NCBI GenBank assembly: GCA_965116565.1
Contig: OZ220699.1
Coordinates: 57,837-121,836, forward strand
Length of the DNA: 64,000 nt
Source of the DNA: Dehalococcoidia bacterium
GTDB lineage: Bacteria; Chloroflexota; Dehalococcoidia; Lucifugimonadales; UBA3495
Reading direction: 5' to 3'
Of the stretch, positions 1 to 64,000 are shown piece after piece. The position numbers and the translations under genes were made by a program. Positions within the stretch are counted from its first letter, which is position 1, and every line of letters begins with the position of its first letter. Under the pieces are notes generated by a model. The model was not told where the DNA came from, did not search any database, and was given only the letters and a program-made list of their open reading frames with translations.

Positions 1-1918
1 CGCTGATGACGATGAAGTCCCGCGGACTCGCGGTGTCCGGTGTCACCGACACGGTGGGTTCCTTGATGGTGATGTCAACCTCGCCTTCGAAGCCGCCCTG
101 GTCCACCACCTCGATGGTGTAGGTATCGTCGTCAAGAGTCGGGTTGTTGGTGGAGGTGGAAACGGTCCACACGCGAACGGTCGCTGTGAACTCGCCGGAG
201 CTGGTCACTTTGACGCGTTCAGCGCCATCCTCGATCACCGTGCCTGCGTCGTCAACCACCAGGGGCTCGCCGTCAATGGTGATGTCGCTGACGAGGATAC
301 TGGAATTCTGGGTGAACCCGCTGCCGGAGATGATGATGCTCGCGTTGGGAGCAACTTCCTCCTGGCTCAGCGTCAGCGTCGATGCAACCACGCCCATGTA
401 GATGCGCTTGGTGTCAGTGCCGTCGGTCACCGCAATCTGAATTCGCTCATCCAGGCCGCCGGGCAGATCGAACACGAAGTCGCTGCCGTCCCGTTCGGGG
501 GTGAAGCAGTCGGTGTCGCCATCGGCCGAGGTCCAGGCACAGGTCGTGCCGAGGGTGATGCTTGAAATTGCGTTCGTGAAGTCGCGCGGCTTGACCGTCA
601 CTTCGTCACCAAAGTTCGCAGAGTCAGGGCTCACCGACACCGACGGTTCCAGGTCGAAGACCTTGACCGCGCTGGCCATCCGCGGGTTGCCGGCTTCGGA
701 GTCGGCGGCGCAGATGTGGTTCACCGCGCCCGCGTCGAACTCGTCCTGGTGGACGGTGAAGGTCACCACGAACTTGTCGTCGCTGCCCACCGGGGCCGCG
801 CCCAACTTCTCGCCCATGGTCATGACCATTTCGCAGCTCGGCGCTTCCGCGGCCGTGCTGACGTACACGCGGACTTCAGCGTTGGTGCCATTGTTGAAGC
901 CGGTTCCGGTGACCGTGATCTCCTTGCCGCGACCGGCGTCCTCATCGCTGAGGCTGATCTTGGCCAGGGTTGCCACCTCGCCCAGCTCGACCATGGGGCC
1001 GTCGTTGGCTTCGGCGTTGACGCCGAGGACGGAGTAGCCCACGCTGTGGGTGCCCTGCTCGGTCGGGTTCTTGATGCCGGCGGCCTTGGTGAAGACCAGC
1101 TTCAGGGTCTGCCCGGCTTCCGGCCCGTTGTAGCCGCTGTTCTCGGCGTTGTTCATGTCCGGGATGAAGACGCGGATGGACCAGTCGTCATCGCCGCCAA
1201 AGTGGTCGTCGTCGTCGACATCCACTCCATAGGTGGAATAGACGCGCCCGCCATTGTTCTGGTCATTGTCAACACCACTGCCTGAAACCGTGAAGTACAC
1301 GGTGTCGCGGTCGATGGAGTCGGGAACCTGGAAGTCGTCCTCCAGGTACAGCTCCACGGAGCTGCCGTCCACGGCGTTCATGGGCAGGCTGGCAATGGTC
1401 AGGATCAACTCCACCCCGGCGCCGCCGGTGGTGCTGCTGTTATCGATCATGTCGCCTTCGCTGCCCGGCATCATCCCGCCGTTGCCGCCCGTGGCGGCGT
1501 TGGTCGTCGCCGAGGCTTCGACGGACCAGGGTGATTCACCGCCGGAGCTCACGCCGCGCACCCGGTAGGTGTACGTGGTGTTGGCGGTGAGTCCCGTGTC
1601 GGTGTGGCTGGTGGTGTTCCCGGCAATCGTGCCCGAAACGGTGGTCCACTCCGGGGATGGCGGCGCACCGGGACCACCGAGGCTGCGTTGCAGTTCGTAG
1701 GAAGTTTGACCCAGCCCGGCGCTCCACGTCAAATTGATCTCGGTGTCGCTGGCCGCTGCTGCCGCCAGGCTGCTCGGCCCAACGACCGGTGGAGGGGCCT
1801 GCGCCTGGGCCTCGCCCGGTGTCCAGACCGTGGCCGCCACAACCGCCAGCATCGCGACAGCGGCTATCACCGCCAACAGCGACACCGGCCAGATGCGCTT
1901 TCTGGTTTTGTTACTCAT
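1..1918 (-). CDS. Secreted surface/S-layer-like protein with N-terminal Fn3 domain and Ig-like repeats (3' end beyond window)
   Basis: Not in ORF track because it runs off the edge. ATG at 1918 with AAGGAGA SD; MSNKTRKRIWPVSLLAVIAAVAMLAVVAATVWTPGEAQAQ signal peptide; Fn3 motif INLTWS...TDTGLTANTTYTYRVRGV; acidic beta-rich repeats (ITVTGTGF, IIISGSGF); frame open to window edge. Confidence 0.8.
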   Translation of the reverse strand, partial: MSNKTRKRIWPVSLLAVIAAVAMLAVVAATVWTPGEAQAQAPPPVVGPSSLAAAAASDTEINLTWSAGLGQTSYELQRSLGGPGAPPSPEWTTVSGTIAGNTTSHTDTGLTANTTYTYRVRGVSSGGESPWSVEASATTNAATGGNGGMMPGSEGDMIDNSSTTGGAGVELILTIASLPMNAVDGSSVELYLEDDFQVPDSIDRDTVYFTVSGSGVDNDQNNGGRVYSTYGVDVDDDDHFGGDDDWSIRVFIPDMNNAENSGYNGPEAGQTLKLVFTKAAGIKNPTEQGTHSVGYSVLGVNAEANDGPMVELGEVATLAKISLSDEDAGRGKEITVTGTGFNNGTNAEVRVYVSTAAEAPSCEMVMTMGEKLGAAPVGSDDKFVVTFTVHQDEFDAGAVNHICAADSEAGNPRMASAVKVFDLEPSVSVSPDSANFGDEVTVKPRDFTNAISSITLGTTCAWTSADGDTDCFTPERDGSDFVFDLPGGLDERIQIAVTDGTDTKRIYMGVVASTLTLSQEEVAPNASIIISGSGFTQNSSILVSDITIDGEPLVVDDAGTVIEDGAERVKVTSSGEFTATVRVWTVSTSTNNPTLDDDTYTIEVVDQGGFEGEVDITIKEPTVSVTPDTASPRDFIVIS

Positions 1919-1951
1919 TTGACTGAATCTCCTTTGAGATTGTCTTCTTTC

Positions 1952-2001
1952 GTTGCCGGAACGCTCAACTGAGCGTTGCTTGCGTCAAGCGTTCCGGCAA
2001 C
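1952..2001. other. Intergenic inverted repeat (14-bp stem) with competing inner hairpin
   Basis: gttgccggaacgct 1952-1965 / agcgttccggcaac 1988-2001; alternative aacgctc-aact-gagcgtt 1960-1977. Confidence 0.75.
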
Positions 2002-2031
2002 TTTGCTGGTCATCCAACTAGCGCGGGTCAA

Positions 2032-5000
2032 CTACGGCTGGTAGTCCAGTGGAGTGGCCGCGGGAGCCCAGTTGGTCCACTCAGTGCCGTCCCGACCCCC
2101 AACCACGAAGACGTGGTAGGTGCCGGCCGGGCGCTCTGACATGTTGACCATGAAAGGAGTGCCGGTGGGTGCATGGTCGAACACGGCGTTGGGAATGTCC
2201 CATTCGTCATTCGCATCACGCCGGATCATCGCCACGTAGAAGGTGTCGGCGTTCTCGCCGCCCTCCCAGGTGACCGTGACCTGGACTCCGTCGTGGCTGG
2301 CCATGACGCCGCTCGGCGCCATCAGCTCGGCCGGGGCCATCGCCTCGGTCGTGGCCGATTTCTCGTCAGACCACTCGCCAGCGCCCTTGGCGTTGACCGC
2401 CTTCACCCGGTAGGTGTACTCGGTCTCCGCCATCAGGCCAGTGTCCTCGTAGGAGGTCACATCGCCAACTACGGCGTAGCGCTTCATGAAGTACTCGTCC
2501 ACCGTCATCTTGTCGGCTTCAGCAAGCCCCGCGTACATCTTGCAGAACGGGTTGTCGCTGTCGGCAGTGCGATCGTCCATGACCGCCGCAACCATGGCTT
2601 CGCAGCCAAGGCCGTCCCACCAGGTCTGCGCGTCCGTGAACGCGTCGCCCATGGCGTCCTCATGGTCGAGGAACATCATGTCGCCGTACTTGCGCTCGAT
2701 GATGAATCCGGTAACCGGCGCGCCAGCGGGATCCGCCGGAGCGGTCCACGACACGGTGATTGCCATGTCGCTGTCGGCCGTCGCCGTCACGCCCGTGGGC
2801 GCGTCGGGAGCCATCGCGTCGTCGGTCATCGCCGTGACGTTGTCAGACTCAGGACTCACCGAATAGGTGTCAGCCGCAGTCATGTTCTGCGCCAGCACCC
2901 GGTAGGTGCGTTCGGTCAACGGCGCCAGGCCGTAGTTGGTGTAGATGGTGCGGACCATGCCGTTCATGTTGTCGGCGTCGTCGCTATCCATTATGCGCGC
3001 CACTTCCATCCACTCGCCGTCCATATCGTATTCGATGATGTAGGCCACGATGGGCGCGGCGTCGGGGGTGCGGGACTGTACGTTCCACATCAGGTTGATC
3101 ATGGTCGCGCCCATGGCTTCCGCCACCAGGCCTTCCGGCTTGTCCGGCGCCTTGGCTACCGGTGTGGTTGCGGTTGCGGTGTCGGACCAGTCGCTCTTCA
3201 GCTCCGGCACGCCCTTGTTTATTGTCAGCACCCGGTAACGCCTGGTCTGGCCGGGCAGCAGCCCTTCGTGCGTGTACGAGCAGTCATTGCCATCGCACGC
3301 CGCCTTCACCGTCACGGTGGCCAGGGCCTCCCAGCTGTCGCTGTCGTTCTCGGACACTTCGATTTCGTACTTGATGATCTCGCCAAAGCCGTCGCCGTCT
3401 CCGCCGCCGTCGGCGTCACGAGCGGGGCGCTCCCATTCGAGAATGATCTCGGTCGGGGTGCGCTGCGACGTCTTCGCCTCGACGTTCATCGGCCGGCCTG
3501 GCTTTTCAGCATTCGTGGTCGTGGCCGATGCCCGCACCGGCAGGCTGTACGCTTCGCCGTTCACAGTTGTGGGCTCGATGGTTGCCGGGGCATTCTTGGC
3601 GAACACCTCGTAGGTGTACTCCACGCCAGCCTTCCGGCCGGTGTGCGAATACATGCACTTGCCCGTGCTCATGTTGCAGATGTCTGCATCGGCCATGTCG
3701 GGCGTCAGCAGTGTCCAATCACTGGCGTCGGGATCGGTGGACCACCGTACCCGGTAGTGCGTGGCATACACCTTGTCGTCGTCCGTGGCCGACCCATCAG
3801 GCGTCGGGTCGTGCGAGTAGGTCCGTTCCCACTCCAGGTCGATCTTGGTCCGACCGCCATCGGTGTCTTGGTCCTTCATCGCCTCCAAGTCTCCGGGCGG
3901 CATCTGCAGATACACGCTCGACGGCGCAATGACCAGGTCATCGCCGTCGGGTCGGAGAATGAAAGTGGAGGTCCCCTCGTCAGTGAAGGTTATGGTTTGG
4001 GATGTCGCCTGGGCGGTATCAGCACCGGGGGCGATCACGGTTCCGGTAGCGTCCAGCGGAGCGTTGTTAGTATCCACGAGCGTGTAGCCGCCAGGGATTT
4101 TTACCATTACGACTATTTGTTCATTGGTCCCCAACTGGACTGCGTCCACGTTGGGATCAACGGTTGTGTCTTCGTCGACTTCTTCCAGTTCGACGGTAAA
4201 CGTCTGGTTGGTTGCCACTGCGGGTGTAGGCGCCGCGTCCATCCTACTGGGGCGCGCGTAGACCACCATGCTGGGCGTGATCTCCAAGCTGGGTGTTCTC
4301 ACTGGGACTGGGGTGGGCGCTTCGCCCGGCGTCACAGTTGTACCGTCTGTAGTGTCGTCGTCCGTAACGGTTACGGTAACGTCGGCCACATCGATTCCAG
4401 CGTATGTGGTGTCAGCACTGGCTACCGTATGGGTCAAGGTTGCCGTGTCGTTATCGGCATCGGCGCCTTCTTCTGCGGCGGTAACCGTCACCGTCTGGCC
4501 TATCCACCAGTTTGCGGTGGTGAATGCCGAAAGCGTGGAGGCAGACACGTCGGTATTGTCACTGGCGATTGTCACCGTCACATCTGCGGTGGGCGCGCGG
4601 GTCAATACCACCATGTACGTTGCGGTGTTGGCGTCGCCGCCGCCCGCCGCCTCTGTTACCGCCAGGCTGGTATCGGAGATATACACCCCCGGCTCATCGG
4701 TCACGGCCACGTTTTTGATCGTCACGCTGTTGATTGTGAGGCCGCTGAATCCTGCGGGCGCGTCGGAGACATCCACCGTGGGCTGGATGGTCGTGGTCTG
4801 CTGCACGATGTCAAGGTCGTTCAGGCTCACGTGGATGGAGTCCGACATGTTTGGCTGGGCTCCAGTTGGCGAGAGCGCCGCATCGTAAACGGTGGGCACG
4901 TCCTTGACCGTGCGCTCCCACACCCGGTTCAGGGCAAACACCCGGAACTCCCACTGCAGGTTCGCAAAGTAGGTCTCGAAGTCGCCGACATGACCTTCCA

Positions 5001-6192
5001 GGTCGGACATCGTCATGTCGTCGCCGTCGGTCTTGGTGTTGGCGTCTTTGTTCCACGCCACTCGGGCCGCCCGCCTCAGCTCCACCGCGTGATCGGTGAG
5101 CAGCAGGTCGGAGGTGGTCGCGGCGTGAAGGATGATCGCGTTGTCGGATTCATTGCCCCACATCACGTCGGTGTCGGTGCTTACCGGATCGTGTACCGAG
5201 CCGTCAATGTCGGTCATCGGGCGGCCCTGGATCAGGTAGCCGTTGACCGGCGCTCCGGCTGGATCGTCGGGAACCTCCCAGTAGATCCGGATGTCATTCT
5301 CCGACCTGTTCACCGACGCCCACAGGTCGGTCGGCGGGGCGGGCAGCACACCGTCGTCGGTGGTCGCGGACTTGCTGTCCGAAGCGTCGCCCGTGCCAAC
5401 GGTGCCCATGGCGTCTTCGTTCACCGCGTAGATCTGGAAGTGCCACGTCTGGTGCTCCAGCAGGCCGTCGAAGGTGTACTGGCAGTCCAGGCCGTCATTG
5501 CCTGCGGTGAAGCCGCAGTAAACGTGGTCGTCGTCCGCCTCGTCGATATTGTTCACCACCGTGAGGGATTGTACCTGGTCGTCCAGGCTCAGGTCTGCCG
5601 GGTTGATCGCGTAGGCGATCTTGTACTCGACGATGCTGGTTCCGTCCGGTTCGTCCGGCTCGTCCCAGCGCAGCGTGATCATGGTGCGCGTTGCGTCGGT
5701 GGCGCTGGAGGGCGGATTCACCGCCGTGCCCCGGGTCGCCGTTACGTCGTCTGGATCCTCCGGCGTGGTGGAGGCATCCGTGACCGCCATGGCTGGCGTC
5801 GGGAATGCCACCGGGCCGATCTTCGTGCCGCTGGTGTTGTGGGCGAAGATCCGGTAGTACTTCGTCTCCCGCGCCGACAGGCCGGTGTCCTCGTACTCCG
5901 TGGCCTGGGCCGGCAGGCTGCCGTCCTCCAGTTGCCAGGTGAGACCGTCGTCGGATACGTCAATCCGGTATGCGGTGGGTCGCCCGCCATCGGTGGGCGC
6001 GTCCCACGTCAACTTCAGGCTGGTCGGGCCCGTGGATTCCAGCATTACGTTCTGGACCTGGCCCGGAGCCGCCAACGTCTGCGCCTCGGTCTCGCCGGGC
6101 TGCAGCGTCATGAAGGCGGCCAGCGCGCCGATCACGGCTACCGCCGCGATCAGTGGCACTGACCACATCAATTTTCTTGTCTTTCTACTCAT
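2032..6192 (-). CDS. Large secreted multi-fibronectin type III protein (~1386 aa) with an internal Calx-beta-like module
   Basis: Start MSRKTRKLMWSVPLIAAVAV at 6192 (SD AAGGAGA, signal peptide); many Fn3 signatures (LxWxxP...Y...DTGL..T.Y.YRV.A.N); ORF 2032..6318 has an in-frame 42-codon extension. Confidence 0.9.
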   Translation of the reverse strand: MSRKTRKLMWSVPLIAAVAVIGALAAFMTLQPGETEAQTLAAPGQVQNVMLESTGPTSLKLTWDAPTDGGRPTAYRIDVSDDGLTWQLEDGSLPAQATEYEDTGLSARETKYYRIFAHNTSGTKIGPVAFPTPAMAVTDASTTPEDPDDVTATRGTAVNPPSSATDATRTMITLRWDEPDEPDGTSIVEYKIAYAINPADLSLDDQVQSLTVVNNIDEADDDHVYCGFTAGNDGLDCQYTFDGLLEHQTWHFQIYAVNEDAMGTVGTGDASDSKSATTDDGVLPAPPTDLWASVNRSENDIRIYWEVPDDPAGAPVNGYLIQGRPMTDIDGSVHDPVSTDTDVMWGNESDNAIILHAATTSDLLLTDHAVELRRAARVAWNKDANTKTDGDDMTMSDLEGHVGDFETYFANLQWEFRVFALNRVWERTVKDVPTVYDAALSPTGAQPNMSDSIHVSLNDLDIVQQTTTIQPTVDVSDAPAGFSGLTINSVTIKNVAVTDEPGVYISDTSLAVTEAAGGGDANTATYMVVLTRAPTADVTVTIASDNTDVSASTLSAFTTANWWIGQTVTVTAAEEGADADNDTATLTHTVASADTTYAGIDVADVTVTVTDDDTTDGTTVTPGEAPTPVPVRTPSLEITPSMVVYARPSRMDAAPTPAVATNQTFTVELEEVDEDTTVDPNVDAVQLGTNEQIVVMVKIPGGYTLVDTNNAPLDATGTVIAPGADTAQATSQTITFTDEGTSTFILRPDGDDLVIAPSSVYLQMPPGDLEAMKDQDTDGGRTKIDLEWERTYSHDPTPDGSATDDDKVYATHYRVRWSTDPDASDWTLLTPDMADADICNMSTGKCMYSHTGRKAGVEYTYEVFAKNAPATIEPTTVNGEAYSLPVRASATTTNAEKPGRPMNVEAKTSQRTPTEIILEWERPARDADGGGDGDGFGEIIKYEIEVSENDSDSWEALATVTVKAACDGNDCSYTHEGLLPGQTRRYRVLTINKGVPELKSDWSDTATATTPVAKAPDKPEGLVAEAMGATMINLMWNVQSRTPDAAPIVAYIIEYDMDGEWMEVARIMDSDDADNMNGMVRTIYTNYGLAPLTERTYRVLAQNMTAADTYSVSPESDNVTAMTDDAMAPDAPTGVTATADSDMAITVSWTAPADPAGAPVTGFIIERKYGDMMFLDHEDAMGDAFTDAQTWWDGLGCEAMVAAVMDDRTADSDNPFCKMYAGLAEADKMTVDEYFMKRYAVVGDVTSYEDTGLMAETEYTYRVKAVNAKGAGEWSDEKSATTEAMAPAELMAPSGVMASHDGVQVTVTWEGGENADTFYVAMIRRDANDEWDIPNAVFDHAPTGTPFMVNMSERPAGTYHVFVVGGRDGTEWTNWAPAATPLDYQP

Positions 6193-6371
6193 TTGACAAA
6201 ATCTCCTTGTGAGATCGTCATTTGCGTGTTGGGTGTTACTCGGCGCGCCCTCGGCCCGTTGGTTCCGGGGCCAGTCAGTTTCAGTGCCCGCGGGCGGGCA
6301 GGGGGCGACTTTATACATATCCTCTCGGTTCTCACCTCCTTGCGATGAGGCCGTCGGTGGGGCCGCCCCCT

Positions 6372-6434
6372 CCGCTCGTCCTGATCCTGTCGATGGGCTG
6401 AGCCTGTCGCAGGATCATCCTGAGCTTGTCCAGG
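6372..6434 (+). repeat. Three degenerate copies of the ctgagcctgtcgaagg-type short repeat
   Basis: ccgctcgtcctgatcctgtcgatgg, ctgagcctgtcgcagga, tcatcctgagcttgtccagg. Confidence 0.6.
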
Positions 6435-6481
6435 GGCCGGCCGCGCGCGACGGCAGGATGGATTACAAGTCATGCCGCGCA

Positions 6482-6490
6482 ATTATAGCA
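6482..6490 (-). promoter_or_regulatory. Extended -10 promoter (TGCTATAAT) upstream of the Fn3 genes
   Basis: Reverse complement of attatagca; perfect TGnTATAAT about 290 bp upstream of the 6192 start. Confidence 0.55.
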
Positions 6491-6582
6491 GGACCAATAT
6501 TACGCGAGTATTACGGTTCACATATCATTTCGGACAATTTTCAAAAACCGCCAACCACCCTCCCCCGCTCATGGCGCCCCGT

Positions 6583-6634
6583 CGAACCACCAACCCGCAC
6601 CCGACGAACCACCAACCCGCACCCGACGAACCAC
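6583..6634 (+). repeat. 22-bp tandem repeat (x2.4)
   Basis: cgaaccaccaacccgcacccga at 6583 and 6605, partial copy at 6627. Confidence 0.85.
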
Positions 6635-6642
6635 GCATCCCC

Positions 6643-6728
6643 CCGCTCATGGGGAGCCTGTCGAACCATCGTAACTGTCCCTTCTCCCTCGATGGGAGAG
6701 GGTCAGGGTGAGGGTGAAAAACCCAACC
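6643..6728 (+). repeat. 86-bp direct repeat, copy 1 (composite of two palindromic repeat families)
   Basis: 81/86 identical to 7208-7293 by eye; contains ccgctcatggNgagcctgtcgaacc and ctctccc...gggagagggtcagggtgagggtg. Confidence 0.9.
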
Positions 6729-6750
6729 ACCCACCAATCCACCAAACCCA

Positions 6751-6780
6751 ATCCTGTGAATCCTGTATATCCCTGTAAAA
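6751..6780 (+). repeat. atcctgt-type repeat (also at 7463-7492, part at 7515-7530)
   Basis: atcctgtgaatcctgtatatccctgtaaaa vs atcctgtttatcctgtatatccctgtaaaa, 28/30 identical. Confidence 0.8.
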
Positions 6781-6788
6781 CAAACCCC

Positions 6789-6817
6789 TTGACAACCCAT
6801 ACCCAAACAGATAATCT
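6789..6817 (+). promoter_or_regulatory. Sigma70-type promoter TTGACA-N17-TAATCT
   Basis: TTGACA 6789-6794, 17-bp spacer, TAATCT 6812-6817. Confidence 0.6.
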
Positions 6818-6834
6818 AATATCAGCCAAGGCAA

Positions 6835-6846
6835 GAACGCGTGTTC
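6835..6846. promoter_or_regulatory. Putative LexA (SOS) box GAAC-GCGT-GTTC
   Basis: Exact match to GAAC-RNRY-GTTC, just downstream of the predicted transcription start. Confidence 0.6.
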
Positions 6847-7207
6847 CATCAACGACCCCAGGGAGGCAGAACCCAGGCATCGACGGCCAACCCCGTCAGT
6901 AAAAATCGCAACCGGCCCAGGTGGCAACCGCCGCTCAAAGACCTGACTCCTCAACGGCATTCGCCCCACTGGCGTCCCCGGGACTGTCCGAGCCCGCGCG
7001 CAGGCGCGCACCAAGCGCGCTGAGTACACGGAAAAGTAGGTCAAATAGTTGCGTGCCCAACCCGGCCGTGCGCTGACAACGATGCCAACCCTGCCTCCCG
7101 CCAAACCCCCAAACCAGCAAACACCGCCAACCAACCCCCAACCCAGCAACCAACCGCCAACCCGGCAACCCCAAAAGGAGAACCCGCCCCGAACCACCAA
7201 ACACCCA

Positions 7208-7293
7208 CCGCTCATGGCGAGCCCGTCGAACCACCGTAACTGTCCCCTCTCCCTGGATGGGAGAGGGTCAGGGTGAGGGTGAAAAACCCAACC
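7208..7293 (+). repeat. 86-bp direct repeat, copy 2
   Basis: 81/86 identical to 6643-6728; 565-bp period. Confidence 0.9.
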
Positions 7294-7346
7294 CCACAGC
7301 CGTCGTCGGGTGCATCAATACCCCGTCCGGCGCCCAGACATGCGCA

Positions 7347-7425
7347 AGGGGCGGACTCGCATCCGCCCCTGACCCCCGCTCATGGTGAGCCTGTCGAACC
7401 ATCATCCTGAGCCTGTCGAAGGATG
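7347..7425 (+). repeat. Hairpin aggggcgga/tccgcccct followed by two gagcctgtcgaa repeats
   Basis: 7347-7370 palindrome; ccgctcatggtgagcctgtcgaaccatcatcctgagcctgtcgaaggatg 7376-7425. Confidence 0.75.
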
Positions 7426-7477
7426 ACGCCTACGCACAGGTGGGTATCTACCCCAAAACCCCATCCTGTTTATCCTG

Positions 7478-7551
7478 TATATCCCTGTAAAACTCGTCCT
7501 GCAGGAACGCCAGCTATATCCCTGTAAAACTCGTCCTACAGGAACGCCAGC
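7478..7551. repeat. 37-bp tandem duplication of the DUF1501 gene 3' end
   Basis: tatatccctgtaaaactcgtcct(g/a)caggaacgccagc x2; the only mismatch is in the stop codon (TAG vs CAG). Confidence 0.9.
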
Positions 7552-8663
7552 TGCTCGTACTGCCCCCGCACGATCGGGTCGGGGTCCAGTTCCAGCCACC
7601 GGTCCAGGATCGTCGCGTACGCGGACCGGAAGTCCGTCGTGAAGTGCATGTCCCCCTCCGAGTGGTCCTCCGGCCGCAGCGACGGGTACTCGCCATACAG
7701 CCCGCCGTTCACGCCGCCGCCGATCACGAACGCCACGCCGCCCGAGCCGTGGTCCGTCCCCGTGCCGTTGTCCCGTATGCGCCGCCCGAACTCCGAGAAC
7801 ACCAGGATCAGCGTGTCGTCCAGCATCCCGTGCTCCTCCAGGTCGCTGGTGAAGTCCGCGACGGCGGTGGACACGTCCGTCCACAGCTTGGCGTGCGCCG
7901 GCAGCTCGTTGCTGTGCGTGTCAAAGCTCCCGTGCATCGTGTAGTAGAACCGCGTGCCCAGGTCCGCCGACATCACCTGCGCCATGTTCCGCAGCGACTG
8001 GCTGATCGGCGTGTCCGCATACTCCACCGATGAGGAGTACAGATCCGGCGCCGAGCGCAGCCGGTCGGCGCCCTTCAGCGCGTTCGACCCCGTCTCCGAC
8101 AGCACCTGCGCCACCACGTCCTTGGTCTCCGTCGGCCCGTAGATCCTGCTGAACGCCTCCAGCGCGTACTGCCGCGACTTCTCGTCCTGGATGTCCGGCA
8201 TCAGCCCGTAGGTCTCCAGGTTCGCCACCGATGCGACGGGCACGCCCTTGCACACCATGGCCCTCGGCAGCCCCCGCCCGAAGTTCACCCCCGTCAGCAC
8301 GTTCTCGCCCCGGGCGTCCAGGTCCCGGATCGCCGCGCCCAGCCAGCCCTCGGCCCCGATCTTCTCCGACTCGCACGTGTACCACACGTCCCGCGACCGG
8401 AAGTGCGACCGGTTCGGGTTCGGGTACCCGACCCCGTTGATCACCGCGATGTTCCCCTGGTCCCACAGGTGCTTGATCGGCGCCAGGTTGGGGTTCAGCC
8501 CCACCTCGCCGTCCAGGTGCAGCACCTCCCCCTCGGGGATGCCCACGTTGCTGCGGAAGTCGTAGTAGAGGGGGTTGTTGTAGGGGATCACCGTGTTCAG
8601 GGCATCGTTGCCGCCCTGCAGCTCAATCACCACTACCGACCTTTCCCTGTTCGTGGAAGTCAT
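7536..8663 (-). CDS. DUF1501 family protein
   Basis: VIELQGGNDALNTVIPY, NRSHF, GSFDTH, FSEFGRR, GTDHG motifs. Confidence 0.9.
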   Translation of the reverse strand: MTSTNRERSVVVIELQGGNDALNTVIPYNNPLYYDFRSNVGIPEGEVLHLDGEVGLNPNLAPIKHLWDQGNIAVINGVGYPNPNRSHFRSRDVWYTCESEKIGAEGWLGAAIRDLDARGENVLTGVNFGRGLPRAMVCKGVPVASVANLETYGLMPDIQDEKSRQYALEAFSRIYGPTETKDVVAQVLSETGSNALKGADRLRSAPDLYSSSVEYADTPISQSLRNMAQVMSADLGTRFYYTMHGSFDTHSNELPAHAKLWTDVSTAVADFTSDLEEHGMLDDTLILVFSEFGRRIRDNGTGTDHGSGGVAFVIGGGVNGGLYGEYPSLRPEDHSEGDMHFTTDFRSAYATILDRWLELDPDPIVRGQYEQLAFL

Positions 8664-8743
8664 CGGGCTATCCTCCTGCTGCGCCTGTCTGTTTCCACCC
8701 TCGCCCCGGCCCCCTCCTTAATTAAGGAATAGCGACCTCAATT

Positions 8744-8836
8744 GGCGGAGTTCTCCAATCATCTCGTCTGCTTGATCTCGTCTGATTAATAATGAGTAGT
8801 GACCCGGCGGAGTTTTCCAATCATCTCGCCTGTTGA
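8744..8836. repeat. ~31-bp imperfect direct repeat duplicating the NHL gene 3' end
   Basis: ggcggagttctccaatcatctcgtctgcttga 8744-8775 vs ggcggagttttccaatcatctcgcctgttga 8806-8836 (stop at 8821-8823). Confidence 0.75.
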
Positions 8837-9849
8837 TACACCTGGATGCGGTGCCGGTTCGCCTCCGTCACGTACAGGTTCCCGTCCCGGTCCAGCTTGA
8901 CCGACACGGGCGACCAGAAATACTTTTCGATGTGCGACGATTCCTCGTGGGGGTCGTCCACAAAATACTCGATCTCGGGCTCCAGGTTGGCGCGGGAGCG
9001 GGCATCGCCCTCCTCCACGTTGATCGCCAGGAAGTTGGCCGCCCACGCGGACAGCGTCGCCTCGCCGCGCAGCTTCTGCACGAAGCCGCCGTCGCGGTCC
9101 AGCACCTGCACCCGCTCGTTGCCCCAGTCCGCCACGTAGATGTAGCCGTTGGGGTCCACCGCCACGCTCGACGGCCGGTGGAACTCGCCGTCGCCCCGGC
9201 CCGGTGTGCCGAACGACGCCAGGTGCGCCCCGTCGCCGGCGAATTTCTGCACCCGGTCATTCCCCCAGTCCGCCACGTACACGCAGCCGTCGCCGCCCAC
9301 CGTGATGCCCCACGGCAGGCTGAACTCGCCGGCTCCGTCGCCCTCTCGCCCGAAGGCCAGCAGGAACCGTCCGTCCGCCGTGAACTTCTGCACCCGGTGG
9401 TTGTAGGTGTCCGCCACGTACAGGTTGTCCTCCGCGTCGAACGCCAGCCCCGACGGCGTGTCCAGTTGACCCTCGCCGGCTCCGTGCTCGCCCCAGTGGG
9501 ACAGCGGCGCGCCCTCCCGGTCGAACACCGAGATCCGGTGCATCGCCTCGTCGCTCACGTACACCCGCCCCCGGCTGTCCAGCGCGCACCCCGACGGCCA
9601 GACGAACTGCCCGGCGCTCGTCCCGTAAGACGCGAACGTCCCGTAGTACTCGCTGTCGATGTCCAGCATGGTGACCCGCACGCCCCGGGTGACGTTCTCC
9701 AGCGAGCGGTTCGCCACGTACATCCGCCCGTCCTCGGCGATGGCAACGTCGGTCGGAGCGTAGAACCCCCGGCCCTCCATCGTGGTCATCCCCAGCGTCA
9801 TGCGGTATTCGAGGATCTTTACCTCGGGAATGTCCTGCACTGTGGTCAT
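8821..9849 (-). CDS. NHL-repeat beta-propeller protein
   Basis: Six F..P.GIA.D..G..YVAD..N.RVQKF-type repeats. Confidence 0.9.
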   Translation of the reverse strand: MTTVQDIPEVKILEYRMTLGMTTMEGRGFYAPTDVAIAEDGRMYVANRSLENVTRGVRVTMLDIDSEYYGTFASYGTSAGQFVWPSGCALDSRGRVYVSDEAMHRISVFDREGAPLSHWGEHGAGEGQLDTPSGLAFDAEDNLYVADTYNHRVQKFTADGRFLLAFGREGDGAGEFSLPWGITVGGDGCVYVADWGNDRVQKFAGDGAHLASFGTPGRGDGEFHRPSSVAVDPNGYIYVADWGNERVQVLDRDGGFVQKLRGEATLSAWAANFLAINVEEGDARSRANLEPEIEYFVDDPHEESSHIEKYFWSPVSVKLDRDGNLYVTEANRHRIQVYQQAR

Positions 9850-9885
9850 GTTCTTTTCACCAGTCTGTCATTTGCAGCGCGCCAA

Positions 9886-9913
9886 CCCGCTCATGGTGAG
9901 CCTGTCGAACCAT
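9886..9913 (+). repeat. ccgctcatggtgagcctgtcgaacc repeat copy
   Basis: Identical core to the copy at 7376; intergenic between DUF1800 and NHL. Confidence 0.85.
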
Positions 9914-9923
9914 GCACCCGCGC

Positions 9924-11336
9924 TTACGCCCGCTGGAACTCGTGAGTGGACGCCACCATCTGCAGCACCTCGGCGATGCGGCCGTGGCCAGCGTCGTCGG
10001 GCGAACCCGCCACCGAGGCGAAGTCCACCAGCTCCCGCCGCGTGTCCTCCGACACCTGGATCGCGCCCACCTGATCCAGGCACGCGTCCACCAGCATCTC
10101 CGGCGACACCGACGGCGTGTCCGCGATGCGCTGCACCATGGTTTGCACGCCCGGCTTGGCGGTGTCGCCCAGCTGCTGCGACGCGAAGTTGATGCGCTCC
10201 ACCAGCGAGCCGGTATCGATCCAGTCGGTGCCCTGGTGCCATCCCTCCACGCTGGGCGGGTTGTTCAGGAACTGCCCCATGAAGATGGACTGCTGGTACC
10301 GCTCCAGGATCTCCTTGCGGGGGCGGTCGAACTCGCCCGTGAGCCGCAGCACGCCGGCCACCAGCTCGACGGGGCTCTTCACCTTGCGGTACCACGCCGC
10401 CTCGTCCTTGAAACAGTCGGAGTTGAACAGGGCGCGCAGCATGGCGGTGATGTCGTACCCGCTGTCGAAGTACGCCTGCACCAGCAGGTCGATGGCGGCC
10501 GGGTCCTGCGGCTCGGTGTACGGCCACTCGGGCACCGGCGGCTCGTCGGCCACGAAGAAACTGTACATGTGCCGCGAGATGAACCGCGCCGTCGCCTCCT
10601 GCTGGCAGATGATGTCCACGATGTCGTCGCCGTTGAACGCGCCGCGCTGCCCCAGGAACTCCTTTTCGCCGTAGTCGTGGTCGTCATCCTGGAACTCAAA
10701 GTGCCACGCGATCCGCCCGTACGGCCAGTCCGAGTCGCGCATGGAGCGCAGTTCCATGTACTCGCGGTTGCCCAGCGTCCACCCGGTGAAGGCGCGGGCG
10801 CACTCCTGGACGTCCTGCTCGGTATAGTTGCCCACGCCCATGGAGAACAGTTCCAGCAGCTCGCGCCCGAAGTTCTCGTTGATGGCGTCCTTGTGGTTGT
10901 CCTGGTTGTCCAGCCAGATGATCATGGCCGGGTCCTGGGACAACTCCACCAGCAGCTCGCGGAAGCTGGCCATGCCCTTGTAGCGGAACATGCGGACCTG
11001 GTCGGACAGCGCCTTGCCGTGGATGACCTTGGGGTAGCCGGTGGCGAAGATGCCGTGCCAGAACAGGGCGACCTTTTCGCGCAGCGGCGTGGTGGTGGAC
11101 GCCATGCGGTACAGCCAGTTCTCGCCGGAGCCCAGCGTGCCCATCATGCCCGACAGCTCGGGATGGAACCGGCGGATCAGGTCGTCGCCCATTCGCCGCT
11201 CGTCGCGCTGGTCCAGCAGCATCTCCACCGTGGCCTCGTAGCCCTGGGCGGCGTAGGCGTCAAGCTGTTCGCGGGTCGCGCCGAATCCGGCCCGTCGCAT
11301 CAGATGGCCAATCAGTTCAACATCGCGGTTTGCCAT
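9924..11336 (-). CDS. DUF1800 family protein
   Basis: HLMRRAGFGA, LREKVALFWHG, DPAMIIWLDN, NENFGRELLELFSMG, ARAFTGW, KSPVE, PPSVEGW. Confidence 0.92.
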   Translation of the reverse strand: MANRDVELIGHLMRRAGFGATREQLDAYAAQGYEATVEMLLDQRDERRMGDDLIRRFHPELSGMMGTLGSGENWLYRMASTTTPLREKVALFWHGIFATGYPKVIHGKALSDQVRMFRYKGMASFRELLVELSQDPAMIIWLDNQDNHKDAINENFGRELLELFSMGVGNYTEQDVQECARAFTGWTLGNREYMELRSMRDSDWPYGRIAWHFEFQDDDHDYGEKEFLGQRGAFNGDDIVDIICQQEATARFISRHMYSFFVADEPPVPEWPYTEPQDPAAIDLLVQAYFDSGYDITAMLRALFNSDCFKDEAAWYRKVKSPVELVAGVLRLTGEFDRPRKEILERYQQSIFMGQFLNNPPSVEGWHQGTDWIDTGSLVERINFASQQLGDTAKPGVQTMVQRIADTPSVSPEMLVDACLDQVGAIQVSEDTRRELVDFASVAGSPDDAGHGRIAEVLQMVASTHEFQRA

Positions 11337-11629
11337 GTATCTTCCCTCCGATCATGTCGCAGGTTTGCTAAGGGATGCGCTGGGCACCAAACATCACACC
11401 GCGCATCACAGGATCACTATCCATATAAAGGAACGCCCCACCACGAGGGTGGCACATTTCCGCAATCATACTCGAACCGCAGCCGGATTTCCAGATGCGG
11501 GGATGGGCCTTTACACCGACGGACAAGGGTTTGGGAAGTGAGGCTTGATAGAATGGTTTGGCTTGATGGATCGGTTGCGGGTTCGGACGGCGATTGCGGT
11601 ATCTAGCCCAAACAATGGGAAGCGATCAA

Positions 11630-12013
11630 ATGGAATACAACGGCTATCACGCGGTTGTCACCTTCGATGATGACGTAGGCATCCTGCACGGCGAGGTGAT
11701 AGATACTCGCGACGTGATCACCTTCCAGGGCAAATCCGTCGACGAACTGCGACAGGCTTTCAGGGATTCAGTAGAGGAGTACCTGAAAATCTGTGCCGAG
11801 CGAAATCGCGAGCCGGACAAGCCCTTCTCCGGCCGCGTGGTCCTCCGCATGGAACCCGAAATCCACAGAGCCGCGGTCACAGCAGCCAAGTCCAACGGGC
11901 AAAGCCTGAACTCCTGGATCGTAGGCACGATCAAGGGCGAATTGGCAGGCGACAACAGTGGGCGTCAAAACGGTGCTCGCGTTCTGCCTGCATCAAATGA
12001 TCCGGTTCAGTAG
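11630..12013 (+). CDS. hicB: HicB-family antitoxin
   Basis: MEYNGY.A.V.FD...G.LHGEVI..RDVITFQG.SV.EL..AF.DSV..YL..C......PDKPFSG...LR..PEIH. Confidence 0.85.
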   Translation: MEYNGYHAVVTFDDDVGILHGEVIDTRDVITFQGKSVDELRQAFRDSVEEYLKICAERNREPDKPFSGRVVLRMEPEIHRAAVTAAKSNGQSLNSWIVGTIKGELAGDNSGRQNGARVLPASNDPVQ

Positions 12014-12167
12014 ACGCTGATTGACTGAAACGACGCAACCGCCGGGACTCGACCACTCGAGTCCATCGGCAAGTTGAAAACCTTCTCCGACTGCGTAGTA
12101 AGCAAGACTACTCAATATGGTGTGGTAGACTCCACTGACCTCCTGCGGACCACTGCTACGGTATTGC

Positions 12168-13499
12168 ATGTCGACTGAAACTCTCGGAAACACCGTAGCT
12201 GACCCTATTGACCGGAATAAGATATTGCCGGAAGACAGGGCTGTGCATGCCTGGTACCGGTTCGTCCTTTCGTTCCCGCCGCATTTGGTTCGGCATTATC
12301 TGGAACGGCTGGACGTAGATTCCTCTGACACCGTTTTGGACCCGTTTTGTGGCACCGGGACGACGTTGGTGGAGTGTAAAAAACTGGGCATCGCTAGCGT
12401 GGGGATAGAGTCCAATCCGATGGCCGCCTTTGCAAGTTCCGCAAAGGTCGATTGGTCCGCAGACCCTCGAATGCTTGAGAGGTATGCAGAGGTGGTGGTG
12501 TCAACTGCGCTGAAGAAGATTGAGGACATCCCGACGAACGCCCAGATTTCCCTTCCGCTGGATGGGGTCTGTGAAAACGGAGAACAGCTTCTGCGCCAAC
12601 TCGAACCCGAGCAGATGAAGCTCTTGCTGAAGGATTCCATAAGTCCGTTGCCGTTGCATAAGACCCTGGTGCTCTTGGACGAAATAGATCGGCGTGGCGA
12701 CCCTGAACTGCGCCAATTTGGTCGATTGGCGCTGGCCAATGAACTGGCCTACCGGATAAGCAATTTGAAATTCGGCCCCGAGGTGGGATTGGGGCGAATC
12801 AAGGTTGACGCCCCTGTGATGCACGTTTGGCTGGATGGAATGCGTGAGATCGCCTCTGATATCAGCAACGTGAGCGACCGCGTCGGCGTAGCTGCTCAGG
12901 TCTTCAGGGCAGACTCCCGCGATATGCACAAAATCCTGGCGCCCAATTCGATTGACGCGGTGATAACGTCGCCCCCGTATCCCAACGAGAAAGACTATAC
13001 GCGGACGACGCGCCTAGAGTCCGTGATCCTTGGGTTGATAAAGGACAGACAGCAGTTGCGGTCTCTAAAACAAGATTTGATCCGTTCCAACACCAGAGGT
13101 GTGTATAAATCCGACACGGATGATCTGGTGGTCGAAGCGCACGACGGGATACAAGAAATCGCGGACGCCATTGAGCGCCGGCGCGTTGAACTTGGCAAGA
13201 CTTCGGGTTTTGAGCGGCTTTATCCCCGCGTCACGCGACTCTATTTCGGCGGCATGACGAGACATCTGGCCTCTCTGCGTCCGATTCTTCGGCCTGGCGC
13301 AAAGCTGGCTTATGTTGTAGGCGACCAGGCGTCGTATTTGAGGGTGATGATCCGTACGGGCCGGATTGTCGCCGAACTCGCGGAATCCCTCGGCTACCGG
13401 GTGATTGGTGTAGACCTTTTCCGGACGAGGCTATCGACCGTTACCGGTGAACAACTTCGTGAGGAAGTCGTTCTCCTTGAATGGAAAGGTTCCCAGTAG
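12168..13499 (+). CDS. Site-specific DNA amino-methyltransferase (probably N4-cytosine)
   Basis: Motif I DPFCGTGTT near the N-terminus, motif IV TSPPY later; lower GC than flanks. Confidence 0.88.
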   Translation: MSTETLGNTVADPIDRNKILPEDRAVHAWYRFVLSFPPHLVRHYLERLDVDSSDTVLDPFCGTGTTLVECKKLGIASVGIESNPMAAFASSAKVDWSADPRMLERYAEVVVSTALKKIEDIPTNAQISLPLDGVCENGEQLLRQLEPEQMKLLLKDSISPLPLHKTLVLLDEIDRRGDPELRQFGRLALANELAYRISNLKFGPEVGLGRIKVDAPVMHVWLDGMREIASDISNVSDRVGVAAQVFRADSRDMHKILAPNSIDAVITSPPYPNEKDYTRTTRLESVILGLIKDRQQLRSLKQDLIRSNTRGVYKSDTDDLVVEAHDGIQEIADAIERRRVELGKTSGFERLYPRVTRLYFGGMTRHLASLRPILRPGAKLAYVVGDQASYLRVMIRTGRIVAELAESLGYRVIGVDLFRTRLSTVTGEQLREEVVLLEWKGSQ

Positions 13500-13514
13500 C
13501 AAGGGTACGCCGCC

Positions 13515-14318
13515 ATGCCCCGGGCGAACCGTTATTCAAGAATTATTGAGGCCATCTTCCGCTCCAAATATCAGGACGGGAACCGCGAGGTGGAATTTGA
13601 GCGGCCTGACATAGTTACATGTGCTGCCGCTCTCAACATCAACCTTCCCAAGAATCTTGGGGACGTCATCTACAGTTTTCGGTACAGGACGCAATTGCCT
13701 GACAGCATCCTGAACCTGGCGCCCGAAGGGGAAACGTGGATCATCAGGCCCGCAGGGCGAGCCAGGTACAGGCTGGTTTTGGTAACGGACTTGCCCTTAA
13801 TTGCGAACCCGAACCTGTCGGTGACGAAAATTCCCGATGCTACCCCGGGGATTATCGCGAAGTACGCCTTCAGTGATGAGCAAGCGCTTTTGGCCCGTGT
13901 CAGATACAACCGGTTGATCGATGTGTTTCTGGGCCTTGCTTGTTACTCGTTGCAGAACCACCTCAGGACCACCGTGTCCGGAATGGGGCAGGTGGAGACC
14001 GATGAGATTTACGTTGGTGTCGACAAGAGTGGGTCCCAATACGCGGTGCCAGTACAGGCGAAAGGAGGCAACGACAGACTCAACCGGGTCCAGATCGAAC
14101 AAGACATCGCTATCTGCACCGAAAAACTGCCTACACTAATTTGCCGGCCGGTCGGGGCGCAGTTCATGGATGACGAGACAATCGCCCTGTTCGAGTTCGA
14201 ACGGCAAGGTGACGACATCAGAGTCTCCTCAGAAAGGCACTATCAACTTGTGCCGCCCGAATCCATTACGGAGCAAGACTTGATCTCATATCGTCAGCGT
14301 TTGGGCGATAGGGCGTAA
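13515..14318 (+). CDS. Putative restriction endonuclease (PD-(D/E)xK-like)
   Basis: Directly downstream of the MTase; QVETDEIYVG...PVQAKG catalytic-like pattern. Confidence 0.65.
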   Translation: MPRANRYSRIIEAIFRSKYQDGNREVEFERPDIVTCAAALNINLPKNLGDVIYSFRYRTQLPDSILNLAPEGETWIIRPAGRARYRLVLVTDLPLIANPNLSVTKIPDATPGIIAKYAFSDEQALLARVRYNRLIDVFLGLACYSLQNHLRTTVSGMGQVETDEIYVGVDKSGSQYAVPVQAKGGNDRLNRVQIEQDIAICTEKLPTLICRPVGAQFMDDETIALFEFERQGDDIRVSSERHYQLVPPESITEQDLISYRQRLGDRA

Positions 14319-14378
14319 ACGAAGACCGAATCCCACCATGTACAATGCCCCCATCCAACCCAACCCACGTAGGGAGCC

Positions 14379-15935
14379 ATGCCCATGAAATACGACCACA
14401 TCGTTGTCGGCGGCGGGACGGCCGGGTGCATCGTCGCTGCCCGCCTCTCCGAGGATCCTGACCGCTCCGTGCTGCTGCTGGAGGCGGGGCCGGACTATCC
14501 CGATTTCAACCACCTGCCCGAGATGCTCAAGCTGGGCTGGGGCACTGTGAACCTGGAGGCCCGCGCCGCCGGTTCGCCCTTCAACTGGTCCTTCACCGGC
14601 ACGGCCACGCCGGAGCAGGACGCCATGCCCGTGCCGCGCGGCCGCGTGCTGGGCGGTTCCAGCGCCATCAACGGCCAGACCTTCATCCGCGGCGCACCCG
14701 AGGACTACGACACCTGGGAGTCATGGGGCAACGAGGGCTGGGGTTACGTGGACTGCCTGCCCTACTTCCGTCGCCTGGAGAACGATGCCGACTTCCACGA
14801 CGACTTCCACGGCACCGACGGGCCGGTTCCCGTGCGGCATCACCAGCGCGAGACCTGGCCGCCGTCCCAGGAGGCGTTCTTCCAGGCCGCCACCGGAGCC
14901 GGTTACCCGTTCCATCCCGACGTGAATAATCCGGAGGCCACCGGCGTCAGCCTGCGCGCCGAGAACAACATCGACGGCGTGCGCATGAGCATGGCCCTGT
15001 GCTACGTCGACATGGCGCGACACCGCCTCAACCTGACCATCCGCCCCAACGCCCAGGCCCGCCGCGTCGTGCTGGAGCATGACGGGGCAGGCTCACCACG
15101 AGCGGTCGGGATGGAGGTCGAGAGCGGCGGCGAGACCTTCGTCGTCGAGGGCGACGAGATCATCCTGTGCACCGGCGCCGTCGGCTCGCCCCAACTGCTC
15201 ATGCTGTCGGGCATCGGCCCCGCCGACCAACTGCGGACGCACGGTATCCCCGTCGTCGTCGAGTCGCCCGGCGTGGGCCAGAACATGCGCGACCACCCCA
15301 ACGTGTCGGTGCGCTACATGGTCAGGGAGGGCGTTCCCCAGGACCCCAACGGCATGCGCGCCCTGCGCCTGCGTTACACCGCCACCGGCTCCGACACGCC
15401 CAACGACATGATCCTGTCGCCGGCGTCGCTGAACACCGTGGTGCGGGACGACAACCCGGCCCACACCGTCAACTGCGGCCTGTACCTGGCGGCCGGCAAG
15501 GGCGAGTTGCGGCTCGAGTCCGCCGACCCCCACGTGCAGCCCAGCATGGACTACCGCTACCTGGAGGAGGACTGGGACCGGCAGCGGCTGCGGGAGGCCG
15601 TCCGCCTCTGCGTGTCGCTGCTTCAGAACAGCGCCTACGACGACATCATCGACGAGATCACCGCGCCCACGGCGGCCGACCTGGAATCCAACGAGACGCT
15701 GGATGCGTGGCTGCGCCGCAACATCAGCACGTCGTATCACATCTCCGGCACCTGCAAGATGGGGCCGGACGACGATGCCATGGCCGTGGTGGATACGAAC
15801 CTACGCGTGCGCGGCGTCGCCGGCCTGCGGGTCGCGGATGCGTCGATCATGCCGGACGTGGTGCGCGCCAACACCAACGTCACCACCATGATGATCGCCG
15901 AGCGTGTCGCCGAGTTCATCAAGTCGGGGAATTAG
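14379..15935 (+). CDS. GMC oxidoreductase (choline dehydrogenase/MftG-like)
   Basis: IVVGGGTAG FAD motif, RGRVLGGSSAING, SPQLLMLSGIG, HISGTCKMG, GLRVADASIMP. Confidence 0.92.
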   Translation: MPMKYDHIVVGGGTAGCIVAARLSEDPDRSVLLLEAGPDYPDFNHLPEMLKLGWGTVNLEARAAGSPFNWSFTGTATPEQDAMPVPRGRVLGGSSAINGQTFIRGAPEDYDTWESWGNEGWGYVDCLPYFRRLENDADFHDDFHGTDGPVPVRHHQRETWPPSQEAFFQAATGAGYPFHPDVNNPEATGVSLRAENNIDGVRMSMALCYVDMARHRLNLTIRPNAQARRVVLEHDGAGSPRAVGMEVESGGETFVVEGDEIILCTGAVGSPQLLMLSGIGPADQLRTHGIPVVVESPGVGQNMRDHPNVSVRYMVREGVPQDPNGMRALRLRYTATGSDTPNDMILSPASLNTVVRDDNPAHTVNCGLYLAAGKGELRLESADPHVQPSMDYRYLEEDWDRQRLREAVRLCVSLLQNSAYDDIIDEITAPTAADLESNETLDAWLRRNISTSYHISGTCKMGPDDDAMAVVDTNLRVRGVAGLRVADASIMPDVVRANTNVTTMMIAERVAEFIKSGN

Positions 15936-16455
15936 CGGCGGCAACCAAATCCTCGTTGGAGCCGACGATGTGATTGCCTAGGCACGGCTCGAATAGACGT
16001 TGGTACTCGGCTATCTGGAGGTCTATGTCGCAGCCATCCTGCGCCTGGACCTCCACCTCAAATATCCGGCCGACGCCCTCCACCGTGTCCAGGTTGAATA
16101 CGACGTTGTCTTTCGCCCACAACTCCCGCTGCTTGCGGACGACTGCGCTGATGCCCAGCGCGGCCTCCAGCAGTTCTTTCATTGAGGGATCGTTGGCTTC
16201 CGCCGTCTGAAATCGGCTGGTGCGGGCGCCCCTATCCTGACCCTCGCAATAGTAGATCAGCTCGCCTTTGCCGTCCTCGATGCGGAGTTTGAGGCGGCGC
16301 GTGCCGCCGTCTGCATCCACGGGCGGCAGGCGGTAGTAGTAGTCCACCTGCTCCTTGACCTCGACGAGCGCCGCGCCGTGGTCGCGCAGCAGCCGGCGGA
16401 TGGGGGCGAAATTGTCGCAGTACGCCTTCAGTTCCCGGTTCAGTCGGAAGGTCAT
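15919..16455 (-). CDS. CYTH / class IV adenylate cyclase family protein
   Basis: N.ELKA, Q.DYYY, RLKLR, V.KQREL, LDTVEGVG.IFEVE. Confidence 0.82.
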   Translation of the reverse strand: MTFRLNRELKAYCDNFAPIRRLLRDHGAALVEVKEQVDYYYRLPPVDADGGTRRLKLRIEDGKGELIYYCEGQDRGARTSRFQTAEANDPSMKELLEAALGISAVVRKQRELWAKDNVVFNLDTVEGVGRIFEVEVQAQDGCDIDLQIAEYQRLFEPCLGNHIVGSNEDLVAAANSPT

Positions 16456-17366
16456 GGGCCCGGCGCGTCGGCTCTCAACGCGGCGATGCCCTCCGCCAGC
16501 CCCGGGTGTTCCAGATTCAGCCGGCGCATGGTTTGGGCGCTGTCCAGGCCCAGCAGGTCGGGCCGGCTTGATTCTCCGGCGCGAGCCCGACTATCGGCGT
16601 CCACCGGTTGCACCAGGTTCTCGTCCAGTTGGAACGTCCGCGCTATGGCCAGGGCGAAGTCGTACATGCTCACCCAGTCGCGGCCGGCGATGTGCAGAAT
16701 GCCCGGGCAATCCAGTCCGACCATCCTCGCGATGCCGTCCACCAGGTGCTCCACGTACACCGGCGTTCGCATGACATCGGTGGGGGCGAGGTAGGGCCGG
16801 CCGTTGCGGAGGTTCTCGATGAGCCACGGGGCGAAGTTGCGCTGCCCCGGCTCTGGCCATCCGTACACGATGCTGGTGCGAACGATGCTCCAGGATTCGG
16901 TCTCCCAGGCCACCTCCTGCTCAGCCTCCCACTTGGTACGACCATAGTGGGTGTTGGGTCTTGGGGTTCTGTCCTCCCGGTACGGTCCGCCCTCGCCGTC
17001 GTACACGTACTCCGTGGACACGAAAATCAGCCTTGACCCGTGCTGCTCACAGAGCCTCGCAATGGTTGCCGTTGCGGTCACATTGACGGCAGTGGCGCGC
17101 TCGGGTTCCCGCTCCGCCGTCCCAACGTCGGCCATGGCCGCCAGATGGATCACCAACTGCGGCCGGACCTGCTCGAACAGCGACTCCAGGGCGCCCGTAT
17201 CCGTGAGTTCCACCTGATGCCACGCGTTGCCATCGTCGGCGGGAGGCTGGGACCGGTAGGTGCCGGCCACTTCATGGTCCGGCGACGCGCCGAGGCGCCG
17301 CATCAGGTATCGTCCGATGAAGCCGCTGGCTCCGATTACCAGGACGCGCAAGTTGCACCTGCCCAA
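16452..17366 (-). CDS. RmlD-like SDR (dTDP-4-dehydrorhamnose reductase family)
   Basis: GASGFIG, HLAA, STEYVYDG, YGRTKWEAE, RTSIVYG. Confidence 0.85.
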   Translation of the reverse strand: MGRCNLRVLVIGASGFIGRYLMRRLGASPDHEVAGTYRSQPPADDGNAWHQVELTDTGALESLFEQVRPQLVIHLAAMADVGTAEREPERATAVNVTATATIARLCEQHGSRLIFVSTEYVYDGEGGPYREDRTPRPNTHYGRTKWEAEQEVAWETESWSIVRTSIVYGWPEPGQRNFAPWLIENLRNGRPYLAPTDVMRTPVYVEHLVDGIARMVGLDCPGILHIAGRDWVSMYDFALAIARTFQLDENLVQPVDADSRARAGESSRPDLLGLDSAQTMRRLNLEHPGLAEGIAALRADAPGP

Positions 17367-17382
17367 TGTCGATTCGTGGTGG

Positions 17383-18120
17383 TCATTCGCCCCGCAGTTG
17401 GCGGATCTGCTCCTCCAGTTCTCGTACCCGGGCTTCGGCCTGGAGGCGAGCTTCCCGCTCTTGGGTCAGCGCCTCCCTTTCCTCGGCAAAGGCTTGCCGT
17501 ACCGAATCCAGGGTGGCGACGGGCTCGCCGGTTGCGGGGTCGTACCAGACCAGATGCCCGTCGATCCAGCGTACGTCAACATTCAGGATGGCGCTGTGCC
17601 CCTGCAGGCTGCCGTCAGACAGTTCATCAATCTGTATGGGTTCGTATCGCCCGCCCGACAGGCGGTCGCCGGCCAGCCTCGTGCCGTGGAACTGGCCGGT
17701 CTCGTCAAAGCGCCAGTATTCGGGAATACCCAGGTCGGCGTAGGTGATTCGCTTGTCCACGGTGTCCCTGCGGCCGCTTGACGCCGAGGCAACTTCCAGC
17801 ACGAAATCGGGCGGCTTGCCCTGCTCTGAGATGACGTATCCGTTGCGGGCGCGAAAGGTGACAGGGTAAGCGTTCAAGGACACCAGCATGTCTGGGTAGG
17901 GCACGTCGGACATGTCAGCGAGTTCCGCGGGCAGAACCGTCGTGAGGTAGCGGTCGCCGCCGATCACCGTGGTGTCGAGGTTGCCGAGATGTTGGGCCAG
18001 GAAATGCGCGCTGCCGGTGAAGGTGAGATGGTCAAATACGGTCATCTTCTCGTCGGGAATGAAGGGAGTGTCCGGCAGCTGGTAGGAGGGGAAAGTTTTG
18101 GGTGTTTTGGCGGTGGTCAT
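17383..18120 (-). CDS. Uma2-family endonuclease with C-terminal coiled coil
   Basis: PDMLV, GKPPDFVLEVAS.S...D...K...YA.LGIPEYWRFD; EREAR heptad tail. Confidence 0.88.
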   Translation of the reverse strand: MTTAKTPKTFPSYQLPDTPFIPDEKMTVFDHLTFTGSAHFLAQHLGNLDTTVIGGDRYLTTVLPAELADMSDVPYPDMLVSLNAYPVTFRARNGYVISEQGKPPDFVLEVASASSGRRDTVDKRITYADLGIPEYWRFDETGQFHGTRLAGDRLSGGRYEPIQIDELSDGSLQGHSAILNVDVRWIDGHLVWYDPATGEPVATLDSVRQAFAEEREALTQEREARLQAEARVRELEEQIRQLRGE

Positions 18121-18244
18121 GGTGAGCCTCGCCGAGTCTGGCGCGTGCGTGGTCGGTCTGCGATGCGGCAGGCGTTGGATTGGATTATACCCCGCGGGAG
18201 GACAACATTGATCGAGCAGGCCGCCGCAAGCGCCTTCCCGGCCC

Positions 18245-19399
18245 TTATGTATACAGGCGGTTCAGGTTGGCGTACCGGTCGGGGTCGAGGTCCCGGCCGG
18301 CCAGCGCTGGATGGTCGTGGCCGTAGCGGTGGGCGCGGAACACGGAGTTGGCCTGACCCGAGATGGAACCGCCGACGCCGAAACCGCTCTGCCCCAGGAA
18401 CGGGTTGATGTACTCCCACACGACTTCCCTCGCCGGCGTCACCTCGAAGAGGCGGCCGGGCGCGCCCTCGCAGATCAGCGTGTTGCCATTGGGCAGACGC
18501 TCCGCGCCGCTGATGTGATAGCTGTAGAAGGATATGGGCGGGTCGCCGCGGTATTCCCAGGCAACCTCGTCGGTGGCGGGATCGACCTCTATCACGCGGG
18601 AGTGCGTGACGCCGCGCTTGTGGGGCCCATTGTCAAAGAGGAGTACCCGCCCGTTGCTGAGCATGGTGGGGTGATGCTGGTGCGAGATGTTGCCGCGCCC
18701 CCACTTCCAGCGGAACTTGCCGCTATCCTTTTCAACGATGCCCACGGTGTCGGTCTGGCGGAAGCTGACCAGCAGGTCGCCTTCGGGGGTAACGTTCAGA
18801 GCGTTCTGGTGCGTCCACTCCTCACGTCCCTCCAGGAAGCAGATGCGATCCTCATCGAGGTCAAGGTGATCCCATGAGGTCCATTCGTACACCGTATCAC
18901 CGGCGGGGGTGATCTCCCGGACCACGTCCCCCAGCATGCCTCCGCTCTCGCCGTCCTCGTGCCCGCCCTTGACCCGCTGCGAGATTTCCTCGGGGATCAG
19001 TTCCCAAGTCAGCACCAGGGTGTTTCCGTTGGGCAGACGCTCGAAGTCATGGTGCAGCAGCGGGTACCGGTATTCCCAGACCACGTTGCTGTCCCAGTCC
19101 AGCTCCAGGATGGCGCCGGCCACCGTCCTGCCGCCGCGAGGCAGCAGTTCCATCTCGGGACGCTCCAGGAATGAGGTCTCCTCCGCCGCCGGACCGGTGC
19201 GCAGCAGCAGGTTGCCGTTGGGCAGCAGGTACGAATACCCGATGCCCTGGCTGGAGCGCCAGGTGTGGCAGATGCGCCCCTCCATGTCGATGAGACGAGA
19301 TTCCTGCCCGTTCAGGTTGGTCACCAGGGTGTAGCCCCGATACGCCTGCTTCGGGTTGTAGTGAATGAGACCGTTCGGATGGTTGTTGGACCAGCCCAT
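18245..19399 (-). CDS. Aryl-sulfate sulfotransferase (ASST) family beta-propeller
   Basis: Start MGWSNNHP at 19399; LLPNGNLL, HHDF.RLPNGNTL, WTHQNA, SFR, HQHH, SGAERLPNGNTLI. Confidence 0.85.
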   Translation of the reverse strand: MGWSNNHPNGLIHYNPKQAYRGYTLVTNLNGQESRLIDMEGRICHTWRSSQGIGYSYLLPNGNLLLRTGPAAEETSFLERPEMELLPRGGRTVAGAILELDWDSNVVWEYRYPLLHHDFERLPNGNTLVLTWELIPEEISQRVKGGHEDGESGGMLGDVVREITPAGDTVYEWTSWDHLDLDEDRICFLEGREEWTHQNALNVTPEGDLLVSFRQTDTVGIVEKDSGKFRWKWGRGNISHQHHPTMLSNGRVLLFDNGPHKRGVTHSRVIEVDPATDEVAWEYRGDPPISFYSYHISGAERLPNGNTLICEGAPGRLFEVTPAREVVWEYINPFLGQSGFGVGGSISGQANSVFRAHRYGHDHPALAGRDLDPDRYANLNRLYT

Positions 19400-19691
19400 G
19401 TATTTCCCTCCTTTACCGCATCTGGCGCAGGTGAGGATTGTATAATACGCCGAACGATGGTGTAGGCCATGCATCTCCTCGATGACGACCTCCCACCCAA
19501 GCGAAAAGCCTCTCACAGCGAAAACGCTCAGGTGAGAGGCTTTAGGCGGGACCAGGTGCTGGCTTCCGGGACAAACGTAAAGGGCTGGACTCCCTTACGA
19601 GTGTCCAGCCCGTGGTGATCCCACTGGATCAATATATCATCCGCCCCCGGATGCTTGTCAATTAGCGTTGCAAATGGGGTCCAATCGCGTT

Positions 19692-20906
19692 TCAATCCCC
19701 CAGCTCGTCGGCCGCCTGGTTCCATTCTTTCGCTCCGCACAGAGAGGTCAAGGCTCGGTTGGCCCCCTCCTGGAGCATAAGGTGGTCAGCGTGAACCAAC
19801 CCGCCGAGAGTTTGGTGTGCGACCTTGTAATCCAGGTTCGGTGAATCCTCGGCCATGATGTCGAGCACTACGTCCACCTGGTCGAGGTAGGCCCACTGCA
19901 CATCCTCCGGCAAAGCGTCCCTCGCCGCCGTCCGCCGCTCATTGCATTTGTCGAAGGTGGGGCTCCCGGTGTACGTGAAAACGGCGTCCGACCAGCCGGC
20001 TATATCGAGACAGTCGCGCGGCGCATCCTTCAGCGTTTTGGTGAATTCATCCCTCGCTTCTCGCATGGTCCGCGTAGCTGAATCGTAGCTCCCGCCCAGC
20101 TCCGTCTCGACAATATCGACGACCAGAGGCTCCGATATAAAATTCAGTTGCGCCGCCGCGTTAGCAATCGCCGCTTCGCGTTTGGCGATGTCGCTATTTA
20201 CACGGCGCAACGCGTCGATCAGATCACGACGGATGGAGTCGCACTGCTCTGTGTTGATGGAGGGAGGGGCCGTGGGCGTCGGCAATGCCGTTGACGCGAT
20301 GCGCTCAGCCGTGGGCGGAACGCTGGCCACCGGCGCGGCGCAGCCTAGGGTCATGGTGCAAACCAGAAGCAGGGTCACAAAGCCAACGAAGCCAAAGGCA
20401 ATCATGTTCGCTTTGCGCAAATACCAAGGGGGGGAGGGCGGTGTCGGTGTCGCCGGTGGAGGTTGCAGAACCGGTTCGTCGTCCTCGTCTTCGCCGGACA
20501 GTTCCCACGTCAGATGCTGGTGGCGGCCGCAGTAGATGGAGCGCCGCCAAGGGGTGTTCCGACATTGCCGCCCAGCCAGGGTCATGGCTTGGCATCGAGG
20601 CAGCTCTATCACCACAACGTCGGCGGTTTCCTCGGGAAAGGCATCAAACACGCGGTCGATGTGTTTGCAGTGCCCTCTGGCTCTTGCCCCTCTGCACTCG
20701 CAGACGTAACGAAGGACGCCGTTGCGGTCCTCCACAATTTCGACGCGGTACAGCAGGCCAGGGGACGAATCGCTGAGCGCGGAGAAGGTGCCGTCAAGTT
20801 CCGGAAAAACAAGGGGATGGGGAGTATAATCAGCCACAGCAGCGTGACCTCCACTACAGGTTGACGCTGAAACTCCGCTGGAGAACCGACCCTCCGGCGG
20901 CGTCAC
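19692..20906 (-). CDS. Hypothetical membrane-anchored protein with SWIM zinc finger and a second Cys/His finger
   Basis: CECRG....GHCKH (SWIM); RCQAMT..G.QC.N......YC..H; Pro linker; hydrophobic helix; helical C-terminus; start uncertain. Confidence 0.65.
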   Translation of the reverse strand: MTPPEGRFSSGVSASTCSGGHAAVADYTPHPLVFPELDGTFSALSDSSPGLLYRVEIVEDRNGVLRYVCECRGARARGHCKHIDRVFDAFPEETADVVVIELPRCQAMTLAGRQCRNTPWRRSIYCGRHQHLTWELSGEDEDDEPVLQPPPATPTPPSPPWYLRKANMIAFGFVGFVTLLLVCTMTLGCAAPVASVPPTAERIASTALPTPTAPPSINTEQCDSIRRDLIDALRRVNSDIAKREAAIANAAAQLNFISEPLVVDIVETELGGSYDSATRTMREARDEFTKTLKDAPRDCLDIAGWSDAVFTYTGSPTFDKCNERRTAARDALPEDVQWAYLDQVDVVLDIMAEDSPNLDYKVAHQTLGGLVHADHLMLQEGANRALTSLCGAKEWNQAADELGD

Positions 20907-20997
20907 TTTATCACGGCTAGGGATTAGCGTTCATATCGCCACCCCAAAGACCGCGGCCCCGATTCCAACTATGATTGCTTGGACTGGAGTGGAAAAA

Positions 20998-21822
20998 ATG
21001 GCAGACCTGACCCAAACGCGCCGCATCGGGGCCCTGGTGCCCGCAACCAACCCGGTGGTGGAACCCGACTTCTACCGGGTGGTGCCGCCCGAAATCACCG
21101 TGCACTTCGAGCGAATGTGGAACGGCGCATGGGGCAGCCAGCCGGACACGCCGACCGAGTCGGGGCACCGCCTCAGCATGACCAGCGCCGAGGCCAACGA
21201 GGTGGAGTGGGCGCTGTTCGGGTTCGACGTGGGCAAGATGAACGACGACGTGGCCCGAGGCGCCAGCGCCCTGTCCAACATCGGCCCCGACGTGCTGGTG
21301 TACGCCTGCACCTCCGGCACGTGGCACAAGGGCTACATGGCCTACGACCAGTCCATGGCAAAGCTGATGGAGGAGGCCAGCGGGGTCGAGTCGATCACCG
21401 CCGTGAGTTCGTGCATCGCCGCGATGCGGCACATGGGCAGCCGCAAGCTGAGCATCGCCGGCCCGTACCGCAACTACCATTTGCGCAACCGCCTGAAGCC
21501 CCTCATGGAGGAGGCCGGGTTCGAGGTGCTGAGCGCGGACGGCGCGCCGTGGATGGAGGACTCCATGAACCCTCGCGAGATCGACATGGACCCACCCCAG
21601 GCCATTGTCGACTTCGCCGCCGAGGCGGCCCAGGACGATGCGGACACCATCTTCCTGCCCGGCACGGCGTGGCGCGCGCTGGACGCGGCAGAGCAACTGG
21701 AGCAGCGGTTGGGCAAGACGGTGATCACCGTGAACCAGGCCACCATCTGGCTGGCCCTGCGCCGGCTGGGGTGGACCAAGCCCATCGAAGGTTTCGGCAG
21801 CCTGCTGCGCCACCTGGAGTAG
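20998..21822 (+). CDS. Asp/Glu racemase superfamily (maleate isomerase / arylmalonate decarboxylase-like)
   Basis: RIGALVPATNPVVEPDF, YACTSG, FLPGTAW, LE..LGK.VIT.NQATIW. Confidence 0.85.
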   Translation: MADLTQTRRIGALVPATNPVVEPDFYRVVPPEITVHFERMWNGAWGSQPDTPTESGHRLSMTSAEANEVEWALFGFDVGKMNDDVARGASALSNIGPDVLVYACTSGTWHKGYMAYDQSMAKLMEEASGVESITAVSSCIAAMRHMGSRKLSIAGPYRNYHLRNRLKPLMEEAGFEVLSADGAPWMEDSMNPREIDMDPPQAIVDFAAEAAQDDADTIFLPGTAWRALDAAEQLEQRLGKTVITVNQATIWLALRRLGWTKPIEGFGSLLRHLE

Positions 21823-21909
21823 CCGGCGAAGATACGTCTCGCCGTGCGCTGGCGCGTTGACCCGGTCGACAAGGCCCACGCCGGCGCTATCTGCGCGCCA
21901 CTCCATCCC

Positions 21910-21934
21910 TGTAGCGCCACGGAGTGGCGCTACA
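21910..21934. repeat. GTAG...CTAC REP-like palindrome
   Basis: tgtagcgccac-gga-gtggcgctaca. Confidence 0.65.
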
Positions 21935-22042
21935 CTTCCGCGGCCCTACCGCTGCCTTCCAGACGCGCGTCCTCGACTGGGGATTGCGGGGACACTCATG
22001 GTCAGTCCGGCCGCGGGCGTTGTGTGTGAAAACCTGCCCGAC

Positions 22043-22102
22043 GTTACGTGAAGTTAACGTCGCTGCAACCTCAAAGTCACACAATTGCAATTCGCCGTTA
22101 AC
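22043..22102 (+). promoter_or_regulatory. Six 11-bp-phased pentamer boxes (GlnR-like operator) upstream of urtA
   Basis: GTTAC 22043, TTAAC 22054, GCAAC 22065, GTCAC 22076, GCAAT 22087, TTAAC 22098. Confidence 0.65.
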
Positions 22103-22217
22103 AGCGTGGGACTAGCGTATTTCCCAACGACGCCGGCGATCCACAACCGACTTGATCGTTCAAACCGACGAGCGGGATGAGGACACTGGCAGTTTATTTG
22201 ACAGGGGGAAATACGTA

Positions 22218-23525
22218 ATGTCTCACATAGGTTTATCGAAAGTACCTGCGTTGGCGCGGTTCGTTGCGCTCGGCGCAGTGGCCGTCCTGATGGCGCTCGC
22301 GCTGGCCGCCTGCGGCTCCGAACCGCCGCCTCCGCCGGCTGCCCCGGCCGCTCCGGCTGCAAACCAGGCGCCGGCCGCCGATCCCGCCGCTGCTGAATCC
22401 GACACCATCAAGGTGGGGATACTGCATTCCCTTTCCGGCACCATGTCGATCAGCGAAACCGCCGTGCACGACGCCGAACTGCTGGCTATCGAAGAAATCA
22501 ACGCCTCCGGCGGGGTCATGGGCAAGCAGCTTGAGGTCGTGATCGAGGACGGCGCTTCCGACTGGCCCACCTTCGCCGAGAAGGCCCGCAAGCTGCTCCA
22601 GGAAGATGAGGTAGCAGTGGTGTTTGGCGGATGGACCAGCGCGAGCCGCAAGGCCATGCTGCCGGTGTTCGAGGCCAACGACGGCCTGCTGTTCTACCCG
22701 GTGCAATACGAAGGTTTGGAGACCTCGCCCAACATCTTCTACACCGGAGCAACCACCAACCAGCAGATCGTGCCCGCCATCGAGTACCTGCTGGGAGAGG
22801 GCAAGACCAAGTTCTACCTGCTGGGTTCCGATTATGTCTTCCCCCGCACGTCCAACCTGATCATCAACAAGCAGTTGGCCGCCGCCGGAATCGAGGCCGT
22901 GGGCGAGGAATACACCCCGTTGGGGCACACCGAGTACAGCACAGTCATCACCAAGATCAAGGCCGCCGAGCCCGACGTGGTGTTCAACACGCTGAACGGC
23001 GACTCCAACGTGGCCTTCTTCAAGCAACTCAAGGACGCGGGCATCTCCGCCGAGGACTTGCCGACGATTTCCGTGAGCGTCGCTGAGGAAGAGATCACCG
23101 GCATCGGCGCCGACAACATCGCCGGACACCTGGTCGCCTGGAACTACTTCCAGACCACCGACACGCCGGAGAACGTGAAGTTCGTCAGCGCCTTCAAGGC
23201 CAAGTATGGCGAAAACCGCGTAACCGACGACCCCATCGAGGCCGGTTACTTCGGCGTCTACCTGTGGAAAGCCGCCGTCGAAAAGGCGGGCAGCACCGAT
23301 GTCGCCGCCGTCAAGGAAGCCGCCAAGGGAATCCAGTTCGCCGCTCCCGGCGGAATGGTGACCATCCACAACGAGAACCAGCACGTGTCCAAGACCGTCC
23401 GCATCGGCACCGTCCGGGAGGACGGGCAGATCGACGAGGTCTGGAACTCCGGCGCCCCCGTGGTGCCCGACCCTTACCTGGACACCTACGCCTGGGCCGC
23501 CGGCCTGCGGGAGCTGGCCCAGTAG
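22218..23525 (+). CDS. urtA: Urea ABC transporter substrate-binding lipoprotein
   Basis: LAAC lipobox; [55 protein letters not shown]. Confidence 0.93.
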
Positions 23526-23541
23526 TCTCGCACGCACCGAC

Positions 23542-23583
23542 CCTGTCATTGTGAGGCAGCCGCGCTGCACTCGCAATGACAGG
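23542..23583. repeat. Long hairpin (gtcattg.gag...ctcgcaatgac type) after urtA
   Basis: cctgtcattgtgag-gcagc-cgc-gctgc-actcgcaatgacagg. Confidence 0.7.
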
Positions 23584-23669
23584 TGACATTAGCCGCTGAG
23601 GATGGCGCAGTCGCCCGAGACGGAAGGCATCCTCGCGGAAACCAACTCCCACTCCACAATGGCCACACA

Positions 23670-24566
23670 ATGGAAGTTTGGGCGTTACAACTGTTCAATG
23701 GGCTCAGCCTGAGCTCCATCCTGCTGCTGATCGCGCTGGGCCTGGCGCTGTCCTTCGGGTTGATGAACGTCATCAACCTGGCCCACGGCGAGTTCATCAT
23801 GATCGGCGCGTACACCACGTACGCCCTGCAGCAGGCAGCGCTGAGTTTCACCGGCGATCCCCAATCGGGAGTGACCTTCCTGATCGCCATCCCGGCATCG
23901 TTCGTGGTGGCCGGAACGGCGGGATACCTGGTGGAGAACGCGCTGATCCGGTTCCTGTACCGCCGTCCCCTGGACACGCTGCTGGCTACCTGGGGCGTCG
24001 GGCTGTTCCTGCAGCAACTGGCCCGGTCCATCTTCGGCGCGCCCAACGTGCAGGTCGTCTCGCCGCCCTGGCTGGGCACCGCGATAACCGTCACCTCCGA
24101 TCTGGTCCTGCCTACCAAGCGCGTCTTCATCCTGGCCTTGGTCACCGCCTGCATCGGCGGTCTCTACTGGTACATGTACCGTTCCAATGAGGGGCGACGG
24201 ATGCGCGGCGTGATGCAGAACCGCGATATGGCCGCCAGCCTGGGCGTATCCACCCGCCGCGTTGACAGCTTCACGTTCGCCCTGGGTTCGGGCCTGGCCG
24301 GAATCGCCGGCTGCGCACTGACCCTGATCGGCCCCATCGGGCCGTCGCTGGGGACCTTCTACATAGTTGACTCCTTTATCGTGGTCATACTGGGCGGGTT
24401 GGGGCAGGTTCCCGGCACGATCCTGGCCGCCCTGATCATCGGGATGCTGAATACGCTGTTCGAGTTCGGCACCACCGCCGTGGTGGGAAAGGTGCTGGTG
24501 TTCGCCATGGTGATCCTGTTCCTGCAGTGGCGTCCCGCCGGCTTGATGCGCGCCAAGGGACGGTAG
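23670..24566 (+). CDS. urtB: Urea ABC transporter permease
   Basis: QLFNGLSLSSILLLIALGLALSFGLMNVINLAHGEFIMIGAY, RPLDTLLATWG. Confidence 0.92.
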   Translation: MEVWALQLFNGLSLSSILLLIALGLALSFGLMNVINLAHGEFIMIGAYTTYALQQAALSFTGDPQSGVTFLIAIPASFVVAGTAGYLVENALIRFLYRRPLDTLLATWGVGLFLQQLARSIFGAPNVQVVSPPWLGTAITVTSDLVLPTKRVFILALVTACIGGLYWYMYRSNEGRRMRGVMQNRDMAASLGVSTRRVDSFTFALGSGLAGIAGCALTLIGPIGPSLGTFYIVDSFIVVILGGLGQVPGTILAALIIGMLNTLFEFGTTAVVGKVLVFAMVILFLQWRPAGLMRAKGR

Positions 24567-24572
24567 CGCGGT

Positions 24573-25715
24573 ATGGCAACGAAATCGTCCATCATCACCG
24601 CGGTGCGGAACGCCTCGGCTCCGGTCAAGATCAACGACCTGATCGGGTCGTGGGTTGCCCCGCTCGTCATGCTGGCGGTGCTGCTGCTGGCTCCCATGGT
24701 CCTATCGGATTTTCGCGTCGCGCTGCTGGGCAAGTTCCTGACGTTCGCCATGCTGGCCCTGTCCCTGAATCTGATCTGGGGGTACGCCGGCATGCTCAGC
24801 CTGGGGCACGGCGTCTTCTTCGGTCTCGGCGGCTACGCAATGGCGATGTTCCTGAAGCTGGAATCGGCCGGCGGGAAGCTGCCCGACTTCATGTTCTGGA
24901 GCGGCTTGACGGAACTGCCCATTTTCTGGGCCCCGTTCAAATACGCATGGTTCGCCTTCCCGATGACCTTCATCGTGCCCGCCGCGCTGGCCGGAGCGCT
25001 GGGTTACCTGGTGTTCCGCAGCCGCATCACGGGCGTCTATTTCGCGCTGATCACCCAGGCGTTGGCGCTGATCGTCAGCATCCTGTTCATCGGGCAGCAG
25101 CCGTACACCGGCGGAACCAACGGCATCACCAACTACACCACCATATTCGGCTATTCGCTGAACGCCCCGTCCATGCAGCTGATCCTGTACTACGTCAGCG
25201 TGGGCGCGTTGGCAGTTGCGTACCTGCTGTGCTGGTGGCTGATCTCCTCCCGCCTGGGCCGGCTGCTGGTTGCCATGCGGGACGACGAGAACAGGGTGCG
25301 GTTTTCCGGCTACGACCCCGCGGTGCTGAAAACGCTGGTATTCGCCCTGTCAGCAGGCATGGCCGGAGTGGCCGGCGCGTTGTTCACGCCGCAGGTGGGC
25401 ATCATCTCCCCCACCATGATGGGCATTGTGCCGTCCATCGAGGTCGCCATCTGGGTGGCCGTGGGAGGGCGCGGCGTGCTGCTGGGCGCCATCCTCGGCG
25501 CCATCGCCGTGAACGGCGCCAAGAGCGGATTGAGCGAGTCCTTTCCTGCAATCTGGCAGTACTTCCTGGGCCTGCTGTTCATCGGCGCGGTGCTGCTGTT
25601 CCCGGCGGGGATCATGGGCCTGCTGCGCGGGGAGGGCTGGCAACGCCCCTGGTGGCTGTCCAGGGAGCAGGTTCGCAACGCGATCCGTGGCCTGATGCCC
25701 GGAGGACAACGATGA
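24573..25715 (+). CDS. urtC: Urea ABC transporter permease
   Basis: [48 protein letters not shown]. Confidence 0.92.
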
Positions 25716-26599
25716 CAAGTGGCTTGCAGCCTCGTCAAACCACCTTGACGTCTCCCAACGGTTTGACGCCCGCGTCATCCATGAGCAAGCCGATCCTGTC
25801 GGTGGAGAGCCTCACGGTCAGTTTCGACGGATTCACCGTGCTGGACGAACTGGATATGGCCGTGTCGTATGGCGAGATGCGCTTCCTCATTGGCCCCAAC
25901 GGAGCGGGCAAGACGACGCTGATCGACGTGATCACCGGCAAGTCCAAACCCAGCAAGGGGCGCATCATCTTCGACGGAACCATCGACCTCGGCCGGCGGC
26001 AGGAGCACCAGCTGGTGCGCCTCGGCGTGGGCCGCAAATTCCAGACGCCGTCCATATATTCGAGCCTCACGGTTCACGAAAACCTGGAGGTGATGCTCGG
26101 CTTCCGCAGCAGGATCACCGGTCTCCTGGGAAAGCTGCGGCGAGGCGACGGGGACCGCATCATGGCCACGCTGGAGCAGGTGGGTCTGTCCCATCGCGCC
26201 AGGGACGTGGCCGGCGGGCTGTCCCACGGGGAAAAGCAGTGGCTGGAAATCGGGATGCTTTTGGTTCAGGAACCGAAGCTGCTCCTGCTGGACGAACCCG
26301 TAGCGGGCATGACCCGCCGTGAACGCGACCGCACCGGAGAGTTGCTGCAATCCATTGGAGGAGAGCGGTCGGTGCTGGTGGTGGAACACGACATGGACTT
26401 CGTGCGCCAGTTCGCCCAGACGGTTACCGTGCTGCACCTGGGCAAAGTGCTCAGCGAGGGATCGATGGAAGACGTGCAGCAGGACCCCGAAGTGATCCGC
26501 GCCTACCTGGGCAACAACAGGACGCAGAGGCCGCAGGCCGGGCGACTCAACGGCCGGCGCGAGCCCGAGCCGCAAGCCGCTCCGATCGCCGCCGATTGA
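25712..26599 (+). CDS. urtD: Urea ABC transporter ATPase
   Basis: ATGA overlap with urtC; [44 protein letters not shown]. Confidence 0.92.
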
Positions 26600-27333
26600 T
26601 GGTGTCATCGATGTTCCGCCAACCAGAACCGTTCCTGACCATCACGAACCTGTCCGTGGGCTATGGGCAGAGCCTGGTGTTGACCGACGTGGCGCTGGAC
26701 GTGCCGGAGGGCCAGGTGGTCTGCCTGATGGGACGCAACGGGGTCGGAAAGACCACGCTGCTCAAGGCGATCATGGGATTGCTCAACCCCCGGGCCGGCC
26801 AGATTCGATTCGGCCAGTCGGACCTGACGCGCTGGGCCCCGCACAAGCGGGCCAGGGCGGGATTCGGATATGTTCCCCAGGGGCGGCACATATTCCCGTA
26901 TCTGACGGTGTACGAAAACCTCCTGATGGGTCTCGAGTCTTTCCCGGACAAGAAGGGAAGGCCGGAAGCCATCGACCGGATGTATGGACTGTTCCCGGCC
27001 CTGAAGATCAACCCGAAGAAGGTGGCCGGCACGCTGAGCGGGGGTCAGCAGCAGCAACTGGCTTTGGCGCGAGCGTTGATCCGACGCCCGACCCTGCTGC
27101 TATTGGACGAACCCACTGAGGGGATACAGCCGTCCATAGTGCAGGAGATCGAAGACCTGCTGCACCGTTTGAGGGAGCAGCAGGAGACCACCATCCTGCT
27201 GGTGGAGCAGTTCCTGGATTTCGCCCTGAGCATCGCCGACTACTGCTACGTGATGGAAAAAGGAGCCATCGTCCTGGAGGGCGCCGCTCGCGACCTGGAC
27301 CACAACCTGATCCGGGAGTACGTCGCGGTGTAG
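26596..27333 (+). CDS. urtE: Urea ABC transporter ATPase
   Basis: GRNGVGKTT, YVPQGR, LSGGQQQQLA, LDEPTEGIQPSI; exact start (26596, 26599 or 26611) uncertain. Confidence 0.92.
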   Translation: MMVSSMFRQPEPFLTITNLSVGYGQSLVLTDVALDVPEGQVVCLMGRNGVGKTTLLKAIMGLLNPRAGQIRFGQSDLTRWAPHKRARAGFGYVPQGRHIFPYLTVYENLLMGLESFPDKKGRPEAIDRMYGLFPALKINPKKVAGTLSGGQQQQLALARALIRRPTLLLLDEPTEGIQPSIVQEIEDLLHRLREQQETTILLVEQFLDFALSIADYCYVMEKGAIVLEGAARDLDHNLIREYVAV

Positions 27334-27367
27334 TCCCGGCACGAAACGCACAGCATGAGGAAAAGCC

Positions 27368-28705
27368 ATGTCAACTGAAGGAACCGCCGCGCGGGATTTT
27401 GTTCTGCGAACCGCGCGGGAAAACGACGTCAAGTTCATTCGCCTGTGGTTCACCGACATCCTGGGCAAGCTGAAGGGCTTCGCGGTGACCGCCGACGACC
27501 TGGAGGATGCGCTGGACCGCGGGGTGGGCTTCGACGGCTCCGCCATTGACGGCTTCGCACGCCACCACGAGAGCGACATGCGCGCCTACCCCGACCCCGC
27601 CACCTTCGCGCTGCTGCCCTGGCGTCCCCGTCAGAACGCGGTGGCCCGGATGTTCTGCAATATCCGCCATCCTCGAGGCCAGACCTTCGTCGGCGACCCC
27701 CGATACGTCCTGATGCGCAACCTGGAAAAGGCCGCCGAACTGGGCCTCACCTACAACGTGGGCGCGGAGCTGGAGTTCTTCTATCTGAAGAACTCTTCAG
27801 CCCCGGAACTTCTGGACCACGACGGCTACTTTGACCAGCTGTCCAGCTTCCCCGCATCCGACCTGCGCCGCGACACCGTGCTGAACCTGGCGGAAATGGG
27901 CATCCCGGTCAAGTATTCCCACCACGAGGGCGCGCCCAGCCAGCACGAGATCGACCTTGAGTACACCGACGCGCTGACCATGGCGGACAACCTGATGACG
28001 GCCAAGCTGGTCATCAAGGAACTGGCCCAACTCCAGAGCGTGTACGCCACCTTCATGCCCAAGCCCATGTCCCGCATCAACGGCTCCGGCCTGCACCTGC
28101 ACCAGTCCCTCTTTGCCGGGAACGAGAACCGGTTCTACGACGCCGATGATGAGCAGTACCTCTCCATGTTGGGCAAGCAGTTCATCGCCGGGCTGATCAT
28201 GCATGCGCCGGAGATAACGCTGGTGACCAATCAGTGGGTCAACTCGTACAAGCGGCTCATTCCAGGGTACGAAGCGCCGGTGTACGTATCCTGGACCCAC
28301 GTCAACCGTTCGGATCTTATTCGCGTGCCCAGCTACGAAAGGGGCGAGGAATCCTCCATCCGTATCGAGTACCGTTCCCCCGACCCGTCGTGCAATCCCT
28401 ACCTTGCATTCAGCGCCATGCTGGCTGCCGGTCTCAAGGGAATCGAGGACCAGTACCAGGTGCCCTCGCCGGTGGTCGGCAACGTGCAGGAGATGTCGCC
28501 ACAGCGCCGGCAGTCATTGGGCATCCGTACCCTGCCCTCCAGCCTGGGCGAGGCGATCACGCTTGCCGAGACCAGCGAACTGCTTTACGAAGCCCTCGGA
28601 GACCACGTGTTCAACAGCCTCATCGAGAACAAGAAGCTGGAGTGGGACGAGTATCGGAGCGAGGTTACCGACTACGAAGTCTCACGTTACCTCTCCACGC
28701 TGTAA
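27368..28705 (+). CDS. glnA: Glutamine synthetase type I
   Basis: FTDILG.LK, FDGS.I.GF, ELEFF, HHE.APSQHEI, TFMPKP, GSGLH.HQSL, NSYKRL.PGYEAP, RIEYRSPDP.CNPYL. Confidence 0.92.
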   Translation: MSTEGTAARDFVLRTARENDVKFIRLWFTDILGKLKGFAVTADDLEDALDRGVGFDGSAIDGFARHHESDMRAYPDPATFALLPWRPRQNAVARMFCNIRHPRGQTFVGDPRYVLMRNLEKAAELGLTYNVGAELEFFYLKNSSAPELLDHDGYFDQLSSFPASDLRRDTVLNLAEMGIPVKYSHHEGAPSQHEIDLEYTDALTMADNLMTAKLVIKELAQLQSVYATFMPKPMSRINGSGLHLHQSLFAGNENRFYDADDEQYLSMLGKQFIAGLIMHAPEITLVTNQWVNSYKRLIPGYEAPVYVSWTHVNRSDLIRVPSYERGEESSIRIEYRSPDPSCNPYLAFSAMLAAGLKGIEDQYQVPSPVVGNVQEMSPQRRQSLGIRTLPSSLGEAITLAETSELLYEALGDHVFNSLIENKKLEWDEYRSEVTDYEVSRYLSTL

Positions 28706-28723
28706 CGCTGGAGGCAACGCATC

Positions 28724-29026
<303 letters not shown>

Positions 29027-29043
29027 CCACAGGCGCGACAAGC

Positions 29044-29451
29044 ATGAGCAACCCCACCGAACACTACACCTTCGCCGACGAACCCATCGAGATAAACGCC
29101 GGACGGCCCACCAAGACTCTGTCCGTCTGGAACACGGGAGACCGGGCGATCCAGGTCGGCTCGCATTTCCACTTCTTCGAGGTGAACCGGGCCTTGCAGT
29201 TCGACCGGGAAGCCGCATTCGGGATGCGCCTGGATGTTCCCTCCGGCGCCGCGGTGCGCTTCGAACCGGGCGACCGCAGGGATGTGCCGCTGGTTGCCAT
29301 CGGCGGCGCTCGCCGCGTCCGGGGACTCAACGGCCTGACTGACGGCAATTTGGATTCGCCCACCGTGCGTGTCCAAGCGCTGGATGCCATGTCCTCCCGC
29401 GCCTTTGGCAACCGGCCGGGCGCAGACTCCAACCCCACCAACGAGGGATAG
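29044..29451 (+). CDS. ureB: Urease beta subunit
   Basis: [40 protein letters not shown]. Confidence 0.97.
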
Positions 29452-29452
29452 C

Positions 29453-31171
29453 ATGGCCAGAATCAGCCGCCGGCAGTACGTGGAACTCTACGGCCCCACA
29501 GTTGGAGACCGTTTTCGCCTGGCCGATACCTCGCTGGTTTGCGAGGTCGAGCGCGACCTCCTCACCCACGGCGACGAGCTGGTCTTCGGCGGCGGCAAGT
29601 CGGCCCGCGACGGCATGGGACAAGCTTCTGAAATCACCAACGCCAACGGGGCCCTGGACCTGGTCATTACCAACGCCATCGTCATGGACCCGGTGCTGGG
29701 CGTCATCAAGGCCGACATCGGTGTCCGGCACGGCCACATTGTCGCGCTGGGCAAGTCGGGCAACCCCGGCATCATGGATGGCGTGCATCCCGACCTGGTG
29801 GTTGGCCCGGGCACGGAGGTCATCGCCGGCGAGCATCTCATCGCAACGCCCGGCGGCGTCGACTCCCATATCCACATGATCGCGCCGCAACAGGTGTACC
29901 ACGCACTCTCCAACGGAATCACCACCATGCTCGGCGGCGGCACCGGCCCCGCCGACGGCACCAACGCCACTACCTGCACGCCCGGCCCGTGGAACATCGC
30001 CCGGATGCTGGAGGCCGCAGAACCGCTGCCGGTGAACTGGGGTCTGCTGGGCAAGGGCAACGCCAGCGATCCCGCTCCGCTGGAGGAACAGATACGGGCC
30101 GGCGCCAGCGGCCTCAAGCTCCATGAGGACTGGGGAACCACGCCGGCGGCAATCGATACCTGCCTGTCCGTCGCTGACCGGATGGACGTGCCGGTTGCGA
30201 TCCACACCGACACGCTGAACGAGGCGGGGTTCGTCGAGGACACCATCGCTGCCATCGGCGGACGGGCCATTCACACCTACCATACCGAGGGCGCCGGCGG
30301 CGGACACGCCCCCGACATCATCCGGATTGCCGCCGAGCTGAACGTGCTGCCCTCGTCCACCAACCCGACGCGGCCCTACACGGTCAACACGCTCACCGAG
30401 CACATGGACATGCTCATGGTGTGCCATCACCTCAGCCCCCGGGTTCCGGAGGACGTGGCGTTCGCGGAGAGCCGCATCCGGCCCGAGACCATGGCCGCCG
30501 AGGACGTGCTGCACGACCTGGGCGTTATCAGCATGTACGCATCTGACTCGCAGGCCATGGGACGGGTGGGTGAGAACTTCACGCGCCTTTTCCAGACCGC
30601 CGACAAGATGCGCCAGTTCAAGGGCAAGTTGCCCGAGGACTCGCCCGACCACGACAACTTCCGCGCGCTGCGCTACCTGGCCAAGTTGACCATCAACCCG
30701 GCCATCACCCACGGCATCTCGCACCTGGTGGGGTCGCTGGAGCCGGGGAAGCTGGCCGATATCGTCCTGTGGCCCCTGGGCAGCTTCGGCGCCAAGCCAA
30801 AGATGATCATCAAGGGCGGCATGATCTGCTGGTCGGTCATGGGCGACCCCAACGGCTCCATACCCACCGCAGAGCCATCCTTCTACCGCCCCATGTTCGG
30901 CGCAATGGGCTCGGCGGTGAGCAGCACGTCGCTCACCTTCGTGTCCGGCGCGGCCTGCGAGGCTGGCGTTCACCGGGATCTGGGCCTGACGCGACGGATC
31001 GAGCCGGTGCGCGGTTGCCGGACCATCACCAAGCGGCAGATGGTACGCAACGACTCCATGCCGGCGATAGAGGTTGACCCCGACACCTACACGGTGCGCG
31101 TGGACGGCGAAATCGCCACGGTGCCGCCGGCGGAACGTCTCAGCCTGGCCCAGCTGCACTTCCTGGTCTGA
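29453..31171 (+). CDS. ureC: Urease alpha subunit
   Basis: [55 protein letters not shown]. Confidence 0.97.
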
Positions 31172-31186
31172 TCGCAGGGAATCACG

Positions 31187-31897
31187 ATGACGGGCGATGC
31201 CGCGCGGCAGTTCCTCACGGCGCTACAGTTGGCCGATTCCTTCTTTCCGTCGGGGATGTACGCCCACTCCCAGGGCCTGGAGAGCATGGTGTCGCGCCGG
31301 TGGGTGAAAAGCCCCGACGACGTGGAGCGGTACCTGGGCAACCTGCTGGTGTGGTCCGTTCTGCCGTCCGATGGCGTGGCGCTGCTCAACGCCTATGCGG
31401 CGGTCGGAGACGGCGGTTTGGACACGCTGACCGAGATTGACTGGAACCTGCACGCGATGAAACTGCCTGAGGAGTTGAGGCTCGCGTCCTGCCACGCCGG
31501 CCGCCGTATCCTGGACGAATCGGCATCAGCGCTGGCCGACCGGGCGGAATCTTCCGTCTGCGCTCAATTCCGGCAACTGGTCGCGGATCGCCAAACGCCG
31601 GGCGCCGGAGCAGTCGCCCTCGGTGTGGTCGCCCATTCCGCTGGCATTGACGCCGAAACGGCCCTGCTGATGTTCAGCCATAGCTTTGCCGTAGGCGTGT
31701 TGGGCGCCGCCCAGAGGTTGACGCCGTTGACCCATTCCCAGGCCCAGCAGATTTTACATTCGCTGCATGAGCCGGTGGTCGGGCTGGCCGCCGAACTTGG
31801 CGCTCGGCACTGGCGCGATATGACATCGTTCACGCCCCAGGCCGACATCGCTGCGATGCTGCATGAAAATGACGAAGTGCGGATGTTCGCCAGCTGA
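31187..31897 (+). CDS. ureF: Urease accessory protein UreF
   Basis: LQLADSFFPSG.YAHSQGLE; C-terminal HE....RMFAS. Confidence 0.92.
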   Translation: MTGDAARQFLTALQLADSFFPSGMYAHSQGLESMVSRRWVKSPDDVERYLGNLLVWSVLPSDGVALLNAYAAVGDGGLDTLTEIDWNLHAMKLPEELRLASCHAGRRILDESASALADRAESSVCAQFRQLVADRQTPGAGAVALGVVAHSAGIDAETALLMFSHSFAVGVLGAAQRLTPLTHSQAQQILHSLHEPVVGLAAELGARHWRDMTSFTPQADIAAMLHENDEVRMFAS

Positions 31898-31925
31898 ATC
31901 GTGTGGGCAAAACCGGAGATTACTG

Positions 31926-32549
31926 ATGAGAAAAGTTCCCAGGATAGGTATCGGTGGGCCCGTGGGGTCCGGTAAAACGACGCTGGTCGAAAAATTGGTG
32001 CCCAGGCTGATCGACAGGGGCCGGCGTCCGGTGGTGATAACCAACGACATCTTCACCCGTGAGGACGCCGAACACGTTACCAACACGCTGCGGGGAGTGT
32101 TCGACGTTGGGCGCATTCGGGGCGTGGCCACCGGGGCCTGTCCCCACGCGGCGGTGCGGGAGGACCCGAGCCTGAATCTGCTGGCCGCTGAAGAGCTTAC
32201 CGACGCCTACCCCGATTCCGACATCGTGCTGATTGAAAGCGGCGGCGACAACCTGACGCTCACGTTCAGCCCGGCCCTGGCCGACTACCAGATCTACGTC
32301 ATCGACGTGGCGGCCGGCGACAAGATCCCCCGCAAGCGAGGCCAGGGCATCACCCAAACCGACCTGTTGGTGGTGAACAAGACCGACCTGGCCCCCTACG
32401 TTGGCGCTGATCTGGACGTGATGCGCCGCGACCTGGACACCGTCCGCGGATCATTGCCCTACGCGTTTACCAACTGCCGCGCCGGCGAAGGCCTGGACGC
32501 GGTGGTGGATCGAGTGCTCGATGCTGTCAGCGACGGAACGATCTGCTGA
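31926..32549 (+). CDS. ureG: Urease accessory GTPase UreG
   Basis: IGIGGPVGSGKT, TNDIFT.ED, GACPH, ESGGDNL, GDKIPRK, NKTDLA. Confidence 0.95.
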   Translation: MRKVPRIGIGGPVGSGKTTLVEKLVPRLIDRGRRPVVITNDIFTREDAEHVTNTLRGVFDVGRIRGVATGACPHAAVREDPSLNLLAAEELTDAYPDSDIVLIESGGDNLTLTFSPALADYQIYVIDVAAGDKIPRKRGQGITQTDLLVVNKTDLAPYVGADLDVMRRDLDTVRGSLPYAFTNCRAGEGLDAVVDRVLDAVSDGTIC

Positions 32550-33423
32550 CGCCGCGCCCCCGGCGCAAAACGGCCTGGCAACTCTGACGCTGGAACGGAG
32601 GGCAGGACGCACGCGGCTGACTCGCGTTCGCACCAGGCCACCTCTGCTGGTCCAGCAGGCCCTGTATCCGGACGAAGCCGTTCCGGACATGGCCTACGTG
32701 TTCCTGGCGAATCCCACGGGCGGGCTGCTGGAGGGCGACCGCCAGGAGATTTCCGTCAGCGTGGGTTCGGGAGCCAGAGCCCATGTCACCACGCAGAGCG
32801 CCACCAAGGTGCACACGATGGCCGAGGGAAGGGCCGAGCAGCGCGTTGAGCTCAACGTCGCTCCTGGCGGATATCTGGAGTACCTGCCCGACCCGCTGAT
32901 TCCCTTCAAAAACGCATGCCTGATGCAACGCGTAGATATAACCCTGGAACCTGGCGCAACACTGGTGTATTGCGACGTGATAACACCAGGACGGGTGGCC
33001 CGCGGTGAGGTATTTCAATACCGCAAGATCAGCAATCGCCTGGTCGTTCATCGGCAGCAGGGACATCCCACGTTTCTCGAATCCTTTGATCTCTCTCCGG
33101 TAAACGATCATCCAATGAGCATGGCGGTCCTCGGCGTGCCGGACCTCGTCGGACCTGATGCGCCGGGTGGGCGCACGTTCGGGTCCATGCTGGCGCTTTG
33201 TGATGCGGAGTCCGCGAGGCGTGTTATCGCGTCGCTTCGTGAAGCGCTGCCAGTGTGCGATGGAGTCAATGCAGGCGTAACCATCCTGCCCGATGGGAAC
33301 GGCGTGGGCGTCAGGATCATCGGATCCGACCGGTCGGCGGCTCAATCGGCGGCTGCACGCGTCTGGTCTATGGCGCGGCAGCAGTTGCTCGGTGTGTCCC
33401 CGCCCTTCCTGAGGAAATATTGA
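32521..33423 (+). CDS. ureD: Urease accessory protein UreD
   Basis: PPL, NPTGGLLEGD, TTQSATKV, LEYLPDPLIPF, PGR.ARGE.F, RKY end. Confidence 0.9.
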   Translation: MLSATERSADAAPPAQNGLATLTLERRAGRTRLTRVRTRPPLLVQQALYPDEAVPDMAYVFLANPTGGLLEGDRQEISVSVGSGARAHVTTQSATKVHTMAEGRAEQRVELNVAPGGYLEYLPDPLIPFKNACLMQRVDITLEPGATLVYCDVITPGRVARGEVFQYRKISNRLVVHRQQGHPTFLESFDLSPVNDHPMSMAVLGVPDLVGPDAPGGRTFGSMLALCDAESARRVIASLREALPVCDGVNAGVTILPDGNGVGVRIIGSDRSAAQSAAARVWSMARQQLLGVSPPFLRKY

Positions 33424-33676
33424 AACGAAAGGGCAAGCGCTTTGACCGCGTCCGGTGCGCGCAATGGAACAGGGCCGCCGACACCGGCCAATTCCCTCTG
33501 GTCTTCTACGCGTCGCCCGTCGCCGTGGGCAATCGCGCAAAGCCTGGACTTGTGTCGCCTCCGCGCGCGGGCGATCTCTGGACTGATCCGACGGTATTAT
33601 TCCAGGCCGTATTGCGATCATGACGGCCTCCCTTCGGGTAGACGCGCCCAGCTTCCTTCCGACGTTCTCAATGTGT

Positions 33677-33830
33677 TCAGGCCTCCTCCTCCAGGATGTG
33701 GCCCGCTGGCAAGGCCGGGTCGTGGTGGTGGTTGATGATGGTGAGAGAGCGACGCCCCTCGGCCCATTCGTCGTGTTGCTCGGCCAGCACCGCGCCCGCC
33801 AGCCGCCTTGCGTCGCCACGCCGTGCACCC
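33677..33830 (-). mobile_element. IS256-family transposase C-terminal remnant
   Basis: RLAGAVLAEQHDEWAEGRR matches the typical IS256 transposase C-terminus; the rest of the gene is absent. Confidence 0.7.
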
Positions 33831-34204
33831 GCCGCGTCCTCTGGCCTTGATCGGGGCTCTCGGGAAACGATCGAAAGACACTGGACAGCGGGTAGTCTCG
33901 TCTGGATGCGACGCCGTTTTGGGGTTAGAATGATCTGTGCGCAACTCAGCCGAAGACCGACCAATGCAGCCGGGCGCTATGGGCCGGGCAAACGCGCCTG
34001 GTGGGAATCGTTCCGTATAGCAATGGGAGTATTGGGGGGTGTGGCTGGCGATTCGGCAGGCTCGATTGCATGGCCGCTGATTTGACCGGTCAAACGGCGG
34101 CAAACAGGTTCAAGCCAATAAGGTTCCGGCCGGCGCGCATGAGACGAGCCGCAGGCACTACTCTGCAAAGGCTTTGACCGAAAAGAAATAGGTGGAGACA
34201 ACCG

Positions 34205-34615
34205 ATGCCAAAGATAATCCCGGTACCCGATGAACTCAGCCAGCCCTTCTGGGACGCGGTGAATGAACAGCGTCTGGTCCTCCAGAACTGCACCGCCTGC
34301 GACAAGCTGCAGTACCCGCCGCAGGCCGCCTGCCAGGTGTGCGGCTCCGCCGATGGGCTGGAGTGGAAAGAGGTGGAGGGCAAGGGCCACATCGCCGCCT
34401 ACATCGTCATCGAGGACGGCCGCCTGAACCGCCGGATGCTCGACCAGCCCTACAACCTTGCTCTCGTAACGCTGGACCAGGACCCCACCGTGAACTTCTA
34501 CTCCAACCTGCCGGGCGTTCCGGCCTACGAGGTGCCGGTGGGCGCGGCCGTGGAGGTCACCTACGAGGAAGTTGCCCCAGACCAGTTGATACACGAGTGG
34601 CGGGTGGCGCAATAG
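34205..34615 (+). CDS. DUF35/ChsH2-type Zn-ribbon + OB-fold protein
   Basis: PFW, CTAC..(YPP)..CQVC, G.G.I, PY.LALV.L, PVG..V. Confidence 0.88.
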   Translation: MPKIIPVPDELSQPFWDAVNEQRLVLQNCTACDKLQYPPQAACQVCGSADGLEWKEVEGKGHIAAYIVIEDGRLNRRMLDQPYNLALVTLDQDPTVNFYSNLPGVPAYEVPVGAAVEVTYEEVAPDQLIHEWRVAQ

Positions 34616-34667
34616 CCGTCATCGGAAATGCGCGCCGATTCGTGGATTAGAGACAAAAGGACGGATT

Positions 34668-35984
34668 ATGACCAGCAGCAATAACTTCCAATGGCGCAGG
34701 GACCGGGATGGCCTGGGCGTGTGGGAACACCGGGGCAAGGTGGCCATCGCCGGCTACGGGCATTCGCCGGTGGACCGGCGGTGGGACGAGACGAACCTCG
34801 ATGAGTCCCTGGGTGCTTACACCATCCTGGCCTGCGAAAAGGCGATGGAGCAGGCCGGAGTGACCATCGACCAGGTGGACGGCATCGTCTGCTGCGACAG
34901 CCACATCGCCGGCGGCAGCGGCGGCACCGCCTCCCAGTGGGCGCCGCGTCCCTACTTCGACCCTCCCTACGACTCGGAGTATGGCCTGACCCTTATCAAC
35001 GCCCAGTGGCTCATTGACACCATGGGCTTCAAGAACGTGAAATTCGCCCCCACCGGGGTGCCGACCATCGGCGAGATGGTGGGCATGGCCTCCCAGGCCG
35101 TGGGCGACGGCGTCTGCTCCACCTGTTTGGTGATCTATCCCACCGGCAACCTGGAAGGCCGCTACCGGCGAGGCGGCGAGAATGCCGAAGACTACGCCCG
35201 GGGCGCACGCCAGTGGACCGTGCCCTGGGGCAACCACGGCGGCAACGACTTCATCAACATCTTCCCCCACCGCCAGTACCTGATGAAGTACGGCGGCGTG
35301 CATGAGGACCTTGCGCCCTTCGTCATCAACCAACACAAGAACGGGATGCTCACGCCCTGGGGGTACAACGCCACCCACAACATCCAACCCATATCGGTGG
35401 AAGACTACATCGGCTCCCGGCCCATCCTGAATCCACTGCGCATCTGGGACTGCGACCGTCCCGTCAATGCCTCGGCTGCCTACCTGTTCACCACCGCCGA
35501 GCGGGCGCGGGATATGAAATCCCAACCCGTGTATGTGCTCAACCACTCCCAGCACAACTTCCCATTCCGCACCACCCAGCCCGACCTGGACGAGATGGAG
35601 ATGTGGACCGACCGGCAGGCCGCCCGAATGTACGAGGGCGCCGGCCTGGGCCCCGCCGACGTGGACATATTCAACCCCTACGACGGCTACTCCATTATGA
35701 CCCAGTTCTTCCTGGAGGGCTTCGGGTGGCACGGAGTGAAGAGGGGCGAGGCCCTTTCCTTCTACGCCGGCGACATCACCGTCAAGGGCCCCCATCCCTT
35801 CAGTTCCAGCGGCGGCAACCTGGGCAACGGCCGCACCCGTACCGCCATGTACACCGACAGCATCGAGCAGCTACGGGGCACGGCCGGCGACCGCCAGGTA
35901 ACCGTGCGGGCAGAGACTGCCCTGTGCGCCTTCTCCACTCCCAGCAGCGGCGGCTGGCTGATGCTGGGTAAGTATCCTTCGTGA
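34668..35984 (+). CDS. SCP2/Ltp2-type thiolase-fold protein
   Basis: VAIAGYG, PL..WDCD..V..SAA, AGLGP.DVD, YDGY, SSGGNLG; adjacent to DUF35. Confidence 0.8.
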   Translation: MTSSNNFQWRRDRDGLGVWEHRGKVAIAGYGHSPVDRRWDETNLDESLGAYTILACEKAMEQAGVTIDQVDGIVCCDSHIAGGSGGTASQWAPRPYFDPPYDSEYGLTLINAQWLIDTMGFKNVKFAPTGVPTIGEMVGMASQAVGDGVCSTCLVIYPTGNLEGRYRRGGENAEDYARGARQWTVPWGNHGGNDFINIFPHRQYLMKYGGVHEDLAPFVINQHKNGMLTPWGYNATHNIQPISVEDYIGSRPILNPLRIWDCDRPVNASAAYLFTTAERARDMKSQPVYVLNHSQHNFPFRTTQPDLDEMEMWTDRQAARMYEGAGLGPADVDIFNPYDGYSIMTQFFLEGFGWHGVKRGEALSFYAGDITVKGPHPFSSSGGNLGNGRTRTAMYTDSIEQLRGTAGDRQVTVRAETALCAFSTPSSGGWLMLGKYPS

Positions 35985-36074
35985 TGATTGCGGCCTGCGC
36001 CGCGATTACGACCCGCCGGCGGAAAGGATTGCTTATTCAGAGGTTCCCCAGCACGCTTCCGGCATAGACACAAG

Positions 36075-36107
36075 AAATGCCCGGCTGAGTGTTCAGCCGG
36101 GCATTTT
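36075..36107. terminator. Bidirectional intrinsic terminator
   Basis: aaatgcccggctga-gtgt-tcagccgggcatttt between convergent genes. Confidence 0.8.
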
Positions 36108-36131
36108 GCTGGGCGTGGATAGATCCTGACG

Positions 36132-36722
36132 CTAATCGGCGCCGATGCCCAACTCCGACTGCAAGTCTCGAATGGTCTGGTCGCGGCTGCGGGTCGGCGG
36201 ACGCACCCGCATGCCTATCGGCTCGTTTTCTATCTGCGGGACAACCTTGATGGCGACGAATACCGGGCCGGTATCCTGCATTATCTGCTCCACGTTGGTG
36301 GCGAACTCTTCCAGGTCGTCAAAGCTGTAGGCAGAGGAATAACCGGACTCCTTGGCCACGCCGGCGTAGTTGATCTCCTGCGCGTTGGGCACCGGCTGTC
36401 CTCCGGTCGTGGCGTAACACTCGTTGTCCAACAGGATGTGGCAGAAGTTTTCCGGCTTCTTGCCGGCGATGGTGGCCAGTATCCCCATGTTCATCAGCAG
36501 CGCGCCTTCGGAATCGAACAGCACCACCTTTTCATCGGGCAGTCCCAGGGCCAGCCCCAGGGCCGCCGAAGTGGTCTGGCCCATTGCGCCGCCCAGGTTG
36601 AGGTCTCGGTTCTCGTTGTCGCTGAATTCTCCCCAGCGGCGACCCGAAGTGCCGGTGGGAATTACGATGGCATCCCCCCGGTGCTCCTGGAATACTCGGA
36701 ATACGTCCTCGGCATGAATCAT
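36132..36722 (-). CDS. TPP-dependent decarboxylase beta subunit (ComE/phosphonopyruvate decarboxylase-like)
   Basis: GAMG, ALGLAL, DSEGALLMN.G.LATI, LDN.CY.TTGGQP. Confidence 0.85.
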   Translation of the reverse strand: MIHAEDVFRVFQEHRGDAIVIPTGTSGRRWGEFSDNENRDLNLGGAMGQTTSAALGLALGLPDEKVVLFDSEGALLMNMGILATIAGKKPENFCHILLDNECYATTGGQPVPNAQEINYAGVAKESGYSSAYSFDDLEEFATNVEQIMQDTGPVFVAIKVVPQIENEPIGMRVRPPTRSRDQTIRDLQSELGIGAD

Positions 36723-36839
36723 TCTGTGCCTCCGTTACGTGGATATTTTCTGCTCCGTAGTCCGCCCCCAAGCGAAGAAGACGTTTCGCAGTTGGTGAGG
36801 TGCCAACGGAACAATGATTATTGGTGAAGGGTCACCCGT

Positions 36840-37358
36840 CTAGCGGTTGAACCCGTGGTATTCGTCGCCCACGAGGATCGCAACCGGCCGCTTGGTGGCC
36901 CGAGCCTCCTCGAAAGCCGTGGAGATACGCGGACTGTCGTCGTTCTGCTCCACCAGGTAGTAGTTGATGCGAAAGGCATTCAGGAACGGCTCGGTATAGC
37001 GGGCCGCCGAGTCGGTTATGACGCCATGGCGGTTCCAGCCACGATAGCCCACTACCATTACCAGCGGGAATCCGGCGTCCAGGACCATGCCGCGGATCGA
37101 GTCGCCCGATTCCATCATGCCGGTGTTCTGGATCAGGACGACAGGGGTCTTGCCGGCAACCAGAAGTCCCAGGGCGATGGCAAAGGTCTCACCTTCGCGG
37201 GAGGCAGGAACGACATCCAGCCACGGCTGATCCTTCATCAACTCGTACAGGTAGTTGGTCTCGCTGTCGGGAATGGTCACCACGTGGGTGACGCCGTTTT
37301 TCTGAAATTCCTCTACCATGGATTCCGGGCTCAGGACCGCTGCCTGCTGTGTAACCAT
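36840..37358 (-). CDS. TPP-dependent decarboxylase alpha subunit (ComD-like)
   Basis: IPDS, REGE..AIA.G, LIQNTG, P..M.VGYRG. Confidence 0.85.
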   Translation of the reverse strand: MVTQQAAVLSPESMVEEFQKNGVTHVVTIPDSETNYLYELMKDQPWLDVVPASREGETFAIALGLLVAGKTPVVLIQNTGMMESGDSIRGMVLDAGFPLVMVVGYRGWNRHGVITDSAARYTEPFLNAFRINYYLVEQNDDSPRISTAFEEARATKRPVAILVGDEYHGFNR

Positions 37359-37584
37359 GAAAAATTCTCCTCACGTATGCTGTGAACCTGGCAGGCACGG
37401 TTCCCGACAACCTGGTAAAGACCCGCTGCTGCCGTTGGCTTTGCCGATTATAGTAACCCATCCCCGGAGGGTCAATTTCGGGATGTAAAGCTCGATATGG
37501 AACAACGCTGTGGCTACGAGTGGGCTGGCCTGTTGCGCTTCCCCGCCCCGAACGTCATATAATTGATTGCGCCAGGAAACGACC

Positions 37585-38415
37585 ATGACCACCATCAACA
37601 CCTCAGATGACCTGATTCGGCTGCTCCGGGAAGACCCCGCCTTCTACGCGGAGGCTCGCCGGCTCATTCTCAGCGACGAACTCCTGGCGCTGCCCGAACG
37701 TTTCGCCGCCCTCGCCAATCGGGTGGACAACTTCATGGGGGAGCAGCGCGCTTTCAACAAGGAACAGGTTGCCACCAACCAGCGCGTGGATCACTTCATC
37801 GAGGAGCAGCGCGCTTTCAACAAGGAACAGGTTGCCACCAACCAGCGCGTGGATCACTTCATCGAGGAACAGCGCGTATTCAACCAACGGGTGGATAACT
37901 TCATCGACGGGCAGCGAGTTTTCAACGACGAGCAGCGGAAATTCAACGATGAGCAGCGTGTTACCAACCGACGGCTGGAGACCGCCATTGGGGACCTCCG
38001 AGGCGACCAAGCCTACCGGATATGCCGGGAGCGCGCCGATGAGATCGCGGAAGAACTGGGTTTCAGCGTCATCGACATCATTACCGGACTACCGCTGCGC
38101 GAACTGTTCCGTTCGAACCCTCCGCCAGACTTCACCCCCGGAGACCGCCGCTCTTTTTACCACGCTGACCTGATCATGTGGGTGAGGGACTCCCAAGGCA
38201 ATCCCGCTTACCTGGCCGTGGAGGCCTCATACACTGCAGACGAAAGGGACACCAGCCGGGCGCTGCGCAACGCCGAGTTCCTGAGGCACATCACCGGCCT
38301 GCCGGCCCATGCCGCTATCGCCAGTCGCCAAAACGACCGGACGATTCAGGAACTGCTGGACGGAGAAACCATCCTCTGGCACCAACTCCCGGAGGACGCT
38401 TTCCGGCCCCAGTGA
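37585..38415 (+). CDS. Coiled-coil repeat protein with C-terminal PD-(D/E)xK-like domain (DUF3782-like)
   Basis: DDLIRLLRE.P....E.RRLIL..ELL.LPERF; EQR.FN repeats; ADLI...YLAVEASYT...D..RA.RNA. Confidence 0.7.
   Translation: MTTINTSDDLIRLLREDPAFYAEARRLILSDELLALPERFAALANRVDNFMGEQRAFNKEQVATNQRVDHFIEEQRAFNKEQVATNQRVDHFIEEQRVFNQRVDNFIDGQRVFNDEQRKFNDEQRVTNRRLETAIGDLRGDQAYRICRERADEIAEELGFSVIDIITGLPLRELFRSNPPPDFTPGDRRSFYHADLIMWVRDSQGNPAYLAVEASYTADERDTSRALRNAEFLRHITGLPAHAAIASRQNDRTIQELLDGETILWHQLPEDAFRPQ
37741..37866 (+). repeat. 63-bp perfect intragenic tandem repeat (x2)
   Basis: gagcagcgcgctttcaacaaggaacaggttgccaccaaccagcgcgtggatcacttcatcgag at 37741 and 37804. Confidence 0.9.
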
Positions 38416-38666
38416 ATCGCCGGTCAATCAGCGGTTCGCCAAATCGTGCGGCATCTGGGCCGTGGACACCGAGGTGGCGGTTTGTCCGCAAGCATGATGC
38501 CAGCGATGTGATCGACGTGCGCCAAACCCTGGTTACCCGGCCGAACGGGTTTATGTACGGTCATGGGCGTTTCCACTCCGGCGGTTGACCGCTCATACCC
38601 GCGGTGTTAGCGTGCGCGTGATCGTCCAAGCCAATTTTTATGACCGATTGCGGGGAGAGTCCGTAC

Positions 38667-40958
38667 ATGGCAGGAGCGCTGGAACACATTCGGGTAATTG
38701 ATTTCGGGCAGTATATTTCGGGCCCGCTGGCAGGAATGCTGCTGGCGGACCAGGGCGCCGACGTCGTGCGGATTGACCCTCCCGGCGGGCCCCGCTGGAA
38801 GACGCCGGCCAACTCAACGTGGAACCGGGGCAAGCGGAGCATAACCCTGGACCTCAAGCGGGCCGATGACCTGGCGACTGCCCGGTCCCTCATAGCGGGC
38901 GCGGATGTGGTCGTCGAGAACTTCCGGCCCGGCACCATGGACCGGTTGGGGCTGGGGCCCGAGGAGATGACCAGGGACAACCCCGGTCTGGTCTACTGCT
39001 CCATCCCGGGATTTGCGCCGGACGATCCCAGGGCGGCCATGCCGGCTTACGAAGGGGTTGTGGGAGCAGCGTCGGCCACCTTCCGCCCGCCCAACGCCGA
39101 CAGCCCGCGACCGGTGTACACGGCCATTCCCATCGCCTCGGTGTATGGGGCCTTCCAGTCGGTGGTGGCCATTACCGTCGCCCTGAATGCCCGGGAGCGC
39201 GATGGCGTGGGGCAGCGGATAGAGGTTCCGCTGTTTGACAGCATGTTCCAGTCCATCGGGCGTTTCGGCGTGCGGGTGCATAACGCTTCCCCGACCGCGC
39301 CCACGCTGGCCGAACTGTGGGGCGGCATCTTCGAGTGCAGCGACGGCCGGTACGTGCGATTCGGCGGCCCAGGTAACCAGAACTTCCGGCACTTCGTCCA
39401 AGCCGCCGGGATCACATCCTGGGATGACGAGGGGCTGACCGACTTTGACCATCCCCTGGACGACCCTCAATTCCGGGCCGAGGCACATGCTCGGATTCGA
39501 GATCTCTTCCTAACTCGCACCGCGCAGGAATGGGAAGACCTGATCGCCGAGGCGGGCAGCGAGGGGGCGGTGTGCCGCACCAGCGCCGAGTGGTTTGACC
39601 ATCCCCACGCCCTGGCCTCGCAGATGGTGGTCGAGGTGGAAGACCCCACCTACGGCAAGATGCTGCAGCCTGGAATCAACGCCCGGATGTCCCTGACGCC
39701 GGGCAGGGTGCGCGGCCCGGCTCCAATTCCCGACCAGCATCGGGAGGAAATTCTCGCGGAACTGAAGCCTCGCCCCGCTGCTGAAACGCCGGCGTCTCAG
39801 GCGCTGACTACTCAGGACACCTTGCGCGCTGCCCTGGACGGGGTGAAGGTGCTGGACCTCTGCATCATCCTGGCCGGCCCGACCATGGGCCGGACGCTGG
39901 GCGAGTACGGGGCCAACGTCATCAAGATAGACAACCCCAGGCGTGGCTCCACCGTGGCCCGCCATAACGACATCAACCGGGGCAAGCGCAGCATCCTGCT
40001 GGACCTGAGATCGGACGAGGGTCGCGACGTCTTCTGGAAGTTGCTGGAGGATGCGGACGTGGTGGCCGAGAACTATCGGGCCGGCAGCCTGGAACGGCTG
40101 GGCCTGGGGTACGACGAGGTACGAAAACGCAAGCCCGACATCATCTACGCTTCGTTGAACGCCTACGGACACATCGGCCCCTGGGCGACGCGCCCCGGCC
40201 ACGAGGGGTTTGCCCAGGCCACCGCCGGCATGACCCGTCGCTTTGGTGGCGACGGCGTTCCAGAGTCGCAGCCCAATCCGGTGAACGACTACGGGACGGG
40301 TTTCATGGGCGCCTACGGGGTGGCTCTGGCCCTGCTGCACCGGCAACGCACCGGGGAGGGCCAGCATATTGACTCGGCCTTGGCCTACACCGCCATGACG
40401 CTGCAATCTCCTTTCATGCAAATGTACGAGGGCAAGGAGTGGAACGAGACCAACGGGCAGGACGCCCTGGGAACGGGCCCGTTGCACCGAGCCTACCAGG
40501 CCAGCGACGGCTGGTTCTTCATTGGAGCGCCGGAATCAGCCCTGCCGGGGATGTCGGGCTTGGAGGGACTCTCCGGAGTAGACTCCCTGAGGGGGGATGC
40601 CCTGGCTTCGTCGCTTGAAGAGCGCTTCCAGGGGAACAGCGTGGCCTTCTGGGTGGAACGGCTGGCCGCAGCCGGCATCGGAGCGCAGCGGGTGATCACC
40701 AACGTCAGAGAGCTGATGACCGACCCGTGGGTGGAGTCCCACGGACTGAGCCTCACCCGGGAGCACGACGAACTGGGGCCGGTGACCACCTGCGGCCCCG
40801 CGCCGCGGTTGTCGCGCACACCGGTGCGCCCGGGCATACCCGCGCCCAAGCCCGGTACCCACGCCCGGGAGATCCTGGAGGAACATGGTCTGGGGAGCCG
40901 GTACCAGACCCTGCTGGATTCGGGAGTGATACTTACGGATGGCGTGGCGGCAGGGTAG
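38667..40958 (+). CDS. Double-domain CaiB/BaiF family III CoA transferase
   Basis: Two repeats of L..(I/V)RV.D..I.GP....L...GA.V.(R/K)ID.P, NRGKRSI.LDL, ADVV.EN(F/Y)R.G. Confidence 0.92.
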   Translation: MAGALEHIRVIDFGQYISGPLAGMLLADQGADVVRIDPPGGPRWKTPANSTWNRGKRSITLDLKRADDLATARSLIAGADVVVENFRPGTMDRLGLGPEEMTRDNPGLVYCSIPGFAPDDPRAAMPAYEGVVGAASATFRPPNADSPRPVYTAIPIASVYGAFQSVVAITVALNARERDGVGQRIEVPLFDSMFQSIGRFGVRVHNASPTAPTLAELWGGIFECSDGRYVRFGGPGNQNFRHFVQAAGITSWDDEGLTDFDHPLDDPQFRAEAHARIRDLFLTRTAQEWEDLIAEAGSEGAVCRTSAEWFDHPHALASQMVVEVEDPTYGKMLQPGINARMSLTPGRVRGPAPIPDQHREEILAELKPRPAAETPASQALTTQDTLRAALDGVKVLDLCIILAGPTMGRTLGEYGANVIKIDNPRRGSTVARHNDINRGKRSILLDLRSDEGRDVFWKLLEDADVVAENYRAGSLERLGLGYDEVRKRKPDIIYASLNAYGHIGPWATRPGHEGFAQATAGMTRRFGGDGVPESQPNPVNDYGTGFMGAYGVALALLHRQRTGEGQHIDSALAYTAMTLQSPFMQMYEGKEWNETNGQDALGTGPLHRAYQASDGWFFIGAPESALPGMSGLEGLSGVDSLRGDALASSLEERFQGNSVAFWVERLAAAGIGAQRVITNVRELMTDPWVESHGLSLTREHDELGPVTTCGPAPRLSRTPVRPGIPAPKPGTHAREILEEHGLGSRYQTLLDSGVILTDGVAAG

Positions 40959-41188
40959 ATAGCTGCCCTGCCTCTGGAATCGGGGTCCCGTAAGCCGGCT
41001 GCGGCAAGCCGGAGGAACCGGCCCCATCATCGCAGGCGCCGGTTGATCCGGAGGCCCGTTGGCGCTTGATCCGCTACAACCCGGTCCGGCAAGACGTGAC
41101 GTGCTTCGTTGACATTGCGCCGTGTCGCCGGCGTTGGTAGCGCTGGTGCCATATAATGGCGCCGGCAAATGCAAGAGAGGTGAACGCT

Positions 41189-41605
41189 ATGGCGGAGTTG
41201 CAGCGGACGGCGATAACCAGCGATCGGGCCCCCCAACCCCTCGGCGCATACTCGGTCGGGATGTCGGTAAACGCGGGGAAGCTGATTTACGTAGCAGGGC
41301 AGGTTGGGGTGGACCTTTCGGGCGCCCTCGTGGGGCCCGGCGACGTCGCAGCCCAGACGCGCCAGGTTTTCCAGAACATCGGCGGCGTCCTGGAATCAGC
41401 CGGAGCCGGGTTCGACAACGTGGTGGAATTCACGACCTATGTCGTGGGGCGCGACTCGGTGCAGGGCTTCATCGACGGGCGAAACCAGGTCTTTCCGGAC
41501 ATTTTCCCCAACGGCGACTATCCGCCCAACACCCTGCTGGTGATCGATGGCCTGGTGCGCGAAGAGTTCCTGGTCGAAATCAAAGCGGTGGCGGCTCTCG
41601 CGTAG
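41189..41605 (+). CDS. RidA/YjgF family protein
   Basis: AP.P.GAYS, IYVAGQV, QT.QVFQNI..VL..AG, P..TL..I.GL......VEI.AVA. Confidence 0.9.
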   Translation: MAELQRTAITSDRAPQPLGAYSVGMSVNAGKLIYVAGQVGVDLSGALVGPGDVAAQTRQVFQNIGGVLESAGAGFDNVVEFTTYVVGRDSVQGFIDGRNQVFPDIFPNGDYPPNTLLVIDGLVREEFLVEIKAVAALA

Positions 41606-41641
41606 AGAGGCAGCAAGAGTCATCCGCGCCGCCGGCCGGGT

Positions 41642-42823
41642 TTACAGGAGCCGGCCCTTCAGCGACTCGAACTCCTGGCGGGTCAGGTAGCCCTGATCCA
41701 GCAGGCGGGCCAGGCGCTCCAGCTCGCCCACCAAGCCGCCGCCGTCCGAGGCAGGGTCCTGGGCGACCGAGCGATCCACCTGCTTCACGTCGGTCACGCC
41801 GCAGAGTCCCATGGCCACGCTGAGTTCGTTGCGCAGTATCTCCAGGCAGTGGCGGATTCCGTCCTCGCCGTTGACCGACAGCCCCCAGAATATGGGCCGG
41901 CCCACGAAGACCGCCCGCGCGCCCAACGCCAGCGCCTTCAGCACGTCGGCGCCCTTGCGCACGCCGCCGTCGAAATAGACCTCCAGGCGGTCGCCGACGG
42001 CGTCAGAGATCTTGGGCAGCATCTCGATGGTCCCTTCGGTACCCTGCAACGCGTGGCCACCGTGGTTTGAGACGACAAGGGCATCACAGCCGTACTCGGC
42101 GCAGAGCCGGGCGTCTTCGGCAGTTTGCACGCCCTTGATGACCAGCGGCATCGAGGTTATGGAGCGCAGCCACTCCAGGTCCGACCAGTTGAGGCCATGC
42201 TCGAAGCTCTCAGCAAAGTTCTCCCGCGTGGGCAGGTTGGGCAGCTCGATTCCCTGGAAGTTCTTCAGGGTGCGTTCCTGGTCCAGGGTGTAGGCGTAGC
42301 GGTACTCCCGCTCCCGGGAGTTTGCGCCCAGGTTGTCAACGGTGAGCATCATGGCCTTGTAGCCCGCGTTTTCCGCCCGGCGCACCAGGATCTCGGTCAG
42401 TTCCCGGTTCTGGAAGAAGTAGAGCTGGAACCAAAGCGAATTGGTGGCGACCTGGGCCACTTCCTCGATGCTGTAGCTGGAGGCGGTGCTGAGACCCAGG
42501 ATGGTCCCTGCAGCGCCGGCGGCCCGAGTGGAAGCCAACTCGCCCATGGGGTGGGCGCGCTGGTGGGTCCCGGTGGGGGCCAGCATCACCGGCATGCTGA
42601 TCTCTTCGCCCAAGACCGTGGTGGTCATATCGCGTTCGGTGACGTCCACCAGGATCCGGGGACGCAGCTTGACCTCGCTCATGGCCTGGACGTTGGTGGT
42701 GTTGGTTATCCAGTCGGGCGCGCCCAGGTCGCCGAACAGCCGGTCGAACAGGGCCTGGGGCATGGTCTGTTTGGCCCGGGCTTCGTAGTCTCCAATGGTC
42801 AGCAGGGTCGGTTGCGTGGTCAT
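41642..42823 (-). CDS. FMN-dependent alpha-hydroxy acid oxidase family protein with C-terminal SHOCT
   Basis: LRPRIL, APTG, WFQLY, LTVD, PLVIKG, VSNHGG, DGGVRKG.DVLKALALGA, GRP; tail ELERLARLLDQGYLTRQEFESLK. Confidence 0.88.
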   Translation of the reverse strand: MTTQPTLLTIGDYEARAKQTMPQALFDRLFGDLGAPDWITNTTNVQAMSEVKLRPRILVDVTERDMTTTVLGEEISMPVMLAPTGTHQRAHPMGELASTRAAGAAGTILGLSTASSYSIEEVAQVATNSLWFQLYFFQNRELTEILVRRAENAGYKAMMLTVDNLGANSREREYRYAYTLDQERTLKNFQGIELPNLPTRENFAESFEHGLNWSDLEWLRSITSMPLVIKGVQTAEDARLCAEYGCDALVVSNHGGHALQGTEGTIEMLPKISDAVGDRLEVYFDGGVRKGADVLKALALGARAVFVGRPIFWGLSVNGEDGIRHCLEILRNELSVAMGLCGVTDVKQVDRSVAQDPASDGGGLVGELERLARLLDQGYLTRQEFESLKGRLL

Positions 42824-42856
42824 GGGTCCTCCTTGTTGACGGGGTCCCGGCAGGAG

Positions 42857-43870
42857 CTAAAGAGCGTGCAGCGCCGGTATTACCTCCCGGCCCACCAGGT
42901 CGATATGCTCCAGCACCTCGGCCTGGGACATCTCCGGGTAGAACAACCGGATGGCCACGTCGGTGAACCCCATCTCGTGGTAGGCGGCGATCTGCTCGAC
43001 ACACTCCTCGGGACTGCCCACCAGGAAGGTGTCGTCCATCAGCGTCTCCAGGTCGCCGGTCACCTTCCGCGTCAACTCGTCGTCGGCCCCGTGCAGACCG
43101 TGATGGGCATAGACCTCGTACTTCCTGGCGAGTTTGGCGGTGGCGCGCTCCAATGCTTCCTCGTGAGTCGGGGCGCAATAGAACTCGCGGACGATGACCA
43201 TATCCTCGGGAACGTCGTGGCCGTTCTCCTCCAGAGTCTGATGGTACAGGGATATCTGGCGCCGGATGGCAGCGTTGGACTGGGCGGGCCCGACGTAGAA
43301 GATATCGCCACTCCGGCCGACCCGGCGCACCGCCGGATCGCTCATCGCAGCCTGCCAGATCTTCGGGTGAGGCTGCTGGTAGGGCCGGGCGGTGGGCCGC
43401 GCCCCGGTCACATGGTAGTAGCGGCCGTGGTGGGTCACCTCGTCGTCGCTCCACAGGCGGCGCATCAGGCCGAGGGCCTCGGTGCAACGGGCGCCGCGCT
43501 CGGACATCCTGGTTCCGAAGGCTTCAAACTCCTCCGGCCGGTAGCCCAGCCCGATGCCCAGGATGAAGCGTCCTTCCGCGATGTGGTCCAGCGTAGCGGC
43601 CTGCTCGGCGACATCCACCGGATTCAGCAGCGGCAGCAACAGAACCGACGTTGCCAGCGTCATATTGCCCGGCTCGGCGGCCAGACGAGCCAGCACGGGC
43701 CAAGGCTGGAAGTGCTGGAAGGGATCGATCAGGTAGTGGTGCCCCCAGCAATAGATGTCGAACCCGGCGTCGCGAGAGGCGCGGAACTGCTCCAAGTGGT
43801 TCTGCCACTGTTGCTGATGGTCGATGCTGTCCCGCTGCACCACGTGCCCAACCTGATAACCAACGCGCAT
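42857..43870 (-). CDS. Luciferase-like monooxygenase (LLM)
   Basis: GFD..WGHH, LLPL.NPV.VAEQAATLD....GRFILGIGLGYR.EF, P.Q.PHP.IW. Confidence 0.9.
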   Translation of the reverse strand: MRVGYQVGHVVQRDSIDHQQQWQNHLEQFRASRDAGFDIYCWGHHYLIDPFQHFQPWPVLARLAAEPGNMTLATSVLLLPLLNPVDVAEQAATLDHIAEGRFILGIGLGYRPEEFEAFGTRMSERGARCTEALGLMRRLWSDDEVTHHGRYYHVTGARPTARPYQQPHPKIWQAAMSDPAVRRVGRSGDIFYVGPAQSNAAIRRQISLYHQTLEENGHDVPEDMVIVREFYCAPTHEEALERATAKLARKYEVYAHHGLHGADDELTRKVTGDLETLMDDTFLVGSPEECVEQIAAYHEMGFTDVAIRLFYPEMSQAEVLEHIDLVGREVIPALHAL

Positions 43871-44028
43871 TTGCTCATCCTTATGTCAATATCAAAAGGC
43901 CCCAGGCTCCGACCTAACAGTATCTATTGACGACGCCCATACTTTACGGGCCGGAGCGGCTACGGGCCAGCCCCAGGGGAACTACAGGGCGTGCAAGCTC
44001 TTGATTCGTCTCGCCATCACGGGGTTGT

Positions 44029-44457
44029 TCAACCAGAAATCGCGTCCGCGCTCCGCACGTGAAACTGCAACCTGCGGTCGGTCGGATCATGCACCATCAG
44101 CCACCGGCTGAGCACGTCTTGCCCCAACACGGACGGCAGTCCGCTGCCCACCTGTTCCGGTTTGCCAACGCGAACATCGAGATTGTAAACGTAAGTGGCC
44201 GTACTGTCCGAGTCCAGAAACGTAAGCGTGCCTCGCTCCAAAAATCGCTCGGACCTGCCTCCTACACCAACGATGTGCTCACTACGCTCCAAGTGGTCGA
44301 AGGGCAATCGAAGCGCAATGCTGTCCCTCGGATGGAGGCAGGTCACCGAGGCTCCCGTATCCACCAGGAAACCGACAGCGCCGAACACTGCGAGACGTGG
44401 TATCCCGATTACTGCCGAAACATAAGGCTGGATACCCTTGAACTCGCCGATTATCAC
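44029..44457 (-). CDS. Retropepsin-like aspartyl protease
   Basis: FLVDTGAS.T; GVGG flap; SVLGQDVL. Confidence 0.8.
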   Translation of the reverse strand: MIIGEFKGIQPYVSAVIGIPRLAVFGAVGFLVDTGASVTCLHPRDSIALRLPFDHLERSEHIVGVGGRSERFLERGTLTFLDSDSTATYVYNLDVRVGKPEQVGSGLPSVLGQDVLSRWLMVHDPTDRRLQFHVRSADAISG

Positions 44458-44732
44458 AGAACGATTACCTGGGGTTCAGCGCTCACAAACTCCAGCACTA
44501 CGGTCCCGCCGGCCATTCCCTGGCCGTCGATGGCGGCCATCACCGCCTCCGGAGATTCACCGTGTACCACAACTTCGTCAACGCTCATGCCAACCCAGTA
44601 GTCATCGTCAGGCGCCGCCGCCGCCGCGATTGCGTCTCTCAAAAGCGCCACCAACCTAGCGTGTTCGTCCAGCATTGCCGAAACCGTAGCTGCCTTAGTG
44701 GTTGCGCCGTCGGAACTTTCGCTTGCCGCCAT
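44454..44732 (-). CDS. Small DUF5678-like protein, coupled to the aspartyl protease
   Basis: PD..WVG......VV.GES...V......QG......V.EFV...P....L; overlapping stop/start. Confidence 0.6.
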   Translation of the reverse strand: MAASESSDGATTKAATVSAMLDEHARLVALLRDAIAAAAAPDDDYWVGMSVDEVVVHGESPEAVMAAIDGQGMAGGTVVLEFVSAEPQVIVL

Positions 44733-44840
44733 TTTCCCTGACCTCTTGCTCGGTTGGATCATCCATCTCAAATTGTACTAGTTTGCGGAGGCCTGCGTTG
44801 GCGCGAAGTAGGCGAGCCCTTGTCTGCTTTGCAACCAGGC

Positions 44841-45734
44841 TTAGCCCCCGACGTGGCGGTACTTGATGAGGCGCTCACCCTCGAGGTTCTGGTTGACGTA
44901 GATGTCGCCGTGGGAGTCCACCCAGACGGCGTGGGCGCCGTTGCCCCAGCCGGCGTCCGACGGACTGCCCCAGCGGGCCAGGACGTTGCCGTTGATGTCC
45001 AGGATGGACATGAAGCCGTCCAGTTCCGGCACGAACACTGCCTCATCGTCGTCGATGTAGATGTCGCAGGGCCGCGCCAGGTCGGGCCACTGTTCCAGGA
45101 AGCTGCCCTCGGAGTCGAAGATCTGCATCCGGTTGTTCTCGCGGTCGGCCACGAACACCCGCCCGTCGGTGTGCACCCAGACCCCGTGGGGGACGTGGAA
45201 TTCGCCGGGGGCAGTCTTGCCCGGCTCGCCCCAGGAGTCCACCAGTTCGCCGGCGGCGGTGAACCGGTGCACGCGGGCGTTGCCGTAGCCGTCGGAGATA
45301 TACAGCAGGCCGTCCGGAGAGATGGCAATGTCGCTGGGGCGGTTGAACGGGCCGGCCGCCCGGACCGCCGGGTCGCTGTAGTTACCCGACCAGCCGGTGT
45401 CGGAGGGTTGGTCCCACTCGCCCATGGTCATCAGCAGGTTGCCGCTGGGGTCGTACTTGAGCACCACGTGGCTGTTCTTGACCGGCAGGTAGAGGTTCTC
45501 GTCGTCGTCGATGAACATGCCATGGGCGTCGGTGAGAACGCCCTCGCCCCAGGAGGCGAGGTAGTTGCCGTCGCGGTCGAGGACGATCAACGGGTGATCG
45601 CCGCGGTTGAAGAGATAGACCCGGTCCTCGGAGTCGGTGACGATGGCCGTCTGGCCCAACTCCCACCCATCGGGAAGCTTCTCCCAGTTCTCGACCCGCT
45701 CGTAGGTGTACTTGCCATTGCCGACGGTTGCCAT
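44841..45734 (-). CDS. NHL-repeat protein (peptidyl-alpha-hydroxyglycine lyase-like)
   Basis: DSEDRVYLFNRGDHP, AHG, FNRPSDIA, SDGYGNARVH, F.VPHG, VADRENNR.Q.F. Confidence 0.88.
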   Translation of the reverse strand: MATVGNGKYTYERVENWEKLPDGWELGQTAIVTDSEDRVYLFNRGDHPLIVLDRDGNYLASWGEGVLTDAHGMFIDDDENLYLPVKNSHVVLKYDPSGNLLMTMGEWDQPSDTGWSGNYSDPAVRAAGPFNRPSDIAISPDGLLYISDGYGNARVHRFTAAGELVDSWGEPGKTAPGEFHVPHGVWVHTDGRVFVADRENNRMQIFDSEGSFLEQWPDLARPCDIYIDDDEAVFVPELDGFMSILDINGNVLARWGSPSDAGWGNGAHAVWVDSHGDIYVNQNLEGERLIKYRHVGG

Positions 45735-45789
45735 GTCGTCACCTCCTCGCTCGTGCCCGGTGGCCCCGGGATGTGAGTTGTTGGTTGAT

Positions 45790-46347
45790 CTAGTAAGTTG
45801 TCAGCGTATCGATAACCGCCTGCTGCAACTCGCCGGCGCGGACTGAGACCTGGTCGGGGGCCAGGCCGCCCAGCGGGTGGGGGATGCCCAGCGGGTGGAA
45901 GTCGCCCCGGCCGAAGGTGCGGGCGTGGCGGAAGGCCGAGTTCAGGAACGGGTCGGTGCAGAGCACCACCGTGGGGATGCCGAGGTTCTCCAGGGACATT
46001 GCGTCGTGCACACTGCACGCGGTGCAGGACCCTCAATCCGCAATCGCAGTCACCACGAAGTCGCACCGCTGGGAGAGATCGGCGATGATGTCATCGGCGG
46101 CCGGCCGGGAATAGACGAACTTGTCCACGGTGACGAGGTCGCCCAACTCCAGGTCCTTAGCCATGCGCTCGCCGATGTTCCGCAGCAGGAGGTCGGCGTT
46201 GGCCTTGCGGTTGCCCAAGAGGCCGCCGACCTTGTGGTGCAGCGTTTCCAGCCGGGGCGCGGCCCGCCAACGGGACGCCGCGTCCGGGTCGATGGGCAGG
46301 GACAAACCCATTTCGCGCATTCGGGCCTGGTAGTCGGTTGCAGTCAT
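45790..46347 (-). CDS. UGSC-family selenoprotein (185 aa, Sec at codon 105)
   Basis: ORFs 46033..46347 and 45790..46011 are one frame joined by TGA 46033-46035: AIAD-U-GSCTACSVHD...GIPTV; SECIS-like hairpin follows. Confidence 0.85.
46003..46020 (-). promoter_or_regulatory. Candidate bacterial SECIS hairpin
   Basis: CGUGCA-GUG-UGCACG stem-loop; loop starts with G at +20 from UGA. Confidence 0.55.
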
Positions 46348-46734
46348 GGTTACCTCGGTAATCGTTAGAATCAGGATTGGCCGGATTGGAGGATTTGCAG
46401 GGTTGGGGGTGGGATGGCGATTTTTGTGGAATCCCGCTCATTTCCGCTCATTTCCGTTCGCTCCAAGTAGGGGACGGAGGTGGATGATGGGGGTAAATGG
46501 GGGTTGTTGGGCGGGGTTTGGGGGGTGATATTGACCGTTTTGGGGGCAAATGGGCGGATCCGGAGGAGCGGCGCAATGGTCAGGATGGGGGTTTTTACAT
46601 GGCTGATCGGGATTGAGTGGGTGGTGGAATGGCGGCGACAGAGCCGGATGATTGGGTGATGCGACGGATCTGAGCGATTGGATGGTTAAACGATAAGAGG
46701 GACGGGCGGGAAGGCGCAAGGAGACAATGTCAGG

Positions 46735-47766
46735 TCAGCGTTCGATCTTGCGCGTCACCCGGCGTGAGCCCCAGCCAGGCAGGTAGGCAGAGTGGGGGCC
46801 GCCGGCGCCGCCGGCGACGAAAATGTTGATGCGGTCCGGCGCGCGGACCACCGGCACCATCTGGTCGTCGTCCTCGGCGTCGATGTACCTGGGCCAGAAG
46901 TGGCCGCGTCGGGAGTCACCCTGGGGCGGGCCGCCCTGACGGAGTTTGCGCACCGGCTTGCGAGCGTGCTCGTAGAGGAACTGGCGGATGTCCCGCTTGT
47001 TCCAGCCGTCGCGGTGCAGGAACTTGGCGTGCTCCGGGCCGATGACCACCATGGTGTCGCCCATCACGTACATCTGGACGTTGCCCAGGGTGCACATGGT
47101 GTCGGCAAGAACGGTCAGGAAGTTCCGCGAGTGGGAGGCGTGGTACATGATGTTGTGCGGCGCCTCCGCCGGGAACACCGACACCGTGCTGTCGGTGGGC
47201 GCGAAGCCAAGCTCGACGTGCATCGGCTCCCAGGGGTTGGCGTCCTCGTCCTCGGCGACGCAGTAGGTGTAGGCGCCGGGGTGGCCGAAGGTGGCCTTGT
47301 TGGTCTCGCCGGGTATGGCGCCGCCCAGGTTGAGCAGGGCCAGCTTGACGGCGCGGCCGATGGTGGCATTGGCCCGCCAGCCGGAGCCGAAGCAATTGTA
47401 GCCGCCGTTGATGTCCAGCTCTTTGACGATGGGGCCGTTTATAATCAACAGCGGAGTGTGGATGCCGGTGGAACACATCACGCCGCGCAGGTTGAACCGC
47501 TCGTCCATCATCGCTTCGAGGGCGGTGATGATCACCGGCATGTGCTCCGGCACACAGCCCGCCATAACGGCGTTGACCGCGATGCGCTCGACGGTGGCGC
47601 GTCCGCCCAGGGGCGGAAGTTCCGCGATGAGTTCGTCGCCCCCGCGGCCGGTGATCTCCACGAACTTGCGGACCAGGTTTTCGGACGGCGGCACGACGGG
47701 CAGACCATCGGTCCACCCGGTCTCGAACATCAACTCAATAGCATCGGAAACGTCGGTGGCAAGCAT
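46735..47766 (-). CDS. Conserved hypothetical protein (WTDGLP family) typically found beside UGSC proteins
   Basis: GWTDGLPVVPP, ATVE.IA.NAVMAGC.P, INGP, RANATIGRA..L...N.GG, W.P.H. Confidence 0.75.
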   Translation of the reverse strand: MLATDVSDAIELMFETGWTDGLPVVPPSENLVRKFVEITGRGGDELIAELPPLGGRATVERIAVNAVMAGCVPEHMPVIITALEAMMDERFNLRGVMCSTGIHTPLLIINGPIVKELDINGGYNCFGSGWRANATIGRAVKLALLNLGGAIPGETNKATFGHPGAYTYCVAEDEDANPWEPMHVELGFAPTDSTVSVFPAEAPHNIMYHASHSRNFLTVLADTMCTLGNVQMYVMGDTMVVIGPEHAKFLHRDGWNKRDIRQFLYEHARKPVRKLRQGGPPQGDSRRGHFWPRYIDAEDDDQMVPVVRAPDRINIFVAGGAGGPHSAYLPGWGSRRVTRKIER

Positions 47767-48015
47767 TATCGACCCGTAAGGAAATCTGGATTATCCGTAT
47801 CTCAGGCCAAGCGAGTGTAAGTCTCGCACATAGCGGTGTCAACGCGACCATCGTCCACAACCCTCGCGACAACCCCTGCGTTTTGGGACACGTTTCAACC
47901 CACGACTCCCGGTTCTCCCAACCACCGTTTTAGTCCGCGCCGCGGCTCGGGCCCTGCGGACATCCGCTCATGGACGTGGGTGAAGGTACTGGAGCGTCCC
48001 GATCGCGGAGAGCCG

Positions 48016-49008
48016 CTACGAAAGGGCCTGCAGGCCCGGGATTATGGTCGTTCGGAAGGCGTCCACCTCGGCCCGCGGAATATCGTAGCCACCCTCCTGG
48101 GTGTGGGTGGGGAAGATGAAGACGTGATCGATGCCCGATTCGTCCCGGGCCCGCTTCAGCCTGGCCAGGCATTCCTCCGGCGTGCCAAACAGGCCGAAGG
48201 CGTCGCATATTTCGGCCGCGTGGGCATCGCTGATGCTCTCGGGGACGAAGTCGTCGGCAAGGTCGATGCCGGCTTCTCGCAGCCAGACCAGGTTGGAGTC
48301 GCTGGGGTATTTCAGGTACGGCTGGTCGGGCCGGAACCACTGCTGGGGGAAACGGCGGGCAGCATCGCCATCATCCGACACGGTGGTCGGGGTGATGAAG
48401 ATCGTCTGGAATCCATCGAGGCTGCGGCCGGCTCGTGACGCTCCGATTTCCAGCCGGCGGCGCGCCGCGTCGACTGCTTCAGGATGGAGTCCGACCAGCA
48501 GCAGAGCGCCGTCGGCGACTTCTCCGGCCAGCTCCACCATACGTGGACCGGCGGCGGTCATGAACACCGGGGTGGGCGGGTCGCTCAAATTGCGCAGACG
48601 GGTTTCGACGCCGTTGAACTCCACCGGCTCACCCCGCAGCAGCCGGCGGATGGTCAGCACGGCCCGACGCATGGCTTCCACCGTGGCGCGGGGCCGGCCG
48701 ATGTTCCGGACGGCCAGGTATCCGGGAGCCACGGTCAGGCGCGCCCGGTCCGGCGCGATCTCGTCCAGCGAGTGCGCCAGCGACGCCAGCACCATGGGGT
48801 GACGCGTCACCGGATTGGAGGTCGCAGGGTACAAGGTGAGGCGGGAGGTGCGCTCGGCGGCCAGCGCCAGGGTCAGAAAGACGTCGCGCCCGCTGTGCTG
48901 ATGATCGTGGACGCCGACGCCGGCAAACCCGGCGGCCTCGCATTCGGCGATGAAATCGGCGGTCTCGCGCACCGGCAGACCGACGGGCACCCTGATATCC
49001 ACTTTCAT
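48016..49008 (-). CDS. LLM family oxidoreductase (Mer-like, possibly F420-dependent)
   Basis: E.AGF...V.DH...RD....LA.AA..T.R, NPVTRHP, A.GPRM..LAGEVADG, GTPEEC. Confidence 0.85.
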   Translation of the reverse strand: MKVDIRVPVGLPVRETADFIAECEAAGFAGVGVHDHQHSGRDVFLTLALAAERTSRLTLYPATSNPVTRHPMVLASLAHSLDEIAPDRARLTVAPGYLAVRNIGRPRATVEAMRRAVLTIRRLLRGEPVEFNGVETRLRNLSDPPTPVFMTAAGPRMVELAGEVADGALLLVGLHPEAVDAARRRLEIGASRAGRSLDGFQTIFITPTTVSDDGDAARRFPQQWFRPDQPYLKYPSDSNLVWLREAGIDLADDFVPESISDAHAAEICDAFGLFGTPEECLARLKRARDESGIDHVFIFPTHTQEGGYDIPRAEVDAFRTTIIPGLQALS

Positions 49009-49017
49009 GGGGCACAC

Positions 49018-49944
49018 CTAACGTTCGGCCCAGAGATGGGCGAACCGGGCAGCGACCACATCCTCATATGCAGCATCGCCGTCCAGCAGACCGAGATTCC
49101 GGCAAAACTCATTGAGGCTGGATACCGTGTCCGTAGAGATTTCTGCGGTGTAGTAGGGAGCGTCCCGCCGGACCAGGTCCTCGATCAGCGCGGCCTCGTC
49201 GGATGGGAACAGCCGCTGGCCAATCTCCGCAGCGCGAGACGGATCATCCCGCAGCGCTTCCTGCGCCGCCACGACCGCGCGCACCGCTCCCTGGGCCGCG
49301 GCCGGGGCGTTTTCAATCAGCCGGTCGGTGGCGACCAGCGCCGCGAAGGTGTAGTCGCGCGCCGCCGACGGACCGACTTCCTGCCTCGGGTCCAGGACAA
49401 CTTTGCCGATTCCGTTGCGCACGGCGACCTCGGCCCCCATGGCGTTGGCCCAGAACCCGTCGATGGTTCCATCCTCGAGGGCCTGGGCGGCATGAATGCC
49501 GAAGGACACGCCGGGGTCGCCGCTGCCGGGTACCGGAGCCAGCGTCACATTGTCCCGGTCAGGATCCACGCCCACTTCGGCCAGCAGCCGGCGCAGGGCC
49601 GCGTCGGGTCCGGGGGCCGCTCCGATACGCAAACCCCTGATCGCCTCGACGTCGCCAGGTTGAACTCCCAGGTCAGCGTGCAACACCAGCAACCAGAAGG
49701 TATGCTGGGATAGAGCAGCCAGCAATTTGGCGCCCTGCCAGCCGGGGAAGGCCGATGGCGTGGCGTGGGCGGGACCGGCGACGAAATCCACGTTGCCGTT
49801 CCGCAACGCCTGCATGGCCCGCCCCACCGGAAATACCATCTCCAGCTCAGCGTCTATCCCCTGTTCCCGGAAGTAACCCAACTCCACTGCGGCGACTGCC
49901 GGGAAATAGGAGTTGGACACCAGGTCGGGTACCGCGATGCGCAT
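49018..49944 (-). CDS. NMT1/TauA-like substrate-binding-fold protein lacking a signal peptide
   Basis: P...A.ELGYF.EQGID.E, AL..G.VDF, ..G.RIG, AL..G.IDG; start MRIAVPD at 49944. Confidence 0.8.
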   Translation of the reverse strand: MRIAVPDLVSNSYFPAVAAVELGYFREQGIDAELEMVFPVGRAMQALRNGNVDFVAGPAHATPSAFPGWQGAKLLAALSQHTFWLLVLHADLGVQPGDVEAIRGLRIGAAPGPDAALRRLLAEVGVDPDRDNVTLAPVPGSGDPGVSFGIHAAQALEDGTIDGFWANAMGAEVAVRNGIGKVVLDPRQEVGPSAARDYTFAALVATDRLIENAPAAAQGAVRAVVAAQEALRDDPSRAAEIGQRLFPSDEAALIEDLVRRDAPYYTAEISTDTVSSLNEFCRNLGLLDGDAAYEDVVAARFAHLWAER

Positions 49945-50102
49945 TCGAGTCGTCTCCCGCCGCCGGGCCGGGTTTTGAGTCCGGGGCAGCGCCAAGTTTA
50001 CCACCGGTCTCGCACCCGTTATCCTCTGCGAACGAGCCACGGGTTGAGCGGGGAGGGGAAGCATTGGATGGCTCTGGCCCAGGCAGCAGCGTAGGAGCGC
50101 CC

Positions 50103-51191
50103 ATGAATACCTGGTACCGTCCCACCGGATTGGTCCGATATAACTCGTCAGGCTCAGACCGTGGATACACGCTCTTCTCGCCCAACGGCGGAGACGACGC
50201 CTACCTGATCGACATGGAAGGCAATTTCGTCCATCGTTGGTATTATCCCAGCGGCATCGCGTACGGTTTCCTGCTGGACAACGGGAACCTGCTTTTCCGT
50301 GATTCGGGAGCCAATCCGCCCGGGGCCGACCATATCCGCGAGTTGGACTGGGACGGTCGCCTGGTGTGGGAGCATAACGACCCCAGCCTGCGACGCCACA
50401 ATCGGCTGCCCAACGGCAACAATCTGATGCTGCTACAGCGCGACCGGATATCCGCCGACCTGACGCGCAGGGTTCGCGGCGGCTATGCCACCGCCAATGA
50501 CCCGGAGCAGATGCTTGGCGACCAGGTGGTCGAGATTGCTCCCGACGGAAAAGAGGTCAACATATGGCGCTCCGCAGACCACCTGGATCCCGCGATGGAC
50601 ATAATTTGCCCCCTGGAACGGCGCGACGCCTGGGGTAGCGCAAACGATCTGACCGCATCGCCCGACGGCAACACATTCCTGATCAGCTTTCGCGTCCTTG
50701 ACACCCTGGCGTTGGTGGACCGCTCGACGGGGGAGATCACCTGGAAGTGGGGGGCTGGAATCATATCCCACCAGCATCATCCCACTTACCTGGACAACGG
50801 CAACGTGCTGCTGCTGGACAACGGCTCGCACCGCCGCGGCCTCAGCTACTCCAGGGTTGTTGAGGTGGACCCGTCCACCAGCGAGATCGTGTGGCAGTAC
50901 CAGGGCCGCCCAATGGTGTCCTTCTTCACCCACTTCACGGGCGGGGCACAGCGCCTGCCCAACGGCAACACCCTCATCACCGAAGGTCAACAGGGCCGGC
51001 TTTTCGAGGTAACGCCGGCCAACGAGATAGTCTGGGAATACGTCAGCCCCTTCTTTGTCCCGTCCCAATGGGGGATGGCCAATGCCGTGTTCCGCGCCCA
51101 TCGGTACGGCCCTGATCATCCTGCTCTGCAGGGTCGGGACCTGGATCCGGACCGACTTGGCAACCTCAATCGACTGTACGGTGGGAGTTAG
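50103..51191 (+). CDS. ASST-family beta-propeller, second paralogue
   Basis: GYTLF, YLIDMEG, LL.NGNLL, HQHHP, GAQRLPNGNTLITEG, VFRAHRY; similar to 18245..19399. Confidence 0.85.
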   Translation: MNTWYRPTGLVRYNSSGSDRGYTLFSPNGGDDAYLIDMEGNFVHRWYYPSGIAYGFLLDNGNLLFRDSGANPPGADHIRELDWDGRLVWEHNDPSLRRHNRLPNGNNLMLLQRDRISADLTRRVRGGYATANDPEQMLGDQVVEIAPDGKEVNIWRSADHLDPAMDIICPLERRDAWGSANDLTASPDGNTFLISFRVLDTLALVDRSTGEITWKWGAGIISHQHHPTYLDNGNVLLLDNGSHRRGLSYSRVVEVDPSTSEIVWQYQGRPMVSFFTHFTGGAQRLPNGNTLITEGQQGRLFEVTPANEIVWEYVSPFFVPSQWGMANAVFRAHRYGPDHPALQGRDLDPDRLGNLNRLYGGS

Positions 51192-51263
51192 CAACGATCC
51201 ACGCACCTGATCACCCATTTGAGGCGCGTCAGTTTTCAGCACCAATTTCACGGAGGTAAAACC

Positions 51264-51677
51264 ATGTACAACAAACCGATGCTCAGCCTGGAACAGACCC
51301 AGAACGCCATTACGGCCATGATTGCGGATTTCAACAGGGATCCCGACCGGCGCAAGGTCGATATGGCTGTGGTGGACGATGCCGGCAACCTGCTGGCCTA
51401 CGCCCGCATGGACCGCTGCCTGCGGCCCACCTTCGCCATCCGCAAGGCCTACACCTCGGCGGTGCGCTCCATGGACACCGCCGCCTTCGCCGAGCAACTG
51501 AGCAGCACGGGCAGGTCGCTGGAGTCCTTCGGTGATCCCCAGTTGATAGCGATACCGGGCGGCGTCGCCGTGTTCCACGAGGGCGCGGTGGTCGGAGCCA
51601 TCGGCGTGGGCGGCTTGCCCAGCGGGTTCGACGATGAGGCCATCGCCAAGGCGGGGGTAGCAGCGTTGGGAATCTGA
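51264..51677 (+). CDS. GlcG/HbpS-like heme-binding family protein
   Basis: AVVD..GNL.A..RMD, A.RKAYT, PGG......G.VVGAIGVGG....D..IA.AG. Confidence 0.88.
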   Translation: MYNKPMLSLEQTQNAITAMIADFNRDPDRRKVDMAVVDDAGNLLAYARMDRCLRPTFAIRKAYTSAVRSMDTAAFAEQLSSTGRSLESFGDPQLIAIPGGVAVFHEGAVVGAIGVGGLPSGFDDEAIAKAGVAALGI

Positions 51678-51782
51678 CGGCGATGGCACGCTGCCTTTCT
51701 TTGCCGACCCCACAGGGCAACCGCCCCATACCCGCTTGCCCTGGCGTGTACAATCTGGGGTCGGCAAACGAGGAGGTCGCTC

Positions 51783-53045
51783 ATGGCTAGAGGATTGCTG
51801 TCCGGGGTTACGGTTTTGGATTTCACGGCCGCGTTTGTAGGGCCGTTTTGCAGCCGCATCATGGCGGACATGGGCGCGGAGGTGATCAAGATCGAGCGGC
51901 CGGTAGCGGACCAGGAAGAGCGGTTCACGCCGGAGTCGCTGCCCACGCGCAACGGCGTTCCGTATCTGCACCTGAACGGCGGCAAGAAGAGCCTGTGCGT
52001 GGACCTGAAGACCGACGCCGGCCTGGAGATCGTTCACGCGCTGGTGAAACGAGCCGACGTGTTCGTGGAGAATTTCACGCCCCACGTGGTGCGGAGCTAC
52101 GGGCTGGACTATCCCAACCTGCGCAAACTGAACCCTGGCATCATCATGTGCTCCATGACGGGCTACGGGCAGGAGGGGTTTGCGCACAATCCCGAGCACG
52201 TCTGCACCGACCCGGTGGCGCAGGCCGTCAGCGGCCTCAACTGGATCACCGGCGAGCGGGACGGCGCGCCGTACACCATCGGCGGCGGCATTGGCGACAC
52301 CGCCACCGGCATGACGGGCGCGATGGCCGTGGGATACGCGCTGTTTCACCGGGAGCGGACGGGCGAGGGGCAGTACATAGACCTGGCCATGATCGACAGC
52401 CTGATGTTCCTCGACTCGCTGGCGATGCCCCACGTGGCGGCCAACCACGGGGTTCCGCTGTACCACCGGAACGGTCAGCAGAACAGCTACACCTTCCCCA
52501 TGGGCATACTCAAGGCCAAGGAGGGTTATATTGCGCTGCAGGCGCTGGGGCAGGGGGCCGACAGCTCGTGGGGCCGTCTGTGCGTGTGCATGGGACGGGA
52601 GGATATGATCGAGGATCCTCGCTACCTGACGGACGACGACCGGGTGGAGAGACGGGACGAAATCGTGGGCATCATCGAGGAGTGGCTGCAGAGTCTGCCT
52701 GATGATGAGGCCGCGCTTCTGGTGCTGGCGGAGGCCCGGATCTCGTCGGGGCCGGTGCTGTCGCAGGAGGAGATCTGGCGGCATCCGCACTACAACGCGC
52801 GCGGGGCGTTCCAGGAGATTGGGTATCCGGAGGTCGGGCCCGTCGGCGTGGTGTCGCCGCCGTACCGCTTCTCGGCAACGCCGGCGGCGGTGAGCGGTCC
52901 CGCGCCGCAACTGGGGGAGCACAATTACGATGTGCTGGCTGAGCATCTGGAGTTCTCGGCGGAGCATGTGGCCGCGCTGATCGATGCCGGCGTGTTGTAT
53001 GAGTCGCCAGGGGCAAAAAGGCGGAGGCAAGCGGTCTCGGGTTAA
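51783..53045 (+). CDS. CaiB/BaiF family III CoA transferase
   Basis: L.G..VLDF...VGP, DMGAEVIKIE, GKKS...DLK, ADVFVENF.P, D...QA.SG, GD..TG, TGEGQYID. Confidence 0.92.
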   Translation: MARGLLSGVTVLDFTAAFVGPFCSRIMADMGAEVIKIERPVADQEERFTPESLPTRNGVPYLHLNGGKKSLCVDLKTDAGLEIVHALVKRADVFVENFTPHVVRSYGLDYPNLRKLNPGIIMCSMTGYGQEGFAHNPEHVCTDPVAQAVSGLNWITGERDGAPYTIGGGIGDTATGMTGAMAVGYALFHRERTGEGQYIDLAMIDSLMFLDSLAMPHVAANHGVPLYHRNGQQNSYTFPMGILKAKEGYIALQALGQGADSSWGRLCVCMGREDMIEDPRYLTDDDRVERRDEIVGIIEEWLQSLPDDEAALLVLAEARISSGPVLSQEEIWRHPHYNARGAFQEIGYPEVGPVGVVSPPYRFSATPAAVSGPAPQLGEHNYDVLAEHLEFSAEHVAALIDAGVLYESPGAKRRRQAVSG

Positions 53046-53127
53046 GACCGCATCGGCGCTTCGAGATCGAAGCTGAGGCGCATTTCGCCGCCGGCGCGCC
53101 GGGCTTCGCGGCCAACGTTCGATATTT

Positions 53128-53379
53128 TTGGTCCTCGCACCTGACCTTCCAGATTTTCTCCACGAGCGTTCAGATGAACGGCGGCAGGAAGCCGGCGACC
53201 GCGAGCTGAGCCGCCAATGTTTCCTGGACGCGCTGCATACTTCGGAGGCTATCGACATCGACGGCTTTCGTCTCCAATATGGCCCCGGAGACAAGCAGGG
53301 ATCGGATACGGTTTTCCAGACCGCCATCGGCGCCGACGGAGGGTATCGCCAGGTCGAAAACCTGAACACAACGAACTGA
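53128..53379 (+). pseudogene. C-terminal fragment of an ABC substrate-binding protein
   Basis: R..FLDAL....ID.DGF.L.YGPGD.QGSD.VF.T.I..DG.Y resembles a LivJ-type C-terminus; no N-terminus. Confidence 0.5.
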
Positions 53380-53798
53380 GGGCTACGTGGCACGCCGTGC
53401 GTCGTTTCAGATCCAGCCTTCGTAGGTTACGAAATTCGTAATATCGAGCTGCGCCTCATGGCGATAGATCCGTCCAGCGCACATTGGTCGATAGCCAGTT
53501 CACATTACAGGGGACCGTTCGCGAGTTCGCCGCATCACCATTCCTCACGCAGCGCCATGCCAAACGCGACGGGCCGATTTCGGGTCGTCGCCAGTCATTC
53601 CGGCGCGTCTACGGGGTGATACCGAGGGCTCGGTTTTAGTGAGATCAGGCGGTCTCGATGGAGTGTTTTCGGGGGCTCACCGGACGTTTTCGAGGGCTCG
53701 ACCAGGGGTTTTGGGGGTGTCGATTTTGCTAATTGAGACAACCTCGACGGGTAGATTTCGGGGCCTAAGCATGTCATGCAGAGCATCGATGAGTGTCG

Positions 53799-54032
53799 TC
53801 ATGCACGCCGGTGAGGACGCCGATGATAGAACGCCGACGCCACCAACGTCAGCATCTTGTCGCCGGCATTCGCCCGAGCCGGCGTGTCCCCCAGGTCAAC
53901 GCAATGGTCCACCGGTTCGCCCAGCGCCAAATGATGGGCCAAAGCGGCCGGCAGGGTCAGCCCGGCACTGGCTATCAGGCCGCGGCTGTCAAAGGCGACA
54001 TGGATGCGGTCGGGGGACGCAAATGGTAGCAT
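53799..54032 (-). mobile_element. IS1380-family transposase N-terminal remnant
   Basis: PDRIHVAFD...LIASAGL.LPA.LA.HL.L...VD..VDLG..PARANAGDKMLTLVASA, then truncation. Confidence 0.7.
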
Positions 54033-54177
54033 CTGCTGACCGCTCCTCCTGTTGAGTCGGGGGGCCGGTCTGACAGTGCCGAGCCGCGGGACCGCCGGTG
54101 TACGGCAACAGTATCCAACTTATGTCAAAATGGCCCATGTCTATTCGCGCGTCTGCGCTTACAGGAGGAGAGTGACC

Positions 54178-54738
54178 ATGCAATACATTCACCGTATGGA
54201 ATGGATAGCTTATGGATTACTTGTAATTGTTGTGTTGGCCGTATCCCTGCCACTGTTCCCGTATAGATGGCACACCTTCCTGCACATCGCCGGCGCGGTG
54301 GTCTTCCTGGGGAACATCATCGTCACCGGCGCATGGATGCTGATGGCGGAGCGCACGCGGAACGTCAATGTCATCCATTTCTCCGCAAAGGCCGTGATCC
54401 GCGCCGACCTGCTCTTCACCCTGCCTGGTGTGCTCCTGGTGCTGATGAACGGGTTGGTCATGGTGTTCGACCGCTGGGGAGGGCGGGACGCGATTTACCA
54501 GTTGTCATGGATCAGCGTCGCCCTGGCGCTATTCACCGCGTCCGGCATTATATGGGTGGGACTGCTCATCCCCGCTCAACATCGCATGGTCGTATTCTCC
54601 GACCCGTCGGTCCACCCGGACTCGCTGCCATCGGAATTCACCCCGGCGCTCCACAGGTGGTACTTCTGGGGGGCGATTGCGATAGCCCTGCCGATCGGCT
54701 CGCTCTACCTGATGGTCACCAAGCCGGCGTTCGGGTAG
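54178..54738 (+). CDS. DUF2269-family integral membrane protein
   Basis: FLHI.GAVVFLGNI, AD..FTLPG, W...AL.LF..SG.IW...L.P.Q.RM, W..WG.IA, LMVTKP. Confidence 0.8.
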   Translation: MQYIHRMEWIAYGLLVIVVLAVSLPLFPYRWHTFLHIAGAVVFLGNIIVTGAWMLMAERTRNVNVIHFSAKAVIRADLLFTLPGVLLVLMNGLVMVFDRWGGRDAIYQLSWISVALALFTASGIIWVGLLIPAQHRMVVFSDPSVHPDSLPSEFTPALHRWYFWGAIAIALPIGSLYLMVTKPAFG

Positions 54739-54742
54739 GGGG

Positions 54743-55066
54743 TTGAGGCGGACGGCGATGCCGGATGGTGTCAGCGCCACGTTGGGGATGGCGCTGGTGG
54801 ACGACGTCGCCGGGACGCCGCGGCACGCCAGGCAGACGGTGGTCGCACAGCTATTGGCGCGGGGGCAAGCTTGGCAACGGCGGGGGCAGGCTCTGCCGTT
54901 GGTGGTTCGGGCGAAGGTGAGGGTGGTGGAGTCGAGCATTGCCACGTTGGAGAGCGAGTTGGTGGGCAAGCGGGTGTTGCGCGACGGCGGGACGGTGGGT
55001 GAGTGGATGGCACCGCAGATAGGCGAGGCGTACGGGACTGGGGGATGGCAACGATGCCGACGCTAA
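54743..55066 (+). pseudogene. Degenerate phage-type hypothetical gene fragment
   Basis: QAW..R.QAL.LVV.AK...VES.I.T.E.E.....VL.DG.TVGEWMAPQI..AY resembles the C-terminus of a phage-associated protein family (recognised from memory). Confidence 0.4.
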
Positions 55067-55189
55067 GCACCGACGATCACACAGCACACGATGGCAGACT
55101 TCCGTTCAAAGTCTGCCATTTCCAGAATGGGCCAGCACGTTTTTGTCGCACGGCCGAATGCCTTCGTGGCATCCGCCGACGCTTTGAGT

Positions 55190-56200
55190 TCACTTAGCGA
55201 TTTGAGACCTCACATATTCCCCCAGCGCGAGCACCGCGACGACGACGAATGGGACGACCAAAAAAGGATCGCCCCCGAGGGATGTACCGTCAATGGCACG
55301 TGTCAGCACCTGGTAGGCGCCGAAAGTTGTAGATGTCACGGCCGCCCAAGTAGCCATGATAGTGTAGGTGCTCCAAAAACGACCGTCAGCTATCTCCCTT
55401 GCAGTTAGCCATAACAAGTCCCAATTTTTCCACGCGGTTACATATAATCCTGCTGCCAAGGACGCCGAGAGACCGAGCATTTGAGTTAACTCGGTCCGGT
55501 CGAACGCTATCGCCAAGACGGCAGTGGCTCCCAGGATGAGCAAAACATAACCCACCTTGAATATGGTCAACCCTCCCCACCTCAGCAAGGAGTAGGTTAC
55601 GAGCGCGCCGAACAAATACGAGCCAATCACACTTAGGTCAAGCAATACGAAACCTTCGACACGCCAACCGCGTTGGGCAAGCACAACGATTCCCATAACC
55701 AGGGGAGCCAATAATAGAAGAGCGACTGAGAACCAATAACGCATTATGTGCCGCTTCAATCGGTAACGCTGCCAAGCACGGCGGTGTTCATCCGATACGT
55801 AAAAACCGTAGGCTTCGACGATGGCAGCCAAGAGTTCTCCGTTGCGTAGATACGCTCTTTCATCCAACGGCCGTCGCGGGGTCCGACCGATCCACGCCTC
55901 AAAACCATCGCCAGAGGTAGCCCAGAAGACGGAGTAGCCATCCAGCTCCCGGGCTACATCGCTTGGAATAGGCTGCGACAGATATGCCAATTCAATCGTT
56001 GTCGTTTTAGCCGATGGCCATTCGCGTAGCGCCAAAAGTTCCGTGAAAGTTTCAGGATCCAAAACTGATCCTGAGACACCGGCCTTCGCAAAGGCGTTAG
56101 ACGCACCAATGGCTGTCGCGAAAACGCGGATTACGGCGTTTCGTGCGTTGGGATCCAACTCGCGGATGGACGATTCATCACGGTCGTGCGTCGTATCCAT
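55190..56200 (-). CDS. Hypothetical protein: soluble N-terminal domain plus multi-pass membrane C-terminus
   Basis: 336-aa ORF, lower GC, about 6 hydrophobic helices in the C-terminal half. Confidence 0.65.
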   Translation of the reverse strand: MDTTHDRDESSIRELDPNARNAVIRVFATAIGASNAFAKAGVSGSVLDPETFTELLALREWPSAKTTTIELAYLSQPIPSDVARELDGYSVFWATSGDGFEAWIGRTPRRPLDERAYLRNGELLAAIVEAYGFYVSDEHRRAWQRYRLKRHIMRYWFSVALLLLAPLVMGIVVLAQRGWRVEGFVLLDLSVIGSYLFGALVTYSLLRWGGLTIFKVGYVLLILGATAVLAIAFDRTELTQMLGLSASLAAGLYVTAWKNWDLLWLTAREIADGRFWSTYTIMATWAAVTSTTFGAYQVLTRAIDGTSLGGDPFLVVPFVVVAVLALGEYVRSQIAK

Positions 56201-56480
56201 GGGGTGGTCGGATTCGTTAAAAGAGTGCGGTTTTTGGTTGATAACTTCGTTCCTACAGCTGCTATTGTGGTTTCGTCAGCCGTGGTTTTAGCTCTCAATT
56301 TGCACGTCGCATCAAACGACATGATCTTGGCAGAGATTGTACCAAAATCGGCCAAATTTCACGCTCTGGCCTTGCGCCGGGCACTCCATCAAGCACATCG
56401 CCAGCAGCAGGTCGGCGACAAGATGGCAGAGTTGCTAATGAACTGTGCCATCGCCGGACTTGGTGGATTCAGTGGGCGCC

Positions 56481-56850
56481 ATGACCAACTTCGCTGACCG
56501 GACGATTTGGACCGGGGACAATCTGGACATCCTGCGCGGGCTGAACTCTGCGTCGGTTGACCTGATTTACCTGGACACGGCGTTCGACTGCAACCAGGAC
56601 TGCGCCGCGCCGGTGGGCAGCGCTGCGGCCGGCGCCGTCTTCAAAGACACCTGGACAAGGATGCCTGACCAGGACACGTGGACGCTGTCCGATCTGGACG
56701 TGGCGTGGATAGGGCTGATCGCCGACGAACAGCAGGCCATTCACAAGGTCCTCGACACCGCCGGGTTGTCTCACCGCAAACCCATGCAGTCGCACCTCTG
56801 CGAGCCACTACCTGAAGCTGCTCATGGATGCGGTGTTCAGTCTGTTAGGG
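56481..56850 (+). pseudogene. Decayed beta-class DNA methyltransferase
   Basis: NF..RTIWTGDNLDILRGLNS.SVDLIYLD(TAF in place of PPF); duplicated DTWT; frameshifted ASHYLKLLMDAVF after an internal deletion. Confidence 0.8.
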
Positions 56851-56950
56851 GTCCCGCTGAATCTCCGCCGCCTTGCGTGGCAGCGGGCGGAAAGGACAGC
56901 GGATGGTCGTGCGGCGTCATGGCTTGATGGGACGGTGGCGGGCGCCTACC

Positions 56951-57598
56951 TCAGCCGCTCCCCTCGCCCGTCTCCTTGTAGGCGTACACGGCGAACAGCG
57001 GGTCCCCCGGCGGCGCCATGTCGGGGTTGGCCAGCCCGCCGCGCACTCCGTTGAGCCCGCCGGCGTGGAGCATATACTGCCCCACCAGTTCGATGTGGTC
57101 CTCGTCGTTGGTGGAGCGCCACACGCGCACCGCCTTGGTCGGGAAGCACCGGTTCGAAAACGTCACGATGAAAACGCCGCCCGGCCTCAGGATTCGCGAC
57201 ACCTCCGAGAACACGTCCACAGGGCGCGTCAGGTACTGCACCGACACCGTGATCACCACCGCGTCAAATGATTCGTCCTCAAACGGCAGCCCGGGATCGA
57301 CGTTGATGTCCTTCAGCAGGTACTCGTTCAGGTGCGGGTTGTCGGCCATCTCAGCGGCGTTCATCCCCAACCCCACAATGCGCTGGCGGGGATGCTCCTC
57401 AGGCCAGTGCGTCCGCCAGCTGCTCATCAGGTCCAGCACCTCTGCGTTCTCCGGAATCAACTGCTGGAACAGCCGGCCCACCGCTATGATCGCCCCGTCG
57501 TCGATGTGCACCACCAGGCGGGGCATTGTGTAAAACTCGGCGTCGTTACTGTCGTCCTCCCGCTGGAAGAACTCCGGCGGAAAGCGCTGCGGATCCAT
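56951..57598 (-). CDS. Class I SAM-dependent methyltransferase
   Basis: D.EFY..PRLV.HID, VLDLMSSW..H, GLGMN..EM..N, LPF.D.SFD, VSVQYL..P, FSNRCFPTKA. Confidence 0.88.
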   Translation of the reverse strand: MDPQRFPPEFFQREDDSNDAEFYTMPRLVVHIDDGAIIAVGRLFQQLIPENAEVLDLMSSWRTHWPEEHPRQRIVGLGMNAAEMADNPHLNEYLLKDINVDPGLPFEDESFDAVVITVSVQYLTRPVDVFSEVSRILRPGGVFIVTFSNRCFPTKAVRVWRSTNDEDHIELVGQYMLHAGGLNGVRGGLANPDMAPPGDPLFAVYAYKETGEGSG

Positions 57599-57663
57599 CG
57601 TCAAACCCAACCTCCTGATCAGGCCAATCCGGCCCCCCAATGGTGGCAATAACATTCAGCGGC

Positions 57664-57691
57664 GTAGGGGCGAATAATCATTCGCCCCTAC
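57664..57691. repeat. GTAG...CTAC REP-like palindrome
   Basis: gtaggggcgaat-aatc-attcgcccctac. Confidence 0.75.
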
Positions 57692-57738
57692 CAATCTCCA
57701 ATCCTGTCCATCCCGTGCATCCATTTGACAACCGGACT

Positions 57739-58758
57739 CTACCCCACCCGGTACGCCCGCGCCGCGCAGCCGTGGAACATGTCGGCCCGCTCGTCGGCCG
57801 AGAAGTCCGCCGACATGCGCTTGAACGCGTTCCACATGACACAGTACGAGAACGACTCCTTGTCCACCGGGAAGTTGCTCTCGAACATGCACCGGCTGGG
57901 CCCGAACTGCTCGATGCAGTGCCGCATCACCGGATCAATCGCCGCCGCCAGCTCCTCGGAGCCCACCGGCGTCTCCCGCTCGTGGAAATCGTAGCCCAGA
58001 CGGGGCATCCCGACACCGCCCAGCTTGATCACCACGTTGGGACACTGCGCCGCCGCCGCAATCCCGCCGCGCCAGTTGGCCATCACCTCGTCGGGGTTGG
58101 CGGCATACGGGCCGGTGCGCATCAATCCGCCCACGTGGTTCAGCACGATGGTCAGGTCGGGCACAGCGTTGGCAAAGTCCACCAACTGCGGAAGCTGCGG
58201 GTGCAGCAGCGATACGTCCAGCGACAGGCCCATCTCGGCCAGCACCCTGGCGCCGGCCCGGTATTCGTCGCTCAGCAGTTGGTCGGGCATGGGATACGCG
58301 CCGACGATGGGTATCTCAGGATTCGGGTCCCAGCTGACGCCGTGGCGGATGCCCTTGAACCGGTTGGGGCTGGCCGACTGCAACGCCTCCAGCACGCGCC
58401 GCACCTCGGTTCCCAGGTGCAGGTTGGCGTGGCCCACGATTCCGTGGGCCGCCTTGGTCCGGCTGTAAATTCCGCTGGCCGACTGGGCGGCGATGCCCTG
58501 TACGAACTCCACCTCGCCCACGGGCCGCAGCTCCATGGGCGGGTCGGCGCGATACATGGCCCGCGCCTCGATGAACACGGTGGAGACGATGTTGTGCCCG
58601 CTGCCGGTGTCGGCCTCCAACTCGTCCAGGAAATAGCGCGGCTCCACCCGGTCGGTGCGCCCGTCCCACAGGTGATGGTGAGGGTCGCAGATGGGCAGGT
58701 CCGGCTCCAGGGCAGGTTCAACGGTTTTGGCCAGCCAGTCATTGATGGGAGCAGCCAT
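57739..58758 (-). CDS. Amidohydrolase_2 family protein
   Basis: ICDPHHHLW, TVFIE, GEVEF, GIRH, LNHVGG, IKLGG, FG..RCMFESNFPVD. Confidence 0.9.
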   Translation of the reverse strand: MAAPINDWLAKTVEPALEPDLPICDPHHHLWDGRTDRVEPRYFLDELEADTGSGHNIVSTVFIEARAMYRADPPMELRPVGEVEFVQGIAAQSASGIYSRTKAAHGIVGHANLHLGTEVRRVLEALQSASPNRFKGIRHGVSWDPNPEIPIVGAYPMPDQLLSDEYRAGARVLAEMGLSLDVSLLHPQLPQLVDFANAVPDLTIVLNHVGGLMRTGPYAANPDEVMANWRGGIAAAAQCPNVVIKLGGVGMPRLGYDFHERETPVGSEELAAAIDPVMRHCIEQFGPSRCMFESNFPVDKESFSYCVMWNAFKRMSADFSADERADMFHGCAARAYRVG

Positions 58759-58799
58759 TTGCGCACCTCCTCCGGGCGCCGCAGCGCGTGTGTCGAAAA

Positions 58800-58838
58800 T
58801 CCCCTCTCCTATGGCGGGAGAGAGTAGGGGTGAGGGGG
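58800..58838 (+). repeat. ccctctcc...gggagag...gggtgaggg repeat copy
   Basis: Same family as the second half of the 86-bp repeats at 6643 and 7208. Confidence 0.6.
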
Positions 58839-58840
58839 AT

Positions 58841-59215
58841 TTATTCGCTGTCCAAGAGCGCCAGCAGTTGGTTTACGAAGTAATGCACTGCGGGACGTTC
58901 GCTTTCGACCTCGTAGTCCTCCAGGTGGTCGTGGAAGAAGTTCTCGTGGAACCGATTGGCAGCAGAGTATCCTCCTATGAGGAGAGGCTCGTTGTATTCA
59001 CGCGCCAGCGCGTCCACCGCCTGCTGCATGGCCCGGTGGCTCTTGTATCGCCAGCCTCGCTGCTGGCACAACGCTATGATCGCCTGCGTCGCCGCGCCGT
59101 ATAACTTTTCCGAGCCCTGCAGGTGGTCCCCGGCTGCGAACTCACGGTCGGAGGCCACCAGAAAGTCCCGCGCGGTTTGCGCGTGTTCGGCAGCGTTCAT
59201 CTCCTTGCTTGCCAT
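58841..59215 (-). CDS. PaREP1/HEPN-like small protein
   Basis: A..FL..SD.EF..GD..QGSEKLYGAA.QA, SH..M, AN.FH.NFFH; start MASKEM at 59215. Confidence 0.75.
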   Translation of the reverse strand: MASKEMNAAEHAQTARDFLVASDREFAAGDHLQGSEKLYGAATQAIIALCQQRGWRYKSHRAMQQAVDALAREYNEPLLIGGYSAANRFHENFFHDHLEDYEVESERPAVHYFVNQLLALLDSE

Positions 59216-59226
59216 GCGATCCCCGG

Positions 59227-60252
59227 CTAGCTCTCGTCCACCGCGTACACGCGCACTGCCGTGTCGTGGAACATGGCCGCGCGCTCGCTGGCCGAGTATC
59301 CCACCGACAGCCGCTTGAAGGCGTTGTACATCACGTTGTACGAGTAGGAAACTTTGTCCACCGGGAAGTTGCTCTCGAACATGCACCGGTCCGGCCCGAA
59401 CTGCTCGATGCAGTAGTTGACCAGCGGCGCCATGTCGTTGGCCAGCTCCTCGGAACTCGCGGGGATGTCCCGCAGGTGCCAGTCGAACCCCGTCCGGGGC
59501 ATTCCGATGCCGCCCAGCTTGATCACCACGTTGGGGCACTCCGCCGCCGCCGCGATGCCCTGTCGCCAAGTAGCCAGCGTCTCCTCACTGTTAGAGTAGG
59601 GACCGACGCGCAGCAGCCCACCGATGTGGTTCAGGATGATGGTCAGGTCGGGCACGGCCTTTGCGAACTCCGCCAGTTCGAACATCTGCGGGAAGTACAT
59701 CCAGCCTTCCAGCGTCAGGCCCATGCTGGCCAGCACGCGGGCGCCGGCGCGGAAGTTGTCGCTGGACATCTGGTTCGGCATATTGTGCGCCGCCGTGTTC
59801 TCCACCTCCGGATGCGGGTCCCACGTGACCGAATGTCGGATACCGCGGAACCGGTTCGGGCTCGCCGCCTGCAACGCCTCCAACACCGGCTTGACGCCGT
59901 CGCCCAGGTTCAGGTTGGCGTGGCCCACGATGGACGCAGCGGCGCGCCCGGATCCATACAGCCCGCTGGACGATGCCGCCGCCAGGCCCTGCACGAACTC
60001 CACCTCGCCCACGGGCCGCATCTCCTCGGGCCCGGTGGTGCGGTACATTGACCGCGCCTCGACGAAGACTGTGGAAGTCACGTTGTGCCCGCTGTTCATG
60101 TCCGCTGCCAGCTCGTGCAGCAGGTAACGCTGGTAGGGGATCCGCTCGGTGCGGTAGTCCCAGAAGTGGTGGTGCGGGTCGCAGATGGGTATCTCGGGTT
60201 CCAGCGGCTCCTCCTGCCGGAGCGCGTGCCAGTCATTGCCTCCGAATGGCAT
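59227..60252 (-). CDS. Amidohydrolase_2 family protein (tandem paralogue)
   Basis: Same motifs as 57739..58758; start MPFGGNDW with GGAGG SD. Confidence 0.9.
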   Translation of the reverse strand: MPFGGNDWHALRQEEPLEPEIPICDPHHHFWDYRTERIPYQRYLLHELAADMNSGHNVTSTVFVEARSMYRTTGPEEMRPVGEVEFVQGLAAASSSGLYGSGRAAASIVGHANLNLGDGVKPVLEALQAASPNRFRGIRHSVTWDPHPEVENTAAHNMPNQMSSDNFRAGARVLASMGLTLEGWMYFPQMFELAEFAKAVPDLTIILNHIGGLLRVGPYSNSEETLATWRQGIAAAAECPNVVIKLGGIGMPRTGFDWHLRDIPASSEELANDMAPLVNYCIEQFGPDRCMFESNFPVDKVSYSYNVMYNAFKRLSVGYSASERAAMFHDTAVRVYAVDES

Positions 60253-60377
60253 ATTCGGACCTCCTGTGTTCGGTGCTTGTGTGCGATAGAAATGCGCCGG
60301 CGCCAACGGAAAAACCGTACGACCGCCGACGCCGGAATCATAACACAGGGGCAGCGCAGGCCCTCACGCCGGAATGA

Positions 60378-60409
60378 TCCGCTCGACCTCCAGCGCGATG
60401 TCGAGCGGA
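60378..60409. terminator. Hairpin downstream of vapC
   Basis: tccgctcgac ... gtcgagcgga 10-bp stem; no clear U-tract. Confidence 0.4.
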
Positions 60410-60434
60410 GTATTTGACGCCCAGTGCGTGTTTT

Positions 60435-60860
60435 TCACGCTGCCGCGAAATCCGCCAGCATAACTACCCTGCCGGCGTGTTCGGTTCCGACTACTTTGCC
60501 GGCAAACCTGTCGTCGGCGGTTACGAGGATGCCATCCACGTGATGAGCAAGCGCCAGATATATGCAGTCGTAAATCGGATGATTTAGATCGCCGGCGAAA
60601 CGCAGGGCATCAGCGGCCAGCACTTCATCGTTAGCCCAATTCAGAGTCATGCCCAGCACCGACTCTAACAACACGGGCGCTTCGTCAGTCGCCAATATGC
60701 CGGAACGCACCTTGCTCCATAAAGCGTTTCCCAGTTCTGCGCCCAGCAAGCGGGGAACGTGCAGGTCGTGTCCGCCAGACAGTAGTTGCCTGGCTTTTTC
60801 GAAATCTTCTTCTACGACCACCCACTTGAACGCAACACTGGCATCAGTTACGAGAATCAT
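60435..60860 (-). CDS. vapC: VapC-family PIN toxin
   Basis: LV.DASVA.KW...E, P.L...E..NALW, IYDC.YLALA, LVTAD. Confidence 0.88.
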   Translation of the reverse strand: MILVTDASVAFKWVVVEEDFEKARQLLSGGHDLHVPRLLGAELGNALWSKVRSGILATDEAPVLLESVLGMTLNWANDEVLAADALRFAGDLNHPIYDCIYLALAHHVDGILVTADDRFAGKVVGTEHAGRVVMLADFAAA

Positions 60861-61161
60861 CGAGACCCCACGGGTCATACAGCCGCCCGTGGTCGCTGTC
60901 ACGGTCCTCGCGGATTATCAACCAACCTGGCTTGTCATCGACGTTGCCCAAGCTCAGCCGCTCTCGTTGCTTCTGCAAAAGCGGTTCTACTTTTTCGAGA
61001 AATTCTTTCAACCGCGCTTCTTGGTCCTCTGGGTCCGGCCCAATCTCCCGCTTCAATATGTGGACAACCTCATCCTCCACCGACCGCCCGTGGATGGCAG
61101 CCCGTTTCTCGAGACGCTCCAGGGATTCTTTCGACAGTCCCGATATGGTGATGCTGGCCAC
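60844..61161 (-). CDS. FitA-like ribbon-helix-helix antitoxin
   Basis: GTG start after GGAGG; ASITISGL......L..RA..HGRS.E.EV..IL; IIREDRD tail; overlaps vapC. Confidence 0.8.
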   Translation of the reverse strand: MASITISGLSKESLERLEKRAAIHGRSVEDEVVHILKREIGPDPEDQEARLKEFLEKVEPLLQKQRERLSLGNVDDKPGWLIIREDRDSDHGRLYDPWGLDDSRN

Positions 61162-61253
61162 GATGCCCTCCATGCTGATCCGTGGGGTTATGATAGCATG
61201 ACCCCGTTTCCCTCCCTGTGCAAACCCAACTGTCAACCCGTGCGAGCAACCCC

Positions 61254-62327
61254 ATGACCACCCCCACCCCACGCACGTCGCATCCCTACCGGATGTACGA
61301 CGCCATCGCGTCCCAGCCCGACGCCATCGCATCCGTCATCGCAACCCAACGTGAGCAGTGCGCCGAGGTCGGCCGGACGCTGGCCGGCAAGCGCCGCATC
61401 CACGTCGTCGGCATCGGCACGTCGTGGCACGCCGCGCTGGTTGGCACGTCCATCATGACCGATGGTCCCGAGACCTTCGCCCACAACTCCTTCGAGTTCT
61501 GCACCGCGACTCCGTCGGTATCCCCCGACGACGGCGTCATCGTTATCAGCCACCGCGGCACCAAGCGCTCGTCCTACGACGCCCTGGATCTGGCGGTTGC
61601 CGCCGGCGCATACACCGTGGCCATCACGTCCACCGACCCGGGCCCGCGCATCCAGATGGCCGACGATGGCATTCGCACCGTGTCGCAGGAAACCTCCTCC
61701 GCCTTCACCGTGAGCTACACCACCGCCCTCACCACGCTGGCCATGCTGAACCTGGCCATGGCCGGAGGATTGGCCGATTCTGGCAACGGATTGGCCGAAC
61801 TCCCCCAGCAGGTCGCACAAATCCTCGCCGCCGAGGACGACGTGAAAGCCGTGGTCGCCGAGCACCAGGACAAGCGTCGGTTCATCTCCGCTGCGTGGGG
61901 AGCCAACACCGCCAACGCCTACGAGGTCGCCCTCAAAATCAAGGAGACCAGCCGCGCCGACTGCGAGGGCTTCCAGATCGAGCAGCTATTGCACGGCCCC
62001 TTTTGTTCTCTCGACCCCGACTGCCTGCTGACGCTCATCGCCGCGCCCGGCGACGACCGGGGCCGCGCCCTGGACCTGACCAACGCCGCCGTCGCGTTGG
62101 GCGCTCCGGCGTGGGCCCTCAGCAACCGCCCCGACGACGGGCTGAAGGATGCGGGCGCCGGCGTATTCCAGTTGCCCGACACGCCAGCGTATCTCACGCC
62201 CATCGCCAGCGTCGTACCCCTGCAGCTGTTCACCTACCACCTGGCGCTGGCGCGCGGGACGCATCCCGATCTGTTCCAGCAGGATGTTCCCGGCCAGGCC
62301 GCCGCCCGCGTTCACTACGACCTGTAA
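61254..62327 (+). CDS. Double SIS-domain sugar-phosphate isomerase/deaminase (GlmS/AgaS-like)
   Basis: M...I..QP, GIGTSWHAA, ISH.G, T.SYT, E.ALKIKE, HGP, PLQL....LA..RG..PD. Confidence 0.88.
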   Translation: MTTPTPRTSHPYRMYDAIASQPDAIASVIATQREQCAEVGRTLAGKRRIHVVGIGTSWHAALVGTSIMTDGPETFAHNSFEFCTATPSVSPDDGVIVISHRGTKRSSYDALDLAVAAGAYTVAITSTDPGPRIQMADDGIRTVSQETSSAFTVSYTTALTTLAMLNLAMAGGLADSGNGLAELPQQVAQILAAEDDVKAVVAEHQDKRRFISAAWGANTANAYEVALKIKETSRADCEGFQIEQLLHGPFCSLDPDCLLTLIAAPGDDRGRALDLTNAAVALGAPAWALSNRPDDGLKDAGAGVFQLPDTPAYLTPIASVVPLQLFTYHLALARGTHPDLFQQDVPGQAAARVHYDL

Positions 62328-62342
62328 TCCGAGAGCCAACAC

Positions 62343-62371
62343 GTAGTGGCGGGTTTCAAACCAGCCACTAC
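62343..62371. repeat. GTAG...CTAC REP-like palindrome
   Basis: gtagtggcgggtttcaaaccagccactac. Confidence 0.7.
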
Positions 62372-62398
62372 CTCACCCGAATGCGAGGAGAACCAACC

Positions 62399-62773
62399 AT
62401 GTCCACCAACCAAGACGCGCAACGCCTGATCGAAGAAGCCGCCCAGACCCGCGGCTACACCCTGGAGATGCACCGCATCAACGCCCTGGCCGACCCCGAG
62501 TGGACGCAGAAGTACGGCGAGTTCATCGAGGCCACCTACACCGGCCAGCGCCTCCTGGACCGCAAGACCAAGGAGCTATTGCAGATCGTCGTGGAGGTCG
62601 CCCTGCGCGCAGATCAGGAACAGATCCAGGCCCATATGCGGGTCGCCCTAGCCGAGGGGGCGACGCCCCGCGAGATCCTGGAGGCCATGCAGGCGGTGAT
62701 CGCCCCCATGGGCGCGCTGGCGTTCCGCAGGGGCGTGCAGGCGTGGGCCGCGGAGACGGGGTTTGAGTACTGA
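62399..62773 (+). CDS. Carboxymuconolactone decarboxylase/AhpD-like protein
   Basis: LDRKTKELL.I......., H...AL..GAT..EI.EA. Confidence 0.85.
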   Translation: MSTNQDAQRLIEEAAQTRGYTLEMHRINALADPEWTQKYGEFIEATYTGQRLLDRKTKELLQIVVEVALRADQEQIQAHMRVALAEGATPREILEAMQAVIAPMGALAFRRGVQAWAAETGFEY

Positions 62774-62786
62774 AGGAGTTCCAGCA

Positions 62787-64000
62787 TTGGATACCGACGC
62801 ATACGGGCTATTCACCGAATTTCATCGTATTTTCGTCCGAGGCGTGAGACAGGCACTACGCGATCGGCTCCAGTCAGCCTATGAACATGACTGGTTTCAC
62901 CGCGGCGTGTTGCCTGCTGTTTCTGAAGCACAACGGGCTCAACTCGAAATTTCCTTGGAAAAATCAGCCTGCGAAGATCGGGCACCTTTGATGGATGTTC
63001 GGCATTTCGGACGGATTGTTAGGTGGAATCACGCTGCGGTTTTTTCGGATGCCTTTCCAGAGATAGATCATGCGCTGGGACGATTTCGCTTCTTGGTTGC
63101 GATGAGGAACGAATGGGCACACATACCGGCGGACGATTTGTCGATGGACCGAGTCGTTTCAGCCATTTTGACTATGCAAGGTATTTTGGTTGCGTTACGT
63201 TGTCGCGAGGCATTGGAAGTAGCAAGACTCATGAACGAAAGAGACCTTAGTCAGTCAAATTCTTCGTCGCTTGATCAGGTACTTATGGAGGTTGAGTCCC
63301 CAGAAGACGAACCCGTAGATGGACCTCCCTCTGACAAGTTCGCAACCTCCTCTCTAGGGTTATGGCATACGTTGCAAAGTTATCTGGTAACAGAAGCATT
63401 CATGGTACCCGCGGAATCCGCGGATGACCCTAGCGACCCATTAGACGCCGAGGTTCTAGTGACCGTTCGAGTGACCAACATCGCACCTGCAAGCGCAGAT
63501 CGACCTGTGATCAAATTCCAAAACGTCAACCTCTCGGTCAAACCCGATAGACGAGGCAACAACCGGGCAGAATTAGGAGAATTGGTCCCAGGCCAGATGG
63601 TCGAACGGCAGTACTCGTTCCACGCGAAAGAGGTCGCTCAGTTTGAATATCGCGTCGACGGGAGAGTAGACACACAAAGTTTCTTCGGTATTCACCAGAA
63701 TGGCACTTTGCCGATCGGGATTATTAGGCAAGTTCTCCACGAATTCAGCGATCGGTTTGATGGCATCGGGATCCACGAACCGCTTGACCAGGCAGTGGCG
63801 TCCCTGACAGCGGTTAATCCAGCAATGACGCTGGCTGACGCTGCTCGGGTTCGCAATGAGTTAGAACAAGTCGCGACTCTTATGGAGGAAAAGCGAACCG
63901 CTCTGGGAGATTTGTCCGGAGAATTCTTCCTCGGCCGCGAATCTTCGCTTGGGTCTCAAGTCCGAGAGGTAAGCGTGCTTCTTGCAGGACTCGGAGAGAG
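62787..64000 (+). CDS. Swt1-like HEPN domain protein with an Ig-like middle domain (partial, runs off window)
   Basis: TTG at 62787 after AAGGAG; frame read by hand open to 64000; MDV.HF.RIV..N...F...F......RNEWAH (R-x4-H); not in ORF track. Confidence 0.7.
   Translation, partial: MDTDAYGLFTEFHRIFVRGVRQALRDRLQSAYEHDWFHRGVLPAVSEAQRAQLEISLEKSACEDRAPLMDVRHFGRIVRWNHAAVFSDAFPEIDHALGRFRFLVAMRNEWAHIPADDLSMDRVVSAILTMQGILVALRCREALEVARLMNERDLSQSNSSSLDQVLMEVESPEDEPVDGPPSDKFATSSLGLWHTLQSYLVTEAFMVPAESADDPSDPLDAEVLVTVRVTNIAPASADRPVIKFQNVNLSVKPDRRGNNRAELGELVPGQMVERQYSFHAKEVAQFEYRVDGRVDTQSFFGIHQNGTLPIGIIRQVLHEFSDRFDGIGIHEPLDQAVASLTAVNPAMTLADAARVRNELEQVATLMEEKRTALGDLSGEFFLGRESSLGSQVREVSVLLAGLGE

Follow-up and report, generated by a model that had tools for sequence, protein, structure and literature searches.

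The locus described here lies in the window, a stretch of 64,000 nucleotides from contig OZ220699.1 (assembly GCA_965116565.1) of a Dehalococcoidia bacterium, whose 3.87-Mb genome (62% G+C, 94.6% complete) we refer to as G000. From the letters of the window, an SOS-regulated transcription unit enclosed by direct repeats had originally been predicted at this locus. The features that we distinguish are as follows:

6639-6733, + strand: composite repeat, upstream copy, with the REP-like module CCGCTCATGGNGAGCCNGTCGAACCA and the hairpin CCCTTCTCCC..GGGAGAGGGTCAGGGTGAGGGTGA
6739-6781, + strand: ATCCTGT-rich element, first copy, immediately 5' of the -35 and pairing with 7451-7493
6789-6817, + strand: sigma-70-type promoter TTGACA (6789-6794), 17 nt, TAATCT (6812-6817)
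6835-6846, + strand: palindrome GAACGCGTGTTC in the 5' leader; the variable AAC-N4-GTT palindrome or short hairpin of the family, here a perfect LexA-type box
6861-7099, + strand: structured RNA core of ~240 nt, enclosed at its ends by a long helix (P1 = 6861-6869/7091-7099, P2 = 6876-6882/7080-7086), inner P3-P7 with covariation
7100-7203, + strand: C/A-rich tail with the Shine-Dalgarno-like AAGGAG at 7175-7180 and no start codon after it
7204-7298, + strand: composite repeat, downstream copy, 95 nt, lacking a counterpart at the orthologous G018 locus
7375-7427, + strand: further REP-like unit (GCTCATGGTGAGCCTGTCGAACCATCATCCTGAGCCTGTCGAAGGATGA), from sequence and repeat comparison
7451-7493, + strand: ATCCTGT-rich element, second copy, found at the G018 locus too

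The predicted promoter TTGACA-N17-TAATCT is present, and the same -35/-10 pair is kept at 14/14 genomic copies of the unit and in other species, whereas the spacer and the flanks vary among copies. A generic promoter scan missed the window promoter because its -10 matches TATAAT at only three of six positions. Based on the sequence, transcription probably starts at ~6824. The C/A-rich tract was confirmed at 7100-7203, and, consistent with the prediction that the unit holds no convincing ORF, its frames are driven by composition and family members differ by indels whose lengths are not divisible by three. As had been noticed, the DUF1501 gene (7536-8663, minus strand) points toward the unit. 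A scan of the locus for tRNA and tmRNA genes found none, and an intrinsic-terminator scan, which is uninformative at 62% G+C, found 0. Contigs from the RNA libraries of three studies carry family members over 6902-7082/7085; these are assembled (Logan) contigs, which are no proof of transcription and carry no information on where transcripts start or end or on how strongly they are expressed. The contig boundary shared at 6902 was considered as an RNA end and rejected because it coincides with a polymorphic indel among the copies.

The 86-bp direct repeats are real: they are 94.2% (81/86) identical, lie 565 bp apart from start to start, and form the inner part of a 95-nt pair that is 92% alike. 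Each unit combines two interspersed repeats, GCTCATGGNGAGCCNGTCGAA, with 32 copies in the genome, and the hairpin GGGAGAGGGT..GGGTGAGGG, with three copies of the exact type; the 14-nt core of the first module has 91 copies in G000. We infer that the 86-bp repeats are composites of genome-wide REP-like repeats that were inserted in fast-changing flanks. A second repeat pair, absent from the original prediction, also encloses the RNA unit (6739-6781 and 7451-7493; 43 nt, 88%), and AATCC/ATCCTG-like motifs are likewise found 5' of the promoters at other RNA copies. The suggestion that the unit can loop out via the 86-bp repeats did not hold up: no joint skipping 565 bp was found in the assembled contigs of four runs, including the run that holds the locus (such contigs drop rare variants), and the orthologous locus in G018 carries the RNA without the downstream 86-bp composite. 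A 705-bp joint (6669 to 7375) was rejected as an excision; it has 25 foreign letters between its two sides and derives from REP-like units elsewhere.

A multicopy RNA family in one genus

Blastn of 6780-7100 against G000 identified 14 copies that are 82-94% identical, and a conserved promoter precedes each of them. Using a strict pattern for the 3' motif, which recovers 14/14 G000 copies and gives 0 control hits, we found the family in 28 of the 54 genomes of the genus, at 1-49 copies each, and in none of 400 other genomes of the class; the 49 copies reside in one 3.3-Mb genome. By blastn, 16/24 other genomes of the same genus had matches, and none of 16 genomes from the remaining families of the order did. 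The locus is accordingly not a single-copy cassette, and the family appears to be restricted to the genus in the samples searched. Several copies are syntenic across species (c7 with L007/L009/L010/L012, c14 with L011, and c1 with G018). We suggest that the solo copies, including that in the window, are amplified extra RNA genes and that the likeness of the copies within a genome reflects recent spread or gene conversion.

Several lines of evidence concern the fold of this RNA. RNAalifold predicted 38 pairs, of which 15 are compensatory. In addition, we drew a structure of 43 pairs manually on a MAFFT alignment, which is not structure-aware, and evaluated it on the same 30 sequences from which it was derived. 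In this structure, 88.4% of the cells are paired compared with 33-44% when the partners are slid, 20 pairs have changes on both sides compared with 6-12, and the covariation score is 0.272 compared with 0.05-0.08; 0/500 shuffles reach 0.272, although shuffle counts overstate the support for the fold because the copies are related. G-U pairs are numerous (e.g., 127/188 and 219/237), and in subfamilies P1/P2 are swapped wholesale, to GAGGUGA/UCACCUC in L020/L026/L027 and to CCGGAGAUUCAAGUC/GACUUGAAUCUCCGG in G011. The single-sequence fold has a z of -3.4. The compensatory and G-U changes support a predicted multi-helix RNA fold on the + strand. With its conserved promoters, its covariation and no conserved frame, the unit is best described as a non-coding, promoter-driven RNA gene rather than a decayed protein gene, in agreement with the ncRNA part of the first of the readings offered originally.

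The family matches no described RNA. Searches of Rfam 15 with E cutoffs of 1 and 10 (covering abiF, HEARO, 6S, RNase P, tmRNA and riboswitches) returned only chance-level rows; the best of them reach 14-21 bits, where the thresholds are 37-70, and fall on the wrong strand or in the flanking hairpin repeat. Among these rows, whalefall-1 (E 0.48) was rejected; it covers the flanking hairpin repeat and not the RNA. In the literature on SAR202 noncoding RNA and on structured or multicopy RNA in Chloroflexi, we found no description of the family. To our knowledge, large and strongly covarying bacterial RNAs outside the described families are rare, and each of those characterized so far has revealed new biochemistry. 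The family accounts for 14 "empty" intergenic regions in G000 and for hundreds in related genomes, and it calls for caution in annotation in that gene callers extend ORFs into its members.

Linkage to a protein with a predicted HEPN fold

The most divergent, syntenic RNA copies immediately precede, in the same orientation, a gene for a lineage-specific protein of ~190 aa (ORF190; 2414943-2415548 in G000). The order RNA, ORF190 and TPP-enzyme gene is found at copy c7 of G000 and in G005, G010, G014, and G002. Based on a comparison of coordinates, the best tblastn match to ORF190 is directly downstream of an RNA copy in 23/28 pattern-positive genomes. Moreover, an nhmmer profile detected diverged RNA homologues upstream of ORF190 homologues in 8 of the 10 regions tested; among the positive regions are those of six pattern-negative genomes and that of the paralogue at 917 kb in G000.

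ORF190 has no match to a Pfam family at E up to 1 or to a PHROG or NCBIfam model, and PADLOC gave no model at E up to 1 for 10/10 members of the ORF190 family. The family is small, with 91 cluster representatives among 1.84 billion proteins. The AlphaFold2 model of ORF190 has a mean pLDDT of 80, and residues 1-124 are mostly >88. Compared by VIA-align, the model matches HEPN structures with Z = 16.2, 14.2, 13.9, 12.6, and 12.1 (16.2 for 2hsb, with an rmsd of 2.5 A over 120 residues; 14.2 for 1wol; 13.9 for 1ufb), and eight of the top nine rows are HEPN or related, with the caveat that helical bundles give high background Z scores by chance. Foldseek against the PDB gave a weak best E-value of only 5.7e-3. 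The motif RRSASH (R33-x4-H38) is nearly invariant in the family; it fits Rx4H by sequence, is thus a candidate for the Rx4-6H catalytic motif of HEPN RNases, and lies in helix 2 of the model. Altogether, the N-terminal 124 residues of ORF190 model as a four-helix up-down HEPN fold.

We give about an even chance to the reading in which 6789-7203 represents one solo copy of a multicopy structured-RNA gene specific to the genus and the HEPN-fold protein has this RNA as its partner. By analogy with known systems, the RNA would bind the HEPN-fold protein and thereby neutralize or regulate the ORF190 product; the founder locus would supply it in cis and the solo copies in trans. Going further, and only tentatively, we speculate that this is a new RNA-protein system in which a large RNA neutralizes or steers a minimal HEPN-fold protein, probably an RNase, and in which the 14-49 solo copies serve as an antitoxin buffer or as leaders over dozens of unrelated operons. 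The traits that make the family unusual are its up to 49 copies, its occurrence in one genus only, and its conserved linkage to a tiny HEPN-fold family.

Alternative readings of the element

A possible, if rather unlikely, alternative is that the element is a cis-acting leader, or a portable promoter-leader cassette, which would provide any gene that follows it with a promoter and a structured 5' UTR and would put many operons under the control of a common factor (possibly the HEPN-fold protein, or else a small ligand). In that case, the copy in the window would count as an orphan whose transcript runs into the 3' end of the DUF1501 gene. Of the 14 G000 copies, 12 have the same orientation as the gene that follows them (one-sided binomial p ~0.007), an observation that counts against the RNA-partner reading in that it fits a cis-acting leader equally well; however, the two remaining G000 copies, including that in the window, are convergent with their neighbor, and among the 20 of the 49 G011 copies that we examined, 10 are co-oriented with the downstream gene and 16 are divergent from the upstream gene. 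The Shine-Dalgarno-like motifs of the tail are conserved and found next to RNA copies only (10/10 genomic matches), and in G011 the tail ends in a Shine-Dalgarno motif followed by ATG-NNN-TGA or runs straight into an ORF, whereas the real start codons in G000 are 120-800 nt past the tail motifs. In three G011 copies, the Shine-Dalgarno region repeats the 5' strand of P1 (CCGGAGAAUC), resembling the expression platform of a riboswitch, and the 3' strand of P1 is anti-Shine-Dalgarno-like (CCUCUC/CCUCCC); yet riboswitch paralogues within one genome are normally not >90% identical, and the genes downstream of the RNA copies are functionally unrelated. The underlying concept is already in print: a previous report describes reused, or putative mobile, promoters as highly similar promoter-bearing upstream regions before unrelated genes in one genome (PMC3575422). 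The element resembles these in being a repeated promoter-bearing unit before unrelated genes in one genome; it differs in that what is repeated here is, beyond a promoter, for the most part a 240-nt RNA with covariation and in that half of the G011 copies examined face no downstream gene.

The original prediction placed the unit under SOS control, and the leader palindrome bears on a narrower form of this idea, in which the window copy and copy c10 would be LexA-repressed genes that DNA damage switches on. The Cheo-type LexA operator of the SOS response has the consensus GAAC-N4-GTTC. The box GAAC-GCGT-GTTC was confirmed in the window copy, and binding of LexA would be physically plausible because this perfect GAAC-N4-GTTC sits 17 nt after the -10, in an operator-like position. 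Comparison with the lexA and recA operators, as had been recommended, revealed that the genus uses GAAC-N4 and a near-GTTC half at both promoters: the lexA promoters have GAAC-N4-(G/T)TT(T/C) just after the -10, with AACA kept in 30/30 and the preceding G in 28/30 genomes, while the recA promoters have GGAAC-N4-GTGC inside the promoter spacer, kept in 28/29 genomes. From these sites, the LexA of this organism very likely reads a GAAC-type box, and the box of the window copy is nearer to the ideal palindrome than are the sites of lexA and recA themselves.

Even so, we consider LexA control of these two copies improbable. Unlike the Cheo-type operators of the genus, the box is not conserved in the RNA family: the GAAC half is present in only 2/14 G000 copies and 4/48 family members examined, and the same leader position holds AAAC-N4-GTTT (18/48), AGCACGUGCU, or a different, longer hairpin (AAUCCGCC..GGCGGAUU). 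These changes are symmetric and keep base pairing, suggesting that selection acts on the palindrome itself rather than on contacts with LexA. Moreover, the box alone does not rise above chance because 30 exact GAAC-N4-GTTC motifs occur in the 3.87 Mb of G000, where ~46 are expected from base composition. We infer that the box of the window copy is a variant of the AAC-N4-GTT palindrome of the family and do not take it as a sign that the whole family is part of the SOS regulon. Thus, of the DNA-damage-inducible ncRNA first envisaged, the ncRNA part stands, while the LexA-type box is not a shared trait of the family and SOS control is at best specific to the window copy. The palindrome may act as an RNA hairpin or as a DNA-level site for a dimeric factor, and we leave the two even because, as RNA, the short AAAC-N4-GUUU hairpin of the leader has marginal stability, with whole leaders at -0.3 to -5 kcal/mol. 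If the RNA is a partner of the HEPN-fold protein, the perfect LexA-type box of the window copy is left as a coincidence.

We regard it as very doubtful that the element is a non-autonomous, MITE-like DNA mobile element, in which P1/P2 would be terminal inverted repeats, the fold incidental, and the direct repeats marks of insertion or recombination. Such an element would account for a copy number of 0-49 within one genus with near-identical copies within a genome, for P1 and P2 as an inverted repeat of ~20-25 bp, and for the REP-like units located 50-110 nt past the core in 7/14 G000 copies. However, the similarity extends 5' of the inverted repeat through the leader to the promoter, so that P1 is not terminal; the internal helices covary and contain G-U pairs, the counterparts of which would not pair if the opposite strand were folded; and several loci are syntenic across species (c7, c14, and c1). 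Neither an IS200-type/RAYT transposase nor a reverse transcriptase is encoded in G000, and 60 kb separate its single TnpB gene from the closest RNA copy. Finally, the search for a clean empty site gave none: the similarity and synteny of G024 and G446 with the window stop exactly at the DUF1501 stop codon, leaving no usable site for comparison. The mobile cassette considered in the original prediction is, for these reasons, not favored.

The flanking repeats are a separate matter. REP/REPIN and MITE are classes of short interspersed repeats, and RAYT is the cognate transposase of REP/REPIN. The 86-bp repeats resemble them in being short, interspersed and hairpin-forming (as read from the sequence) with tens of copies, and the copy number of the RNA family varies as theirs does; in contrast to these classes, G000 has no RAYT-type (Y1) transposase (0 matches to PF01797 in this 94.6% complete genome), and a promoter, a complex fold, and synteny of copies set the RNA element apart.

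To a decayed protein-coding (SOS) gene, the other option raised at the outset, we attach next to no credence, since only the position of the box speaks for it, the long frames exist because C/A-rich sequence has few stop codons, and the 14 copies and dozens of orthologues keep base pairing and not a reading frame, with indels of 1, 2, and 4 nt being common.

Comparison with known RNA-protein systems

Returning to the reading that pairs the RNA with the HEPN-fold protein, we compared the system with two types of RNA-protein modules. In type III toxin-antitoxin systems (ToxIN and relatives), the toxin processes its antitoxin, an RNA made of short tandem repeats. The system described here shares with them the order promoter, RNA and protein, and the RNA is proposed to inhibit the protein directly; it differs in having a single large structured RNA, within which we found no tandem repeats, and a protein of another fold.

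The closer parallel is AbiF. In Clostridioides difficile, the RCd22 RNA is reported to bind and neutralize the HEPN toxin AbiF in cis and in trans, in a manner similar to a type III antitoxin (PMC12373285). As described there, a structured RNA gene with its own promoter is located directly 5' of an HEPN-type gene on the same strand (PMC12373285), and we found a structured RNA directly upstream of, and on the same strand as, the HEPN-fold gene in the 23/28 genomes and the 8/10 further regions mentioned above; in this comparison, toxicity and binding are known for AbiF/RCd22, while the system here is known from sequence and predicted structure. The two systems differ in that the protein here has ~190 aa and no match to Abi_2 or another Pfam family, in that the RNA, unlike RCd22 and the abiF motif, is ~240 nt long with a different fold and no Rfam match, and in that amplification has produced 14-49 copies of the RNA gene, most of them solo. 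Should the RNA serve as inhibitor or guide of the protein, the principle of AbiF/RCd22 would extend to a new phylum and a new architecture, and this would raise the question of why the RNA half alone was amplified.

The RNA unit in the window and its copies

The genome that holds the window (G000) is a single contig of 3.87 Mb with 62% G+C, and the RNA unit (6789-7203) lies in a 1.2-kb spacer between two genes:

2032-6318, minus strand, FN3-repeat ORF of 1428 aa
7536-8663, minus strand, DUF1501 gene

The elements described in the original prediction are present, namely TTGACA-N17-TAATCT at 6789-6817, GAACGCGTGTTC at 6835-6846, a GGAGG-containing stretch without a credible ORF, a C/A-rich tract, and flanking direct repeats, which span 6639-6733 and 7204-7298 (95 nt, 92%; 81/86 over the inner 86 nt) and start 565 bp apart. 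A generic promoter scan did not call the promoter at 6789-6817 because its −10 is weak. Exact GAAC-N4-GTTC occurs at 30 sites in the genome compared with ~46 expected from base composition; thus, this box alone is not above chance.

The unit is not unique: blastn of 6780-7100 against the genome identified 14 full copies (c1-c14) with 82-94% identity as well as one 37-nt fragment. When the copies were aligned with their flanks, similarity started at the −35, and the −35 and −10 hexamers were conserved while the spacer between them was variable. Two promoter classes recur, i.e., TTGACA-N17-TAT(A/T/C)CT and GACACC..TTGCCC-N17-CTATCCT. The promoter is followed by a variable palindrome, ~240 nt that are nearly invariant, and a C/A-rich tail with an AAGGAG-like motif; farther up- and downstream, the copies are unrelated. 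An isolated fragment (G000:C1:159629-159707) matches only the first ~80 positions of the RNA profile (E 2e-9) and is probably a truncated copy. HicA/HicB-like toxin-antitoxin genes are located upstream of c8 (G000:C1 near 3018 kb; Pfam hits), and HicB-like small ORFs, read from the sequence, downstream of c11 (G000:C1 near 3593 kb).

The 86-bp unit consists of a REP-like module (GCTCATGGNGAGCCNGTCGAA), with 32 copies in G000 and 91 copies of its core, and a hairpin module with three exact-type copies. In 7/14 RNA copies, the REP-like module is present on the same strand 50-110 nt past the core. A RAYT transposase was not found in G000. Another repeat pair (6739-6781 and 7451-7493) flanks the RNA gene and C/A-rich similarity links 6542-6563 to 7118-7139, which shows that a larger, decayed flank duplication brackets the gene. 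At the orthologous locus in genome G018, both the RNA and the 7451-7493 element are present, whereas the downstream 86-bp composite is absent. No excised form, which the proposed looping-out through the 86-bp repeats would produce, was seen among the reads and contigs examined, and contigs tend to drop rare variants. The hairpin module (7243-7280 and 6678-6715), which is abundant in the sequencing runs compared, has a sub-threshold similarity to Rfam whalefall-1 (16.9 bits; threshold, 37; E 0.48). Separately, a 37-nt unit (TATATCCCTGTAAAACTCGTCCT.CAGGAACGCCAGC) is tandemly duplicated (97%) at 7478-7551 and repeats the last codons, stop codon and 3' flank of the DUF1501 gene.

Distribution and structure of the RNA family

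Of 24 further genomes of the genus, 16 contain the RNA core by blastn, compared with none of 16 from the order's other families. A strict motif derived from the 3' region of the RNA (GTTGCGT-N3-14-CGGCCGT-N2-5-TGACAACG) was detected in 28/54 genomes of the genus, while a reversed-pattern control gave zero matches. A slightly longer 3' motif matched 0/400 other genomes drawn from the class, a draw that included no member of the genus and a single further genome of the family. Because an nhmmer profile detected diverged homologues in some pattern-negative genomes, i.e., genomes without the strict motif, 28/54 is a lower bound. Pattern-positive genomes contain 1-49 copies (49 in G011, 21 each in G454 and G024, and 14 in G000). 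In most of the 20 G011 copies fetched (L066-L085), the tail ends in AGGA, ~7 nt and ATG-NNN-TGA; these start-X-stop mini-ORFs, e.g., ATGACTTGA, ATGAAATGA and ATGAGATGA, lie ~150-200 nt past the core, and in three copies a longer ORF begins at this position. Family members are found in RNA-library contigs from three studies (X19, X20, X21), with ~90-95% identity over 6902-7082/7085, which documents presence in RNA libraries and is not proof of transcription. The family matches no family in Rfam 15 and is not described in the literature searched.

As a single sequence, the window RNA folds more stably than all 200 shuffles (−105.7 versus −90.9 kcal/mol, z = −3.4). Using 30 sequences from 15 genomes, RNAalifold predicted 38 pairs, of which 15 have compensatory changes. 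From the same 30 sequences, which were later also used for the counts, we drew up a 43-pair structure by hand.

Helices of the 43-pair structure
P1: GAGGCAGG with CCUGCCUC
P2: GCAUCG with CGAUGC
P3: CGCAAC with GUUGCG
P4, P5: in a variable arm
P6: helix of the 43-pair structure
P7: variable hairpin

In this structure, 88.4% of cells are paired, 20 pairs are changed on both sides and the covariation score is 0.272, compared with 33-44%, 6-12 and 0.05-0.08, respectively, when the 3' partners are slid by 1-3 columns; 0/500 shuffles attained the observed values, and these counts rest on related sequences and on an alignment that is not structure-aware. Individual pairs alternate (85/305: AU 14, UA 12, GC 3; 127/188: CG 13, UA 12), and whole helices are swapped in subfamilies, with P1 being GAGGUGA/UCACCUC in loci L020, L026 and L027, and P1+P2 being CCGGAGAUUCAAGUC/GACUUGAAUCUCCGG in 20/20 fetched G011 copies (of 49). 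G-U pairs are common, consistent with an RNA read from the plus strand. ACGGCC/GGCCGU and GUCAG/CUGAC are candidate pairings; both are invariant, and each crosses the other. Based on these comparisons of sequences, we conclude that the family is a structured RNA.

The palindrome and LexA operators

G000 contains single lexA and recA genes. In the lexA promoters of 30 genomes, GAAC-N4-(G/T)TT(T/C) is conserved just past the −10, with AACA invariant and the preceding G in 28/30; in the recA promoters of 29 genomes, GGAAC-N4-GTGC is conserved within the spacer (GGAAC in 28/29, GTGC in 26/29). Thus, the genus uses a Cheo-type operator with a conserved GAAC half, in line with the original prediction. 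TGTTCGCAACGAACAAAGTTTCC is the lexA operator region of the subclade containing G000 (G000:C1:885419-886400, L041); both an inverted TGTTC-N5-GAACA and GAAC-AAAG-TTTC are found in it, and its length is one base less than elsewhere in the genus.

Sequence at the palindrome position in 48 RNA copies
GAAC-N4-GTTC: 2
GAAC-N4-GTKY: 2
AAAC-N4-GTTT: 18
RAAC-N4-GTTY: 4
AAC-N4-GTT only: 11
something else, e.g., AGCACGUGCU, AAUCCGCCUGGGGCGGAUU: 11

The changes at this position are symmetric and keep pairs, arguing for selection on the palindrome itself rather than on contacts with LexA. The 48-copy survey does not support LexA control of the family. We consider it unlikely that LexA binds the window copy and c10.

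The HEPN-fold protein and a role for the RNA

Downstream of the most divergent copy in G000, c7 (2414495-2414815, 82%), lie an ORF of ~190 aa (ORF190) and then a TPP-enzyme gene. G005, G010, G014 and G002, which have only 1-3 RNA copies, share this order. The ORF190 protein has no match in Pfam, PHROG, PADLOC or NCBIfam; a word-based search among 5.8 billion proteins identified 10 relatives and a profile search among 1.84 billion representatives 91. By tblastn, ORF190 is present in 52/54 genomes of the genus, often as several paralogues. In 23/28 pattern-positive genomes, a comparison of coordinates places its best match on the same strand as an RNA copy and immediately downstream of it; in the remaining five, RNA coordinates are unlisted or on different contigs. 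Among 10 regions searched upstream of ORF190 homologues (nine from pattern-negative genomes and that of the G000 paralogue at 917051-917563), eight contain a diverged RNA homologue, i.e., in G021 (twice), G004, G009, G013, G455, G462 and G000 (917674-917938), while those in G019 and G453 gave none.

In an AlphaFold2 model (mean pLDDT 80; residues 1-130 mostly >88), the ORF190 protein is predicted to have a HEPN fold: comparisons to HEPN domains gave Z = 16.2, 14.2, 13.9, 12.6 and 12.1, and Foldseek matched HEPN weakly (best E 5.7e-3). A nearly invariant RRSASH fits Rx4-6H by sequence pattern. Gene callers in public data start the ORF at an ATG inside the conserved CCGUAUGCUGACAACG of the RNA (P0002, P0004-P0007, P0009); the resulting N-terminal extensions (MLTTKRNPAS...) are poorly conserved and probably not translated. 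The protein is multicopy in some genomes (tblastn matches: G021, 18; G458, 11; G466, 8; G463, 7; G015, 7), and diverged RNA precedes its gene at the two G021 loci tested; the whole RNA-protein module may have been amplified in these species.

We suggest that the founder RNA copies, i.e., those directly upstream of the HEPN-fold gene, encode an RNA partner (inhibitor or regulator) of this protein and that the window copy would be an amplified solo RNA gene. The main alternative is that the element acts in cis on the downstream gene, as a leader or a portable promoter cassette. The downstream gene is co-oriented in 12/14 G000 copies; however, it is so in just 10/20 G011 copies, of which 16/20 are divergent from the upstream gene, and the downstream genes in G000 are unrelated (M20 peptidase, rhodanese, PCMT, SDR, TPP enzymes, luciferase-like monooxygenase, cyclase, methyltransferase, MFS, BNR). 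The tails speak for a leader, because their motifs are found exclusively beside RNA copies and because G011 tails end in a Shine-Dalgarno sequence and an ATG-NNN-TGA mini-ORF or enter an ORF, the Shine-Dalgarno region of which then repeats the P1 5' strand. A function as RNA partner and one as leader are not mutually exclusive, and both can hold.

The suggestion of an RNA partner derives from the same gene arrangement in AbiF/RCd22 of C. difficile. There, an RNA gene with its own promoter is located directly upstream of a HEPN gene, and RCd22 binds and neutralises the toxin AbiF in cis and in trans (PMC12373285). In both systems, the gene for a structured RNA carries a promoter of its own and lies directly 5' of a gene for a protein of known (AbiF) or predicted (ORF190) HEPN type. 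What is new here relative to the known pairs of structured RNA and HEPN protein is the massive amplification of the RNA gene.
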